Source of the DNA: Acidobacteriota bacterium
GTDB lineage: Bacteria > Acidobacteriota > UBA6911
Length of the DNA: 64,000 nucleotides
NCBI GenBank assembly: GCA_963664705.1
Contig: OY761556.1
Coordinates: 2,048,001 to 2,112,000, forward strand
Reading direction: 5' to 3'
The notes beneath the pieces were generated by a model, which had not been told where the DNA came from, did no database searches, and saw only the letters and a program-made list of their open reading frames with translations. This document shows positions 1 through 64,000 of this stretch, piece by piece. Both the position numbers and the translations under genes were made by a program. Within the stretch, counting starts at the first letter, position 1. Every line of letters starts with the position of its first letter.

Positions 1-653
1 CACATCTCAAACAATCGCGAACGAAGACGCATGCCTATTCGGTCCGTCAAATTCTCCTCCCCCTGTTTGACAGGCTTGTCGAGGTAATTGGAGGTAAAAA
101 TAGTCAGCTTCTCGTCGTTATAGCGACAGTTGATGATGTGCGCAATGGTGTCCCGCACCCAGTCCGTCGGCTTGTTGGCTCCCAGTTCATCCAGGATCAG
201 TACCTTCGCCTCCAGTACAGGCCGCAGCACCTCCAATTCCGAGGTTTGAGAAACGGAATTCCAGCTGGCCTGAATCTCGCGAAGTAGATCCCTGAAATCA
301 TAGAAGAGCCCGCCATCCCCCTTTTCCATGATCACCTGCTTCAGCAGGGCAACCGCAAGATGTGTCTTGCCGACGCCGCAAGTCCCAAGCAGAAGCAGCC
401 CCACATCGATCTGGGGATATTTATCCAGGAATCGCTGGACGTAGAGCTTTGCCTTCTTTTGAGATTCATTTTGCGGCAGGTATGATTCCAGATCGCAATG
501 CTCATACCGCTTCGGGATGCGTGCTTCGGCCAGAAGCCTCTCGACCCGGACCGAGCTCATGCAGGTACATCGGCGTACACCCCCTTCCACCGGTTCCCAT
601 CCGGAACCGCTGCAAAGAGGACAAGCTGGGAGTAATGAATTTTCAGTGGTCAT
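1..653 (-). CDS. DnaC/IstB-like AAA+ ATP-binding protein (3' end runs off the window; absent from ORF track)
   Basis: Manual translation from ATG at 653: [19 protein letters not shown]...RRCTC (Zn-binding Cys motifs), Walker [12 protein letters not shown], Walker B LILDELG, IFTSN, and [14 protein letters not shown] at the window edge. Confidence 0.85.
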
Positions 654-729
654 TGGAAACCTGAGGATATCACAAGTGCCTGGGGCCTGCGCGAATTATT
701 GAAATTGAATTATGGTACGCAAAACACAC

Positions 730-1818
730 TTATTGCGAATTGGGAACAGCTGCCTTTGGTGCGGGCTTTGGCGGAGGAGGACCTGGCACCGCGGCAACCT
801 GAAGCGCCTTTAACTCGGCATACATCTTTTGAACATTTGACGGAAAAAAATTCTGGAATCGATACTTCGAATACTTTTCCGGCACCGCAATATCCCGGAC
901 GGCCTGATCCAGACCATCCCCGCGATCCACCGATTCCTTTACCAGCGACTGCAGTGATTCAAAATAGCCCAGGAAATTCTGGATATCCTTTTTAGTCCCC
1001 ACTGTTCCATGGCCGGGGACAAATTTTTCGGCATCCAGTTTTAGCACTTCTTCCAGTGTTTTCATCCAGGACAAAATGGATGCATCCTGTACATTGGGAA
1101 TGGCTTCATTAAAAAAAAGATCCCCAACAAATACAATCTTTTGAGCCGGCAGCAGCATCACCACATCCCCGTCGGTGTGCCCTTTTCCAAGGTACAGAAT
1201 CCGGACTTCCTGTTTTCCGTCCAGAATCTTCAAGCTGTCATCCAGGGTAACAGATGGCGCCCCTATTTTTAGCTTGGACATCGTCTGGATGTATTCGTCA
1301 CGCGTCTTGATCTGCTCGCGCAGCCGTTGCAGAAGATCCGGGTCCTTCGTCTTGGCCATATCTCGGCGCAATCTTTCGACCTGCGCTTGCGCCACGGATA
1401 TTGTCCTGTTGAGCGAGGGGAGGTCTCCTTCGAGGACCTCCCGGCGCGCCGCGGTGCTTCCGATCAATTGGGCGTCCGGGAAGGCCTGGTTTCCATGGGT
1501 ATGATCGGCATGTGCATGGCTGTTGACAACATAACGGATAGGCTTTGGCGTAACCGATCGAATGGCATTCAGTAATGCCTGCCCAGCCTCGGGAGTGAAG
1601 TGGGTGTCGAATACGAGAACCGAATGCTCCAGCACAACGAATCCGGCGTTGCTTACAGCATCCCCATCCGGGCTGACAATCCTTACGAATACATTATCCG
1701 CAAGCCTGGTCAGATCCGAGCTTTCCTTTGAGTACGCGGCGGTCGAAAACAGACACCACAGGCCTGTCATCACGCAAGCCCATCGGACTATTTGTTTAAT
1801 TGCAGAAAATGAAAGAAT
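730..1818 (-). CDS. Exported MBL-fold metallo-hydrolase (start uncertain: ATT 1818, GTG 1773 or ATG 1770)
   Basis: HAHADHTHGN metal motif, GHTDGD, VGDLFF, VPGHG; signal-peptide-like N-terminus; the track's start at 1869 overlaps the upstream gene. Confidence 0.85.
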   Translation of the reverse strand: MLSFSAIKQIVRWACVMTGLWCLFSTAAYSKESSDLTRLADNVFVRIVSPDGDAVSNAGFVVLEHSVLVFDTHFTPEAGQALLNAIRSVTPKPIRYVVNSHAHADHTHGNQAFPDAQLIGSTAARREVLEGDLPSLNRTISVAQAQVERLRRDMAKTKDPDLLQRLREQIKTRDEYIQTMSKLKIGAPSVTLDDSLKILDGKQEVRILYLGKGHTDGDVVMLLPAQKIVFVGDLFFNEAIPNVQDASILSWMKTLEEVLKLDAEKFVPGHGTVGTKKDIQNFLGYFESLQSLVKESVDRGDGLDQAVRDIAVPEKYSKYRFQNFFPSNVQKMYAELKALQVAAVPGPPPPKPAPKAAVPNSQ

Positions 1819-1834
1819 GGAAGGACCTCGCGTT

Positions 1835-3004
1835 TCAGAAATTCGACATGCGCTGCACCGGCGCTTCAACCAGCATCACCGATTTCTGATTCTTCGATCG
1901 CCCCCGGTAGAAAGTAACCTTCACACTCTCACCGGGACGTTTTGTCTCCAAAACCAATCGAAGCTCCTCAAGCGAACCAACCGGCTTTCCATCTATTTCA
2001 GTCAGAATATCGCCGCCCACCAGGATCCGCTGGTTGAACAGGATGGCCATTTGATTGGCGCCTTTGATTCCGGCCTGATCGGCGGAACTGCCGCGGTATA
2101 CGCGGGCAATCATGATTCCGCTCTGCACGGGCAGATTGAGTTCCGAGGCAAGATCTTCGTTCAGCTCATATCCTTCGATGCCGAACCAGGGTCTACGAAC
2201 ACGTCCCTCCCGGATCAACTCCGTCACGACGCGGCGAATGGTATTGGCAGGGATCGCAAAACCGATTCCGATGCTCCCGCCTCCGCGGATTGTAAAAATC
2301 GAGGTATTGATCCCGATCATCTCACCGGCGGTATTCAGCAATGGCCCACCTGAATTTCCGGGATTGATGGCCGCATCGGTCTGAATAACATTGTCGACCA
2401 GCGTGCCTTCTTCAGTTTTGATGCGGCGGCCCAGGGAGCTTACAATGCCCGTGGTCATTGAATTCTGAAGGCCCAGGGGATTTCCGATAGCCAGGACTTT
2501 CTGCCCAACCTTCAATGCGCTGGAATCCCCCAGAGTAATAGGATGCAGCCGGTCCTTGGGAGCGCCGGAAATCCTGATCACGGCCAGGTCGTTCTGCTTA
2601 TCGTACCCGATGACCTTGGCCCGGTATTTCGTATGGTCCGGCAACGAAACTTCCAGGCTATCCGCGGACTCAATGACATGATAGTTGGTAAGAATATTTC
2701 CGTCCGTATCCAGCACGCAGCCGCTTCCGGTCCCTCCATCGGTTGCGACGGGCGCGAAGAAGAAATCGTATTCCACTACCTTTTGGGTAATGTTGACGAC
2801 TCCCGGACTTACCTGGTCATATACACGGATATTTGTCTGCTCTTCGCTGCTGAGGGAGGCCTGGCCGGCTGGAGCAAATGCAAAAGCTGGCTTCGACGGC
2901 TCCTTTGGGCTGTATCCAGGGATCAGATCCCATTTCAGCGCCATCAGAGTGGCCGAACTGGAAAGAAGAACGGCGATGATGATATTTCTTACTGGGTGCC
3001 TCAT
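1835..3004 (-). CDS. HtrA/DegP-family trypsin-like serine protease with PDZ domain
   Basis: LTNYHVI (His), NDLAV (Asp), QTDAAINPGNSGGPLLN (Ser), C-terminal PDZ. Confidence 0.95.
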   Translation of the reverse strand: MRHPVRNIIIAVLLSSSATLMALKWDLIPGYSPKEPSKPAFAFAPAGQASLSSEEQTNIRVYDQVSPGVVNITQKVVEYDFFFAPVATDGGTGSGCVLDTDGNILTNYHVIESADSLEVSLPDHTKYRAKVIGYDKQNDLAVIRISGAPKDRLHPITLGDSSALKVGQKVLAIGNPLGLQNSMTTGIVSSLGRRIKTEEGTLVDNVIQTDAAINPGNSGGPLLNTAGEMIGINTSIFTIRGGGSIGIGFAIPANTIRRVVTELIREGRVRRPWFGIEGYELNEDLASELNLPVQSGIMIARVYRGSSADQAGIKGANQMAILFNQRILVGGDILTEIDGKPVGSLEELRLVLETKRPGESVKVTFYRGRSKNQKSVMLVEAPVQRMSNF

Positions 3005-3047
3005 AAAGCAAAAGAGCCTCCTGGAGCCGGGTATGGTCCAGGAGGCT
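3005..3047 (-). terminator. Intrinsic terminator-like hairpin after the solute-binding protein gene
   Basis: Perfect 11-bp inverted repeat AGCCTCCTGGA/TCCAGGAGGCT followed by CTTTTGCTTT on the minus strand. Confidence 0.7.
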
Positions 3048-3055
3048 TTCCTTCT

Positions 3056-4189
3056 CTACCTGAATTGAATCGAAATGCCGCTGCCGGAAATATTCAGATC
3101 CATGGCAAGCGAAGTCTTTGCCAGATCGGGAACCGGCACTTTGGCGGTCATCCGCAAAATACTCATATTCAGTTTATATTCTCCCGGAGGAACCGCCTTG
3201 GTGAACTTGCAGTTTCCATGGTTTCCTTCCGTCAGAATCGGCGTGGACTGATAGGATCCGGATGCGCCTTCCAGAACGAGGACGAAACCGTCCAGACGAT
3301 CCATATTCCAGCTGCCGCCGGACTTGTTGATGCTGACGTTGATGGTTTTGGGAGCCTTCTTGGCGGCATCTTCCTTCTTGTCCGCTTCGCCTCGATCCCT
3401 TGATTTTTTGACAATGTCGCCAATCCAGGTATCGATCATTTTTTGAAGTTCACCGGATGATTTCAGACGATCGATGGTGGCATTAACCTTGGCCAACAAC
3501 GCAGTCTCACCCTTCCGCACCACCGCCACATACTTGTACTTATTAACCTGCTCCGGCAGAGTGGTGGTGTTCGGATAGCTGTTGAAGCTGCTGTAGGAAA
3601 TCATGATCTCATCGCCAATGACCGCGTTGATTTCAGCGCGGTTCAATGCACCCAGGGCATCATCCAAGGTAGGGAATTTCTTGACGGTGATATCTTTTTG
3701 GGTGGCCAGGAAGGTATCCGCCGGACGCCCGGAGGCAACGCCGACCATCTTCCCCTTCAGACTCGCAAGGTCCTTAACATCAAAGTCATTGCGCTGATGA
3801 GCAATCACATCGCTGCTCTCATAATACGGCTGTGAAAAAGCGAAATCCTTTTCTCTGGCCGGATCACTGGCGATCGCGGAAATCACTACCTCAGCCTCGC
3901 CGTTCTTGAGCAGATCGAGAACGTGATCATAGCCATTGGCTTTCACCCAGTTCACCTCGATATTGAGATCTTTCCCAATCTCGTTTCCGAGATCTATGTC
4001 GAGGCCTTGAACGCCGGTTCCCGCGCCAAACTCAAACGGAGCATTCCGGGCATCCGTGACGATGGCGATCTTTTTATGTTTCTTCATGCTTGCTTCGGCG
4101 CTGGGGATTTCTTTTTCTTTCTTACCGCAACCGATTGCGATCAGCATCAAGCCGACCATCATCAAAACAATGTATTTTGTTATTCGCAA
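3056..4189 (-). CDS. Amino-acid ABC transporter substrate-binding lipoprotein (SBP family 3) with extra C-terminal domain
   Basis: Lipobox LIAIGC; APFEF, GLDIDL, FSQPYY motifs; AAGGAGG SD before a TTG start. Confidence 0.85.
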   Translation of the reverse strand: MRITKYIVLMMVGLMLIAIGCGKKEKEIPSAEASMKKHKKIAIVTDARNAPFEFGAGTGVQGLDIDLGNEIGKDLNIEVNWVKANGYDHVLDLLKNGEAEVVISAIASDPAREKDFAFSQPYYESSDVIAHQRNDFDVKDLASLKGKMVGVASGRPADTFLATQKDITVKKFPTLDDALGALNRAEINAVIGDEIMISYSSFNSYPNTTTLPEQVNKYKYVAVVRKGETALLAKVNATIDRLKSSGELQKMIDTWIGDIVKKSRDRGEADKKEDAAKKAPKTINVSINKSGGSWNMDRLDGFVLVLEGASGSYQSTPILTEGNHGNCKFTKAVPPGEYKLNMSILRMTAKVPVPDLAKTSLAMDLNISGSGISIQFR

Positions 4190-4439
4190 GTCTTACCTCC
4201 TTGGAGATATATAGGAGCTTCAATTCATTGCATTACGATTGCATGGGTATTCTAGCCAAATTAGCATTATGACCAAAGCTTTTTTAACATTCTTAGTTTC
4301 TAAAAGTATCGGGGAGGCTCCTCGCTGAAAGCCGGGCACTTCGTTCCCTTCCCCCAGTAGCGTCCTAAAGCCCTCTGGAAGGGGGCCGGCCATAGGATCC
4401 TCTAAATACATTAGATGCGATTCGGAGACCATTGTTCCG

Positions 4440-5627
4440 CTACAGATCACGCTTTCCATAAGTAAACGACATCGAACCGGCCGCTAGCAGACAAAAAGCG
4501 GCTCCGAGCATGCAAACGCCCCCATAGCCCCGTAATCCAAACAGAATCCCTGACATAAGTGTAGCAAGACCGATGCCCAATTGGGAAAACGAGTTCTTTA
4601 GGGCTACAAAAGCTCCTCGCGAGCCGGAGGGGACAATCTCGGTCAGGACAGCCTCCATCGGTCCCTGCCGGAATGCAGCCGCCAGACTGACCAACCCAAA
4701 AACCAGAAACATCATCTTGCCCCACTGGAGCTTGGGAAGAAGAAGCAGAAACCCCGCGAGTGCGACGCTGCTGACGACAACCTGCAATCGCTTTCCGATT
4801 CTGTCGGCAATAGCTCCTGCGAATGGAGACGCCAGCAAGGCCGCTCCACCCGCAATCAGAAATACCAGGCCGATCCGACTGCTCGGAATGCCAAAGGCAC
4901 CGTGAAGCCATTCACCGAAAAACGCAAGGAACCCCATTGTCCCCGCTGAAGCAAAGAAAGAACTCATCAAGGCGCCAATCGCGCCCGGGAATTTAAGGAA
5001 TCCGGCATAGATTCTGATAGTTTCGACAACGGGCGTGCGCCTCGCCTGTGCTGCGGTCGTGGAGAGATCTCTCAGAAAAACCTGGACCGATATAAGCAAA
5101 ATCAGACTAACCAGCGCCATGACTCCAAACACCGAATTCCATCCATACCGCTCGCCAAACCATGAGCCCAGTGGCACTCCGAGGACAAGGGCGGCATAAT
5201 AGGATGAAAATATGGAACCCATCGCCCAACCTCGATTTTCATAGGGGAAAAAATCGGCGGCATACGATATCGTGTTCAGGCTGAGCATGCTCGCTCCCAT
5301 GCCGGTCAAAATCCTCCCACATAAAAGCGCGTAAAATCCGTTGGAAAAATAGGAGGCACAGGAGCCAAGGCAAAAGACAATCAGACCGGTCATCAGGCCG
5401 CGCTTGCGTCCAAACACATCCGAGACGCGGCCCCAGATGAGAACCGAGAGCCCCGCGCAAATCGAATACCCGGTGAAGAGCAACCCTATTTCTGAAAAGG
5501 ACCGGCCGAATTGCATCCGGATCGCGGGGAGAAGCGGACTGAGGATCTGATTGTCCGCAACCCCGACAAAGAGGATAAGAAACAGACACGCAACAACCCT
5601 TCGTTGGTCTCTCTGCCGGAGTGTCAT
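4440..5627 (-). CDS. MFS transporter
   Basis: About 12 hydrophobic segments; motif A GRVSDVFGRK and its repeat GAIADRIGKR. Confidence 0.93.
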   Translation of the reverse strand: MTLRQRDQRRVVACLFLILFVGVADNQILSPLLPAIRMQFGRSFSEIGLLFTGYSICAGLSVLIWGRVSDVFGRKRGLMTGLIVFCLGSCASYFSNGFYALLCGRILTGMGASMLSLNTISYAADFFPYENRGWAMGSIFSSYYAALVLGVPLGSWFGERYGWNSVFGVMALVSLILLISVQVFLRDLSTTAAQARRTPVVETIRIYAGFLKFPGAIGALMSSFFASAGTMGFLAFFGEWLHGAFGIPSSRIGLVFLIAGGAALLASPFAGAIADRIGKRLQVVVSSVALAGFLLLLPKLQWGKMMFLVFGLVSLAAAFRQGPMEAVLTEIVPSGSRGAFVALKNSFSQLGIGLATLMSGILFGLRGYGGVCMLGAAFCLLAAGSMSFTYGKRDL

Positions 5628-5633
5628 GCCAGA

Positions 5634-5993
5634 TTATTCGAAGTGCTTGATTTGCAGGTGCTCCGCTGCAATATCGGTCTGATCCACGACAGATGCGGCC
5701 GCAACGCCCATTGCAATGACAATGGCTTCGCTGATTTCCTCAGGCGTCGCCCCGAACTTCTTTGCCTTTTTGATATGTCCGCTCAAACAGCCCTGGCACT
5801 TGAAACCCAGGGCCGCGGCAATCGCAATGAGTTCCTTGGTTTTCCGATCTATTTTGGATTTCTTGTAGGTCTCCTGGTAGAACTCGAAATAGATCTTTTT
5901 CATCCGCGCTTCGACCATCGTATAGGATGGCCATTTACCCTGCGGCTCTGGTGTGATCGCGTTTTCCTGTGGGGCATCCGACGGATTCTTCAT
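5634..5993 (-). CDS. Carboxymuconolactone decarboxylase/AhpD-like protein
   Basis: IDRKTKELIAIAAA...CQGCLSGH...GATPEEISEA (CxxC...H CMD motif). Confidence 0.85.
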   Translation of the reverse strand: MKNPSDAPQENAITPEPQGKWPSYTMVEARMKKIYFEFYQETYKKSKIDRKTKELIAIAAALGFKCQGCLSGHIKKAKKFGATPEEISEAIVIAMGVAAASVVDQTDIAAEHLQIKHFE

Positions 5994-6123
5994 ACCATTA
6001 TCCTCATTCGAGTTCCGAAGTATTGAGCGATACTAACATATTCCATTGATGATTTACGATTGACGAATGACGATTGTATCGCGTTGATCGCAGCAAACCG
6101 CCCATGGAATCCGGTACCCAGCC

Positions 6124-6588
6124 CTAGAGTATTCTTTCCATGATCCAGGCATCCTCCACCGGGTCGGTGTAGTAATTCAGGCGTGTCCCGGCAATCCGGA
6201 AATTGTGGCGATTGTAGAAAAGTATGGCGGTTTGATTGGACTTGCGAACTTCAAGGAAGCACCGGTTGCATCCCCGACGAATGCCCTCGGAGTAGGCATT
6301 CTCCATCAGTTCCGTGCCAATACCCTGCCGGTGATATTCCGGAAAGACTCCGAGTTTCAGAATCTCCAGATTATCGTAAATGGATCGCGCCAGAAAGAAA
6401 CCGGCGATCGACTCCCTTACCGATGGAGAACTGATCACAGCCTTGCATCCGAAATATTCGGGGAATTCTTCCAGAAACCGCCGGTAGTTGTCGTTGCCCC
6501 AAAACGCCAGTTTAACCTGGTCTTCAAGCGGTTGCAGGAAAGGAATGTCGTCGACGGTCAGGCGGGCAACATAGCAATTTGAAATCAT
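6124..6588 (-). CDS. rimI: Ribosomal-protein alanine N-acetyltransferase (GNAT)
   Basis: RQGIG acetyl-CoA motif, FLEVRKSN...FY, YY..PVEDAWIM; follows tsaB; ATG at 6588 is next to the tsaB stop. Confidence 0.88.
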   Translation of the reverse strand: MISNCYVARLTVDDIPFLQPLEDQVKLAFWGNDNYRRFLEEFPEYFGCKAVISSPSVRESIAGFFLARSIYDNLEILKLGVFPEYHRQGIGTELMENAYSEGIRRGCNRCFLEVRKSNQTAILFYNRHNFRIAGTRLNYYTDPVEDAWIMERIL

Positions 6589-6589
6589 C

Positions 6590-7300
6590 TCAGCGCTTTT
6601 TGCTTTTGTTTTTGAGGGCATCCGGAGGCCTTATATACATGGGGTCGGCAGCGATATCTTCGCCCGAACGCCAGACCCGTTTTCGCGCAAGTGCCAGCCT
6701 GCCTATCCGTGCCGCCAGAAACAAATCTGCTTCTATTGCACGGTTCAATATCCCAGGTTTGCTTTTTATCTCCTCCAGCCGGCACGCCTTCAGCTCACCA
6801 ACAATATATGTATGCCTGTCTGAAAGGTGATGTTCAAGATCAGAAATGCTGGAAAGTGCAGGCTTCCCGGATGACCGAATTCTGCCGTTTTTGCCCAGAT
6901 AGGTGCCACAGTACAGCTGGGAGCGGTGTGCATCCAGTACTGCAAGAATTTTTCCATCCAGGTAGGAAAATTGATGGGCGATGGCATCCAGTCCGGAAAC
7001 TCCTGCAAATGGAATGGCCAGTGACTGAGCTAACCCCAGGGCCGTCGCAATTCCGATCCGAATGCCCGTAAAGGAACCGGGACCGATGCCAACGGCAACC
7101 AGATTCAAATCTCCCAATCCCCATCCGACTCTGCCCAGTAGAAAGTCGATTGAGCTTAATAATAGAGCCGAATGCGTTTGCAGTGAATTCAGGCGAAGTT
7201 CCGCGCGCAATTCTTCACCTTCCAGTAAGGCGACACTACCCCGCACGGATGAGGTATCAAAAGAAAGAATCTTTGGGGCCACGCTCACAGGCATCATCAT
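6590..7300 (-). CDS. tsaB: tRNA t6A biosynthesis protein TsaB
   Basis: ILSFDTS, HS..L, VGIGPGSFTGIRIG, P.YIRP motifs. Confidence 0.93.
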   Translation of the reverse strand: MMMPVSVAPKILSFDTSSVRGSVALLEGEELRAELRLNSLQTHSALLLSSIDFLLGRVGWGLGDLNLVAVGIGPGSFTGIRIGIATALGLAQSLAIPFAGVSGLDAIAHQFSYLDGKILAVLDAHRSQLYCGTYLGKNGRIRSSGKPALSSISDLEHHLSDRHTYIVGELKACRLEEIKSKPGILNRAIEADLFLAARIGRLALARKRVWRSGEDIAADPMYIRPPDALKNKSKKR

Positions 7301-7427
7301 TGACAACAGCAGGAAGCGGATTATATACTGCAGCCTCTTTATATACAAGGATTTGTGATCCGGTTCCCGTAGTTAAATCCAAGAATTTCCGCGAAAATCC
7401 GCGGTTGAATCCCCTCGGAAAGCCAAG

Positions 7428-9932
7428 TTGATGGAAGACCTCACCCCAATGATGAGACAGTATCATGAGGTCAAGAGGCGCTTTCCCGGCAAACTGGTCT
7501 TCTTTCGCCTCGGCGATTTCTATGAAATGTTTTACGAGGATGCGGTACTTGCGTCCCGTGAACTTGAAATCACCCTGACCTCGCGCAATAAGGATAAAAG
7601 CGGGGCTCCCATTCCCATGTGTGGCGTGCCCTATCACTCGGTCGACGGCTACATTGCCCGTTTGATGAAAAAGGGATACAAGATTGCCATCTGTGAGCAG
7701 GTGGAAGATCCGCGCAGCGCAAAGAAACTCGTTCACCGCGAAGTAACAAGAGTACTGACTCCCGGGACTGTCGTGGAGGAAATGCTCCTGGAGCCGAAAG
7801 ATCACAATTACCTGGGCAGCCTTTGCATCCATGAGGAGGGTGTAGGACTCGCGTTCATGGATCTTTCCACTGCCGATTTTCTCGCGACCGAGTTTTCGTC
7901 GGACGAATCCTGGCATAAGGCGATCGATGAACTGACGCGTTTTTCGCCCAGGGAAATTGTTCTCTCTGAAGGTTCCAGCGAGGAAGTAAGGCAGCGACTG
8001 GTCCGCGACTGGTCCGACTCATGGGTATCCAGCCCGATCGACGACTGGACATTTAATTATGATTACGCGCAGCGGATCCTTCTTGAACATTTCGGACTCG
8101 CCAGCCTGGATGGGCTTGGGGCGTCCGGAAAATCACTGTCTGTCTGCGCCGCCGGCGCACTGATACACTATCTGCGCGATTCGCAATTGACCGCGCTGGG
8201 CAAAGTCGCAACCCTGCGCTTTTTCGAGCCGTCCGACTTTCTGAAGCTTGACGCCTCCACGGTTACGAACCTCGAACTGGTTCAGACTCTGGATGGATCC
8301 AAGAAGGGTTCGCTTTTCTCATTTCTGGACATGACACACACGGGCATGGGAGCGCGCCTGCTAAAATCCTGGCTGCTGCTGCCGCTGCTCAATCTTGAGG
8401 AATTACAGAGGCGGCAGGATTCCATTGAAGTCATGACATCCAGCATTCAGATGCATGGGCGCCTCACGACACAGCTGTCTGAAATTCACGACCTGGAAAG
8501 GCTGATCAGCCGTGTGATGGTCGGGGTTGCCACCCCCCGGGAGCTTCTTGCTTTGAGGGACTCCCTCCGGGTTATTCCCGCCATCCGGGATCTTTTGACC
8601 GTGTTCCCTTCCCCGCGAGTTTCGGAAATTCGCGCAAATCTGGACCCACTGGAAGACGTTGTTCTTTTGATCGAAACCGCAATCTCGGACGATCCGCCGG
8701 CGTCCGCATCCGATCCCGGAATCATCCGGAACGGGTATTCCCCGGAACTGGATGAATTGCGATCCATTCGTCATAGCGGCAAAGGATACATTGCATCGCT
8801 CGAGGCCCGGGAACGGCAGAAAACGGGAATCTCATCGCTCAAGGTGAAGTTCAACCAGGTTTTCGGATATTTCATCGAAGTCACAAATTCCAACCTTTCC
8901 CAGGTGCCTTCGAACTATATCCGAAAGCAGACACTGGTCAATTGCGAGCGTTTTGTAACCGAGGAATTGCAGCAATACGAGGAAAAAGTTCTTGGTGCGG
9001 AAGAGCGGATTGCAACGTTGGAGAAAGAACTGTTTGGCCAGGTGCGCAAATCCGTGGCCGTGCAGGGACTGCGAATCCAGACAACGGCGCGCCTTCTCGG
9101 CGAACTGGATGCATATGCCTCGCTATCCGAAGTCGCCGTCAAAAACGGCTATGTTCGCCCCAGGTTGACTGCCGGGGATGAGATATTTATCCGTGACGGC
9201 CGCCACCCCGTCGTCGAGTTGCAGAGTCAGCCCTTCATTCCGAATGACTTGTATCTCAACTCCACGACCGATCAACTGATTGTTTTGACCGGGCCGAATA
9301 TGGGTGGAAAGTCCACCTACCTTCGGCAGACCGCGCTGATCGTTATCCTGGCGCAGATGGGTTCTTTTGTTCCCGCCGGCGAAGCGCGACTTGGATGCGT
9401 CGACCGCATCTACACACGCGTCGGCGCTTCCGACAACCTGGCACGCGGAAGATCCACCTTCATGGTGGAAATGATTGAAACGGCAAACATTCTGAACACC
9501 GCTACAACGCGCAGCCTCATTCTGCTTGATGAAGTCGGCCGAGGCACGGCTACATTTGACGGACTGTCTCTGGCCTGGGCGATTGCGGAATACCTGGTGC
9601 AGAATCCTGTCCATCGCGCAAAAACTCTTTTCGCCACGCATTATCATGAACTGACAAAAATGTCCGAGGTTCATCCCGGCGTCAGGAATTATTGTATGGC
9701 GATTCAGGAGGTCGGCAAGGAGATCGTCTTTCTACGAAAAGTCACTCCAGGCGCCGCCGACAAAAGCTATGGTATCGAGGTGGCTCGTCTCGCCGGGATG
9801 CCCCGGGATGTCCTGACCAGGGCGAACAAAATTCTCGAAAAACTTGAAAGAAAAGAAATAGACCTGACGGGTCGCGCGCACAGACGTTCGACGGATGAAG
9901 TGCTGGATGAAATGCAGAAGTCGCTTTTTTAA
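7428..9932 (+). CDS. mutS: DNA mismatch repair protein MutS
   Basis: TPMMRQY, FFRLGDFYEMF, TGPNMGGKSTYLRQ, STFMVEM, DEVGRGT, FATHY. Confidence 0.98.
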   Translation: MMEDLTPMMRQYHEVKRRFPGKLVFFRLGDFYEMFYEDAVLASRELEITLTSRNKDKSGAPIPMCGVPYHSVDGYIARLMKKGYKIAICEQVEDPRSAKKLVHREVTRVLTPGTVVEEMLLEPKDHNYLGSLCIHEEGVGLAFMDLSTADFLATEFSSDESWHKAIDELTRFSPREIVLSEGSSEEVRQRLVRDWSDSWVSSPIDDWTFNYDYAQRILLEHFGLASLDGLGASGKSLSVCAAGALIHYLRDSQLTALGKVATLRFFEPSDFLKLDASTVTNLELVQTLDGSKKGSLFSFLDMTHTGMGARLLKSWLLLPLLNLEELQRRQDSIEVMTSSIQMHGRLTTQLSEIHDLERLISRVMVGVATPRELLALRDSLRVIPAIRDLLTVFPSPRVSEIRANLDPLEDVVLLIETAISDDPPASASDPGIIRNGYSPELDELRSIRHSGKGYIASLEARERQKTGISSLKVKFNQVFGYFIEVTNSNLSQVPSNYIRKQTLVNCERFVTEELQQYEEKVLGAEERIATLEKELFGQVRKSVAVQGLRIQTTARLLGELDAYASLSEVAVKNGYVRPRLTAGDEIFIRDGRHPVVELQSQPFIPNDLYLNSTTDQLIVLTGPNMGGKSTYLRQTALIVILAQMGSFVPAGEARLGCVDRIYTRVGASDNLARGRSTFMVEMIETANILNTATTRSLILLDEVGRGTATFDGLSLAWAIAEYLVQNPVHRAKTLFATHYHELTKMSEVHPGVRNYCMAIQEVGKEIVFLRKVTPGAADKSYGIEVARLAGMPRDVLTRANKILEKLERKEIDLTGRAHRRSTDEVLDEMQKSLF

Positions 9933-9944
9933 ATCAAGAATGAA

Positions 9945-11654
9945 ATGCCGGTTGCGAACATGGTCAACAGCGGTCTGAAAATTAACGCCACCCTCCTTCA
10001 CACGATCATCCTCGCGCTGATCTGCCTCCCCTATTGCATAAATCTGGGGAAATCATCCATTTGGGATGCAAACGAGGCTTTTTATGCAGAAACGCCGCGG
10101 GAAATGATGGTTCGAGGTGACTACCTGGCGCCTCATTTCAACTTTCAGCCCCGCACGCAAAAGCCTCCCCTGACCTACTGGATTGTCCTTGCTTCTTATA
10201 AGCTATTTGGCGTCGACGAATTTGCGGTTCGCTTCCCCAGCGCCCTGGCAGCAATCGGCACGATATTGTTTTCCTACGGAATGGCAGCCATTCTGTTCGG
10301 ACGACGTGCTGCCCTGTTTGCGGCAGTCATTACCGGGATAACGGCGCGCATCTTTATACTGGCGCGCCGCCTTCCCATCGATATTCTGCTCGTCTTCTTT
10401 CTGACGGGAGCGCTCTTTTTTCTCATTCGCGCCATTCAAAGATCCGACAGGCGCAGCTGGATTTTCTTTTACATATTTGTCAGCCTGGGCTTTCTTACAA
10501 AAGGTCCCATCGCTATCTTCCTTCCTGTCGGCACCTATATTCTCTGGAGTCTGTGGGCAGGCAAGGAAAAGCATCCCATCCGGTCATTCTGGCAAGCGCT
10601 CTTGGATACGCGTCCTGTGCTGGGAGCACTTCTCTTCGCCGGTATTGTTCTGCCCTGGTACGTGCTTATCTACAGAGCTCACGGCTGGCTGTATATTTCA
10701 CCGTTTTTTCTTCGCGACAATTTCGGCCGTTTCGCGGCTGAATCTTTGGGCCCCTCCCGGAGCGTGCTTTATTATTTTTCCATTTTCGCAACGGACTTCT
10801 TCCCGTGGTCTCTTCTGGGATTGCCCGCTGTTTACTACCTGTGGATTCATCGCAAAGAGCGCCTTTTAAAAAACACGGCCTTCGGCCTGCCCGCTCTGTG
10901 GTGCCTTCTGATATTTGCGTTCTTCTCGCTCTCCAGAAATAAGCAGGAATATTACATCGCGCCAATGTATCCGGGCGCAGCCCTGCTTCTTTCAGGCATC
11001 CTTGACAGAATAGCCGGCAAATCGGCCTTCCGCGAAGAGCTTAAGGGCTGCGCATTTTGGAACTGGATTTATGGAACGCTGGCGATTCTTCTCCTGTTGC
11101 TTGCCTCCTTCATGCCGTATATTCTCAGCTTCTTTATGCCCGGCATCACACCCGTGCTAGACTATGGCCCGTCGATTGTTTTACTGGCAGGGGCCTTATC
11201 GTGCCTGTGGAGCGTGCTGCGCGGCAAACAAATGGGTTCTTTTTTTGCGGTGGCGTCGTCGCTGTGGGCTATTTACCTGACTTGCGCGCTTGTGTATTTA
11301 CCCGCTTTGGAAACGTCGCGTCCGGTAAAGGATTTTTGCAGAACGATTGAATCCAGATTTCAATCGAACGACGAGGCCGGATATTTCGGTACAGCGCTTC
11401 CCAGCATGGCGTATTATCTTCGCCGGCCTATTTTCGAGGAAAGCAGTTCGGAGCAGATGATGCAGAAATTTCAATCAGGAAAGCGGATTTTCTGCGTATT
11501 GAGTCAAAAGGACTTTGCCTCTTTCTCCGACAATAAGGACCTTCATTTACATATACTCGACCGACATGCCAGGTTCTCAGTACATCTTAATACTGTTTTA
11601 AACGCCGGACATCACACGGGGAATGAGCTGCTGCTCGTTTCGAATCGGCCTTAG
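9945..11654 (+). CDS. GT-C glycosyltransferase, ArnT/PMT (GT83/GT39)-like
   Basis: DANEAFYAETPREM, KPPLTYW, LTKGP motifs; many TM helices. Confidence 0.88.
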   Translation: MPVANMVNSGLKINATLLHTIILALICLPYCINLGKSSIWDANEAFYAETPREMMVRGDYLAPHFNFQPRTQKPPLTYWIVLASYKLFGVDEFAVRFPSALAAIGTILFSYGMAAILFGRRAALFAAVITGITARIFILARRLPIDILLVFFLTGALFFLIRAIQRSDRRSWIFFYIFVSLGFLTKGPIAIFLPVGTYILWSLWAGKEKHPIRSFWQALLDTRPVLGALLFAGIVLPWYVLIYRAHGWLYISPFFLRDNFGRFAAESLGPSRSVLYYFSIFATDFFPWSLLGLPAVYYLWIHRKERLLKNTAFGLPALWCLLIFAFFSLSRNKQEYYIAPMYPGAALLLSGILDRIAGKSAFREELKGCAFWNWIYGTLAILLLLLASFMPYILSFFMPGITPVLDYGPSIVLLAGALSCLWSVLRGKQMGSFFAVASSLWAIYLTCALVYLPALETSRPVKDFCRTIESRFQSNDEAGYFGTALPSMAYYLRRPIFEESSSEQMMQKFQSGKRIFCVLSQKDFASFSDNKDLHLHILDRHARFSVHLNTVLNAGHHTGNELLLVSNRP

Positions 11655-11688
11655 CTGGCACTGGGCTTGGCAGGAGCAGCCCGAAGAT

Positions 11689-12669
11689 ATGAAAACTAAA
11701 CTTTTCGCAATTTTAAAGATCGCCGTAACAGCATTGCTGTTTGTTTTTATTTTTCGCAAAATCGATTTTCACCAGTTCGGGGAAACCCTTCGTAATGCGC
11801 GGCTGGACATCCTTGCCCTTGCATTTATTGTCCTCTGGGCCGGCCACTATATCTGCATTTATCGCTGGCGCATGCTCATGCGTCCTCTGATGCCGGTTCT
11901 TTCTCTTGCCCAGTTATTTGGGATTTACTGTATCGGATTGTTCTTCAATCTGACGTTTCCCACCGTCGTAGGCGGAGATGTAGTCAAGATGTATTATGCC
12001 GGCAAGCCTTCGAAGTCTTATGCGGAGAGTTTTGCGTCCACGTTTCTCGACCGTGATGCCGGCATGCTGGCTATGATGATTATTGCCTGCTACGCCATCC
12101 TCGTGCACCCTGTCCATGTGCCCAAGGTTCCGGTTCCTTTCATTGTATGGAGCGGATTCGTGGCCTTTGTTGCGGTCAATGTGGGTATATTTTCTCCCTA
12201 TTTTCATCAGATACTTACAGGCTTGCTGAACCGTCTGCACCTGGGCAAAATCGCCGCAAAAGTGGACACCATTTCAAACGCATTCCGCATCATGGGCAAG
12301 CACAAATCGGTTCTCGTTCTGTCGCTTGTTATCTCATTCATCAATCAACTGCTGGTCATCGCGGTGACCTGGATTCTGGCGCTCGGGCTGCGCATTCAAA
12401 TCTCGTGGGTGCATTGTCTGATCTTTATTCCGGTAGTTACACTCATATCGATGATTCCGATCAGCCTCAACGGCATGGGCCTCCGCGAATATGCATTTAT
12501 GAGCCTCTTCGGCGCGGTTGGAATTCCTGCCTCATCCTGTATCGCGCTGGGACTACTGACATCTCTCTTCATCATCCTGTCTTCTATTCCGGGCGGCATC
12601 GTGTATATCTTTTTCCGGAACCGGTCAGACATGCAGCAGTTGGCTGAAATGGAAACCGAATTCTCATGA
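11689..12669 (+). CDS. Lysylphosphatidylglycerol synthase TM-domain (flippase-like) membrane protein
   Basis: RW..L, FFNLTFPTVVGGDVVK, PISLNGMGLRE motifs; ATG at 11689. Confidence 0.85.
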   Translation: MKTKLFAILKIAVTALLFVFIFRKIDFHQFGETLRNARLDILALAFIVLWAGHYICIYRWRMLMRPLMPVLSLAQLFGIYCIGLFFNLTFPTVVGGDVVKMYYAGKPSKSYAESFASTFLDRDAGMLAMMIIACYAILVHPVHVPKVPVPFIVWSGFVAFVAVNVGIFSPYFHQILTGLLNRLHLGKIAAKVDTISNAFRIMGKHKSVLVLSLVISFINQLLVIAVTWILALGLRIQISWVHCLIFIPVVTLISMIPISLNGMGLREYAFMSLFGAVGIPASSCIALGLLTSLFIILSSIPGGIVYIFFRNRSDMQQLAEMETEFS

Positions 12670-13643
12670 GCGAACTTGTTTCCATCATTGTCCCTGTCTA
12701 TAACGAACGCGAGAACCTTGAACCGCTGGTCCGCTCGCTCACCCGTGTTCTGGACCAGACCGGCGAGGACTATGAAATTCTTTTTGTCGACGATGGGAGT
12801 AGCGACGGCAGCGCGGACTACCTGGACACTTTGCCCACGGTGAACCCTCGGATCAAAATAATCCACTTTCGCAGGAATTTCGGGCAGACAGCCGCCATGT
12901 CCGCGGGATTCGATCATGCACGGGGATCCATCCTCATTCCAACCGATGCCGACCTGCAGAATGATCCAGAGGACATTCCAGCGATCCTGGCAAAATTGCG
13001 CGAGGGCTATGATGTTGTCAGTTGCTGGCGCCAAAAAAGACAAGATAAATGGCTTACCCGCCGTCTTCCATCCCAAATAGCCAATGCCCTGATATCCAGG
13101 ATCGGTGGCGTTCCTTTGCATGATTACGGCTGCACTCTGAAGGGTTATCGCCGTGAAGTGGTGGAGCATATCCGCCTATACGGCGAAATGCATCGGTTTA
13201 TCCCGATTTATGCCTCGTGGGCAGGAGCCCGGGTCACCGAAATCCCCGTGCGTCATCATCCACGCACGGCCGGCGCAAGCAAATACGGCCTCAGCCGTAC
13301 CTACAAGGTCGTCCTGGATCTTCTGACCGTGAGAATGCTTGGACGCTATTCGACAAAACCCATGTATTTTTTCGGGGGAGTCGGTCTCATCTCCTGCGCT
13401 GCGGGCTTTCTATGCGCCCTTTTGACCCTGGGTGATAAGTATCTCAACGGTGTGAAGGCACACAACAATCCGCTTCTGCTGCTGGCCGTGTTTCTCTTTC
13501 TACTGGGAGTCCAATTCATCCTGATGGGATTGGTGGCGGAGTTGGTCATCCGCACCTACTTTGAATCTCAGGGAAAGACTCCTTACATCGTGCGCCGCCT
13601 GAACGGCACTTTCGCACGCGAGGATATGTCCGCCAAGCAGTGA
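12666..13643 (+). CDS. GT2 polyprenol-phosphate glycosyltransferase (ArnC/GtrB-like)
   Basis: PVYNE, VDDGSSD, RNFGQTAA, DADLQNDP, GEMHRFIP, two C-terminal TM helices. Confidence 0.92.
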   Translation: MSELVSIIVPVYNERENLEPLVRSLTRVLDQTGEDYEILFVDDGSSDGSADYLDTLPTVNPRIKIIHFRRNFGQTAAMSAGFDHARGSILIPTDADLQNDPEDIPAILAKLREGYDVVSCWRQKRQDKWLTRRLPSQIANALISRIGGVPLHDYGCTLKGYRREVVEHIRLYGEMHRFIPIYASWAGARVTEIPVRHHPRTAGASKYGLSRTYKVVLDLLTVRMLGRYSTKPMYFFGGVGLISCAAGFLCALLTLGDKYLNGVKAHNNPLLLLAVFLFLLGVQFILMGLVAELVIRTYFESQGKTPYIVRRLNGTFAREDMSAKQ

Positions 13644-13753
13644 ACATGGGAGTACAATAAATTTGTGGGTTTGAGAGTACGATCGTTGCAAAATACAAGC
13701 TATAAACTTGGGCAGGTCGACTAAAGCACCTGCAAGCAGATTGGGAGACTCCA

Positions 13754-14527
13754 TTGTTTTCAGAACAGTTTGGGTTTCGGCAGCATGCGCTCGTTAACTT
13801 CGTGGGGGGTGGAGGAAAAACCGCTTTAATTCATAAGCTGATGGAGGAGTATTGTTCCTGCGGGCCCGTGCTTTGCACGACCACTACCAGGATCCATCCG
13901 CCCGATCCCAGCGAAGGCCTGGTTGTGATCTCCAGCGATAATCTTCAGCTGCTCACCACAATGGTGGACAAGGTCAGCCGGAACTGCACGAGTCGTTCGT
14001 ACAAGCTCGTGGTTACCCGGCACTTTATGACTCCGAATTTATTGAGGGGTGTTCCGCCCGACTTCGACAACTCTCTTTCCCGAGATCTGTTTCCCATCCT
14101 TTTGAATGAGGCCGACGGAGCCGCAAGTTTTTCCATCAAGATTCCACGCGAAGGCGAGCCGGTTTTGATGGAGAATGCGCAGTACCTCGTGCCCGTAATC
14201 GGAATCGACTGCCTCTACCAGCCGCTCGGTCCGGAAGTCGTCTTCAGATTCCAGTCCCCCATGGCGGAACAACTCTCGCTGCAACCGGGCGAACGGATTA
14301 CTCCGGATGTTGCGGCGCGCATCCTTATGCACCCAGAGGGCGTCTGCAAATACTGGAAACCCGGAATGACCATCATTCCTTTCATTAACAAGGTGGATGG
14401 TCCAGCGCAGGATTCCTCCGCACATGATCTTGCCGCCTCCATACTTAAGAACGGAAATTTCCCCGTTCAGCGCGTTGTATACGGCAGCGTGCTCCAGGGA
14501 AGAGTCGATTCCTTTTCGCCCGCATAG
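13754..14527 (+). CDS. yqeC: Selenium-dependent hydroxylase accessory protein YqeC-like
   Basis: VGGGGKT, TTTTRI, EADGA...IKIP..GEP, VIGIDCL, FINKVD motifs. Confidence 0.8.
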   Translation: MFSEQFGFRQHALVNFVGGGGKTALIHKLMEEYCSCGPVLCTTTTRIHPPDPSEGLVVISSDNLQLLTTMVDKVSRNCTSRSYKLVVTRHFMTPNLLRGVPPDFDNSLSRDLFPILLNEADGAASFSIKIPREGEPVLMENAQYLVPVIGIDCLYQPLGPEVVFRFQSPMAEQLSLQPGERITPDVAARILMHPEGVCKYWKPGMTIIPFINKVDGPAQDSSAHDLAASILKNGNFPVQRVVYGSVLQGRVDSFSPA

Positions 14528-14532
14528 CGCTG

Positions 14533-15348
14533 ATGACCATTCAACAGCTGACCAGCAAGGACAACCCGCTTCTTAAAGACATCCGCCTGGTTTCGTCCGG
14601 AATGCGGCGGGCGCCCAAAGAACTGGTCATTGCGGAAGGATTGCGCGTTCTCGAAGAAGTTGAACAATCCCCTTTTACGATCGAGGCGGTGGTTTTTTCG
14701 GATGATTTCGGGTCAGCGCCGCGCGAAAAGAACTTGCTCGATCGATTTCAATCAAAGCTATCGCGACTCTATTGCGTCAGTAGTGTTCTCTTTCAAACCA
14801 TATCCACCGTGCAAACTCCGCAGGGGATCCTCGCGCTGGTGCGTGTCCCGGCTCTGTCTATATCGTCCGCCCCGAAATCAAGGAATCCGCTGCTCATCTG
14901 CGCCTGCGGTCTTCAGGACCCGGGAAACCTCGGGACACTCATCCGCACAGCCGCAGCCGCGGATGCCAATATGTTTTGTACCACCAAAGGCACCGTTTCC
15001 GCGCGCAACCCGAAAACCATTCGTTCCAGCGCCGGATCTTTTTTCCGAATTCCGATTCTCGAGCAGGTTGACATCCGCGAATTCCAGCAATACTGCATCG
15101 GTCACTCCATTCGCCTGTTTCGCACCGACGCACAGGAGGGCGTAATCTATACGGAGGCGGATTTGAAGTCTCCCTGTGCCGTTCTTTTGGGCAACGAGGG
15201 AAGCGGATTTGCGGAACAACCGATCTCCGAACTGCCGGCGATCCGAATTCCTATCGCAAAGGGTGCCGAATCCCTGAATGTAGCCACTGCTGGAGCTGTC
15301 ATTCTTTTCGAAGCCCGCAGGCAGCACGGGTGGACTGAAGACCTATGA
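14533..15348 (+). CDS. TrmH/SpoU-family RNA methyltransferase
   Basis: QTPQGI, QDPGNLGTLIRTA, LGNEGSG, ESLNVATAG. Confidence 0.93.
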   Translation: MTIQQLTSKDNPLLKDIRLVSSGMRRAPKELVIAEGLRVLEEVEQSPFTIEAVVFSDDFGSAPREKNLLDRFQSKLSRLYCVSSVLFQTISTVQTPQGILALVRVPALSISSAPKSRNPLLICACGLQDPGNLGTLIRTAAAADANMFCTTKGTVSARNPKTIRSSAGSFFRIPILEQVDIREFQQYCIGHSIRLFRTDAQEGVIYTEADLKSPCAVLLGNEGSGFAEQPISELPAIRIPIAKGAESLNVATAGAVILFEARRQHGWTEDL

Positions 15349-16682
15349 ACAAATCGCTTTTCCCTGAATCGGATGAGCCGTCCGTAACGCCCGATGCCCC
15401 GCTGGCAGAGCGTCTTCGCCCGAGAACACTCGATGAGATCGTTGGCCAGCAACATCTGATCGGAGAAGGAAAGGTTCTGCGTGCGATGGTGGAGCAGAAC
15501 CAGTTGACATCGATCATTCTTTGGGGACCTCCAGGCACCGGCAAAACCACGCTCGCCCGCATCATGGCAAAGCAGACACACTCTCCGTTTGTTTTCTACA
15601 GCGCAGTGCTTTCGGGCATTAAAGAGATCAAGACCGTTATGGCGGAGGCGGAATCCCACTCACGCAGAAATCTGGGAAGAACCGTTGTGTTTGTCGATGA
15701 AATTCATCGCTTCAACAAAGCTCAGCAGGATGCATTTTTGCCTTATGTGGAATCAGGCGTCATCCTATTGATCGGTGCCACGACCGAAAACCCATCCTTC
15801 GAAGTAATCAGCCCGCTGCTCTCCCGGTGCAAGGTTTACGTGCTCAACCCGCTTCAGCCCTCGGAAATTGTTGAAATATTGAAGCGTGCCCTTACCGACG
15901 AAGCGCGCGGCCTTGGCAGTGTTTCGATCTCCGTATCCGACGAAGTGCTGCAACAGCTCGCCATCTTTGCCAATGGAGACGCTCGCATTGCCCTGAACAT
16001 ATTTGAGCTGGCCATTTCACTGAAGAGCGGGAAAAAGTCGGGAGAAGCGCTGGTATTGAATACGGCCGATCTGGAATCCGCACTCCAGCGGAAGATCCTG
16101 CAATACGATAAATCCGGCGAGGAGCATTACAACCTTATCTCCGCCCTTCACAAATCCATGCGCAACAGTGATGCCAATGCCGCCCTATATTGGCTCGGAC
16201 GAATGCTGGAGGCCGGCGAGGATCCGGTGTATATCGCCCGCCGCATGGTTCGCTTTGCCTCTGAAGATGTCGGATTGGCCGATGTCCGTGCTCTGAGCGT
16301 TGCCTTGGACGCCACGGAAGCGGTACGGCTGATAGGCCTTCCGGAATGCAAACTGGCGCTGGCGCAGGCTGCTGTTTATCTATCGGTGGCACCCAAGTCG
16401 AATGCTCTGTATACCGCCTATTCGAGCGTGGCTTCTGACGTACAAAGGACTTTTAATGAACCTCCGCCTTTACAAATCCGCAATGCGCCCACTAAGCTCA
16501 TGGAAGAATTGGGCTATGGCAAGGGCTATCAGTATGCCCATGACCTAAAAGAAAAAGTGGCGGACATGGAGTGTCTGCCCGATTCTCTTCGCGGCCGGCA
16601 GTACTACCATCCCTCAGACCAAGGAATGGAACGGCGCATCCGGGAAATCCTCGCCGAAATCAAGCAGCGCAAAAGCCATTAA
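15345..16682 (+). CDS. rarA: Replication-associated recombination protein A
   Basis: PLAERLRP, WGPPGTGKTT, DEIHRFNKAQQD, GATTENPSF, ISALHKSMR. Confidence 0.96.
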   Translation: MNKSLFPESDEPSVTPDAPLAERLRPRTLDEIVGQQHLIGEGKVLRAMVEQNQLTSIILWGPPGTGKTTLARIMAKQTHSPFVFYSAVLSGIKEIKTVMAEAESHSRRNLGRTVVFVDEIHRFNKAQQDAFLPYVESGVILLIGATTENPSFEVISPLLSRCKVYVLNPLQPSEIVEILKRALTDEARGLGSVSISVSDEVLQQLAIFANGDARIALNIFELAISLKSGKKSGEALVLNTADLESALQRKILQYDKSGEEHYNLISALHKSMRNSDANAALYWLGRMLEAGEDPVYIARRMVRFASEDVGLADVRALSVALDATEAVRLIGLPECKLALAQAAVYLSVAPKSNALYTAYSSVASDVQRTFNEPPPLQIRNAPTKLMEELGYGKGYQYAHDLKEKVADMECLPDSLRGRQYYHPSDQGMERRIREILAEIKQRKSH

Positions 16683-16707
16683 CGCCAAGGGGAATCCCGC
16701 CGTGACA

Positions 16708-16853
16708 CCTAATGCCTCATACTATTTGTCGAGGGCGAGGCCCTTCGGATTGCGGTGGCTTGCCCCCGCCTTCGGCTACTGTAATTATCAAAGGCGTCAG
16801 TAAGCTGCCGGACTCCATGGCGAGCCTCTTCGCAAATGATATACGGCATTGGG
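16708..16853. repeat. Palindromic MITE/REP-like element, complete copy with imperfect terminal inverted repeats
   Basis: Left end CCTAATGCCTCATACTATTTG is an imperfect reverse complement of right end CAAATGATATACGGCATTGGG; related copies at 18835 and 30029. Confidence 0.75.
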
Positions 16854-16923
16854 CGGGACGCGTCCTCATTGTCGGTACACGGTTTTTTGACATTTGCTTG
16901 TTGTAAATGCGACTGGAAGGTGG

Positions 16924-16937
16924 TTGATATAAATCAA
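16924..16937. promoter_or_regulatory. FNR-type binding site
   Basis: Exact TTGAT-ATAA-ATCAA (TTGAT-N4-ATCAA), 24 nt before the ATG at 16962. Confidence 0.6.
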
Positions 16938-16961
16938 ACCATTTGCCCAAGAGAGGAACCA

Positions 16962-18737
16962 ATGAACTGCAAAGCGTTCTTTTTCGCGCCTTTTCTCCTC
17001 CCGTTCCTGTTTGCCGCATCTGCGGCGGCGCAAGATGCAAAAATCACCGCAATGAATCCGAGAGGCATTCTTCCTCTCATACGCAGGATACCGATGGCCC
17101 CGCGGCCAGCAACGCTGGATGGCAAGGTTATTTATCTGGTCGATTCAAGGTATCCGCGCACCCGGGAATTTGTTGAAGAACTGCATAAGGTGCTCCAGGA
17201 ACAATATCCGAAAACCACCTGGGTCCTTAGGGACAAGTTCGGAGGCTATGTCGATGATGATCCAAAGCTGTGGGCCGAAATCAAGGAGAAGGGGCATGGA
17301 ATGATTATGGCCCTTGGCCATTGAAGCACCTGCTCGCCGTCGGTCGTCGGCCATTGTGTGACAGCAGAGAGCTTGGGAATTCCAACAGTGCCAATCATTA
17401 CTCAAAGGTTTCGCGAACTTGTGACCGCCATCGCCTTCAAAAAGGGAATTCCGAGCATGCGGATGGTCTACACACCGCATCCGGTCACAGACCGGCCGGC
17501 GGCGATGTGCCGGAAATACCTGCAGGGCAATGACCCGGTTACAGGCAAGCCGATCCTGCAGGAGATCGTGGAAGGGTTGATGAAACCTGTCTCGAACGAA
17601 GATAAATCGACCGGCTTTCTCCCTCGACCGCCCCGTGTCCGGTTGCTGCCTCCGGACACCGCCGAAAACCTGGACAATTACTTCTATGATAATAACCTGA
17701 CGGACGGGCTTCCGATCGTACTTCCTACGGAAAAGAAGGTAGCTGAGATGCTGAAAGCGACCAGCCGCAAGCCTGACGAGATTGTCGGCAAAATGGCCGC
17801 TTCCACTCCACACGAAGCGTGGGAGTATACCGTTGAAATGGTTGCCGTCAATGCCGTGATGTCGGGAGCAAAGCCGGAATACTTCCCTGCAATTCTCGCC
17901 CTGGCCTCAACCGGTCAGACTGCCTTGGTCAGTTCCACATCCTCCTATGCAAGAATGGCATTGTTCAATGGGCCCATCGTGCAGGAAATGGGCATGAATT
18001 CAGGTGTCGGCGCCATGGGACCTTTTAGCCGAGCCAACGCCACCATCGGCAGGTGCTGGACATTGATGTCCAAGAATATTGGAGGGTCGGGCAAAATCGG
18101 TGAAACCTACATGGGGACTCAAGGGAGCAACCTCAATTATAACAACCTCTGCTTTCCGGAAACCGAAGACGCTTTGCCTCCCGGGTGGAATCCATTTCAC
18201 GTGCAGAAAGGACACAAGCGGTCCGAAAGCGTGGTGAGTGTTTTTGGCGGTTGGAGCCTCAGCGATATCTGCTGGTATACGCCCACGCCCATCTATCAGG
18301 TCATCCGTGGATGGCTGGAGCATTTCTTCTCCACCAGCGTAACCGGAGCCACACTTATCCTGGATCCGATGGTCGCCGCCGATGTAGCCTCCGCCGGGTT
18401 CAAATCCAAGGAGGACTATGCCGATTACCTGATAAGGAATACCGGAACGCCAGCCTGGCTTTATTGGCAAACCCGGCAGGCAGAGCTGGAACAAGCTCGG
18501 AAAGGCGTAGAGCCTTTTGCTACCTATTTGAAGGCTGGCGAAAACGGGGTAATCCCCCTATCGCGTTTTACGGGAAAGCTGGTCTTGGGTGTGCCGGTGA
18601 ATGCATTCGCGTTCGGTACTCTGGCCTCAGACCGCACGCCGATCGAGATCATCGTAACTGGAGGAGGAACCAACACCTATTGGGCTGGCGGCGATTTTAT
18701 GTATTCGGGCAGCGCTTCGATCGACCATTGGAGATAG
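16962..18737 (+). CDS. Exported UGSC-like selenoprotein (Sec at TGA 17322-17324, U121-x-x-C124) fused to a large C-terminal domain, 591 aa
   Basis: Track ORFs 16836..17324 and 17358..18737 are in the same frame, split only by TGA in GH*STCSPSVVGHCVTAESLGIPTV; SECIS-like hairpin follows; GAGGA SD and signal peptide; C-terminal TDGLPIVLPT and RANATIGR motifs. Confidence 0.85.
17336..17351 (+). promoter_or_regulatory. Bacterial SECIS element (putative)
   Basis: GCCG-U-C[GGUC]G-U-CGGC hairpin; G-initiated loop begins 17 nt after the UGA; possible lower stem UGCU/AGCA. Confidence 0.7.
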
Positions 18738-18834
18738 GTGAAGCAACGAGAATGAAACTGTAGCCCGCTTGACCGCCAGCATCTTACGGGCAAGAGCACA
18801 GCTGGCTCTATCGCAGCCGTTGCCGCCGGGACGG

Positions 18835-18883
18835 CTAATGCCGCATACCATTTGTCGAGTACGATGCACTTCGGACGGCGGCG
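18835..18883. repeat. Truncated copy of the MITE/REP-like element
   Basis: CTAATGCCGCATACCATTTGTCGAGTACGATGCACTTCGGA aligns without gaps to 16709 onward. Confidence 0.7.
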
Positions 18884-18884
18884 C

Positions 18885-20084
18885 CTAGCTCATCAGAACC
18901 GGTTCAATGCGCTCGAGGGCCCAATTGATTTCATCTTTCGTGATGACCAGCGGCGGCGCAAACCGAACGGTGTTTTCATGCGTTTCCTTGCAGAGCAGTC
19001 CCTTCGACATCAGCATTTCACAGAACCGTCTGGCCCCGCCGGACTCGGGATGCAATTCAACGCCGATCAATAATCCTTTCCCGCGCACATCCTTAATATG
19101 CGGACTCCTGATGCGCCTTAACTCATTCTGGAAATAATCTCCCATGGCAGCGGCGTTTTCGATCATCCCCTCTTCCACTAGAACCTTCAGCGCCGTTCGC
19201 GCGATGGCACAGGCAAGCGGATTTCCTCCGAATGTGCTGCCATGCTCTCCTGGCCGCAGCACTCCCAGGACTTCCACATTCGATAATACCGCCGAGATAG
19301 GATAAAAGCCTCCAGACAAGGCTTTGCCGATAATGGTCAGATCGGCCTCAATTCCATCGTATTCTTCAGCCAGCAGACGCCCCGTTCTCCCCAGCCCGGT
19401 CTGGATTTCATCCAGAATAAAAACCACATGGTTCTTCTCACAAATCGCCTTGGCTCGAGACAGGAATCCCGCCGGGGGCACGATGACGCCGGCCTCCCCC
19501 TGTATAGGTTCGACCAGGAAGCCAACTGTGTTTGGCGTGATCGCCTTCTCAAGAGCCTCCGCATCGCCAAAAGGAATTACGGTGAATCCGGGTGTAAACG
19601 GACCGAAGTTTTCCCGATAGTATTCATCCGTACTGAAACTCACGATGGTAATTGTGCGGCCATGAAAATTATTGGCACAGACAATGATCTCCGCCTTGTG
19701 GCGGGGGACCCCCTTTACCTGATATCCCCATTTCCGAACGGCTTTGATAACCGTTTCGACAGCCTCCGCGCCGCTATTCATCGGCAACACCTTGTGGGAA
19801 TGGGTCAGATCGCATATTTCCCTGTAAAACAAACCCAACTGATCATTTCGAAACGCGCGTGAAGTCAACGTCAGCTTCCGCGCCTGCTCCTCCATGGTTT
19901 TCAGTATTCTGGGATGACAGTGTCCCTGGTTGACCGCCGAATAGGAGGACAGGCAATCGAGGTATCGATTCCCATCCACATCCCATACCCAGACGCCTTG
20001 CCCCCTGGCAAGAACAACATCCAAAGGCTTGTAATTGTGCGCGCCGTATTCTTCCTCGAGGCGGATAAACTCCGTGCTGTCCAT
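18885..20084 (-). CDS. rocD: Ornithine--oxo-acid transaminase
   Basis: [56 protein letters not shown]; AGGAGGAG SD before ATG 20084. Confidence 0.95.
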
Positions 20085-20280
20085 GGCTCCTCCTGTTCTT
20101 CCCTGACATAGAAATAGCATAAAAACCGGGCCGGTCCCACCTGATCCGTCATTGGAAACCGGCCAGGGCGGGAAGGCTGGTTTCAATTTTTGAAGCAAAT
20201 CCGGTGGAATTTGTCGGAAGCCGGTACTATCCTTTTCCCTTCTAAACAGAGGCCTTCCGGCCCTAAATCAAGGAGAGTAC

Positions 20281-21165
20281 ATGTCGAGCGCAAAAAAGGT
20301 GCTTAAACTGGGGATGCCGAAGGGGAGCCTGCAGGAGTCAACCATCGAATTATTTCGAAGGGCGGGCATTCGCATCGCTTCGAGCGACCGATCCTACTTC
20401 CCCTATTGTGATGATGAGGAAATCGAAGTCATGCTGATCCGTTCCCAGGAAATGGGAAAATACGTTCAGGATGGCCTGTTCGATGCCGGAATCACAGGCC
20501 AGGACTGGATCCTGGAAACCAGTGCCAATGTAAAGGAGATCTGTGAACTGGTCTATGGCAAATCAGGATTCAAGCCGGTCCGTTGGGTATTGGCGGTCCC
20601 GGAAAGCTCAAAAATCCGCTCGATAAAGGATCTTCAAGGCAAGCGGATCGCAACCGAACTCGTCAATTACGTCACGCGGTATCTGGCGGCCAGGAAGGTA
20701 AAGGCAAAAGTCGAGTATTCCTGGGGCGCCACGGAAGCAAAGGCGGGGATACTGGTTGACGCGATTGTCGAGCTCACCGAGACAGGCAGATCCCTGAAGG
20801 CCAATCAACTGCGGATCGTGGAGGATGTGCTCGCATCAACCACGCGCTTCATTGCCAATAAGGAAGCCTGGCGCGATCCCTGGAAGCGCGAAAAGATGGA
20901 AAATATCGCAATTCTCCTCAAGGGTGCGCTGGCCGCCGAAGGCATGGTTGGATTGAAAATGAATCTGAAGGAAAAAGATCTCGAGAAGGTAATGAGCATC
21001 CTTCCCTCTCTCAAGAGACCCACGGTCAGCCCGCTTACATTGCCCGGATGGATGGCACTGGAAGTCGTCGTCGAGGAAAAGATTGTAAAGCGGATGATTC
21101 CCGACCTGAAGAGGGCCGGAGCCGAGGGAATTATCGAATACCCGCTGAACAAGCTGATTGCATAG
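20281..21165 (+). CDS. hisG: ATP phosphoribosyltransferase (long form)
   Basis: [29 protein letters not shown]-terminal regulatory domain; AAGGAG SD. Confidence 0.96.
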
Positions 21166-21185
21166 CACCCCTGCGCTTTATGGAG

Positions 21186-21219
21186 CGGAGGCGAAGGCTC
21201 AAAAGAGCTTTCGCCTCTG
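21186..21219. terminator. Hairpin between convergent hisG and phosphatase genes (likely terminator)
   Basis: CGGAGGCGAAGGCTC-AAAA-GAGCTTTCGCCTCTG, 15-bp stem with G-U pairs. Confidence 0.7.
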
Positions 21220-21226
21220 TATTCTC

Positions 21227-22792
21227 CTAGCGCTCTTCAAATATCTCTGAAAGAATTCGCCCTTCCGCTCCGCTAGGTATCTCTACTCCCAGCAGGCTGG
21301 CCAATGTCGGAGCCACGTCGTTCATTGCGATTGTCTGGTAGAAACGCTTCGCCTTGATCCCCGGCCCCATGAAAATCACGGGAACGTGCGAATCATACCC
21401 AAAGGGCGTCCCATGCGTGGTGCTCGTCCCGCCCATGGCAATGTAGTACGGATCCAATATTATGTAGATATCCGCTCCACGACTGAAGGAATAGCCATTT
21501 GCCACGCGGCGCGCAACACGGTCGCCTGAAGGCACGCCTCGCATAAGCTGCTCGCGCGTGTATACCCGGAATACATGGGGCAAGGACTGAATGGCCTTCG
21601 CAGCTTCAGCCGCGACCTCCGATTCGCTCAGCTTCTTTGCCCGGATCAGGTCCCAGTTGAGATAAATCGACTCTTCCGGCGAAGCAGCAATCCAGTTGCC
21701 GTCGCCATATTTGTCGGCAAGCGCTTTCTTGGCTGCATTCAGAATTGCGGAAACCTCCACCCTGCCACCCGGCATTTTTCGTTTGGTGTTGACCTCGGGC
21801 ATAGGGGCCACACCATGATCCGCAGAAAAAACTACGGTCACATTGGCCATTCCCACCTGGGCGTCGATGTATTTAAACAGCTTCCCGAGTAGGCGGTCTG
21901 TTGCAATGGAAACTTCACGCACCTGCTGCGAATCCGGACCATTGGCGTGCCCGACATAGTCATTCGAAGAAAAGCTGATCATGAGCAGGTCCGTATCCGA
22001 ATCCAATCCAAGCTTTTCACCCTTAATTGCAGACTCGGCCATTTGCTCGATCAGTTCATTACCAAAGGGAGTGAATCGAAGCGTGCCGTAGAGTTTAGGG
22101 CCCACGTCTGCGGAAAGCTTGGTACCAAGCCACTCGATGCCTTTGTACTTGTCCGCGGGCCTTCCCGAATTGAATTCCTTTACCCAGGCCGGAAGCTCCG
22201 GCAGGTAGTAGGAGCTGGTGACAAAATTTCCCGACCTGTCATCGAACCAGTAAACCGCATCCGCCATGCGTCCGGTCGCCAGAATTCCACTGTAATCCTT
22301 GAACGATATCCCCACTACATGGTTTTTGCCTTGCCCCGCAATCTTGATTTCATCGCCCAGCGTGCTCACCAGAAGGTTCTGAGGCGAAGACCCGGAACCG
22401 CCGTTGCCTCCTACCTGCTGAACACTGGTATCCTGTGCCGACTGAATCACCTTTCCCGCCGACCGGTCATACCAGGAATTACCGATGATTCCGTTTACCG
22501 AAGGAAAGGCTCCTGTTAAAAATGCCGCATGGCCAACCGAGGTAAAAGTTGGAAAGTGCTCATAGTGGGCGTTAGTGAAGACGGCTCCCCGCGTCAGCAA
22601 TTGTTTGAACCCACTCTTGTATTCGCTGCCAAACCGGGTCAGATAGTCGTAGCGGAATTGATCTGCAATGATCGCCACCACAAGTTTGGGCTTGGTCGAG
22701 GGATGAACCGGCGCCTTCTCGACCTTCACGGGAGCTTGCGCAAATACTTCCAGTGCTGCAAGAGCAAATATGAGCAAAATCAGCTTCTTCAT
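21227..22792 (-). CDS. Exported alkaline phosphatase family protein (PafA/NPP-like)
   Basis: Signal peptide; DQFRYDYL, PTFTSVGHA (Thr nucleophile), DYVGH, SADHG, THG..FGYD.HVP. Confidence 0.92.
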   Translation of the reverse strand: MKKLILLIFALAALEVFAQAPVKVEKAPVHPSTKPKLVVAIIADQFRYDYLTRFGSEYKSGFKQLLTRGAVFTNAHYEHFPTFTSVGHAAFLTGAFPSVNGIIGNSWYDRSAGKVIQSAQDTSVQQVGGNGGSGSSPQNLLVSTLGDEIKIAGQGKNHVVGISFKDYSGILATGRMADAVYWFDDRSGNFVTSSYYLPELPAWVKEFNSGRPADKYKGIEWLGTKLSADVGPKLYGTLRFTPFGNELIEQMAESAIKGEKLGLDSDTDLLMISFSSNDYVGHANGPDSQQVREVSIATDRLLGKLFKYIDAQVGMANVTVVFSADHGVAPMPEVNTKRKMPGGRVEVSAILNAAKKALADKYGDGNWIAASPEESIYLNWDLIRAKKLSESEVAAEAAKAIQSLPHVFRVYTREQLMRGVPSGDRVARRVANGYSFSRGADIYIILDPYYIAMGGTSTTHGTPFGYDSHVPVIFMGPGIKAKRFYQTIAMNDVAPTLASLLGVEIPSGAEGRILSEIFEER

Positions 22793-22845
22793 TGAATTCC
22801 TCTCGTTGTAAATTCCCGCTGAATGACGCGCTTTTCAGTGCGAGG

Positions 22846-23121
22846 TTAACCGATGACCACATTCCAGTCCCGGATTTCCCATTTTGGAACCAGCCCGTTA
22901 AGAACATAGGGATCCTGGCGAATGAACTCCTCGATCACAGCCCTATCCCGGCAATGAAAGATGAGGACAGCCTTATCCGTCGGCTCGGTCAGGGCTCCGC
23001 CCAGAATCAGATCTCCTCTTTTGAAAGCCTCTCCGGCCAGTCGGAGGTGCTCCTCCCGAAATGTGGCTCTTCGTTCAATGTAATCCTCGACGACATGGTA
23101 GATCAGCAAGTAATATTTCAT
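22846..23121 (-). CDS. YciI-like protein
   Basis: R..FREEHL, GGAL, F...DPYV.NGLV motifs. Confidence 0.85.
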   Translation of the reverse strand: MKYYLLIYHVVEDYIERRATFREEHLRLAGEAFKRGDLILGGALTEPTDKAVLIFHCRDRAVIEEFIRQDPYVLNGLVPKWEIRDWNVVIG

Positions 23122-23249
23122 CTTTGGCTCAGTGTCGGACGTGTGGAAAAATGAGTTTATTCTATTTGTGTTTCCGTTGAATTTGGAAAACGCCTGCGCT
23201 ACTTTATGAGGTCCACCAACAACAACCAACTATAACCCGGAGCAAGCCT

Positions 23250-24788
23250 ATTTACCGCGAAAATATCCTGATTCTGGATTTTGGTTCTCAGTATACACAG
23301 CTCATTGGAAGAAGGATTCGTGAGCTTTCCGTATACTGCGAGATCGTACCCTATTATTCCGCCATGGAAAAGATCCAGGCGCTGCGCCCATCGGGCATCG
23401 TACTATCCGGTGGGCCGGATTCCGTCTGCCGCGAAGGGAGCCCGTCCCTTCCCCTTGAGTTTTTTGATATTGGACTCCCGATCCTGGGAATCTGCTATGG
23501 GCTGCAGCTGATCTCGCAGAAATTGGGAGGGCGCGTTGTTCCCGGAGGCGATCGCAGGGAATTTGGCAAGGCGACGGTCGAGGTCTCGGAATCGGATACG
23601 CTCTTTGCCGGTCTGCCGGATCGATTCCAGGGCTGGATGAGCCATGGAGACCGCGTCGAACAGCTTCCCGAGGGCTTTCATGTCCTGGCCACGTCAGGAG
23701 GGATTATAGGCGCTGCTGCGGATGAATCGCGAAAGATCTGGGGTCTTCAGTTTCATCCTGAAGTCGTCCACACACACAACGGGGCACAGATTCTCGAAAA
23801 TTTTGTAACCCGCGCCTGCGGGTGCAAGCGCGAGTGGACCATGGCCGCCTTCATTGATTCTGCGGTGAAGGACATCTCTACCCGAATCGGCTCGAACAGT
23901 GTGATATGCGGTCTCAGCGGCGGAGTGGATTCCACGGTGGCCGCTCTGTTGGTTCACAAAGCTATTGGCGACCGTCTGACCTGCGTGTTTGTAGACAACG
24001 GCCTGCTGCGCAAGGATGAATTTAAATCGGTCCTGTCCGCATTTCGTGAACGTCTGCATCTGAAAGTGCTGGGAGTCGACGCAGAGGATCGTTTCCTCGC
24101 AAAGCTCCGCGATGTTGAGGAACCGGAGCGCAAACGCAAGATCATTGGGGAGGAGTTTATCCGCGTATTTGAAGCGGAAGCCCGTAAACTGGGCAATCCG
24201 CCATTCCTGGTCCAGGGGACCCTGTACCCGGACGTCATCGAATCCACATCGGTCCGCGGCCCCTCCGCCGTCATCAAGTCACACCACAATGTTGGCGGGT
24301 TGCCCAGCGACATGCAATTTGAGTTGGTCGAACCGCTTCGCGAGCTATTTAAGGACGAGGTTCGAAAAGTCGGCCTGGAATTGGGAATAGAGGAGCGCTT
24401 TATCTTCCGCCATCCCTTCCCCGGGCCCGGTCTGGCGGTGCGAATTCTCGGATCGATTACCAGAGAGCGCCTTGATCTCCTCCGCGAGGCGGATGCCATC
24501 GTCCAGGAGGAGATTGAGCGCGAAGGATTGATCAAGGAACTCTGGCAGGCCTTTGCCGTGCTCCTGCCCATCCGCAGCGTCGGAGTCATGGGCGATGACC
24601 GGACCTATGAAAATGTGGCCGCCCTCCGCATTGTGACCAGCATGGATGGAATGACCGCGGATTGGGCAAAGATTCCTTACAGTGTTTTGGAAAAAATCTC
24701 TACGCGTATCGTGAACGAAGTACGCGGAATCAACCGGGTGGTGTACGACATTACGTCCAAGCCGCCGGGTACCATTGAATGGGAGTAG
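23250..24788 (+). CDS. guaA: Glutamine-hydrolysing GMP synthase (probable ATT start at 23250)
   Basis: [14 protein letters not shown] lies upstream of the first ATG (23364); [37 protein letters not shown]. Confidence 0.95.
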
Positions 24789-24791
24789 CCA

Positions 24792-27700
24792 GTGCCTGAA
24801 GCAACGCCTTTTGTGCACCTTCACAATCACTCCGAGTACAGCCTGCTTGACGGTGCTGCCAAAATCAGCGGCCTGGTGGATACGGCTCTGGCGATGGGAA
24901 TGCCGGCCCTGGCCATTACGGACCATGGCAATCTCTTTGGCGCTCTTCAGTTTTATAACACTGCCAAGAAGAAGGGGCTGAAGCCGATCATTGGTTGTGA
25001 AATCTATGTTGCCAAAGAAAGCCGACACAAAAAAATTGGCGGCGGAGATCAATCCAATCACCTGGTGCTGCTCGCGGAAAATCTGACCGGGTATCATAAT
25101 CTGAGCAAACTGGCGTCGTACGGTTTTCTGGAAGGTTTTTACTATAAGCCTCGAATCGATAAAGAACTGCTAGCGCAGCACAGCGAAGGTCTCATCGCCT
25201 CTTCAGCATGCCTGAAGGGAGCCGTTCCCCAAAAGCTGACCATGGAGCAGCCCGAGGCTGCTCTGGCTGAGGCGATGGAGCTCCAGGATATTTTCGGCAA
25301 AGGCAACTTCTACCTGGAACTGCAGGATCACGGACTCGCCGCTCAGAAAAAGGTAAATCCGGCAATCCTCGAAATTGCCCGCAAAACCGGGATTCCTCTG
25401 ATTTGTACCAACGATACGCACTATCTGCGGCGCGATGACAGCGTCGCGCATGACGTTCTGCTCTGCATTGGTACCGGCAAGCTTGTCAGCCAGCAGGACA
25501 GAATGCGTTACGAAAGCGACCAGTTTTACTTCAAGTCCTATGACGAGATGCATAAGCTTTGGGGAGAAATTCCGGAATCGCTCTCCAACACTCTGCGGAT
25601 TGCCGAGCGTTGCCACCTGGAAATCGAGACCGAGCAGCCGCTGCCTCCTTTTGATGTGCCTCCGGGCTATACCGCCGACAGCTATTTCGAAAAGACTGTG
25701 CGTGAGGGGTTCCAGGAACGGCGCGCTTATCTCGAAAACCTTGCGGCCCAGGGCCAGCTGAAAAATCCACTCACCGATTATGAAGTGCGTCTCGATTTCG
25801 AAATCGAGATGATCAAGCAGATGCAGTTTTCGAGCTATTTCCTGATTGTCTGGGACTTGATCAAGTATGCGCGCGACCACGATATTCCGGTCGGCCCCGG
25901 GCGCGGGTCCGTCGTGGGCAGCCTCGTTGCCTACAGCCTTAAAATAACGGATATCGATCCGCTTCAGTACGCTCTGTTTTTTGAACGATTCCTCAATCCC
26001 GAACGCATTGCGCCGCCCGATATTGACATGGATTACTGCATGAACCGTCGGGCGGATATGATCGATTATGTCAACCGGAAGTATGGCCGGGACAAGGTCT
26101 GCCAGATCATCACATTTGGTACCATGGCGGCGAAAGGCGTTATTCGCGATGTCGGGAGAAGTCTCGATATCCCTTACGCGGAAGTCGACCGCATTGCCAA
26201 ACTGATCCCGGACGAACTGAACGCCACGATAGATAAGGCCCTGGAACAGGAGCCGCGCCTGAAAGAGGAGATGAAAAATCCTCAGATTGCCAACCTTATT
26301 GAAATTGGCAAGCGGCTCGAAGGACTATCGCGTCACTCCTCAACCCATGCCGCCGGAGTTGTGATTGCACCCAAACCTCTTGTTGAACTTGTTCCGCTTC
26401 AAAAGACGAACAAGGATGAAATCACAACCCAATACAGCATGAAGGACCTGGAGTCGATCGGCCTCCTGAAAATGGACTTTCTTGCCCTTACGACGCTCAC
26501 CGTTATCGACAGCGCCGTGAAACGCGTCAAGAATGAAAAGGGCATCGATCTGGATCTCTCTTCCGTCGCGCTGACCGACACAAAGGTATACGATCTTTTT
26601 TCGGAAGGCAGAACGAACGGGATATTCCAGTTTGAAAGCGGCGGGATGAAAGCCGAATTGCGCAGGCTCAAACCGGAGCGTTTCGAGGACCTGATCGCGC
26701 TGAATGCATTGTATCGTCCCGGTCCCATGGACATGATCCCGGAATTCATCAAGCGCAAACAGGGACTAATCGAAGTAGAATATCCCCATCCCGTTCTTGA
26801 AGAAATTCTGAAAGAAACCTACGGCATCATTGTTTATCAGGAACAGGTCATGCAGATCGCCAGCAAGATGGCGGGTTTCTCGCTTGGCCAGGCCGATATT
26901 CTTCGCAAAGCCATGGGAAAGAAGATGGCCTCTGTCATGCTCTCGATGCGGGATAAGTTTATCGAAGGCGCACGACAGCAAAAGATACCGGAAAAGGCAG
27001 CGGCCCAGGTATTTGACCTCATGGAGCAGTTTGCGCAATACGGGTTCAACAAATCGCATGCGACCGCCTATGCCCTTCTGGCCTATCAGACGGCCTACCT
27101 TAAAGTTCACTACCCGGTGCAGTTCATGGCGGCCCTGCTCACCAGTGAAATCGGGAACACGGATAAGATCGTCATGTATATTGCCGAATGCAAGGACATG
27201 AACATCTCGGTGTTGCCGCCTGATATCAACGAGAGTTCCGTCGACTTTAAATCCCAGAACGATACGATTCGATTTGGAATGCTGGCGATTCGCAATGTGG
27301 GAGAAGCAGCGATCCGCTCGGTTCTGGAATATCGCGATAAAAATGGAAGGTTCCGCAGCCTCTTCCAGTTTTGCGAAGAAGTGGATTCCCGGACGCTCAA
27401 TAAGCGTGTACTCGAAAGCCTGGTCAAGAGCGGAGCACTGGACTCTCTTGGCTGGAAGCGCTCTCAATGTATGGCAATGATCGACACCGCCATCGAATAC
27501 GGCCAGAAGGCTCGCCGCGACCGCGAAAGTGGACAGAAAGGCCTGTTCTCGGATTCATCGGCCGGCCGCTCCGCTGTCGTGGAACCTACCGCTCCGGATA
27601 TTCCGGAATGGGAAGTAGAACAGAGGCTGTCCTTTGAAAAGGAAACCCTCGGATTCTATGTCTCCGGCCATCCGCTCGATCGTTTTGTCCGGGAGGTTAC

Positions 27701-28253
27701 GCGCTTCAGCAAAAAAAGCATCGCGGATTACATCAGTGAGGGGAAAAGCACCGAGTGCCGCATCGCCGGAATCGTCACCGATTTCAGGCAGCGCCGGACC
27801 AAAAAGGGCGATCTGATGGGCGTCTTTAATCTTGAGGATCTCAGCGGGGCCGTGGAAACCGTTGTCTTCCCAAATTCCTATCCCAAGTTCGAACCCTATA
27901 TGAATGCGGATTCTCCGATCCTGGTTTCCGGACGATTTGAACTGGAAGATGGGCGCGGCGCCAAGTTTGTTGCCTCAGACGTGCAGCCCATGACGGGTCT
28001 GGCAGAACGCAATGCCAAGACATTGCGCATCCGGGCGGATCTCTCCAATCTGTCTCCCGCTACGGCCACCACCTTGCACCGCCTTCTCGAAAGCAATCGC
28101 GGCGATACCGGCGTTGACGTGGAACTGTATTCTCCATACGATTTCCGTGTTAACATTCAATCCTCTGATTTTGTGAAGGTGAAGTCGAGCCCCGAACTGA
28201 TAGAACAGATTGAAAGCATCTGCGGTCCGGGCTCAGTTTATGTCGTGATCTAG
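24792..28253 (+). CDS. dnaE: DNA polymerase III alpha subunit
   Basis: FVHLHNHSEYSLLDG PHP domain, GPGRGS, PDIDMD, GFNKSH, OB fold; no intein seen. Confidence 0.98.
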   Translation: MPEATPFVHLHNHSEYSLLDGAAKISGLVDTALAMGMPALAITDHGNLFGALQFYNTAKKKGLKPIIGCEIYVAKESRHKKIGGGDQSNHLVLLAENLTGYHNLSKLASYGFLEGFYYKPRIDKELLAQHSEGLIASSACLKGAVPQKLTMEQPEAALAEAMELQDIFGKGNFYLELQDHGLAAQKKVNPAILEIARKTGIPLICTNDTHYLRRDDSVAHDVLLCIGTGKLVSQQDRMRYESDQFYFKSYDEMHKLWGEIPESLSNTLRIAERCHLEIETEQPLPPFDVPPGYTADSYFEKTVREGFQERRAYLENLAAQGQLKNPLTDYEVRLDFEIEMIKQMQFSSYFLIVWDLIKYARDHDIPVGPGRGSVVGSLVAYSLKITDIDPLQYALFFERFLNPERIAPPDIDMDYCMNRRADMIDYVNRKYGRDKVCQIITFGTMAAKGVIRDVGRSLDIPYAEVDRIAKLIPDELNATIDKALEQEPRLKEEMKNPQIANLIEIGKRLEGLSRHSSTHAAGVVIAPKPLVELVPLQKTNKDEITTQYSMKDLESIGLLKMDFLALTTLTVIDSAVKRVKNEKGIDLDLSSVALTDTKVYDLFSEGRTNGIFQFESGGMKAELRRLKPERFEDLIALNALYRPGPMDMIPEFIKRKQGLIEVEYPHPVLEEILKETYGIIVYQEQVMQIASKMAGFSLGQADILRKAMGKKMASVMLSMRDKFIEGARQQKIPEKAAAQVFDLMEQFAQYGFNKSHATAYALLAYQTAYLKVHYPVQFMAALLTSEIGNTDKIVMYIAECKDMNISVLPPDINESSVDFKSQNDTIRFGMLAIRNVGEAAIRSVLEYRDKNGRFRSLFQFCEEVDSRTLNKRVLESLVKSGALDSLGWKRSQCMAMIDTAIEYGQKARRDRESGQKGLFSDSSAGRSAVVEPTAPDIPEWEVEQRLSFEKETLGFYVSGHPLDRFVREVTRFSKKSIADYISEGKSTECRIAGIVTDFRQRRTKKGDLMGVFNLEDLSGAVETVVFPNSYPKFEPYMNADSPILVSGRFELEDGRGAKFVASDVQPMTGLAERNAKTLRIRADLSNLSPATATTLHRLLESNRGDTGVDVELYSPYDFRVNIQSSDFVKVKSSPELIEQIESICGPGSVYVVI

Positions 28254-28270
28254 GTGTCATAGGAACTGAG

Positions 28271-29152
28271 ATGGAAGCCACGGATTCAACACAAGCGGAG
28301 ATTGAACGGCTGCGAGCAGAAGTGCAGCGACTCAAAGGGGACGACGGCGTCGCCTATCAGCGAACTCTTCTCGCGCGGCATGATCTGCGCCCCTATACGC
28401 TGGATTATGTAGAACGCCTCTTTCGGGATTTTTCCGAAATTCACGGAGACCGGCGCTATGGCGATGATGCCGCGATCGTCACCGGCATGGCGGTCTATCA
28501 TGGCACTCCCGTGATGGTTGTTGGCCATCAAAAGGGCCGGGATATCCGGCAGCGCCAGCATAGAAATTTCGGCTGCCCGCAGCCCGAAGGCTATCGCAAA
28601 GCCCTGCGGGCGATGAAACTGGCTGACAAATTCTCGCGCCCCATCATCACCTTCGTCGACACGCCGGGAGCCTACCCTGGAGTCGGAGCGGAGGAGCGTG
28701 GTCAGGCCGAGGCCATTGCCTTCAACCTTCGCGAAATGGCACGGCTCGAAGTCCCGGTTATCGTCTGTGTCGTTGGCGAGGGAGGAAGCGGAGGCGCATT
28801 GGCTATTGCGGTCGGCAACAAAGTCCTGATGCAGGAAAACGCCATCTACTCGGTTATCACTCCGGAAGGATGCTCCGCCATTCTTTGGAAGGATCAAGCA
28901 CAGGCTCATGTGGAGGCCGCCGCTGCTGCCTTAAAAATCACGGCTTCCGATCTGAAATCCATGGGTTTGATCGACGAAATAGTCCCTGAACCGCCCGGCG
29001 GCGCCCACGCGGATCATGCGGCGGCAGCCGATTTCCTCGACCGGCACTTGCGTCCCAGCCTTGAAGCGTTGATGAGAATTTCCGGAACAGACTTGAGGAA
29101 ACAGCGTTACGAGCGATTCCGCGCCATTGGAGCCGTATCCGTTCTCTCCTGA
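28271..29152 (+). CDS. accA: Acetyl-CoA carboxylase carboxyltransferase alpha
   Basis: HGDRRYGDD, PEGYRKA, DTPGAYPG, GEGGSGGALA. Confidence 0.97.
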   Translation: MEATDSTQAEIERLRAEVQRLKGDDGVAYQRTLLARHDLRPYTLDYVERLFRDFSEIHGDRRYGDDAAIVTGMAVYHGTPVMVVGHQKGRDIRQRQHRNFGCPQPEGYRKALRAMKLADKFSRPIITFVDTPGAYPGVGAEERGQAEAIAFNLREMARLEVPVIVCVVGEGGSGGALAIAVGNKVLMQENAIYSVITPEGCSAILWKDQAQAHVEAAAAALKITASDLKSMGLIDEIVPEPPGGAHADHAAAADFLDRHLRPSLEALMRISGTDLRKQRYERFRAIGAVSVLS

Positions 29153-29210
29153 ACTTCCGGTATCGTGGATTTGCGGGAATCGGGAGCGCGCTCTCTTTTG
29201 ACGGCTCCGG

Positions 29211-29903
29211 TTAGTTGCGAAGTCCCTTCAACTGAGTGCGGTAGACGTAGCGAACAATGCGTGCGCGCTCGGATTCGCTGATGGCCAGAAATCGCACACC
29301 CGCACGATACATCATTTGATTTTCAGCCGGGCTGTCCGAAAACACTACCCTGCAGGGTATTCGAATCAATGGCGCATCATCCGGCAGAGATAATTTGATC
29401 TCCAACAGGGTATTTTCCGGAATCGGCTTTGCGCATCGTATCCCCACCCCCCCCGCGCTGACATCGCTTGTGGTCGTTCGGAGATTGAAGGGAATGTCGG
29501 TATCGGTCCGGGCATCCCTTTGAGTGCCGGTAATTTCCACCGGTATCATGCATTTTACGCGGAAATTCTGACGACGCTGAATACGGGCGATGGCACTGCT
29601 TTGGATGATTGTCAGCTGCGGCAATCCCTCCGAGTGCATTTCATCGACCATGCCCGAAAATTCATGGGGGACGTAGTCTCTGACGAAATTGAATGCGAGT
29701 ATCTGATCTTTATGCGCCAACAGACGCATTCCCGCATGGGTTGGCCAGGCGATGATCAGCTTACCCTGGGCTATATCGCTGACACGACTATAATACGTGA
29801 CGCTGGTGTCATCCCCTTCAATACGCACCTGCAGGAGTTCGTTGACATCTATCTGGATGTCCACTTCTTCCGAAAATTCGTTATTCGATTCCGGCATACC
29901 CAT
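29211..29903 (-). CDS. YcgR-like flagellar brake protein (N-terminal YcgR domain plus PilZ)
   Basis: QRRQNFR (RxxxR) and DVSAGG (DxSxxG) c-di-GMP-binding motifs. Confidence 0.88.
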   Translation of the reverse strand: MGMPESNNEFSEEVDIQIDVNELLQVRIEGDDTSVTYYSRVSDIAQGKLIIAWPTHAGMRLLAHKDQILAFNFVRDYVPHEFSGMVDEMHSEGLPQLTIIQSSAIARIQRRQNFRVKCMIPVEITGTQRDARTDTDIPFNLRTTTSDVSAGGVGIRCAKPIPENTLLEIKLSLPDDAPLIRIPCRVVFSDSPAENQMMYRAGVRFLAISESERARIVRYVYRTQLKGLRN

Positions 29904-29937
29904 GCAAGATCCCGCTATCCATTATCTCCTTTGGCTC

Positions 29938-29964
29938 TTATCGGCCGTTATCCCGTCCTATATA
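29938..29964 (-). promoter_or_regulatory. Sigma-28 (FliA)-type promoter
   Basis: TATA-N15-GCCGATAA on the minus strand versus consensus TAAA-N15-GCCGATAA. Confidence 0.7.
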
Positions 29965-30028
29965 GCGATATTACAGCGGCAGGCCAGGCTTTCAAAAACC
30001 TCGCCTAATGGGAGCGCAGGCTTCCCGG

Positions 30029-30130
30029 CTAATACCGCACATTCTTTTTCGAGGGCGAAGTCCTTTGGAGTGAAGTAGTTTGCCACCGCCTTCGGCTTTT
30101 ATGGCTCTCAAAGGCGGCAGCAAGACGCCG
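30029..30130. repeat. Second long copy of the MITE/REP-like element
   Basis: 30031-30130 matches 16711-16810 at 74 of 100 positions without gaps (hand count). Confidence 0.75.
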
Positions 30131-30144
30131 GCGCTTCCAGCCGA

Positions 30145-32001
30145 CTAAATGCGGCCGAAATTGCGCTCGATTTCGTACATACTGAAACGCAGGATAACCG
30201 GTCGACCGTGAGGACAATTTGTGGGTATTCGCGTAAGCGACAGCTGATCCAGCAGCCATTGCATTTTCTCTGGGGTCAGGGGCATGTTCACCTTGACGGC
30301 GGCACGACAAGCGGTGCTCACACAAATTCTGTCCCGAATCCGCTCGACATCCAGCGTTCTCTCTTCATTTTCGAGACCCTCCAGAATCTCCGACAACAGT
30401 CTGCGATAGTCGGAATCTTTCGCCATGGCAGGGACCGAGCGGATCAGGATAGTGTTGCCGCCAAAGTGCTCGACCGTAAAACCGTTCCGGTTCAATTCCG
30501 GGACCATTCGATCAAATAGTGCGACCTGATGCGGAGGCAATTCCACGGAGAGAGGAACGAGCAGCCCCTGCGTCTCCAACGAACTGTTCTGGGCACCCGC
30601 CGCCATTTTTTCATATAGGATGCGCTCATGGGCAACGTGCTGATCAATGATGAGGAGTCCCTGGCTGTCGCAGGCAAGAATATAGCTTTCCTTCAACTGT
30701 CCCAGTATGCGTACCTCACCGGATTGAAAGGGGCGATCGACCCGCTCCGAAGCTCCCAGCAGCATAGTGGGCAGAATACGCAATGAAGCGTGATCTTCGA
30801 TTCCGGCCGAATCCATCGGCGGTGTCTCGCGGAACGGGTAATTCAGAGCACGCTGGAACGGATTGGGTGCGGCGGCCGGCGGTGTAAAATCAAATGTGCT
30901 TGCATACGCTGCCTCCCGGTTCAGCGGAGAAGCATATTGCAGCGCATTGATACCCATGGGATTGGATGAGGGGGCCAACTCCCGGTGTTCATAAACAGGA
31001 ATGCTGGTAGTCTTTACCAGGGCCTGCTCAATTGTATCGAGCACAAGCTTATGCACCGTGCTCTGATCGCGGAATCGAATTTCTGTTTTTGCCGGATGCG
31101 CGTTTACATCCACCTCATCAAAAGGCAATTCCACAAAAAGGATCACAACCGGATAGGCGGAAGAGGGCATGCAATTTCTGTACGCCTGTCGGATTGCACT
31201 GGTGATGACCTTGTCCCGCACCATCCGCCGATTCACATAAAAGAATTGGGAATAGGCATTTGTTCTTTGTTCATGCGGACGTGAGCTGAATCCGCGGATA
31301 CTCACGGGGCCCGTTTGACCGGACAGCTCGATCAGATTATCCAGAAATCCTTCCCCGAAAATCTGATAAACCCTTTCTCTGATCTCCGTGACAGCGACCG
31401 CATCCATCAGTACGCGGCCGTCGCTTTCCAATGTAAATCGAATCTCGGGATGCGCCAGGGCATAGTGCGTCACCAACCTGGCAATATGACCCAGCTCCGT
31501 GTCATGCGACCTGAGAAATTTCCTTCGGGCCGGCACATTGAAGAATAAATCACGAACCGTAATCTCCGTCCCTTTGTCCCAGGGTATCGGTTTCACGGCA
31601 CGCATTACTCCACCCTGGATCTCCAGTTCCGTTCCGGAAATGGAATCGGATCCGCGCTGTCTTGTTTTGAGTGTGAGACGCGAAATGGAGGCAATCGAGG
31701 GAAGCGCTTCTCCTCGGAACCCAAGCGTGGCTATTGCCGTCAAATCGTCGGCCGTCTGCAGTTTGCTTGTCGCATGATGTTCAAAAGCCAGAATTGCATC
31801 ATCCGGGCTCATCCCCTCGCCGTCATCTCGAACCTGGATGGAGCGCTTCCCTCCCGACATGATGGCGACGTGCACGGCCCGGCATTGCGCATCAATCGAG
31901 TTCTCCAGCAACTCCTTCACCACAGACGCCGGCCGCTCCACGATTTCACCGGCGGCTATCTTGTTCGCTAGAATTTCAGGGAGAACCCGGATCTTATTCA
32001 T
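30145..32001 (-). CDS. mutL: DNA mismatch repair endonuclease MutL
   Basis: IAAGEIVERPASVVKELLENSIDA, GFRGEAL, DQHVAHER, CPHGRP. Confidence 0.98.
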   Translation of the reverse strand: MNKIRVLPEILANKIAAGEIVERPASVVKELLENSIDAQCRAVHVAIMSGGKRSIQVRDDGEGMSPDDAILAFEHHATSKLQTADDLTAIATLGFRGEALPSIASISRLTLKTRQRGSDSISGTELEIQGGVMRAVKPIPWDKGTEITVRDLFFNVPARRKFLRSHDTELGHIARLVTHYALAHPEIRFTLESDGRVLMDAVAVTEIRERVYQIFGEGFLDNLIELSGQTGPVSIRGFSSRPHEQRTNAYSQFFYVNRRMVRDKVITSAIRQAYRNCMPSSAYPVVILFVELPFDEVDVNAHPAKTEIRFRDQSTVHKLVLDTIEQALVKTTSIPVYEHRELAPSSNPMGINALQYASPLNREAAYASTFDFTPPAAAPNPFQRALNYPFRETPPMDSAGIEDHASLRILPTMLLGASERVDRPFQSGEVRILGQLKESYILACDSQGLLIIDQHVAHERILYEKMAAGAQNSSLETQGLLVPLSVELPPHQVALFDRMVPELNRNGFTVEHFGGNTILIRSVPAMAKDSDYRRLLSEILEGLENEERTLDVERIRDRICVSTACRAAVKVNMPLTPEKMQWLLDQLSLTRIPTNCPHGRPVILRFSMYEIERNFGRI

Positions 32002-33317
32002 TCGTTTGACTGCACCGTCTGTTCCGGCTTCGGGGCCGCAGGTTTCCAGCTATTGCTTTTGACTGAATCGAGATATTCGATCAGTTCCGGAATGGACACT
32101 TCCCATTGTCGCGATTCACGAAGACTCTTGATGGCATACCGATCTTGTGCAAGTTCATTGTCGCCAATGATCAGCACGTGTTCCGAATTCAGCTTATTGG
32201 CCTGGCGCATCTGGCTTTTCAGACTTCCCTGCCCAAATTCCACATAGCAGGAATGGCCGCGATGCCTCAACGTGCGGGCAATCTCCAGCGCCTTTCTGAA
32301 CGCCGGTTCTCCCATAAAGGCCAGATATAATTCGGGTTTGAACTGCGCTTCCGCACTCTGCTCCTGCGGCATCACCATGACCAGACGATCCAATCCCATG
32401 GCAAAACCGATGCCTTTGGCCGGAGGGCCGCCCAGCACTTCGGAAAGCCCATCGTATCGCCCCCCGCCAACCAGTGCATTCTGCGCGCCGAGGTCTCCGC
32501 TCACGATTTCAAATGCCGTCTTGACGTAGTAATCCAGCCCACGCACAAGTCTGGGAACGATCTGGAATAGAATCCCCGCCGCGTCCAGGTATCCGCGAAC
32601 GCTCTCGAAATGGCTGCGGCATTCCTCACACAGGTGATCCGTTATGACGGGAAGCTTCTGAATATATGGCTGACAGCTTTCCACCTTGCAATCCAGAACA
32701 CGAAGGCTGTTGGTCGTGGCGCGCCTGCGGCAATCTTCACAAAAATGAGGCAGATCTTCCTGCAGCGCACGGCGGAGCATCTCAATATATGCCGGTCTGC
32801 AGTTGCCGCAGCCGACCGAATTCAGGAGCAGCCGTCCCTTAACCCCGATGGAATCCAGGAACCACAAAGCCATTTCAATCAGCTCGGCATCGACGGCCGG
32901 ATGATCTGATCCGAGCGATTCTGCACCAATCTGGTAGAACTGGCGCCACCGGCCCTTCTGCTTTTTCTCGTGTCGAAACATAGGCCCGATGTAATACATC
33001 TTGGTAAGCCCGCCGCCGCGATACATTGTATGCTGGATGTAGGCACGAACCACGGAAGCCGTCGCCTCCGGGCGAAGCGTTACGGAACGTTCGCTCTGGT
33101 CCACAAATGTATACATTTCCTTGCCTACGATATCCGTATCCCCACCGATCCCCCGGGCAAACAGCTCGGTGGGCTCAATGATCGGAGTACGTATTTCAAG
33201 ATATCCGTACTTTTGGAAAATATTTCGCGCGCGTTCTTCCGCCACATGCCAGCAGGCAATCTCCTCCGGCAGAAGGTCTCTGGTTCCAGGAAGGTTGCTT
33301 AAAACGAGTTCATCCAT
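31998..33317 (-). CDS. hisS: Histidine--tRNA ligase
   Basis: PGTRD, LRPEATA, RQFYQIG, LVRGLDYY, GGGRYDGL. Confidence 0.97.
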   Translation of the reverse strand: MDELVLSNLPGTRDLLPEEIACWHVAEERARNIFQKYGYLEIRTPIIEPTELFARGIGGDTDIVGKEMYTFVDQSERSVTLRPEATASVVRAYIQHTMYRGGGLTKMYYIGPMFRHEKKQKGRWRQFYQIGAESLGSDHPAVDAELIEMALWFLDSIGVKGRLLLNSVGCGNCRPAYIEMLRRALQEDLPHFCEDCRRRATTNSLRVLDCKVESCQPYIQKLPVITDHLCEECRSHFESVRGYLDAAGILFQIVPRLVRGLDYYVKTAFEIVSGDLGAQNALVGGGRYDGLSEVLGGPPAKGIGFAMGLDRLVMVMPQEQSAEAQFKPELYLAFMGEPAFRKALEIARTLRHRGHSCYVEFGQGSLKSQMRQANKLNSEHVLIIGDNELAQDRYAIKSLRESRQWEVSIPELIEYLDSVKSNSWKPAAPKPEQTVQSNE

Positions 33318-33584
33318 CGTATGTCCTTCGGATAAATAAGGTAAGCAGCTATGGTAGCAAATTCCCGCCGCTCTGGTAATGGTTTTCCGACAAGGCAGGC
33401 CCCCTGTGGCTGGAAGCTATTGGATCTGGATATTTTTCGACTTCCGTTATCAGTATCTTCATAACGTCTGCACCTTTAACTGTTTATGTATCCAGAAATG
33501 CTCGCCTCTGTGCAACTTCCTCCGCGGGAAACTATCAGAATAGTCAGGGAGCCCAGGATGGGTACGAGAAACAGGAGGGTGCCG

Positions 33585-34568
33585 ATGTTGAAAGAGCAGG
33601 AGTTGAGAGAACAACTCAGGAAAGAGATCATTGGACAGGACAAGGCGATTGATGCCATGGTCCGCGCTGTGATGGTTGCCAATCTTGGAATCTGCGATCC
33701 GCAGCGACCATTGGGTACATTTCTGTTCCTTGGGCCGACCGGGACAGGCAAGAGTCAGATCGGCCGATCACTGGCCCAGATTCTGCATGGAAACGACTCG
33801 GGGCTTCTTGTCATCAACTGCACGGAATTCAAGAATCCGCACGATGTTTCCAAGCTCACAGGAGCGCCTCCGGGATATATCGGCCACGACCATCCGCCTT
33901 TTCTTACCCCTGAGCGCTTGGAAAAAAAGCAGACCATCGTCATTTTCGAAGAATTGGAGAAGGCCGATCGTGCGCTCAATGACCTCCTTCTGCAAATTCT
34001 TGAAAGAGGTGAATTGAAGACCGGACTCGGCGTGGATCTCAGCTTCAGGAATTGCTTCATTATTCTGACCAGCAATGTCTGTGCGAAGGAAGTGGATCAG
34101 ATAACCACCAACTCCTACATTGGCTTCAATCCGGTCTATCCCAAGCTTGAAGGTATGGACCAGGATGTCGCCAATGACAAAATCCGTTCCGTCTGCATTG
34201 GCGCCGTCGAGGACTTTTTCAGTCCCGAATTTATCAATCGCATCGATGAAATAGTGACGTTTAATCGCCTGAAAGACGATCACCTGATGCTGATCCTTGA
34301 GAAGTTTCTCGCCGACACCAGAGCGCGCCTGGCAACTGCGGGGATTGCCGCCATCGTTTCAGAGGCTTCCAAGCGCTTTCTTATCCGAAAAGGAACCAAT
34401 CTTCGCTATGGAGCCCGGCCCTTGCGCCGAGCGGTACGGGAATACCTGGAATACCCGCTGGCTGCACTGATTGCTGAAGAGGGAGCGACTCGCAACCAGA
34501 TTGTGCATGTGGAGGCTGAGGAGGAGTGCCTGTCCTTCCACTTTGCCAGAATGGCGGCAGCGTCTTAG
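33585..34568 (+). CDS. Stand-alone ClpB/ClpC D2-type AAA+ ATPase
   Basis: IIGQDKA, FLFLGPTGTGKS, GAPPGYIG pore loop, FEELEKA, FSPEFINRID, YGARPLRR; AGGAGG SD before ATG 33585. Confidence 0.88.
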   Translation: MLKEQELREQLRKEIIGQDKAIDAMVRAVMVANLGICDPQRPLGTFLFLGPTGTGKSQIGRSLAQILHGNDSGLLVINCTEFKNPHDVSKLTGAPPGYIGHDHPPFLTPERLEKKQTIVIFEELEKADRALNDLLLQILERGELKTGLGVDLSFRNCFIILTSNVCAKEVDQITTNSYIGFNPVYPKLEGMDQDVANDKIRSVCIGAVEDFFSPEFINRIDEIVTFNRLKDDHLMLILEKFLADTRARLATAGIAAIVSEASKRFLIRKGTNLRYGARPLRRAVREYLEYPLAALIAEEGATRNQIVHVEAEEECLSFHFARMAAAS

Positions 34569-34718
34569 AAGACTTCCAGCGAAATTCCAGATTCCGGATT
34601 CCTATTCCAGACTGAGCGTTTCGCCGGCACAGGCGTAGCCTCCACGATGCGGATGACGCATACACCTTGTCTAAGCCCTGCAAGGCCAGTGAAGCGACAG
34701 GCCCGGAGGGCTGCTGAA

Positions 34719-36131
34719 TTATTGGCTTTCCCTGAAAACGCTTCGCTTGGACACTTCCTGAATCAGGGTCTCGAGGTAGCTGACGAACTTTCGCATTCTC
34801 GTGCGGATTTCGGCAAGGTTGATGGAAACAACGATTGCATCTGAAAAGCTTTCAAATTCCGCCCAGTCCCGATACATCAGCGAGTGGAGCGATGAATCCT
34901 TGAAAGCCCCGATGCGTTCCACGATGCGCGTCGCATCCAGTTCCTCTTTATCCGCAAGCAAATCCATCAGCCAGCGTCGCAAATCCCAAAGATCCTGACG
35001 GAGCTTTTCGGCGGCGACCAGTTGACCGGCACGAGCCGGGAATAGAGTGGATCCGTCAAAGTTCTTATCCAGGGATTGAATCAGACTCACGATGCAACTT
35101 TGACAGCAATTGCGAAGCAGTCCATGGCTGTTTTCCATCCGGCTGTAAACAACCCTGGGGTCCATTTCGCGAGCAATGCCGACCAGTTCCCGGGATTGCA
35201 CCCGCTGGGATTCCATCTTCATCGAATAGGTAACAAGTTCAGCTGCATTTTGAAGCGCGGGAGCGACGTCGTTATTGCGCAAAATGCGGGCTTTCATAAA
35301 ATCGGCCAGGCTTCCCATTTCCTCATGAATGAGGGCAAAGATCACAAGGTGCTGCTTCAGCGGCCTGTCCTTGGTCAAATCAGCCATGACAATTCGCAGG
35401 TATTTCAGGAAACGGAAGAGATAGAGAAAAACCAGCGCGACATTTCTTCTGACCGTCTCATGCGGGATGCGCCGAAGCGTGGCAATCAGCGCCTTGTTTT
35501 CGATAAGATCGTACTGCAATTTGAATCGCTGACTAATCAGCATGTCGACATAGCGGCAGTTCTTCAGCTCGCGGCTGAAGTTTCGGCCCAGGGAAATGAA
35601 CAGCTGGAAATCCCGACCGGGCTGAAGATTCAGTGAATCGATGGTGATACGCAGATCGTTGAGAGCCTGCAACAATTGCGACAGGCTGTCGGCCGGTGTT
35701 AACTGTTCTGCGATGCGGCTGATATTCGAATCCAGGATTCTGTCCCGTCGCATCTGGTCTTCGATGAAATCCTCAAACTCGAACTTATCGTCCTGCCCCG
35801 CCCGAATGATGTCACAGGTGAACGCCTCACACCGTTGAACGGACTCGCGCACAATTCCGATCTCCGGCGCAAAGCTGCGCATTGCCAGCCCTGTTCTTTC
35901 CGACTCCCCGAGCGGCAGATGATCCAGGTCGAAGTATGCTTGGATCGCTTTCAGGCATGTTTCCATTCCAAAGAGGCTTTCAATTGCCCCCCTTTCCTGG
36001 ATCTGCTTGATCCACCTTGTGAGATTTTCCGTTCCTGCAATTATCTCGGAGTGCAGCGCATCGACAAAGGAGTTCTGAATGCGAAGACCTTTTCCCGGCT
36101 CCAGAGGCATACCCATCTCCCGATCAATCAA
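34719..36131 (-). CDS. Hypothetical protein, 470 aa, apparently helical
   Basis: Long ORF with an ATGA overlap with the upstream gene; no motif recognised. Confidence 0.75.
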   Translation of the reverse strand: MIDREMGMPLEPGKGLRIQNSFVDALHSEIIAGTENLTRWIKQIQERGAIESLFGMETCLKAIQAYFDLDHLPLGESERTGLAMRSFAPEIGIVRESVQRCEAFTCDIIRAGQDDKFEFEDFIEDQMRRDRILDSNISRIAEQLTPADSLSQLLQALNDLRITIDSLNLQPGRDFQLFISLGRNFSRELKNCRYVDMLISQRFKLQYDLIENKALIATLRRIPHETVRRNVALVFLYLFRFLKYLRIVMADLTKDRPLKQHLVIFALIHEEMGSLADFMKARILRNNDVAPALQNAAELVTYSMKMESQRVQSRELVGIAREMDPRVVYSRMENSHGLLRNCCQSCIVSLIQSLDKNFDGSTLFPARAGQLVAAEKLRQDLWDLRRWLMDLLADKEELDATRIVERIGAFKDSSLHSLMYRDWAEFESFSDAIVVSINLAEIRTRMRKFVSYLETLIQEVSKRSVFRESQ

Positions 36132-36490
36132 AGCGCCGATGACGAAAGCCTCCGAAATTCCTCGGTGCTTTTTCGCATTGCCAGCCAGTCTTCAAAGATA
36201 GCGGGGGTCTCCAGCCAGATGCGGAACCACTCGGCAATCTCCTGTTTCTGCAGGCGCTTCTGCAATGAAACCTTTCGGTTGCGGCCGATAAGCTCCGCCC
36301 GGTATCGCCCCAAACTGGCAATTCGGCGACAATACTCCACTCCTTTCTTATCGCTCGTTTCGCGATATTTTCGGCATAAATTTTCAAGCGTAAGTAGGGT
36401 CGACTCCGCCTCCTCCAGGGTAGCAAAAGCCAAAACACCCGTAAGTGCTTCGCTATAGGGAGGTTCTATGTTCAGCTCTTTGTGCGCCAT
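36128..36490 (-). CDS. Hypothetical protein, 120 aa
   Basis: Operon position between two minus-strand genes; charged helical sequence with WF..WLETP..F..W. Confidence 0.75.
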   Translation of the reverse strand: MAHKELNIEPPYSEALTGVLAFATLEEAESTLLTLENLCRKYRETSDKKGVEYCRRIASLGRYRAELIGRNRKVSLQKRLQKQEIAEWFRIWLETPAIFEDWLAMRKSTEEFRRLSSSAL

Positions 36491-36501
36491 GAAGTTGCAG
36501 A

Positions 36502-37155
36502 CTAGCGCGGGCCGGCGGAAATCGCAGTCTCCAGCCCAATCTCAAAAAAGATCATCCTGGACCCATTATCCCGCCGGTACACATTGGGAATATAGACCAC
36601 GGAATCTTTGAGATATGAAGTAAGGTCGTCAGAATTTATATGCAGGTACAGAAAGCCGCTCCCCTTGCTGTGCGGCTCCACAATCTTTTCCATGAGAAAC
36701 TTGGAGTCGAAATCATCCAAAGCATCCTGATTCAGATCAGATCTTGGAATTCTCGGCAGCACGGTTTTCGGAAACCATGATTTATCCTTCCGAAACAGGC
36801 GGTATACAACCTCATTCGGAGATAACGTCTTGGTATGATCTGAGCCGTGAATCAGCTCAATGGAGAGACCGTCGACCTCAATTGGAAAGTTGTTGTCATT
36901 GAAAATGATAACGGCCAACGGCATAATTCCGCGTGTTATCATATCGGGCTTGTCAAAGACACGTGCGGCCAGGGCGTCATTGAAAAGAGGCTCTGCCGCG
37001 ATAGTGACCCCTTCGCTCGTCAGGGTTGCAGGGTAAGTGGAGCGTTCACGAACAATCCATGGGCGGCTCTTATACCCACCCGCCCAGCCAGGCAGCGCAA
37101 CCCATGAAAACGCAATTACGAGCAGGAAGATCGAGAACAGCCTGATTTGTTTCAT
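36502..37155 (-). CDS. Hypothetical exported protein
   Basis: Signal peptide MKQIRLFSIFLLVIAFSWVALPGWA; GFLY motif. Confidence 0.75.
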   Translation of the reverse strand: MKQIRLFSIFLLVIAFSWVALPGWAGGYKSRPWIVRERSTYPATLTSEGVTIAAEPLFNDALAARVFDKPDMITRGIMPLAVIIFNDNNFPIEVDGLSIELIHGSDHTKTLSPNEVVYRLFRKDKSWFPKTVLPRIPRSDLNQDALDDFDSKFLMEKIVEPHSKGSGFLYLHINSDDLTSYLKDSVVYIPNVYRRDNGSRMIFFEIGLETAISAGPR

Positions 37156-37212
37156 ATTGGTATGGTAACAGATAAGTCGCTTTGATGGTTAACTATACCA
37201 TCGCTTGGGAGC

Positions 37213-38187
37213 TTGGCGGAATTGGATTCCTATCTTGTCTACATGCTCGCGGTTTGCGTCATTGCGCTATTTCGGCTTCTGCCGCGAAAGATTGGTTCGT
37301 GGATCATTCATTTTCTGGGCACCTGCGCCTACTACATCGATGCCCGGCACAGGCATATCGCCCATGTGAATCTCAGGATTGCCTTTCCCGAATTGAGCGC
37401 GAACGAAAGAGCAAGGATCGCGCGCAAAAGCTTCGGGAATACCGGGATGAATCTTCTGGAAATCAGCAAACTCTCAATCCTGACACCCGAAAATATAGGA
37501 TCCCTGGCTGATTATGATTCCGTGCATGGCATCGAAAACTACAAAGCGGCGCTGGCCAAAGGGAAAGGCATCCTTTATCTCACAGGGCATTTCAGCTCCT
37601 GGGAATTGCTTCCATCCGCCCATGCACTGCATGGCTATCCGTTAAGCTTTATCACGCGCCCGCTGGATAATGCTCCGCTTGAAAGATACCTGCTGAAAGT
37701 GCGCGAATCGAAGGGAAACCGTGTAATCAACAAGAAGAATTCAGCACGCGCCATCCTGAAAAGCCTGTCTTCCGCGGGTACCGCCGGGATACTAATGGAT
37801 CAGAATACCAGCCTGCAGGAGGGCATTTTTGTAGATTTTTTTGGCATTCCTGCCGCGACCACTACAAGTGTTGCCTTGTTTGCGCTTCGCACCGAGGCCC
37901 CTGTTCTGCCAGGCTATCTTACTCTGATGCAAAATGGCCGCTATCGCATCAAATTCCTGAGCCCGGTTGAAATGGTTCGGACGGGAGACACAAGCCGCGA
38001 CCTGGAGGTCAACACCCGCCGATTCAATGAAATTTTCGAAAGCATTATCCGTGAACAGCCGGAATCATGGCTCTGGGGACATCGGCGCTGGAAATATCAG
38101 CCTTCGGGAAATCCCCCGGATCTCTATGCTCTTTCCGATGAGGAATTATCCAGCTTCCTGCAAAAAGCCCGCGTCGGTAAAAACTGA
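37213..38187 (+). CDS. Lipid A late acyltransferase (LpxL/HtrB family)
   Basis: NLRIAFPE, TGHFSSWE, LMDQ, P.SWLWGHRRWK. Confidence 0.92.
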   Translation: MAELDSYLVYMLAVCVIALFRLLPRKIGSWIIHFLGTCAYYIDARHRHIAHVNLRIAFPELSANERARIARKSFGNTGMNLLEISKLSILTPENIGSLADYDSVHGIENYKAALAKGKGILYLTGHFSSWELLPSAHALHGYPLSFITRPLDNAPLERYLLKVRESKGNRVINKKNSARAILKSLSSAGTAGILMDQNTSLQEGIFVDFFGIPAATTTSVALFALRTEAPVLPGYLTLMQNGRYRIKFLSPVEMVRTGDTSRDLEVNTRRFNEIFESIIREQPESWLWGHRRWKYQPSGNPPDLYALSDEELSSFLQKARVGKN

Positions 38188-38196
38188 CGACCGGCA

Positions 38197-39684
38197 TCAA
38201 CGCGATGGAGAATTCATAAGGCGGGTAAAGGAGTCTTTGTAGCGGATACTGTCCAGAACGGAATGAACCTTCTTCAATTCCTCTTTCAGGATAGGACGGT
38301 ATTTCTCCGGCTCCATTTCAATTGCTTTCCCGAAGGCAGCAATGGATGGATCCGGCTGTTGAGCTTTGGCATATAGAATCCCAAGCCTGAAATAGTCGAG
38401 GGATTGGCCTTTCCCAAGTGCAATCACTTTTTCGTGCGCCTGGATTGCATCCTTATCCAATTCGAGTTTTTCCGCTACAAGTGCCAGATTGCCCCAGGCA
38501 GCGGCATATCCCGGGTCCAACTGGACCGCAATTCTCAGCTCGGCGATTGCTTCGTCCATCCGCTTCTGTTCCGCATACAGCGTCCCCAGGTTGTAGTGCA
38601 CTTCCTTTTGTTTTGGACTTATCTCGAGAGCCCGCTTATAGGCAGCGATAGCATCATCGGGACGATTCAGTTCCCCATACAGATCGCCCAACAGGAAATA
38701 GGCATTGGCATTCCCCGCATCAAGTCGAGTGGCCGATTCCAAAGCCTTTGCCGCTTCCTCCGCCCGATTCGAATTCGCCAGGCTGAATCCAAGCTTGGTA
38801 TAAACGGCGGCTTGCTCCGTTGTCTTTTCCAAAGCAGCCCGGTAGGCCGTGATCGCTTTTGCATGCTGCTGCAGATAGGAATAGGCATCGCCCAGTCTCT
38901 CGAGCAGATCGGGGTTCCCCCCTTTCACAGCATTTGCCGCCTCGAGTTTGGCAGCCGCCTCGGGATAGTTTTTCTGACGAAGAAAGATCAAGCCGAGATT
39001 AAACAGTGCGGTGAAGTTGTTCGGCTCCGTGATCAGCGCATCCTTATAGTGGCTGATCGCGGGATCCACCTGATTATTGCGTTGATATAACTGGGCAAGT
39101 TCAATGCGCGACTGAACGTCGGCCGGTTCCTTCTCGAGGACCAGCTGAAGATTTTTCATGGCCGCATCGTCTTCTTTATTGTTGAACTGGAGATACGCCA
39201 GGGCTCTCAGCATTTTAATATCGCCCGGCTTCCTTTTCAGTCCCTCTTCCAGCGCAATTACCGCTTGTGGCGTGTTACCAAGTTCCTGATGTGCGGCGGC
39301 CAGCATGAAAAAGATTCCGCCATCAAACTTGGGCTCCAGCTTCAGAACCATTTCAAATTCGACGATCGCATCCTTCATCTGCTTTCGGCTGGCGTGGATC
39401 AGACCGAGATTATAATGCGCTTCCATAAAATCCGGCTTGATCTCAATGGCCTTTTGAAAATATCCCATCTGCTCGTCGCTGTTTTCCTTCGGCGTGCCGA
39501 TCAGGTCCTCTCCCTTTTTGAACCAGACCATTGCATCCCGATAGATCCTGGCATCATCCATCGTTACTACTTTCTTTTCCGGCGGTTTTTGAGTCTTCCG
39601 CGATTGGGCGGTCGCTGAAATCGCCCCGCAAAGAAAGATGCAGGAAATCAAGAGTGCTCGATATTTCGGAGATTGGATGAACAT
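38197..39684 (-). CDS. Exported tetratricopeptide-repeat protein
   Basis: Signal peptide and many TPRs (AHYNLG, ALFNLG, AYFLLG, VHYNLG). Confidence 0.9.
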   Translation of the reverse strand: MFIQSPKYRALLISCIFLCGAISATAQSRKTQKPPEKKVVTMDDARIYRDAMVWFKKGEDLIGTPKENSDEQMGYFQKAIEIKPDFMEAHYNLGLIHASRKQMKDAIVEFEMVLKLEPKFDGGIFFMLAAAHQELGNTPQAVIALEEGLKRKPGDIKMLRALAYLQFNNKEDDAAMKNLQLVLEKEPADVQSRIELAQLYQRNNQVDPAISHYKDALITEPNNFTALFNLGLIFLRQKNYPEAAAKLEAANAVKGGNPDLLERLGDAYSYLQQHAKAITAYRAALEKTTEQAAVYTKLGFSLANSNRAEEAAKALESATRLDAGNANAYFLLGDLYGELNRPDDAIAAYKRALEISPKQKEVHYNLGTLYAEQKRMDEAIAELRIAVQLDPGYAAAWGNLALVAEKLELDKDAIQAHEKVIALGKGQSLDYFRLGILYAKAQQPDPSIAAFGKAIEMEPEKYRPILKEELKKVHSVLDSIRYKDSFTRLMNSPSR

Positions 39685-39775
39685 AGGGGAAATTGTAATC
39701 CATGCCTTGTGGAACCGCAAAGATACCGTGCAGGCAGAGTTTTTTCAGCAGAGTATCCTCGCGGTCCCGTCAAGT

Positions 39776-40720
39776 CTATAGTTCCGGCAGCGGCTCCGTG
39801 GACTTTGCGGCCAGATCCTCAAAGTAAGAGAGCTGCCTGAACTCGCGGTAGCGCTGTTCAATCTCAGGAAACGTGAGATTCCCCAGATTGTAGGGGCCAA
39901 AATCCATAATATTGAAAGATGCCATGACGGTTCCAAAAACAACCGCCTTTCGCAAGGCCGCATCGTCATGAGTGCCGCAGGCTGCAAGGTAACCCATCAG
40001 CCCGCCGGCAAACGAATCCCCTGCCCCCGTCGGATCCGTCACTTCCTCCATCGGGAAAGCGGGAATACTGAAGATGGACTTGCCGCAAAACATCAGCACA
40101 CCATGCTCGCCCCTCTTCATCACGAGAATCTTGGGTCCCATTGTCAGTACACGCTTTGCCGCCCGGATCAGATTGGATTCTTCCGCAAGCTGACGCGTTT
40201 CCTCATCGTTGATCACCAGGAGATCGATCATTGAGAGGGTGTTCAAAAGCGATTTGCGCTTGCTCTCTATCCAGTAATTCATCGTATCGCAACCGACGAG
40301 CTTGGGGCGCTTTGTCATCTGCTCCAGCACGGATCGCTGCAGATCAGGATCGATATTGCCCAGGAACAGGTATTCCTGCGCCCGATGCGCGCTCATCAAT
40401 TTCGGAGTGAAATCAGCAAAGACATTGAGCTGCGTATCCAGGGTTGTACGGGAATTGAGATCGATTCCATACTCCCCCTTCCATCGAAACGTTCGCCCGA
40501 CCTTTCGCTCCATCCCGGAAATATCGATCCCTTTCTTTTGCAGAAAAGAAACATGCGTCTCCGGAAAATCTTCGCCGACCACAGCCACAATGCCGACTTC
40601 CGTGAAATAGCTTGCCGCGATGCTGAAATACGTTGCGGCGCCCCCCAGGACCTCGTCTCTGCTTCCCGTGGGAGTCTTGACGGAATCGAACGCAACCGAA
40701 CCGACAACCAGAATGCCCAT
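39776..40720 (-). CDS. PfkB-family carbohydrate kinase
   Basis: GSVAFD, LGGAATY, DPTGAGDSFAGG. Confidence 0.92.
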   Translation of the reverse strand: MGILVVGSVAFDSVKTPTGSRDEVLGGAATYFSIAASYFTEVGIVAVVGEDFPETHVSFLQKKGIDISGMERKVGRTFRWKGEYGIDLNSRTTLDTQLNVFADFTPKLMSAHRAQEYLFLGNIDPDLQRSVLEQMTKRPKLVGCDTMNYWIESKRKSLLNTLSMIDLLVINDEETRQLAEESNLIRAAKRVLTMGPKILVMKRGEHGVLMFCGKSIFSIPAFPMEEVTDPTGAGDSFAGGLMGYLAACGTHDDAALRKAVVFGTVMASFNIMDFGPYNLGNLTFPEIEQRYREFRQLSYFEDLAAKSTEPLPEL

Positions 40721-40760
40721 CCTTATCTCCTACCGCGCCTTCTTTCGCGCACTACAAAGC

Positions 40761-41621
40761 CTATAGATACTTACCCACGATGCAATTCAGCCGGCTTTTT
40801 GTTTCTTCCGGAATCCGCGTCTTATCCGTGATCAACGCATATTTCAGCGCTTCGCCGCACTGGCATTTTCTCGATTGATTCATATCCTTGACAGTCTGCA
40901 GAATAATCGCCTGGGCGGCCTGAACGTTTTTCTGAAGATTGGAAACAATCATGTCCACACTGACCGTTTCGTGGGATTCATGCCAGCAGTCGTAATCCGT
41001 TACAAGCGCGATGGTGACATAACAGATTTCGGCCTCCCGAGCCAGCTTGGCCTCCTGCAGGTTTGTCATTCCGATGACATCCATTCCCCAGCTGCGGTAC
41101 AGATTGGACTCTGCCTTTGTCGAAAATGCGGGCCCTTCCATGCAAACGTACGTTCCTCCCTTTTTTGAAGGGATCCCGGCTTTGTGTGCCGCGGTATTGA
41201 CCTGTTCCAGGAGATCCGGGCATACGGGATCGCCAAACGCAATGTGCGCAACAAGGCCATTGCCGAAAAAGGTCGAGATCCGGCCACGTGTTCGATCGAG
41301 GAACTGATCCGGCAGGACAATATCCAGAGGGGCCAACTCTTTCTTCAGCGAGCCCACCGCGCTAACTGAGAGAATTCTCTCCACGCCCAGGGCTTTCATT
41401 GCATAGATGTTTGCGCGGAAGTTCAATTCGGATGGCATAAACCGGTGTCCCCGTCCGTGCCTGGCAAGGAAGGCAACCTTCTGTCCAGAAAGCGTGCCGA
41501 TAATGAACCGGTCGCTGGGAGCACCGAAGGGAGTATCCACATCCATTTCGCTGCGTTCCGTCAACCCCGGCATGTCATATAATCCGCTACCACCGATGAT
41601 ACCGATCTTGATCTTTTCCAT
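40761..41621 (-). CDS. mtnP: S-methyl-5'-thioadenosine phosphorylase
   Basis: [36 protein letters not shown]. Confidence 0.93.
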
Positions 41622-41755
41622 GGTTCTTATCTCGAATTTGGCTATTTCACTTTTATTGAACGACTGTCGACTTATGATTTTCCCGCGCATCTTAGCAGTA
41701 CAGATCGAATTTGGAAAGAAAACCATCTCGATGAAGCACGACTCTCTGCCGGGTC

Positions 41756-42721
41756 TTATCCGTCATCCACAGTCTGACATTGCAGTCGAATTATTTCTTC
41801 CGCCGCGGTAAAAGGATCGGTTTTACGGTCAACGAGCATCCGTGCAAGTTCCTGAATCCGCGCGGCATTGTGTTTATCATTGAGAAGATTCCATCGCGCC
41901 TGCGTGCAAGCCAATTCGAGCAGCCGCTCTTTTTGCGCCTCAATTCTCTGCTCGCGCCTCAAGGCAGAGTTCTGTGAAAATTCCCGAAATGCTTCGATGG
42001 CACGGAGGCACTCGCGAACCCCTACTCCTTCCGAAGCGATCGTCCGAACAACCCCGGGAGTCCAATGGTCTCCGCGCGCACTCATCGACAGCAGCGCCTT
42101 TACTTCCGACTCCACCCGGTCCGCACCGGCATGATCGGATTTGTTTATAACGAAAAGATCGGCAATTTCCATGATCCCCGCCTTCATCATCTGCACATCA
42201 TCTCCCATGCCGGGGACCAGCAGCACTAATGCCATGTCCGCAATTTTGGCGACCTCGACTTCTCCCTGCCCTACTCCAACGGTCTCCAGGAGAATGACAT
42301 CGAACCCGGCCGCATCCAAAACCATCATGGCATCGGATGTCGTGCTCGCGAGGCCACCCATGTGGCCACGCGTTGCCATACTCCGGATGAACGTGCCCGG
42401 ATCAAGACTGCGGGATTGCATTCGGATCCGATCGCCGAGAATCGCGCCGCCGGTAAAGGGACTGGTGGGATCCACCGCAATAATTCCCACTTTCTTACCT
42501 TCAGCCCGATAGGTTTCGGCAAGCCTGTCCACGAGAGTGCTTTTGCCCGCCCCTGGAGCGCCTGTAATCCCTATCGACAGACCTCGCCCGGTGTGGGGAT
42601 AGAGTTCGCGCAGGATAGGAATAACTTCGGGAGATCGGTTCTCAACCAATGTCAAAAACCGCGCAACGGTTCGGAAATCACACGTCAGGATTCGATCGAT
42701 CACTTCACGTTGAGCCTGCAT
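41756..42721 (-). CDS. meaB: Methylmalonyl-CoA mutase-associated GTPase
   Basis: [43 protein letters not shown]. Confidence 0.95.
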
Positions 42722-42769
42722 TTCAGATGCTTTGCTTCCTCGGCTTGAGAAGTAGCGGTTTCTCCAGAC

Positions 42770-43912
42770 CTATTCAAGGATCTCTCTCGCGATGACCATT
42801 CGCTGAATTTCGCTCGTACCTTCTCCAATGGTGCACAATTTTGCATCCCGATAGAACTTTTCCACCGGGAAGTCCTTGATAAATCCATACCCGCCGTGAA
42901 TCTGAACCGCCTCATTGGCCACGCGCACGGCAACCTCACTGGAGAAGAGCTTTGCCATTGACGATTCCTTCGAGGTCTTCTTCCCTTCCTGTTTCAGAAT
43001 CGCGGCACGCTCCGTCAACAATCTGGCCGCTTCAATCTCGGTTGCCATATCCGCAAGTTTGAAGCGTATTGCCTGAAATTGCGCGATCGATTTGCCAAAT
43101 TGCTCCCGCTCTTTTGCATAGCGCAAGGCATTTTCATATGCCCCTTGTGCAATCCCCACACCGAGCGCAGCAATCGATATGCGGCCGCCATCGAGAACCT
43201 TCATGCAGTCGCGGAAGGCCGAACCCTCCTGCCCCAACAGGCTATTCACGGGAATGCGACAATCATCCAGCAGGATGCTTGCAGTATCGCTCGCACGCAT
43301 GCCGAGCTTGTTTTCTTTTTTGCCGATGGAAAGCCCCGGCCTTTCCCGTTCGACGATGAAAGCGGAAATTTCCTTTTTCCGGGGATTCGTCATCGCCATG
43401 ACGACGTAGGTTCCCGCCACCGACGCATTGGTTGTAAAATGCTTGGAGCCATTCAGCACATAAGAATCCCCATCGCGAACAGCCGTCGTTTTCATGCCGC
43501 TCGCATCGCTTCCCGATCCCGCCTCTGTAATCCCCCAGGCCCCGAGCTTCCTTCCGGAAGCCAGGTCAGGCAGGTATCGGCGTTTCTGCTCCGCGGTACC
43601 GAACAGAAAAATATGATTTGAGCACAGGGAGTTGTGAGCGGCTACAAAAAGACCGACCGAGCCGTCGATCCTTGCAAGCTCCTCAATAACGACAATGTAC
43701 TCGGGATAGGAAAGCCCAGCACCGCCGAACTCGGGAGGAATAATCGCGCCCAGGATTCCCATTTCTCCAAGCCTGGACACGATCTCCATTGGGAAATGCT
43801 GCGCTTCATCCCATTCGAGGACATGGGAAGCGATCTCTCCTTCGGCAAATTCCCGAATCGAATTGCGTAAAATGCGGTTCTCTTCCATCGCATCAGAAAC
43901 CATCAGGCTCAT
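42770..43912 (-). CDS. Acyl-CoA dehydrogenase
   Basis: [39 protein letters not shown]. Confidence 0.95.
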
Positions 43913-44949
43913 GCTCCAAATATTTGCTTAAATTTATCGGCAGCCTGGATGATTTGATCGCGATTTACATCATTATGCGTTACCAGTCGAATCCTGGCTG
44001 AATCCAACAGGGACACCCAAACGCCATGCTCTTTCAGAACTGCCGCCACATTTTCGCTCGTTTGACCGGTTCTCTTGACACCAACCATTAGTATGTTGGT
44101 ACGGACCTTTTCCGGTTCAACATCCAGCACCGCTATTTCTGACAGCAGTTCGGCCATTAAGCGCGCATTCCCATGATCCTCCGCGAGACGCGCCGGCATT
44201 TTTTCAAGAGAAATCAATCCGGCGGCCGCGAGCACACCCACTTGTCGCATTCCGCCGCCCAGCATTTTCCGAACACAACGCGACTGTTCAATAAATTCGG
44301 CAGATCCGACGAGCATTGAGCCAACCGGTGCTGCCAATCCCTTGGATAGACAAAACATGATGGAATCACACTTCGCGGTAAGGCTCGCGACATCCGTTCC
44401 AAGCGCCGTCGCGGCATTGAAAATGCGCGCTCCATCCAGGTGAACCGGAAGTTTGACATCGTGCGCATGGTCGCAGATGTCATCGATTTGGGATTTCTCA
44501 TACAGCGATCCGCCGGCCATGTTGTGCGTATTCTCCAAAGCAATCAACCCCGTCTGCGCCCTGTAATAAATTTTCGGGCGAATTGCAGCCTGAATCCTCT
44601 TCCAATCGAGGATCCCATCCGCCGTCGGAACCGGTCGCGCCAGCACGCCGCTGACTGCCGCCATGGCGGCCATTTCAAATTCGAATATATGCGCGTGGCC
44701 TTCAGTGATCACTTCCTGCCCCGGCTTGGTATGCACATTGATTGCAATCTGATTCCCCATGGTTCCGGAGGGAACAAATAGGGCCGCCTCCTTTCCAAAA
44801 ATAGCCGCAGCCCGCTCCTGCAGGCGGTTTACCGTGGGGTCACCCAGAAATACATCATCTCCCACCTCCGCGGATGCCATTGCGGCGCGCATTTCGGGAG
44901 TTGGCTTTGTAACCGTGTCACTTCTCAGATCGATAGCATTGATGTTCAT
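43909..44949 (-). CDS. ltaE: Low-specificity L-threonine aldolase
   Basis: [35 protein letters not shown]. Confidence 0.93.
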
Positions 44950-44955
44950 AGCGAG

Positions 44956-46089
44956 TCAGATAAACAGTTGAAATATTTCGTTGGAGAGCAGCATGCCTGA
45001 TTCCGTAAGACGTATCCTCGAGCCGTTCCGCTCGATCAACCCTCTTGTTGAGAGATCCTGCAAGCCAGGTTCAAATGGTGACAGACTGTCGGCGTCGTAT
45101 TCTTTCATCAACAGTTCCCAATCGACACCCTGTCGAAGACGTAACCCTAAAAACAGAGATTCCGAAAGCGATTGACGTTCGGAAACAACCTCTCGCCACC
45201 CAACCGGACTTTCGCCGGCCAACACCGATTCCGTATAGCGTTCAAGTTGCGCATGATTGCTATATCTGGACGCACCATCAAAAGAATGGCTGCCGACGCC
45301 GAATCCATAAACCGGCCCGCGCTTCCAGTATTTCATGTTATGGCGGCAGATGTGGCCATCTTTTGCAAAGTTGCTGATTTCGTACTGACGCAATCCCCTG
45401 GATTCCAAAAACTCGATCGTTTCCAGGTAAAGGTCGGATACAAAATCCTCCTCAGGCAGACTCACAATGCCGGATTCTACCAACCCTTTCATTGGGCAAT
45501 CATCGTCCAGATCCAGCATATAAACGGAGAGGTGTGGAATGCCAAGAGCAATCACCAATTGCAGATTCTGTCGCCAGCTTTCCACGGTCTGACCCGGCAG
45601 GCCCAGCATCAGGTCGAGGTTAATATTTGAGAATCCGCCCTTTCGCAACTGGATAATTGATCTCTCGATCATCTCCGCATTGTGTACCCGTCCAATGGAT
45701 TTCAGTTCTTCGTTGCAGAAAGACTGCGCCCCCAGAGATATGCGATTAATGCCCGAACGCCGATAGGCGTCCACCTTCTCCCCCGAAAGAGTGCCCGGGT
45801 TTGCTTCCAGGGAAATTTCACAATCCTTCGTTACCTGGAACAGAAGCCTGCAGGAGTTGAGAATTTGTTCTATATGGTGCTCAGGAATCAGGCTGGGCGT
45901 CCCCCCGCCAAAATAAATCGAGTCCACGACCCATTGAGTACTCCCGGGATCGGTGTGCCGCTCCAGTTCGAGAAGAATGGCCCGCTGATAACGCTCCTCG
46001 TCCGACTGGATCCAGGGCCTGCTTATGAAGTGGCAATAGCTGCATTTGGATCGGCAGAATGGAATATGGAAATAAATCCCGCGAGTCAA
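44956..46089 (-). CDS. hemW: Radical SAM heme chaperone HemW
   Basis: [34 protein letters not shown]. Confidence 0.92.
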
Positions 46090-46149
46090 AGTGTCCTATC
46101 CGTTTCCCCCCGCCGGCAATATTGCCAATGGGAGAAGTCAGTGCCGGGT

Positions 46150-46755
46150 TCACGCTGAAGCAGCACCCAGGAGCGTGTCGAGCAAAATAAATTCAACCCC
46201 CGCCTGACGCATTTCCTCGAGAGCTTCCTTTTCCGTTTTTGGAGACAGCCCCTTTGCGGCATCGGTGACCAGCGCCACCGGCACACCCGCACGGCGAATG
46301 CCCAGGCATGCAAGTTTCACACAATACTCTGTGGCCACCCCGAAAACGATCGCATGCGGGGGCAAAACGCGCAACAGTCGCTCGGATACCGGGTTGGTGA
46401 ACATATCCAGAGCCTGCTTTTCAATGATGATCTGCTGATGCTTTCTCAAGGCGTCCATCAAATTGCGATCCGCAGGTTTGTTCGCGATGACAAGCGGTCG
46501 AGGCAACAGAGTCTCATCAAGTTTTCGTTGCCCATCTGTTCCAGCTACGCAATGAGGCGGAAATTGCGCAAATTCCGGATCGGCCGCCACGTGCGCATCC
46601 GTGGTGGAAAGTATCGATATTTGATTTTTCTTTGCGAAATCAAAGAGCCGGCGCAGTTTTGGAATAATTCGCTCTGCTCCGGGGACATAGAGGGAGCCCG
46701 TTGAGAGCATAAAATCACGCTGCGTATCCACATCCACAAAAAAGATATTCTTCAT
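46150..46755 (-). CDS. Isochorismatase/nicotinamidase-family cysteine hydrolase
   Basis: VDVDTQRDF, DAH, FPPHC, K, GVATEYCV catalytic motifs. Confidence 0.9.
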   Translation of the reverse strand: MKNIFFVDVDTQRDFMLSTGSLYVPGAERIIPKLRRLFDFAKKNQISILSTTDAHVAADPEFAQFPPHCVAGTDGQRKLDETLLPRPLVIANKPADRNLMDALRKHQQIIIEKQALDMFTNPVSERLLRVLPPHAIVFGVATEYCVKLACLGIRRAGVPVALVTDAAKGLSPKTEKEALEEMRQAGVEFILLDTLLGAASA

Positions 46756-47012
46756 CCCCCTATTATACATCTTCCCGGGACGTACCAAGGCAGGTTGAAT
46801 GGAATCAATAGTTATGGAAAAAGAACGCCCGCGATAGAGCCTTGGAATTTGTTTCTGCCAGCATTTTCAATTCTAGCGAGGATAGGCGGGGACCCAATCC
46901 AAAGACGGGGTTGGAAAATGAAAAGCAGCCCTAGAATGCGCCAGGGACCTCTCTTAAGCGCTTCGGTGCAATATATCATCCGTCCAAGCCGGGCGATCAC
47001 CAGCCGAATAGA

Positions 47013-48002
47013 TTACCTGGATGAAATAAAGGGAATTGCGTCGCTTCGAGATTGAATTTCATGGAGCGGGCGGATGCCCGATCGGGCGCCGAGATAACCG
47101 CAGCTTAAACCGGCGGCAACATTTGCAAACCGCATGATCTGCTCCAGGGGCCAGTTCTGAAGAAGCCCATAGAGGAAACCTCCGTGGAAAATGTCTCCCG
47201 CGCCCGTTGTGTCGACGGCATCCACCTTCAAGCCAGGGAATGTCACACACTGATCGTCAATCCAGGTCAATGCCCCGCCGGATCCAACCGTTACGGCCAG
47301 AAAACCGCTAAAGCATTTACGAAGCTCCCGCAAGGCTCGCGCCGGGTCGTCTATTCCGGTGAACTCCACAGGGAAATTTGAGCTGACGATAAGAAAGTCA
47401 ATTTTCTCAATCAATTTCTCACAGTTGGGAAAGGCCTTGTCCAGATCAATACTGACCGGGATCCCCTCTTCCTGGCACCATGCGGCTGCCGCTGCTGATC
47501 CCTCCATGTCATACCCATCGAGATGCAGAATCCGGCCGGCGCAGACGTCACTCCGGATCAGTTCAGAGGCCTGGAAATCCAATCCGCTCTTCCTTTGAGA
47601 GAGAATTGTCCTTTCCCCGCTGTCTTTTTCGACGACAATGACCGCGAACTGATTCTCGGCCTTCTCTTCAACTATTACCGATGAAATATCGATCGATTCA
47701 GTAACAAAGCTCTCCAGCGAGAACCGGCCGATCTCATCTCCCCCCACTTTTCCTATATATTTGGTCTTCAGCCCCATGCGTGCCAGAAATGTCAGGGCTG
47801 TTGCCACCTGCCCGCCGGCAAGCCTGGAATATTGCAGAATTTCCGTTTTGGATTGAAGCGCGGGGAATTTTTGTACAATGCAAAGGTGATCGACCGAATT
47901 CGTGCCAAAACCCACGACATCAAATCGCCGGGATCGGGAAAACTCAAGATCAAATCGGTGCGACGATGTCCTGGGCTGAATCACTTTCATGCCATCGATC
48001 AT
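47013..48002 (-). CDS. PfkB-family carbohydrate kinase
   Basis: GGQVATA, GKVGGD, DTTGAGDIFHGG. Confidence 0.92.
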   Translation of the reverse strand: MIDGMKVIQPRTSSHRFDLEFSRSRRFDVVGFGTNSVDHLCIVQKFPALQSKTEILQYSRLAGGQVATALTFLARMGLKTKYIGKVGGDEIGRFSLESFVTESIDISSVIVEEKAENQFAVIVVEKDSGERTILSQRKSGLDFQASELIRSDVCAGRILHLDGYDMEGSAAAAAWCQEEGIPVSIDLDKAFPNCEKLIEKIDFLIVSSNFPVEFTGIDDPARALRELRKCFSGFLAVTVGSGGALTWIDDQCVTFPGLKVDAVDTTGAGDIFHGGFLYGLLQNWPLEQIMRFANVAAGLSCGYLGARSGIRPLHEIQSRSDAIPFISSR

Positions 48003-48020
48003 ACTGCATGAGTCAGAAAT

Positions 48021-48677
48021 TCAGGAGTCCGAAGTCTGAATTTCCGATCCGGGCATTCTTCCCGCATTCACCAGGCCTGCATCCGCAAAACTATAATAGT
48101 CATCATAGCCAAAGACGATGTGGTCCAAAACTCTGATGCCGAGGATTTGCCCGGCATGAACCAGTCGCTGGGTACAGTCTCTGTCCTCCCGGCTTGGTGC
48201 AGGATCGCCAGATGGATGATTGTGAATGAAGATTAGAGATGCCGTACTATCCCGGACAGCCGGAGCAAATACTTCCCGTGGATGCACCACCGAGGTGCTC
48301 AGGCTCCCGATCGACACAAGCACTTCCCGGATAAGTTGGTTCTTTGAATTGAGATGCAGCGAAAAGAAATGCTCCTTGTTGGCGCTAAAAAAGCGTGCGC
48401 GGTATCGGTGATACAGCTCGCGGCTGTTGCAGAATCGCTCTCCGGCGCGCAATGGCACAGAACAAACCTGGCGCCCCAGTTGAAGGGAGGCGTAGAGGGA
48501 CATCGCTTGCCGCTCGGATAGTTTTCCAGCCTGGCGCATTTCCTCCTGCGTTGCCTGCGCGAGCGCCTGCGCCGAACCGAAATGCTGCAGCAATCTTTGC
48601 GATGCAGCATAGGAAGCCTGGCTCGAATGACCTCTTCCGAGAACGTCTGTAAGCAGATCGATGATTTCAGAAGCCAT
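48021..48677 (-). CDS. radC: RadC-family JAB domain protein
   Basis: VHPREVF, HNHPSGDPAPSRED, LDHIV. Confidence 0.9.
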   Translation of the reverse strand: MASEIIDLLTDVLGRGHSSQASYAASQRLLQHFGSAQALAQATQEEMRQAGKLSERQAMSLYASLQLGRQVCSVPLRAGERFCNSRELYHRYRARFFSANKEHFFSLHLNSKNQLIREVLVSIGSLSTSVVHPREVFAPAVRDSTASLIFIHNHPSGDPAPSREDRDCTQRLVHAGQILGIRVLDHIVFGYDDYYSFADAGLVNAGRMPGSEIQTSDS

Positions 48678-48715
48678 ATGTTCAAATGACGAAGGACGAA
48701 TGACGAATGGCGACT

Positions 48716-48745
48716 TGAGCAAAAAGGCCGTTCCCTTTTTGCTCA
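48716..48745. terminator. Hairpin between fabG and radC (possible terminator)
   Basis: TGAGCAAAAAGG-ccgttc-CCTTTTTGCTCA, perfect 12-bp inverted repeat. Confidence 0.5.
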
Positions 48746-48812
48746 TACATCTAATGCAGAGTTTGGAAGAAGTGCCAAGAAAAAGATGGGAGCATGCGGC
48801 CAAACTTCGTAA

Positions 48813-49556
48813 TTACATTGCAAGGCCGCCGTCAGCCTGGAGGACCTGGCCGGTGATATAGCGGGATTCTTCAGAAAGCAGAAATGCCGCAATCCGGGCC
48901 ACCTCTCCGGTGGAACCAAATCGGCCCAAAGGTATATTTTGCTGCATCGAAGAGCGATATTCGTCCGAAAGTCCTTGGGTCATCTCTGTATCAATGACTC
49001 CCAACGCGAGCGCGTTCACGGTAATCCCGCGTCCAGCCAGTTCCCGGGCCAAAGCCTTGGTCATTCCAATCATCCCCGCCTTGGAGGCAGAATAATTCAC
49101 CTGACCGGACATGCCCCTGATTCCGCTTACCGAGGTTATGTTGAGAATGGATCCGGTGCGTGCCCGAATCATGATCGGAGCGACCGCCTTGGAAAAACTG
49201 AACGCTCCTTTCAGATTCGTGTCGATAACGTCGTCCCAGTCCTTTTCATGCATGCGCAGGATCAGTTTGTCACGAACGATTCCGGCATTGTTCACAAGAT
49301 AATCGACACCACCGAATCGCTCCTTCACCTGCTGAACCATGGTCTCCGCTGCCGTGAAATCCTCCGCATTTGCCTTGAAGGCCTCTGCCTTGCGGCCTGA
49401 TCCTTTCAATTCAGCCAAAAGACTCTCCGCGTCACTACTGCTTTTCCAGTAACTGAACGCCACATTGCAGCCTCTGGCCGCAAGTTCGAGGCAAATCGCC
49501 CGCCCGATACCCCGGCTCCCCCCCGTTATAATTGCCGTTCGATTTTCAAAGCTCAC
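48813..49556 (-). CDS. fabG: 3-oxoacyl-ACP reductase (SDR family)
   Basis: TGGSRGIG, NNAGI, YSASK; GTG start at 49556 with AGAGGGA SD. Confidence 0.88.
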   Translation of the reverse strand: MSFENRTAIITGGSRGIGRAICLELAARGCNVAFSYWKSSSDAESLLAELKGSGRKAEAFKANAEDFTAAETMVQQVKERFGGVDYLVNNAGIVRDKLILRMHEKDWDDVIDTNLKGAFSFSKAVAPIMIRARTGSILNITSVSGIRGMSGQVNYSASKAGMIGMTKALARELAGRGITVNALALGVIDTEMTQGLSDEYRSSMQQNIPLGRFGSTGEVARIAAFLLSEESRYITGQVLQADGGLAM

Positions 49557-49605
49557 TGCGGTCCCTCTGCGTTGCCCTGTGCAGGTGTATTCGATCTGTT
49601 CCGTA

Positions 49606-50664
49606 TTAAGCCAGTTCCCGAATGCGCTGACACACTGCATTCCCGGCTTCGACTGTCCCGAGTTGCCCACCGATATCCGGGGTGCATTCATCCTCACGAA
49701 TGCATTCCCGTATCGCCGCCTCGATCAGAATTCCCTCGGCCTTGTATCCCAGGTGATCCAGCAGCATTTGAAGTGAGAGAATGGCGGCAAACGGATTGGC
49801 CAGATTCCTTCCCGCATATTTCGGGGCCGAACCATGCACGGGCTCAAACATGCAAGTTCCTTTGGGGTTCACATTGCCCGATGCTGCTATTCCGAGTCCC
49901 CCCTGCAGCTGCGCGCCCAGGTCTGTGATGATGTCTCCGAACATATTGCTGGTAACGATAACCTCGAACCTTGATGGTTCTCGAATCAGCGCCATGGCCA
50001 GCGCATCGATATAGAGGTGTTCCGATTCTATCTGCGGATACCGCGCGGCTACTTCGACAAAGATCCTCTGCCACAGATCCCCGGTAAAACGAAGCGCATT
50101 GCTTTTGTCCGACATCGTCACGCGCTTGAGCTTATTGCTCACCGCGAACCGGAAGCCGGCATCCAGAATGCGCTCAACCCCCTTGCGAGTGGCAACGCTT
50201 TCCTGGATAGCCATTTCGTCCGGAGTGTCCTTCTTGAAGGTTCCACCAATCCCGACATACAAGTCTTCGGTATTTTCGCGGAATACTGTGAAATCCACGT
50301 CGCTTTCCACGGCCCCCTTCAACGGGCACAGTCTTCGATCCAAGAGCTTTACTGTCCGAATGTTTGCATATAGATCCAGCCCGAAACGGATACCAAACAG
50401 GATATCCACCGCGTGCTTCATGTCCGGAATTCGCGGGTCTCCCAGCGCGCCCAGCAGAATAGCATCAAATTCAGAACGAAATTGATCCAATGCCTCGGGA
50501 GGGAGTGCCACGCCCTCTCTCAGGTAGCGTTCTGCGCCATAGTCAAAGGCCACCGTCTCAATCTTCTTCCCTGATAAATCCGTCAGGGTGCGCAACACCT
50601 TCAATGCTTCCGCGACAACTTCGACACCGATACCATCGCCGGGTATAACCGCTATGCGCGTCAT
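49606..50664 (-). CDS. leuB: 3-isopropylmalate dehydrogenase (isocitrate/isopropylmalate/tartrate dehydrogenase family)
   Basis: [32 protein letters not shown]. Confidence 0.75.
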
Positions 50665-50782
50665 AGGTACCTCTCAAGATAAGGCTTCGACACAAGGAAA
50701 GAGGTCAGGGAGGAAAGTCTGCGTGCAATCAGGGCGCGGTATGAATTCATGACCATGCCTGCCGCTCCGGACCAGTCGGCTG

Positions 50783-50956
50783 CTAAAACGGGAAGGGATA
50801 CATCAGCCATCCGGCCACAAAGGAAAGGACAATAAAGGATCCGAAGAGAACCAGAAAATACCGCAGCCGCTCTTCGGACTCACTCTTTCCAATATACGAC
50901 AGAACGAGAGAGGTCAGAATGCTGAAAATAAACATTAATACGAAATGATTTTTCAT
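50783..50956 (-). CDS. Small two-TM membrane protein, 57 aa (absent from ORF track)
   Basis: MKNHFVLMFIFSILTSLVLSYIGKSESEERLRYFLVLFGSFIVLSFVAGWLMYPFPF; ATGA overlap with the upstream gene. Confidence 0.75.
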   Translation of the reverse strand: MKNHFVLMFIFSILTSLVLSYIGKSESEERLRYFLVLFGSFIVLSFVAGWLMYPFPF

Positions 50957-51381
50957 CGCTTTCTGCCAAGCGCTATATCAAAGATATCAACAACGACAAG
51001 CATATTCAGGAGACCCGCAACATAAATAAAAACATTGGCGTAATCAAAGGTATACGCCGTCGGATCTCCCACTCCGGCACCCTTCAGCCAGGGGATCCAA
51101 TACAAAAGCCCGGATCCCGCTTCGGCCAGGAACTTCAGCGTTGAAAACAAATCCCCGAATTCTGGGCCAACCAGCTTCCCCTGCAGCTGAATACCAAGAA
51201 CCAGCATAATAGTAATGCTGCCGAAGAAGACGGCGGCTCGATCCCACTTTCGCAGGATCGCATGCCCAATTCCAGGGATGAAATACCCCGACATACAGGC
51301 AACGATCGTCAACACCAATCCTGCCTGAGGATAAATGGGTTGAGCACCTGCGGTTCCATCAGGGATCTCTTGCGTTTCCAT
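50953..51381 (-). CDS. Membrane protein (DUF6677-like)
   Basis: IPGIGH, AGLLN.L...D..D motifs; hydrophobic; family name recalled, not searched. Confidence 0.7.
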   Translation of the reverse strand: METQEIPDGTAGAQPIYPQAGLVLTIVACMSGYFIPGIGHAILRKWDRAAVFFGSITIMLVLGIQLQGKLVGPEFGDLFSTLKFLAEAGSGLLYWIPWLKGAGVGDPTAYTFDYANVFIYVAGLLNMLVVVDIFDIALGRKR

Positions 51382-51616
51382 AGGTAGGCAATCTTACGGG
51401 AAGGAGATGGGGCAGTCAAGTGAAAGCCCTTTGATAACAATGGATTCGCCCGCTCTCGCGGATTTTTTCGGCGAGCGATTGCAAAAGCTATTGTTCTCCG
51501 GTCTGTCAGCCGATAGCGATAATCGAGACATTGCAACTCAATTGGAACCTGACCGCGCCGGTTGGCCGGGCTGCAACCAATGAAGTATTTTTGGACAATA
51601 CTTCCAAAGGACATGT

Positions 51617-52735
51617 ATGAATCTGGATACTTTGCTCAGAGTTATGGTTTCCAAGGGCGCATCCGATTTGCACCTGAAAGTAAACTGCTTTCCCCACGTC
51701 CGGATCAACGGAGAACTCGTGCCCTTGGCCGACCAGGGGAAACTGGGTAAGGAAGATTCGCTGATGATGGCTTTTTCCATCATGAATGCCAAACAAAAAG
51801 AGCGGTTCAGGGATACAGCGGAAGTAGATATCGGCTATGGCGTGCGCGGCCTGGGTAGGTTCCGTGTCAACGTATTCCAGCAACGCGGCAATGTCTCGGT
51901 CGCAATCCGCGCCGTCCCCACCGCTATCTCGACTTTTGAGGAACTCTATCTTCCGGGCATCCTCGAAACCATCACCAACGAGCCCAGAGGATTGGTTCTC
52001 GTGACGGGAACTACCGGATCCGGAAAATCCACGACCATTGCCTCCATGTTGAATTACATCAACCAACACACCATGCGCCACATCATCACCGTGGAAGATC
52101 CGATCGAATTTCTTTACACCGACCGGATGAGCCTGATCAGTCAGCGCGAAATTGGAGTGGATGCCTACAGTTTTGCCGGAGCCCTGCGCAGCGCTCTGCG
52201 TCAGGACCCTGACGTAATCCTCGTCGGTGAAATGCGCGACCTGGAAACAATTGAAACGGCCCTGATTGCCGCCGAAACCGGCCACCTGGTTTTCTCCACC
52301 CTGCATACGCTGGATGCCGTCGAAACTATCAACCGTATCATCGCGGTGTTTCCGATCCACCAGCAAAGACAGATCCGCCTCCAGCTTTCCATGGTGTTGA
52401 AGGCGGTCATCTCCATGCGACTGATGCGCCGGACCGATCTTCCCGGTCGCGTTCCCGCCATCGAAATCATGCGGACAACCGACTTCATTAAGAGCTGCGT
52501 TGTCGATCCCGATAAAACGCGATTGCTGCGCGAAGCCATCGCGGCAGGGACATCCCAGTACGGAATGCAAACCTTCGATCAATCCATCTACGAGCACTGG
52601 AAGGCCGGTCGAATCACGCTGGAAGATGCCTTGAGCTATTCCACGAATCCCGAAGAATTCAAACTCAGGGTGCAGGGCATCTATACAACCAAAGATGCCG
52701 CGATCGAATCGATGGAAAATGAGATGGCGCGTTAG
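51617..52735 (+). CDS. pilT: Type IV pilus retraction ATPase, PilT/PilU family
   Basis: ASDLHL, TGTTGSGKSTT, EDPIE, ALRQDPDVILVGEMRD, TGHLVFSTLHT, GMQTFDQ. Confidence 0.93.
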   Translation: MNLDTLLRVMVSKGASDLHLKVNCFPHVRINGELVPLADQGKLGKEDSLMMAFSIMNAKQKERFRDTAEVDIGYGVRGLGRFRVNVFQQRGNVSVAIRAVPTAISTFEELYLPGILETITNEPRGLVLVTGTTGSGKSTTIASMLNYINQHTMRHIITVEDPIEFLYTDRMSLISQREIGVDAYSFAGALRSALRQDPDVILVGEMRDLETIETALIAAETGHLVFSTLHTLDAVETINRIIAVFPIHQQRQIRLQLSMVLKAVISMRLMRRTDLPGRVPAIEIMRTTDFIKSCVVDPDKTRLLREAIAAGTSQYGMQTFDQSIYEHWKAGRITLEDALSYSTNPEEFKLRVQGIYTTKDAAIESMENEMAR

Positions 52736-52878
52736 CCCACTGCATTCCGCATACCCGGTGCATTATCTTACCGCCGCATCCATGCCCCTTTAAGGGACCA
52801 TGTCGGCTCTGCAAGTTATTGCGATGTTTTCGCGATGATTCGTGGAATTTGCTCCATGGAATCTGTGATAATCGTGCT

Positions 52879-53382
52879 GTGGACGAAACATTTAAAATTC
52901 TGATGCAAAAGGCCGGGGCGCTGTTGGCACGCCGCGCTTACAGCCGCGCCGAGTTGGGCAATCGCCTCGCCCGATTTGCCGGGGAATTTCCCCTGGATAC
53001 TATTCTGGATCGGCTGGAGCAGCTGAACCTTCTCAATGACGCCGATTATGCGTATAATTTTGCTCTTTGCCGCATGAAGCAGGATGGCTGGGGGCCATCA
53101 AAGATTCAACGCTCCCTCCTCCTCCATCAGGTTGAGCAAAGCATCATTGATGCAGCCCTTTTGAGGGTCGAAAATGAACTGGGCCGGGGCACCGCCATTG
53201 AGCGTTATGTGCAGGAATACTTCGCAAAAAAAGGGCAGCCTGCCGATTTGAAAGCGCTCCGCAGATTCGTTGCGCACCTGGGTCACAAGGGCTTTGATGA
53301 GGATGGCATTGTAAGTGTGTTGAGACGGATGGTTCCCGCAAACCTATGGCACCGATTCGAGACAGGAGAGTCCATTGAATAG
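52879..53382 (+). CDS. recX: Regulatory protein RecX
   Basis: LLARRAYSRAEL, LND..YA, GP.KI...L, L..KGF; overlaps the alaS start. Confidence 0.85.
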   Translation: MDETFKILMQKAGALLARRAYSRAELGNRLARFAGEFPLDTILDRLEQLNLLNDADYAYNFALCRMKQDGWGPSKIQRSLLLHQVEQSIIDAALLRVENELGRGTAIERYVQEYFAKKGQPADLKALRRFVAHLGHKGFDEDGIVSVLRRMVPANLWHRFETGESIE

Positions 53383-56008
53383 CAGCAATCAAATTCGTGA
53401 AACCTTTCTTAAATACTTCGAACAGAATGGTCACAAAATCGTATCCAGCTCCTCGCTGATTCCATTCAATGACCCCACACTCCTGTTCACCAATGCGGGC
53501 ATGAATCAATTCAAGGATATCTTCCTTGGAAATGAAACCAGGCCCTATAAAAGGTCGACTACAAGCCAGAAATGCATGCGGGTGAGCGGCAAGCACAACG
53601 ACTTTAAGGATGTCGGCCACTCCTTCCGTCACCACACATTCTTTGAAATGCTCGGCAATTTTTCCTTCGGCGACTATTTCAAGAAGGATGCGGTCCATTT
53701 TGCATGGGAACTGCTAACCCGGAAAGTCGGTCTCGATCCCCGCAGGCTTTGGGTCACCGTTTATCGCGATGACGACGAAGCCTGGGAAATCTGGCACAAG
53801 CAGGAAAACATACCCGAAAACAAAATCATGCGCCTCGGAGAGGCCGACAATTTCTGGGCCATGGGAGATACCGGCCCCTGCGGACCCTGTTCCGAATTGC
53901 ATTACGATTTCGGCAAGAGCCCGCTGCCCGACCATGGGGAATGCGATCTGACCTGCTCCTGCGGCCGCTGGGTAGAGGTCTGGAATCTTGTATTTATGCA
54001 ATACAACCGCGATGCCGGCGGGAACATGAACCCGCTCCCTTCCCCCTCTATTGATACAGGCATGGGCTTTGAGCGCATCACTACGGTACTGCAGGAAAAG
54101 ACCTCAAACTACGACACCGACCTCTTCCAGCCCCTGCTGAATGAAATCGGGCAGATTGCAAACACCGAGTACGGCGCCAATCCGAACGATGATGTCTCGA
54201 TGAGAATTATCGCCGATCATGCCCGAGCCGCCACTTTTGTGATCGGCGATGGGCAGTATCCCGGCAATGACAAACGCGGCTACGTATTGCGCAAGATCAT
54301 GCGTCGGGCCATGGTGCACGGCAAAAGACTTGGGATTGAGGATCCATTCATTTACAAAGTCGCGGGAACAGTGATCGAGCACATGAAAGGCGCCTATCCC
54401 GAGCTCATTCAATCTCGTGAAACCATTGCCCGCGTGATTCGCCGCGAAGAAGACTCCTTCGCCGGAACCCTGGGAGAGGGGTTGAAGGATTTTAACGATC
54501 GCGCCAAAAAACTGAAAGCCACCGGATCCCGAACGCTTCCGGGAGAAGATGCCTTCTTCCTTTATGACACGCGCGGACTACCGCTGGAAATCATTGAGGA
54601 TCTGGCACAGGAAAACGGGCTTGTAGTTGATGAAGCAGCCTTTACCAAGGCGTTTGAAACACAGCGGGAGCGCTCCAGACAGGACTATCAGTCCGGAAAG
54701 ATACGTCCAGAAGTTGCCCAGGCTCTATTTGAAGGCAAAACCACCTTTGCCGGGTATGGCCTCGAGGGGCCATTGCCCGCATCGATCCTGGCCATTATTG
54801 TCGACGGAGAAAGAGCGGAAATCATCGAGGCGGGACAATCCGGCGAAGTGGTTCTGGATGCCACGCCTTTTTATGCCGAATCCGGCGGCCAGGTTGGAGA
54901 CACCGGGCTTATCACCAAGGATCAAAGCCGTGCGCGTGTAGTGAACACCAACTATCGCGGCACCACCATTACGCATCAGGTCCAGATTGAAGCAGGATCC
55001 CTGCAGGTAGGCGATGCGATCGAGGCCTCCGTTGACCTGGAAAAGCGCCGGCTAACCATGAAAAACCATACCGCAACGCATCTGCTGCAGGCTGCCTTGC
55101 AAAGAGTTCTGGGCTCCCAGGTGAAGCAGGCCGGGTCCATGGTCTCTCCGGATCGACTTCGATTCGACTTCACTCACTACGCTCCTTTGACACCGGCGGA
55201 AATACAGAAGATCGAGGACTTGGTCAATGAACAGATCTGGCGCAATGCCGCGGTTGAGACAACCGTAATGGATTTGGACGCCGCTATGAAATCGGGCGCA
55301 ATGGCACTTTTTGGAGAAAAATACCAGGAATCCGTACGTGTTGTTGAGATCCCCGGATTCAGCAAAGAACTGTGCGGAGGCACCCATGTCCCCGCCACCG
55401 GAACCATTGGGCTTTTCAAGATCGTCAGCGAAGGGGGGATTTCCGCCGGAATCAGGCGAATCGAAGCCGTTACCGGTCCTGGTTCGCTCGCCCGCTTCCG
55501 CGCCGGCGAAAGCCTCCTGGACATCGTTCAAATGGATAACAAAATTGCCCGACAGGATATCCCGGCCTTCATCGAAAGATTGCAGACACAGGTTAGGGAT
55601 TTGCAAAAGCAGATTCTTGATCTGAAAGCGCAGTCGGCGCGATCCAACATCGGCTCCATGCTGGCCCAGACCAAGGATGTCAAGGGCGTCAAGGTGCTGG
55701 CCCAGGTGCTTTCCGGCGCCGATCGCACCAGCCTCCGCAATCTGGCGGATGAGCTCAAACAGAAACTCGGATCCGGAATTGTCGTATTGGGAACACCCCA
55801 GGATGGCAAGCCGGCCCTGGTCGTTATGGTTACCAACGATATTGCAAAAAAAGTACCCGCCGGCCAGATCATCAAGCAAATTGCTCCACTTGTAGGAGGA
55901 GCCGGCGGCGGCAAGCCGGAACTTGCAGAAGCCGGTGGCAAAGATGCATCCAAGCTTGCCGAAGCTATCGAACATAGTTATTCTGTAGTCGAGAACTTGT
56001 TGAAATAG
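53375..56008 (+). CDS. alaS: Alanine--tRNA ligase
   Basis: DPTLLFTNAGMNQFK, HHTFFEMLGNFSFGDYFK, NHTATHLL, ELCGGTH. Confidence 0.98.
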   Translation: MNSSNQIRETFLKYFEQNGHKIVSSSSLIPFNDPTLLFTNAGMNQFKDIFLGNETRPYKRSTTSQKCMRVSGKHNDFKDVGHSFRHHTFFEMLGNFSFGDYFKKDAVHFAWELLTRKVGLDPRRLWVTVYRDDDEAWEIWHKQENIPENKIMRLGEADNFWAMGDTGPCGPCSELHYDFGKSPLPDHGECDLTCSCGRWVEVWNLVFMQYNRDAGGNMNPLPSPSIDTGMGFERITTVLQEKTSNYDTDLFQPLLNEIGQIANTEYGANPNDDVSMRIIADHARAATFVIGDGQYPGNDKRGYVLRKIMRRAMVHGKRLGIEDPFIYKVAGTVIEHMKGAYPELIQSRETIARVIRREEDSFAGTLGEGLKDFNDRAKKLKATGSRTLPGEDAFFLYDTRGLPLEIIEDLAQENGLVVDEAAFTKAFETQRERSRQDYQSGKIRPEVAQALFEGKTTFAGYGLEGPLPASILAIIVDGERAEIIEAGQSGEVVLDATPFYAESGGQVGDTGLITKDQSRARVVNTNYRGTTITHQVQIEAGSLQVGDAIEASVDLEKRRLTMKNHTATHLLQAALQRVLGSQVKQAGSMVSPDRLRFDFTHYAPLTPAEIQKIEDLVNEQIWRNAAVETTVMDLDAAMKSGAMALFGEKYQESVRVVEIPGFSKELCGGTHVPATGTIGLFKIVSEGGISAGIRRIEAVTGPGSLARFRAGESLLDIVQMDNKIARQDIPAFIERLQTQVRDLQKQILDLKAQSARSNIGSMLAQTKDVKGVKVLAQVLSGADRTSLRNLADELKQKLGSGIVVLGTPQDGKPALVVMVTNDIAKKVPAGQIIKQIAPLVGGAGGGKPELAEAGGKDASKLAEAIEHSYSVVENLLK

Positions 56009-56172
56009 AATAAATCACGGCAAATTGTGATTTTGCTAACAGAATAATTGTGACGGATGGCCGAAGATCTGTTTGGGTCTCCTGATTTCTGAAATTTGAT
56101 TTTTTGTTTAGACTTTTTTGCCTCCCCGGGTATCTGTTTAGTTTGTTTTCGGATCGGGAGACGCATTTTGAT

Positions 56173-56913
56173 ATGAAGAGACTGCTATTCTGGCTTTTTA
56201 CCGTTTTCACATTCCTGGTTTTTTCTGCCCTTTCCTATGGACAGGCGTTGTACACCTATACGGATGAAAACGGTGTTCAGAATATTACGAATATTCCGCC
56301 GGTTCGCCGCGTGGCCGATTTAACGATCAGCGGCGCACCCGAGCCGGTGGCAGTTCCAGCTCCCGCCTCTCCGGCCGAGCCAAAATCGAAGAATTTCGAT
56401 CCTATCATCGAAAAAGTCGCGGCTGAACATCAACTCGACCCCTCGCTTATTCGCTCGATCATAGCCCAGGAATCGGGCTTTAACGCGAAAGCCGTCTCAC
56501 CCAAGGGCGCCCGGGGATTGATGCAGTTAATGCCGGCAACTGCGGAACGACTCGGGGTAAAAAACAGCTTCGATCCTGAACAGAACATCCAGGGCGGAGT
56601 TAAGCATTTTCGCGGCCTGATGAACAATTTCAACAACAATCTGGAATTGAGCCTGGCGGCCTATAATGCAGGTGAAAATCTCGTACAGCGACTGGGACGA
56701 GTCCCTTCCATTCCAGAAACTAAAAACTACGTACAATCCATAACAACGCGATATGGCAAAAAGGCCCCTCTGGCGGCCAAAACGCCAGCTCCCCCGGAAC
56801 ACCCTCCCATCTTCCAGTTTGTCGATGACGGGGGAATCCAGAATTGGACCAACATCCCTCCTCAAAATGTGAATTACCTGCACAGGGACACTGGAATCCA
56901 AAGTCAGAATTGA
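56173..56913 (+). CDS. Exported lytic transglycosylase (SLT domain)
   Basis: Signal peptide; QESGFN..AVS.KGA.GLMQLMP, AAYNAG, ETKNYV. Confidence 0.92.
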   Translation: MKRLLFWLFTVFTFLVFSALSYGQALYTYTDENGVQNITNIPPVRRVADLTISGAPEPVAVPAPASPAEPKSKNFDPIIEKVAAEHQLDPSLIRSIIAQESGFNAKAVSPKGARGLMQLMPATAERLGVKNSFDPEQNIQGGVKHFRGLMNNFNNNLELSLAAYNAGENLVQRLGRVPSIPETKNYVQSITTRYGKKAPLAAKTPAPPEHPPIFQFVDDGGIQNWTNIPPQNVNYLHRDTGIQSQN

Positions 56914-57020
56914 TCTTCAGATTCTGTCATCCACAGCGCGGCTCTGTTCGCCCGACTGTCCCGCCGGAATTATCTCTCTGCAAGTACCTTAATTTTCAAT
57001 AAGTTCTAAACAATTAGCGC

Positions 57021-57049
57021 TTGACATAGCCCCGCCCCCCCATTATTAT
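57021..57049 (+). promoter_or_regulatory. Sigma-70 promoter, probably leaderless, for the amidase operon
   Basis: TTGACA-17 nt-TATTAT ending 7 nt before ATG 57057; no SD. Confidence 0.7.
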
Positions 57050-57056
57050 TCAGGCC

Positions 57057-59303
57057 ATGAAATTGACCCGGTGCGTCGCATGTCCTTCGCGCACAATATT
57101 CGGTCTTGTTGTCTCTTTGGCACTCCTATTCCCTGCATCTTTCATAGCCGCGCATCGGTGGGACTCCCAGGGGGCGGCGGCCGCGTTTAAACTTGCACGC
57201 GAAAAGCGGGCTGAAATCGCGGCAACAGCTAAGCCAACGCTGGATCAATACCTGGATTGTGCCAAAACCTACCGAAAAGTTCACGGCAAAGACCCTCACT
57301 ATGGCCGGACAGGGGATGCCATTTACGAAGAAGCACTCATCTATCAGGAAGCGGCCGAGAAATTTTCCAAGCCTGAATACTTTAAAACGGCCGCGGCAAG
57401 ATTCCGCCTGCTTGTGAAGGAATACGGGGGAACCGCCAGCTGTCGCGATGCGCTGGTCCGACTTGGATTCATCTACTCCAAGCGACTCGATGATCAGACT
57501 GCCGCCGACGAGGTTTATCGTTCACTGCAAAGCCAATACCGTTATTCTGCCGAAGCGATCAAAAGAATTCGGAATGAATCGCCTGTGCCCCCTGCGCGTC
57601 CCGAACCAGCCGCTGTGCAGGAAAAGCCCGAACTGCCGAAGGCTCAAGCCCCATCTGAAACGTCTCCCGGTTCCCTATCCACGGTTCAGAGCATCCGCTT
57701 CTGGTCGACAAACGACTATACGCGGGTGCTGATTGACATGGATTCCGACGCCCGGTACACCAAGGAACAACTGCATAATCCAGACAGGGTGTATTTTGAC
57801 ATTGCGAATTCCAAAATCAGCCGCGATTTGAACCGCGACATCCGGCTGACCGACGGTATCGTGAAGCAGATTCGCCTGGCAACCAATCGCGCCAATGTCG
57901 TTCGGATCGTGTTGGACACCACCGAAACGGGAGATTTCTCCGTATCCGAAATGCATGATCCCTTCCGGATAGTTGTCGATCTTCGAAAAAAGGGATCGCC
58001 GGCCCCCGCCGCAGCGGAGCCGAATCCATCCAGCGCTGTGAGGCCTCCGGAAATCACGACTTCAAAACCGGGTCCGCCGCCACAAGCCGTCACGGAGTTG
58101 AAGCCGGCTGCGCCAAAAAGCAGTTTTCCCGCTAAGTCAAATGAAGTGCCGAATGGCGGCAAAGATAAGCCCGCGGCTCCACCGATCGTGGAATCCCCGG
58201 CAATGGTTGCAGAGTCAAAGTCGCTAAAACCGCCGTCTGTAACCGATATACCGCCGCCCATAACAACTCCGGCCAAACCGGCAAGAGTTGCGACATCGGC
58301 GGAGGGAGATACCGCAGCCGCCACCCGGCAGGGCGATAAGCTGCCACCATCCAATCAGGCACCGCCCGCCCGGATGGCTCCATCGGCCCCGCTCAAAGCT
58401 GAACCTGCGCACGCCGGTGCCTCAGAACCTGGGCCGGTCGATTCCAGGACTTCAACTGCAAGATTGGATCCTGACGTCAAGAGCAGCAAGCCCAAAACCC
58501 CGCTTGTACCCAAGCAGGATTCCTTGCCGCTCCCCAAGCAGTCGGAACCGACTAGCAAGGGGGATCGAACGCTGACACGCATGCTTGGTCTTAAGGTAGG
58601 ACGCATTGTTATCGACCCCGGGCATGGCGGCCATGATCAAGGCAGCATTGGGCCCGGAGGGTTGCTGGAAAAGGACTTGGTTTTGTCCATCGCTCAATCC
58701 CTTGGAAAGATGCTGGAAGAAAAGCTGGGAGCGGAGGTTGTCTTAACCAGGCAAGATGATACGTTTGTTCCTCTGGAAGAGCGCACCGCAATTGCCAACC
58801 AGCACAAAGCCGATCTCTTTGTCTCGATACATGCCAATTCCAGCAGGATTCGATCCATAAGCGGAGTTGAAACGTATTACCTGGATTTTGCCAAAACCGA
58901 TTCAGAACGGGAAATTGCGGCTCGCGAAAATGCCACCTCCGCCAACAATGTCCGCGATCTCGAAGATCTTATCAAAAAGATCGCGCAGGCCGATAAATCC
59001 TCTGAATCCAGGGAACTGGCATCGATATTGCAAAAAAAGCTCTTCTCCGGCGTCCGGCAGGTGATCCCTTTGAGCAACAACCGCGGCGTCCGCAGCGCTC
59101 CCTTTATCGTACTGATCGGAGCCAATATGCCGTCGGTACTTGCAGAAGTGTCCTTTATCAGTAATCCTAAAGATGAAAAACTTTTGAAAAAGGATGCTTT
59201 CCGGCAGACTCTGGTCAGAGCTCTCTTTTCGGGCATCGACGGCTATATGAAAACGCTCGGAAGTGATGTGGTTCATAATCAGGCAGCCAGTCAAGGCAAA
59301 TGA
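57057..59303 (+). CDS. N-acetylmuramoyl-L-alanine amidase (TPR-like region, AMIN domain, Pro-rich linker, Amidase_3)
   Basis: NPDRVYFD AMIN motif; IDPGHGGHD, EKD, SIHANS, PSVLAE. Confidence 0.93.
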   Translation: MKLTRCVACPSRTIFGLVVSLALLFPASFIAAHRWDSQGAAAAFKLAREKRAEIAATAKPTLDQYLDCAKTYRKVHGKDPHYGRTGDAIYEEALIYQEAAEKFSKPEYFKTAAARFRLLVKEYGGTASCRDALVRLGFIYSKRLDDQTAADEVYRSLQSQYRYSAEAIKRIRNESPVPPARPEPAAVQEKPELPKAQAPSETSPGSLSTVQSIRFWSTNDYTRVLIDMDSDARYTKEQLHNPDRVYFDIANSKISRDLNRDIRLTDGIVKQIRLATNRANVVRIVLDTTETGDFSVSEMHDPFRIVVDLRKKGSPAPAAAEPNPSSAVRPPEITTSKPGPPPQAVTELKPAAPKSSFPAKSNEVPNGGKDKPAAPPIVESPAMVAESKSLKPPSVTDIPPPITTPAKPARVATSAEGDTAAATRQGDKLPPSNQAPPARMAPSAPLKAEPAHAGASEPGPVDSRTSTARLDPDVKSSKPKTPLVPKQDSLPLPKQSEPTSKGDRTLTRMLGLKVGRIVIDPGHGGHDQGSIGPGGLLEKDLVLSIAQSLGKMLEEKLGAEVVLTRQDDTFVPLEERTAIANQHKADLFVSIHANSSRIRSISGVETYYLDFAKTDSEREIAARENATSANNVRDLEDLIKKIAQADKSSESRELASILQKKLFSGVRQVIPLSNNRGVRSAPFIVLIGANMPSVLAEVSFISNPKDEKLLKKDAFRQTLVRALFSGIDGYMKTLGSDVVHNQAASQGK

Positions 59304-60394
59304 AATATATCGCGATTCTTCTCTTCATATTTGTCATCGCCGTGTCTACCGCCACGGCCCAGATAGAGCTTTTGTCCGGCAGCTATTTTCCTGCGGAGTT
59401 TGAATTCAGTGAGCTTGCCAAAATCACAGCGCAGGAAAACATCGAAGATTCAGCCCGCCTCACCAAAGTTGAAGACAAAGAGCTCATTACGGACGTTGGC
59501 TTTGTCAAATACGCCCGGCGTGCCTATACCACGCCAGACAAGGGTACGCTTTCCATCGAGATATTTACCTTGCTGGACAAGCGGGCAGCCTATTCGCTGC
59601 AGACGCTCCTGCGAACAGGCGATTTGCAGGATGGGCCTCCCGGCGATATCTTCACAACCACTCCCAATGGGCTGCTGTTTTCCCACGGTAGGTTTTGGGT
59701 CCGAATCAAGGGGGCTGGCGTCCCTGCCGACCTGATCAAACGCGTTGCGGTCTCGATCAGCAATCGCATGGGAACAGCCCGCTCCAAACCTCCATCTCTT
59801 ATCTCTCATCTCCCAAAGAGCGGCTTTGATCGCACCAGCCTTCGCTATTACCCGGGAGTAACTGCCTTCCGCGCCTATTCGGGAAAGGTTGGAGGTACAC
59901 CGCTCAAGATTGAGCTGGACGCTGAAATTGCCCAGGCGCGCTACACGCTGAATGGCCGAACTGGAACCCTTTCGCTGATCAGCTTTCCTACAAAGGAAAT
60001 TGCTGAAGACTTTTTTGCGGAGCTTTCGGCCCAACCGGCCGAAAAGAAAGGGGGAGAGAAATCTTTTGCCAAGAAGGCCGGTCCTATCGTTGGAATTCTC
60101 GTGGGACCATTTGACCCGGCCAGCGCAAACAGGATTCTAGGCACGATTCAATACAGCTATTCAGTCAAATGGGTGCATGAAAAGGGCCAGAACCAGAAAA
60201 CGACCTGGGGAGTTCCGGTCGGCATTTTGTCGACAGTCGTAAAATCGCTGTTTTTTGTTGTTTTATTATTCGCAGCCTCGATATTGGTAGGAATTGGGTT
60301 TGCAATCTTTCGAGTGTTCCTGAAAAAACGGGCGCCCAGGCATTCGCCCGACGGCCAGGATCCCGACGAAATGACACGGTTGAAAATGCAATGA
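59300..60394 (+). CDS. Exported protein with C-terminal TM anchor (DUF6599-like)
   Basis: Signal peptide, C-terminal TM helix, ATGA overlaps on both sides; family name recalled, not searched. Confidence 0.7.
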   Translation: MKYIAILLFIFVIAVSTATAQIELLSGSYFPAEFEFSELAKITAQENIEDSARLTKVEDKELITDVGFVKYARRAYTTPDKGTLSIEIFTLLDKRAAYSLQTLLRTGDLQDGPPGDIFTTTPNGLLFSHGRFWVRIKGAGVPADLIKRVAVSISNRMGTARSKPPSLISHLPKSGFDRTSLRYYPGVTAFRAYSGKVGGTPLKIELDAEIAQARYTLNGRTGTLSLISFPTKEIAEDFFAELSAQPAEKKGGEKSFAKKAGPIVGILVGPFDPASANRILGTIQYSYSVKWVHEKGQNQKTTWGVPVGILSTVVKSLFFVVLLFAASILVGIGFAIFRVFLKKRAPRHSPDGQDPDEMTRLKMQ

Positions 60395-61071
60395 AAGTTG
60401 ACCTGATTCGAACCGTTCCACTGTTTTCCACACTGAGCGACGACGAGTTTAATCAGCTGTCGCACATCTTCGTCGCCCGCGCATACCGCAAAAACCAGGT
60501 TATTTTCCTTGAAGAAGAAACCGGCAATTACATGTACCTGGTTCTGTCCGGAAAAGTAAAGGTTGCCAAGGCAGGAGCCGGCGGCAAAGAAACCATTCTG
60601 GCCATTCATCGAACGGGAGACTTCTTTGGAGAGATGTCCCTGCTTGATGGAAAAACCGCACCGGCGACCGTGTCCGCAATGGAGGATTCAAGAATCATCT
60701 CCGTCAGTGGAACCGACTTTCACAAATATCTGCTGCACAATGAGAAAGTAATGCTGCAAATCATCCAGGTTCTCTGCGGCAGACTCCGGCAGGTTTGGCA
60801 GACGCAGAGCCTCAACTCGAGCACAGCCGATGCAAGAATCCGCAGAGGCGTATACGACCTGGCCAAACGTCATGGCATCCGTGATGCCCATGGCACCATC
60901 ATCGATCTCAAGATAACCCATCAGGAATTGGCGGAAATGGTGGGTACATCCCGCGAAACGGTGACGCGCGTACTCACGCGTCTTCGTGAACAGGGCGTCA
61001 TCGAAATCGACCAGCGTCGCATTACCCTACTGGACGCCAAGGCCCTCCTTGCGGATGATGAGGATCAGTAG
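60391..61071 (+). CDS. Crp/Fnr-family transcriptional regulator
   Basis: GDFFGEMSL cNMP-binding fold; HTH THQELAEMVGTSRETVTR. Confidence 0.95.
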   Translation: MKVDLIRTVPLFSTLSDDEFNQLSHIFVARAYRKNQVIFLEEETGNYMYLVLSGKVKVAKAGAGGKETILAIHRTGDFFGEMSLLDGKTAPATVSAMEDSRIISVSGTDFHKYLLHNEKVMLQIIQVLCGRLRQVWQTQSLNSSTADARIRRGVYDLAKRHGIRDAHGTIIDLKITHQELAEMVGTSRETVTRVLTRLREQGVIEIDQRRITLLDAKALLADDEDQ

Positions 61072-61129
61072 CACGGATCTCACTGGAAGCGCCGCCATCC
61101 CGGATGCATTTCCAGCGGACCCCACGCTC

Positions 61130-62872
61130 CTAATCGGACTCAGGACTCAGCCTCGCTTCACGCCATTTCCGAACCGAGTTGATCAGGTATATCCTTGAAC
61201 AGCGTTTCAGATCCTCCAGGGAAACAACCCGTTCATGGATGATTCCCTGTTCCAGCAGGGATGCGCGGAAGGTTCCCGCCAGCAATCCGGAGTTTACCGG
61301 TGGCGTAAGCAGCTCTCCATCAATCTCCACCACCACATTTGCAATGGTGCTTTCGGTAATTTCGCGCCGCTCATTCCACAGCAGCACATCGTCACACGCC
61401 GGACACGATCTCAAGGCTTTCTCATAGGAACTTCGATGCGTTGTCTTGTGGTATAGAAAAATATCCAATGTATCCATGGGTTCGGCTGCAATCCGAATTT
61501 GGACAGGTTTCTCCTGAGCCGCAGCCAACTCCGCCGACTCGATACGAATATCTCCATTCGCACCGAGAAGGCAACGAATACGCTGCGGACTCCTGCTAAA
61601 CTCGCCGGTAAGAATCTCGAGCTTTTGTCGAATTTCCGCCGGCCGGATGGAATAGCCAAAATAGTCGGCAGATTCAACCAACCGCTTCATATGATAATCG
61701 AGGAGGAAATACCCTTCTTCCGGAGTCCACAGGATGGTTTCAAGCAGCGCAAACTCCGGGCGCTGTTCGGTTAGAACCCGCGCCTTAAGCAGCGCCTCCT
61801 TGAATTCATCATCAGCCACGGAATCCCACACAATGCCGCCGCCCGCCCCGTATTCAGCCTTGCCCGTGCCCTTATCCACGACAGCAGTTCGAATTGCCAC
61901 GCTAAACTGAGCGAAATTCTCAGGGGAGATAAATCCAATGCAACCGGTGTAGACGCCCCTCGGAGTCGGTTCGAGCTCCGCAATGATCTCCGTAGTCCGT
62001 ACCTTTGGGGCTCCGGTAATAGAGGCGCAGGGGAACAACGATTGAAATAATTCTCTTACCGACTTTCGGCATTCAGCCGTTACGGTGGAGGTCATCTGCC
62101 ACAGTGTGTGGTGTCGTTCGACTTCAAACAGCTGCGGAACGCTGACGCTTCCAGTCTCGGCCACGCGCCCAAGGTCATTGCGAATCATGTCGACAATCAT
62201 CAGGTTTTCGGCGCGGTTTTTCTCTGATTGATGCAGCCATTCCGCAAGTTCAATATCTTCAGCCTGCGTTCGGCCCCGCCTCACCGTGCCCTTCATCGGC
62301 TTGCACGTGAGGGCGCCCTTTTCCAGGCGAAAGAACAGTTCCGGCGATGCCGAACAAATAGCATATCGCCCGGTATCGACCCAGCCTGCGTATCCGGGTG
62401 ATTGAGCTCGTACCATAGCCAGAAACAGATGCCATGCATCGCCGGTAAACGGCATTTCCATTCGGATTGTGTAGTTGACCTGATAGGTATCGCCAGCCTG
62501 AATATAGTCCTTAATGTACTGGATGGCTTGTCGGTACTCGGACAGGCCGACGGAGGGGATTGGGGCGCCCAATTCATAGGCGCTATAGTCCGGTTCAGGG
62601 AGGTCAATTTCCTCCGGATCCGAATAAAGCCCAAACCACAGAAGGGGCAACCCCCCCGGCTTGTGCGTTACAATCGCGGAGTCAAAGGCGCTCGAAGCTT
62701 CGTATGTCAGGAAACCGGCTGCATACCAGCGATTTTTGTTTACCCACGTTTCGATTTGATCCAAAGCAGGCAATACATCGCGAAGGGCATTTACCGCCAC
62801 GACCTGATGTGGATTTCTGAAACGAAGCCACCGACCTGCCGTTGCATCGTGGAGAACGATCTGATCACTCAC
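61130..62872 (-). CDS. pabB: Aminodeoxychorismate synthase component I fused to a class IV aminotransferase (PabB-PabC-like)
   Basis: GDTYQVN, SPELF, PMKGT, KNRAENLMIVD, FPCASITGAPK; C-terminal HKTT, LLAGT.R, INSVR. Confidence 0.92.
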   Translation of the reverse strand: MSDQIVLHDATAGRWLRFRNPHQVVAVNALRDVLPALDQIETWVNKNRWYAAGFLTYEASSAFDSAIVTHKPGGLPLLWFGLYSDPEEIDLPEPDYSAYELGAPIPSVGLSEYRQAIQYIKDYIQAGDTYQVNYTIRMEMPFTGDAWHLFLAMVRAQSPGYAGWVDTGRYAICSASPELFFRLEKGALTCKPMKGTVRRGRTQAEDIELAEWLHQSEKNRAENLMIVDMIRNDLGRVAETGSVSVPQLFEVERHHTLWQMTSTVTAECRKSVRELFQSLFPCASITGAPKVRTTEIIAELEPTPRGVYTGCIGFISPENFAQFSVAIRTAVVDKGTGKAEYGAGGGIVWDSVADDEFKEALLKARVLTEQRPEFALLETILWTPEEGYFLLDYHMKRLVESADYFGYSIRPAEIRQKLEILTGEFSRSPQRIRCLLGANGDIRIESAELAAAQEKPVQIRIAAEPMDTLDIFLYHKTTHRSSYEKALRSCPACDDVLLWNERREITESTIANVVVEIDGELLTPPVNSGLLAGTFRASLLEQGIIHERVVSLEDLKRCSRIYLINSVRKWREARLSPESD

Positions 62873-62920
62873 CGTTTCCCCCTCCGATTCCCGCCATTTG
62901 CCCGGAATCACCGACTCTTT

Positions 62921-63877
62921 CTACACAAACAAAGAATCAACGAAAGATTCAGGGGAAAATTCCAGCAGATCTTCCAGCGATTCTCCGACTCCGATGAATC
63001 TTACCGGAATACCGAGTTCCTGGCAGATGCCGAACAGAATGCCGCCTTTGGCCGTTCCATCGAGCTTTGTCACGATCAGGCCTGTTATCCCGGTAGCCTT
63101 CATAAACTCCTGCGCCTGGGACAAACCGTTCTGTCCGGTTGTCGCATCGACGACCAGGAGCACCTCATGCGGGGCGCCAGGCAGCTTTCGACTGGCCACA
63201 CGCCGCATCTTATCCAGTTCCTGCATAAGATTGCTTTTTGTATGCAGCCGTCCTGCGGTGTCGATAATGACCAAATCCATTCCCCTCGCGGAGGCAGCCG
63301 ATAGAGCGTCGTGCAATACCGCCGATGGATCCATTCCAGTTTTGCTTTTTACCAGCTGAGCCCCCGAGCGCTCCGCCCAAACCGCAAGCTGTTCGATAGC
63401 CGCGGGCCTGAAAGTATCGGCCGCACAGACCAGGACTTTCTTTCCGTCGCCGGCAATTCGTGCTGCCAGCTTCCCAACGGTTGTCGTCTTTCCCGTTCCA
63501 TTGACGCCCACAACCATCCAAACCTGCAAAGCTCCCTCCGCGCTGCCGGATTCCCCGCGCGGATTCGCCTTCAGGATTTCGAGCAATTGCCGCCGGATCT
63601 CCGCCTTGGCGTCCTCAGGCGTACGAACCATTCCCTTCTTATGCTGTTGGCGGATTGCGTCCATCACTCTTTCGGTTACCCGAACACCCAAATCGGCACC
63701 CAGTAATGTGCCCTCGAGCTCGTCCAGCACGCCCTCGTCAATGGCGGGGCGGGATGAAAGAACCGCCTCGATCTTGCTGACAAGGTTTTCCTTGGTAGCA
63801 CCAAGGGCCTTCTTCATCCTTTCGAAAATGCCGGCTTTCTTTTCGGGATTTTCTTTGGAGGATCGGTTAAACAGCAT
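62921..63877 (-). CDS. ftsY: Signal recognition particle receptor FtsY
   Basis: GVNGTGKTTT, DTFRPAA, DTAGRL, TKLDGTAKGG. Confidence 0.97.
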   Translation of the reverse strand: MLFNRSSKENPEKKAGIFERMKKALGATKENLVSKIEAVLSSRPAIDEGVLDELEGTLLGADLGVRVTERVMDAIRQQHKKGMVRTPEDAKAEIRRQLLEILKANPRGESGSAEGALQVWMVVGVNGTGKTTTVGKLAARIAGDGKKVLVCAADTFRPAAIEQLAVWAERSGAQLVKSKTGMDPSAVLHDALSAASARGMDLVIIDTAGRLHTKSNLMQELDKMRRVASRKLPGAPHEVLLVVDATTGQNGLSQAQEFMKATGITGLIVTKLDGTAKGGILFGICQELGIPVRFIGVGESLEDLLEFSPESFVDSLFV

Positions 63878-63905
63878 TTCCTCTCCTTATAACAAAACCT
63901 GAATC

Positions 63906-64000
63906 TTAATTCTCTTCGGCTTTACTCACGCTAACATCGGCCGCATAGACTGTTTCCACAGTGCCGTCCGGCGTCTTGACCATCAGGGCGCCGATCTCAT
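63906..64000 (-). CDS. birA: C-terminal fragment of a probable biotin--protein ligase (5' part outside the window)
   Basis: EIGALMVKTPDGTVETVYAADVSV resembles the BPL C-terminal GAL.v....G.......gDV motif; only about 30 aa visible. Confidence 0.55.
   Translation of the reverse strand, partial: EIGALMVKTPDGTVETVYAADVSVSKAEEN

Follow-up and report, generated by a model that had tools for sequence, protein, structure and literature searches.

The window, that is, the whole stretch of 64,000 nucleotides analysed here, comes from a 6.89 Mb acidobacterial genome assembled into one contig (98% complete, 6% contaminated). It contains a frame of 591 codons that opens with the ATG at 16962, closes with the TAG at 18735–18737 and is interrupted by a single in-frame TGA at codon 121 (Table 1). 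Translation with table 11 breaks this frame into two ORFs, 16836–17324 and 17358–18737. By eye, an AGAGGA ribosome site precedes the ATG at 16962 and none is visible upstream of the GTG at 17358, in agreement with an earlier sequence-only reading according to which the two ORFs form one gene whose downstream part has no Shine-Dalgarno sequence of its own. The read-through product of 591 amino acids carries G-H-U-S-T-C at residues 119–124 (ALGH-U-STC at 117–124). The gene is solitary, with mgsA on one side and a class III aminotransferase gene on the opposite strand on the other; no conserved operon surrounds it, and a scan for promoters and terminators gave nothing above chance. The closest named database records are from Acidobacteriota, at 85% identity. 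The expectation that standard annotation would split the gene was borne out and appears to hold for public gene callers and other family members too, since 119 of the 120 best database relatives span only 72–78% of the query.

Table 1 Features of the putative selenoprotein gene and its upstream region (window coordinates)
Feature	Position	Strand	Basis and remarks
Imperfect inverted repeat, candidate operator	16887..16907	+	Sequence; kept in the closest orthologue (L052 only)
Perfect FNR/Crp-type palindrome	16924..16937	+	Unconserved; probably overlaps an extended -10 element
Shine-Dalgarno-like AGAGAGGA	16950..16957	+	Sequence; ends 4 nt 5' of the ATG
Whole gene, UGSC/Unknown_1 long-form selenoprotein (very likely)	16962..18737	+	591 codons plus TAG; AlphaFold2 mean pLDDT 93.5, pTM 0.92
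Predicted Sec-pathway signal peptide, residues 1-23, cleavage after A-A-A	16962..17030	+	Sequence, hydrophobicity rule, pLDDT
UGSC domain, about residues 51-214	17112..17603	+	Pfam; predicted flavodoxin-like alpha/beta; predicted homologous to the Sec-bearing part of GrdB/PrdB
In-frame TGA, Sec121 (very likely)	17322..17324	+	Frame, Sec genes, paralogues, homologues, second-study contig
Cys124, second residue of U-x-x-C, predicted resolving Cys	17331..17333	+	Sequence; paralogues
SECIS-like hairpin	17336..17351	+	11 nt after the TGA; 6-position stem, one U-U mismatch, GGUC loop; comparative support only
Unknown_1 (DGLP...AVMAG...NGP...IGR), residues 226-591	17637..18734	+	Without Pfam/NCBIfam family or clear structural match

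The FNR-like box upstream of the gene, which had been taken as a sign of oxygen regulation, is a perfect match, but the regulatory claim found no support, because the perfect box is absent from five of five orthologues and the genome contains 18 perfect FNR sites against 12.8 expected. An 89%-identical orthologue keeps the left half of the box only, the right half being lost, and we take the retained part to be an extended -10 element. Four further orthologues lack the box, and none of the other paralogues among the 34 checked has a perfect one. The palindrome is identical to a site located, in the same genome, between two genes that we take, from their N-terminal sequences, to encode a hybrid-cluster protein and a probable Crp/Fnr regulator. 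The palindrome could be an operator specific to the strain.

Several lines of evidence bear on the reading of the TGA. Profile searches identified two selA, two selB and two selD genes, all scoring over the cut-off, along with two Rfam matches to tRNA-Sec, so that the selA-selD set sought in this genome is present in duplicate. In a tblastn search of the genome, 30 of the 34 matches have a TGA at the codon-121 column (one displaced by one column), and in related genomes a TGA lies inside 148 of the 150 matches listed, with 271 more matches beyond these, which argues against a chance occurrence; the codon is conserved across records from Acidobacteriota, Thermodesulfobacteriota and Dehalococcoidales. 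Cys124 is kept in all 30 TGA-bearing paralogues compared. An assembly error is contradicted by a contig from a second study that spans 17079–17576, including the TGA codon, with 0 letters differing. Among 52 unbroken homologues, position 121 is occupied by Cys in 23, Ser in 9, Met in 6, Gly in 5 and another residue or a gap in 9, although this count is biased because the Sec forms are cut by gene callers and hence missing from the set. Thus, the anticipated conservation of the TGA and its replacement by Cys were both found, whereas in 29 of the 52 unbroken homologues this site holds neither Cys nor Sec. One homologue (P0163) has Trp there, and some bacteria recode UGA to Cys, so that the TGA might be a real stop, an error, or a Trp or Cys codon; given the sel genes, the tRNA-Sec matches, the conservation of the TGA across phyla, the second-study contig and the many genes of this genome that end with TGA as an ordinary stop, we consider this extremely unlikely. 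The gene very likely encodes a single 591-residue protein in which the TGA is read as selenocysteine.

A candidate SECIS hairpin follows the TGA. Compared across 28 related genes picked by hand, its cells are paired in 89.9% of cases, with three compensatory cells; none of 500 shuffles scored as high and the slid controls reached at most 71.4%, although one slid control had a higher covariation score (0.133 versus 0.085). Across 54 genes, the mean energy is -7.5 kcal/mol compared with -4.5 kcal/mol for synonymous recodings, with only 16 of these genes, which as kin are not independent, at p<0.05. The hairpin of this gene alone is no more stable than shuffles (z 0.36; p 0.14 against recodings). 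The comparison of sequences therefore supports a SECIS hairpin at the level of the family and is not significant for this gene alone.

One of the two sets of Sec genes is clustered at about 3,066,800–3,078,300 of the contig (L043:847-12306) and comprises selB, selA, selD, which here is extended at its N-terminus by a Cys-rich part and has a CMD domain at its C-terminus, and tRNA-Sec, which is followed by a SAM methyltransferase gene. This cluster adjoins a corrinoid methyltransferase cluster that includes a RACo activator, two URO-D-family methyltransferases and a B12-binding protein. The genes of the other set are scattered, and the selD among them has a TGA of its own; a Sec-containing selD (contig 2046792–2047721) is located just before the window, approximately 17 kb upstream of the gene. 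In addition, a 72-nt tRNA-like element (L048:3657-3719, contig about 1,625,650–1,625,720), called SeC(tca) by ARAGORN and matched by Rfam as a weak generic tRNA at 43 bits, is probably a remnant or a miscall.

The UGSC relationship of the N-terminal domain was confirmed by a match to Pfam PF24696 (93.1 bits versus a gathering cut-off of 25); the NCBIfam equivalog NF041046 scored 70.4 bits, under its curated cut-off of 125. A fusion of UGSC, with its U-x-x-C motif, to a domain named Unknown_1 was described in 2008 by Zhang and Gladyshev (PMC2398784, Fig. S1A), and the Unknown_1 segment in that figure, AVN-x-VMAG...PEY.P...NGP, corresponds by eye to residues 295–338 here. Judged by this correspondence, the gene is a member of a published family without an assigned function, so that the supposed novelty of the protein is retained only insofar as it is uncharacterised, the fusion itself having been published. 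A 2026 review (PMC13188914) still lists UGSC as uncharacterised and groups it with other selenoproteins next to the Trx-like ones. The protein described here differs from the published fusion in its H-U-S-T-C rather than D-U-G-S-C motif, in the presence of a signal peptide, in lacking Cys at the conserved position of the Unknown_1 segment shown in Fig. S1A, in its score under the NF041046 cut-off, and in the 9–58 matches per genome of its genus.

The genome encodes 35 UGSC proteins according to the Pfam model, 31 of which have one TGA and 4 none, and all 35 have the C-terminal Unknown_1 domain. With our protein as the query, 10–44 matches were obtained in each of 18 other genomes of the genus compared with 0–2 in 12 genomes from other families of the class; PF24696 produced 9–54 matches in all 30 genomes of the genus, this one included, and 0–2 in 21 genomes from ten sister genera (any match in 4 of the 21), where matches are not exact gene counts and related genomes are not independent. 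Another member of the genus (G349), scored alone, yielded 58 matches, 41 of them containing a TGA at positions not checked individually, in an assembly that is 8% contaminated and with fragments among the matches; yet another (G006) yielded 45, of which 33 have a TGA. The expansion of the UGSC/Unknown_1 family is genus-wide. Copy numbers from a phylum-wide C-domain search, in which at most six candidates per genome were scored, were left aside. Of 19 further genomes from the genus, 18 carry a selA gene, and three have a second full copy. In a quick unrooted tree of 120 C-terminal domains, the paralogues form many deep subfamilies and recent duplicates, interleaved with sequences from Thermodesulfobacteriota, and the residues around Sec vary among the paralogue subfamilies. 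In the literature covered by our search, that is, outside subscription journals and bioRxiv supplements, we found no statement of UGSC expansion or export, and the string 'selen' does not occur in the accessible part of 10.1101/2021.04.09.439258. Among the paralogues without Sec, a divergently transcribed pair (L021:4081-5871 and L021:6111-7877) has no signal peptide and lacks both Cys positions of the motif, partly or wholly; this pair recurs in another genome (L116).

The protein is likely exported, as had been proposed, judging from a predicted Sec-type signal peptide that scores 2.12 under a hydrophobicity rule, just above the cut-off of 2.0, and from low pLDDT at residues 1–20 of the AlphaFold2 model. 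The N-termini of the orthologues are signal-like, and, with start codons picked by hand, a simple rule recognises a signal-like hydrophobic N-terminal stretch in 27 of 34 checked paralogues, and one more begins in a twin-arginine-like manner; two homologues from Dehalococcoidales have no such stretch.

In other Acidobacteriota families, the two domains are mostly encoded separately. Among 17 loci from other Acidobacteriota families, the fusion is present in one, a short UGSC gene with the motif D-U-G-S-C comes directly after an Unknown_1 gene in 11, a short UGSC gene lies nearby in three more, and none was found in two. Seven of the 17 Unknown_1 proteins have an N-terminal redoxin domain (identified by Pfam in six and by a weak NCBIfam ResA match in one), with a C-x-x-C motif in all six of the redoxin-fused proteins inspected. 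The adjacent split genes and the redoxin fusions suggest that both domains belong to one functional unit, which is linked to a thiol reductant. In the exported long form described here, no redoxin is fused; the genome encodes a DsbD membrane domain and has 10 AhpC-TSA matches, and, by analogy, these may form the donor chain of the exported form.

A small secreted DUF4352-like family is associated with the long form: eight of its nine genes in this genome adjoin a UGSC long-form paralogue (the family includes L017:5808-6422, L018:5798-6412, L019:5834-6400, L016:5814-6431 and L035:3473-4039), and such pairs are also found at nine loci elsewhere, including Thermodesulfobacteriota records. The gene in the window has no DUF4352-like neighbour. 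A search of the genome contigs with P0250 gave no match. Apparent enrichment of aldehyde oxidoreductases, esterases, transporters and TonB-type receptors among the neighbours of the paralogues (p 0.004–0.40) was rejected as evidence, because the ten families had been picked after being seen beside the genes and accessory genes cluster anyway.

The fusion was modelled with high confidence (mean pLDDT 93.5, pTM 0.92), and its N-terminal domain is predicted to be flavodoxin-like: the whole-chain structural matches cover residues 51–214 and are flavodoxin/Rossmann-like alpha/beta folds, none of which stands out (best Z 10.6 and 10.5), with no thioredoxin among the 50 matches listed. This prediction departs from the Trx-like fold assumed for UGSC in PMC2398784. 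The second of the structural matches (8s7v_H, Z 10.5, rmsd 4.4, 139 aligned) is one chain from the activation complex of methyl-CoM reductase, in which, according to PMC12176620, the proteins McrC and Mmp7 bind clusters through His and Cys, so that H-U-x-x-C might provide ligands for a metal, a metalloid or an Fe-S cluster. We regard such binding as highly improbable, given that a protein designed de novo ties with 8s7v_H in Z-score (10.6) and receiver domains come close, that many paralogues have Gly or Asp in place of His120, and that the signals of most copies are of the Sec and not the twin-arginine type, which would argue against a cofactor loaded in the cytoplasm.

As the context of the motif resembles that in GrdB/PrdB, the UGSC profile was compared, using hhalign, with a GrdB/PrdB profile built from 19 sequences that were collected from genomes with PF07355. 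The two profiles aligned with a probability of 94.8 (E 5e-8) over a segment with the pattern strand-U-x-x-C-helix-E-x-x-G-I-P-T-V...P-x-R...P-H-P, with U and C in register; the match spans only 73 columns, and the profiles were built from few rows (30 and 19). When the two Cys columns were masked, the probability was still 77, whereas the controls gave 3.9 for redoxin (5 rows), 1.5 for a receiver domain, 0.4 for the reversed profile and at most 0.4 for ten shuffles. Unlike GrdB/PrdB, the protein has no PF07355 match at E<=0.1 and no adjoining gene for a pyruvoyl partner (no GrdE or PrdA among the scanned neighbours), is likely exported, is fused to Unknown_1 and has dozens of paralogues; a search of the genome for the GRDB family gave no match, and control searches were silent too. 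Taken together, the model and the profile comparison predict a flavodoxin-like Sec domain that resembles GrdB/PrdB more than thioredoxin. In the literature searched (again leaving out subscription journals and bioRxiv supplements), no statement of a relationship between UGSC and GrdB/PrdB was found. The phylum commonly encodes short PrdB-like selenoproteins with U-x-x-C (L059-L081), with PF07355 matches in 77 of 301 genomes, mostly to the C-terminal part; some of them have long C-terminal extensions.

These results bear on the reading of the protein as a general periplasmic thiol-disulfide or peroxide oxidoreductase involved in antioxidant defence or protein repair, the function commonly presumed for U-x-x-C selenoproteins, for which the U-x-x-C motif, the redoxin fusions in the split systems and the Trx-like fold supposed in PMC2398784 would speak. 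Considering the flavodoxin-like model, with thioredoxin missing from the 50 matches listed, the hhalign probability of 3.9 for redoxin (5 rows) versus 95 for GrdB/PrdB, and the dozens of diverged paralogues with a conserved domain of 370 residues, which would exceed a generic antioxidant need, this reading appears unlikely.

The C-terminal domain had been described as uncharacterised, and this description stands: it belongs to no Pfam or NCBIfam family. AlphaFold2 models it confidently on its own (pLDDT 93.8), and it has no clear solved relative. VIA-align gave a best Z of 5.4 with rows that cover only residues 206–354 of the C-domain model, so that the lack of a clear match is no proof of a new fold; Foldseek produced no match at E<=0.001 with either the whole-chain or the C-domain model, and sequence searches of solved structures with the whole protein, the C-domain, the N-domain and the GrdB/PrdB profiles gave nothing significant. 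Arguably, the active or binding site could reside in Unknown_1, as in a lyase, a transferase or a solute-binding protein, with U-x-x-C serving as an optional redox switch or covalent helper. The most conserved residues (P255, T256, G302, G337, N359, G363, R364 and E400) are indeed in this domain, position 121 is neither Cys nor Sec in many homologues, paralogues without Sec are kept, with one pair conserved in another genome, and stand-alone and tandem Unknown_1 proteins exist (P0240, P0245). Nevertheless, Gly, Pro or hydrophobic residues occupy many of the conserved positions, and the costly Sec codon is retained in 31 of 35 copies, which makes a site centred on Unknown_1 decidedly unlikely in our estimate. 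Two Gram-positive-type secreted proteins of about 1,230–1,250 amino acids (P0216, P0218) combine a UGSC domain with the motif C-G-C-G-L-C and two Unknown_1 domains; one of them has a weak LPXTG anchor match.

The interpretation that we tentatively favour, with a chance of being correct that we put slightly short of even, is that the protein is a periplasmic reductase with a selenol nucleophile. By analogy with GrdB/PrdB, the large C-terminal domain, Unknown_1, would hold a substrate for attack by Sec121; Cys124 would release the product by forming an Se-S bond, which would then be reduced again by a CxxC redoxin supplied by DsbD. In PrdB, according to PMC11229817, Sec attacks the alpha-carbon of the substrate, and a U-to-C substitution abolished activity. 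The paralogues may have diverged in specificity, each acting on a different substrate; at a guess, these could be oxidised or activated organic compounds outside the cell in anoxic habitats. The fold, the GrdB/PrdB homology and the export are predictions from models, profiles and sequences, whereas catalysis, the electron donor and the differences in substrate among paralogues are proposed by analogy alone. Part of the family seems to work without a selenol, given the 29 of 52 unbroken homologues with neither Cys nor Sec and the 4 of 35 paralogues without a TGA. Thus, of the earlier suggestion of a periplasmic selenium redox enzyme fused to an uncharacterised domain, likely export, a very likely selenocysteine and the uncharacterised domain are retained, whereas the function is predicted only and the reductase reading stays a proposal.

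More broadly, this uncultured genus could have turned a GrdB/PrdB-related selenol domain and a domain with a new fold into dozens of substrate-specific periplasmic selenoenzymes, a scenario that we consider possible but somewhat doubtful. If it is true, these enzymes would perform extracytoplasmic reductive chemistry that we did not find described in the literature, some members of the genus would be at or above the record bacterial selenoproteome, and the expansion would have been overlooked because each copy is split by gene callers. The leads to function are GrdB/PrdB-like chemistry, the redoxin donor and natural Cys homologues such as P0088, which are easy to express.

In view of the expansion, the selenium demand and the selenoproteome size of Acidobacteriota from anoxic habitats have to be estimated anew. 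The genome contains at least 39 Sec candidates, 31 from this family and 8 others, namely SelD, MvhD/FlpD, formate dehydrogenase, an AhpF-N-like thioredoxin pair, DUF1573, a metallophosphatase-cytochrome c fusion and two rhodanese-domain proteins; this count is a lower bound because heuristic counts of TGA candidates are noisy. The total is similar to those of the record selenoproteomes, that is, 39 selenoproteins in Syntrophobacter fumaroxidans (PMC9312934), at least 46 in Desulfosediminicola flagellatus (PMC12013277) and at least 57 over 27 families in the Olavius delta-1 symbiont (PMC1976440). Unlike the Olavius total, with its 27 families and a single UGSC sequence in that dataset, about four fifths of the genes counted here belong to one family.

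Approximately 24 aldehyde:ferredoxin oxidoreductase-like ORFs and 21 ORFs similar to xanthine/aldehyde oxidase large subunits represent a second redox expansion in this genome. Among the other Sec candidates, L128:261-1616 is a predicted exported selenoprotein with a C-G-U motif that combines metallophosphatase (UshA-like) and c-type cytochrome domains. The two rhodanese candidates (L132:147-1088 and L131:98-553) share a Y-C-T-U-P motif; one of them is fused to a DedA/VTT membrane domain, and the gene of the other directly follows the Sec-containing formate dehydrogenase gene.
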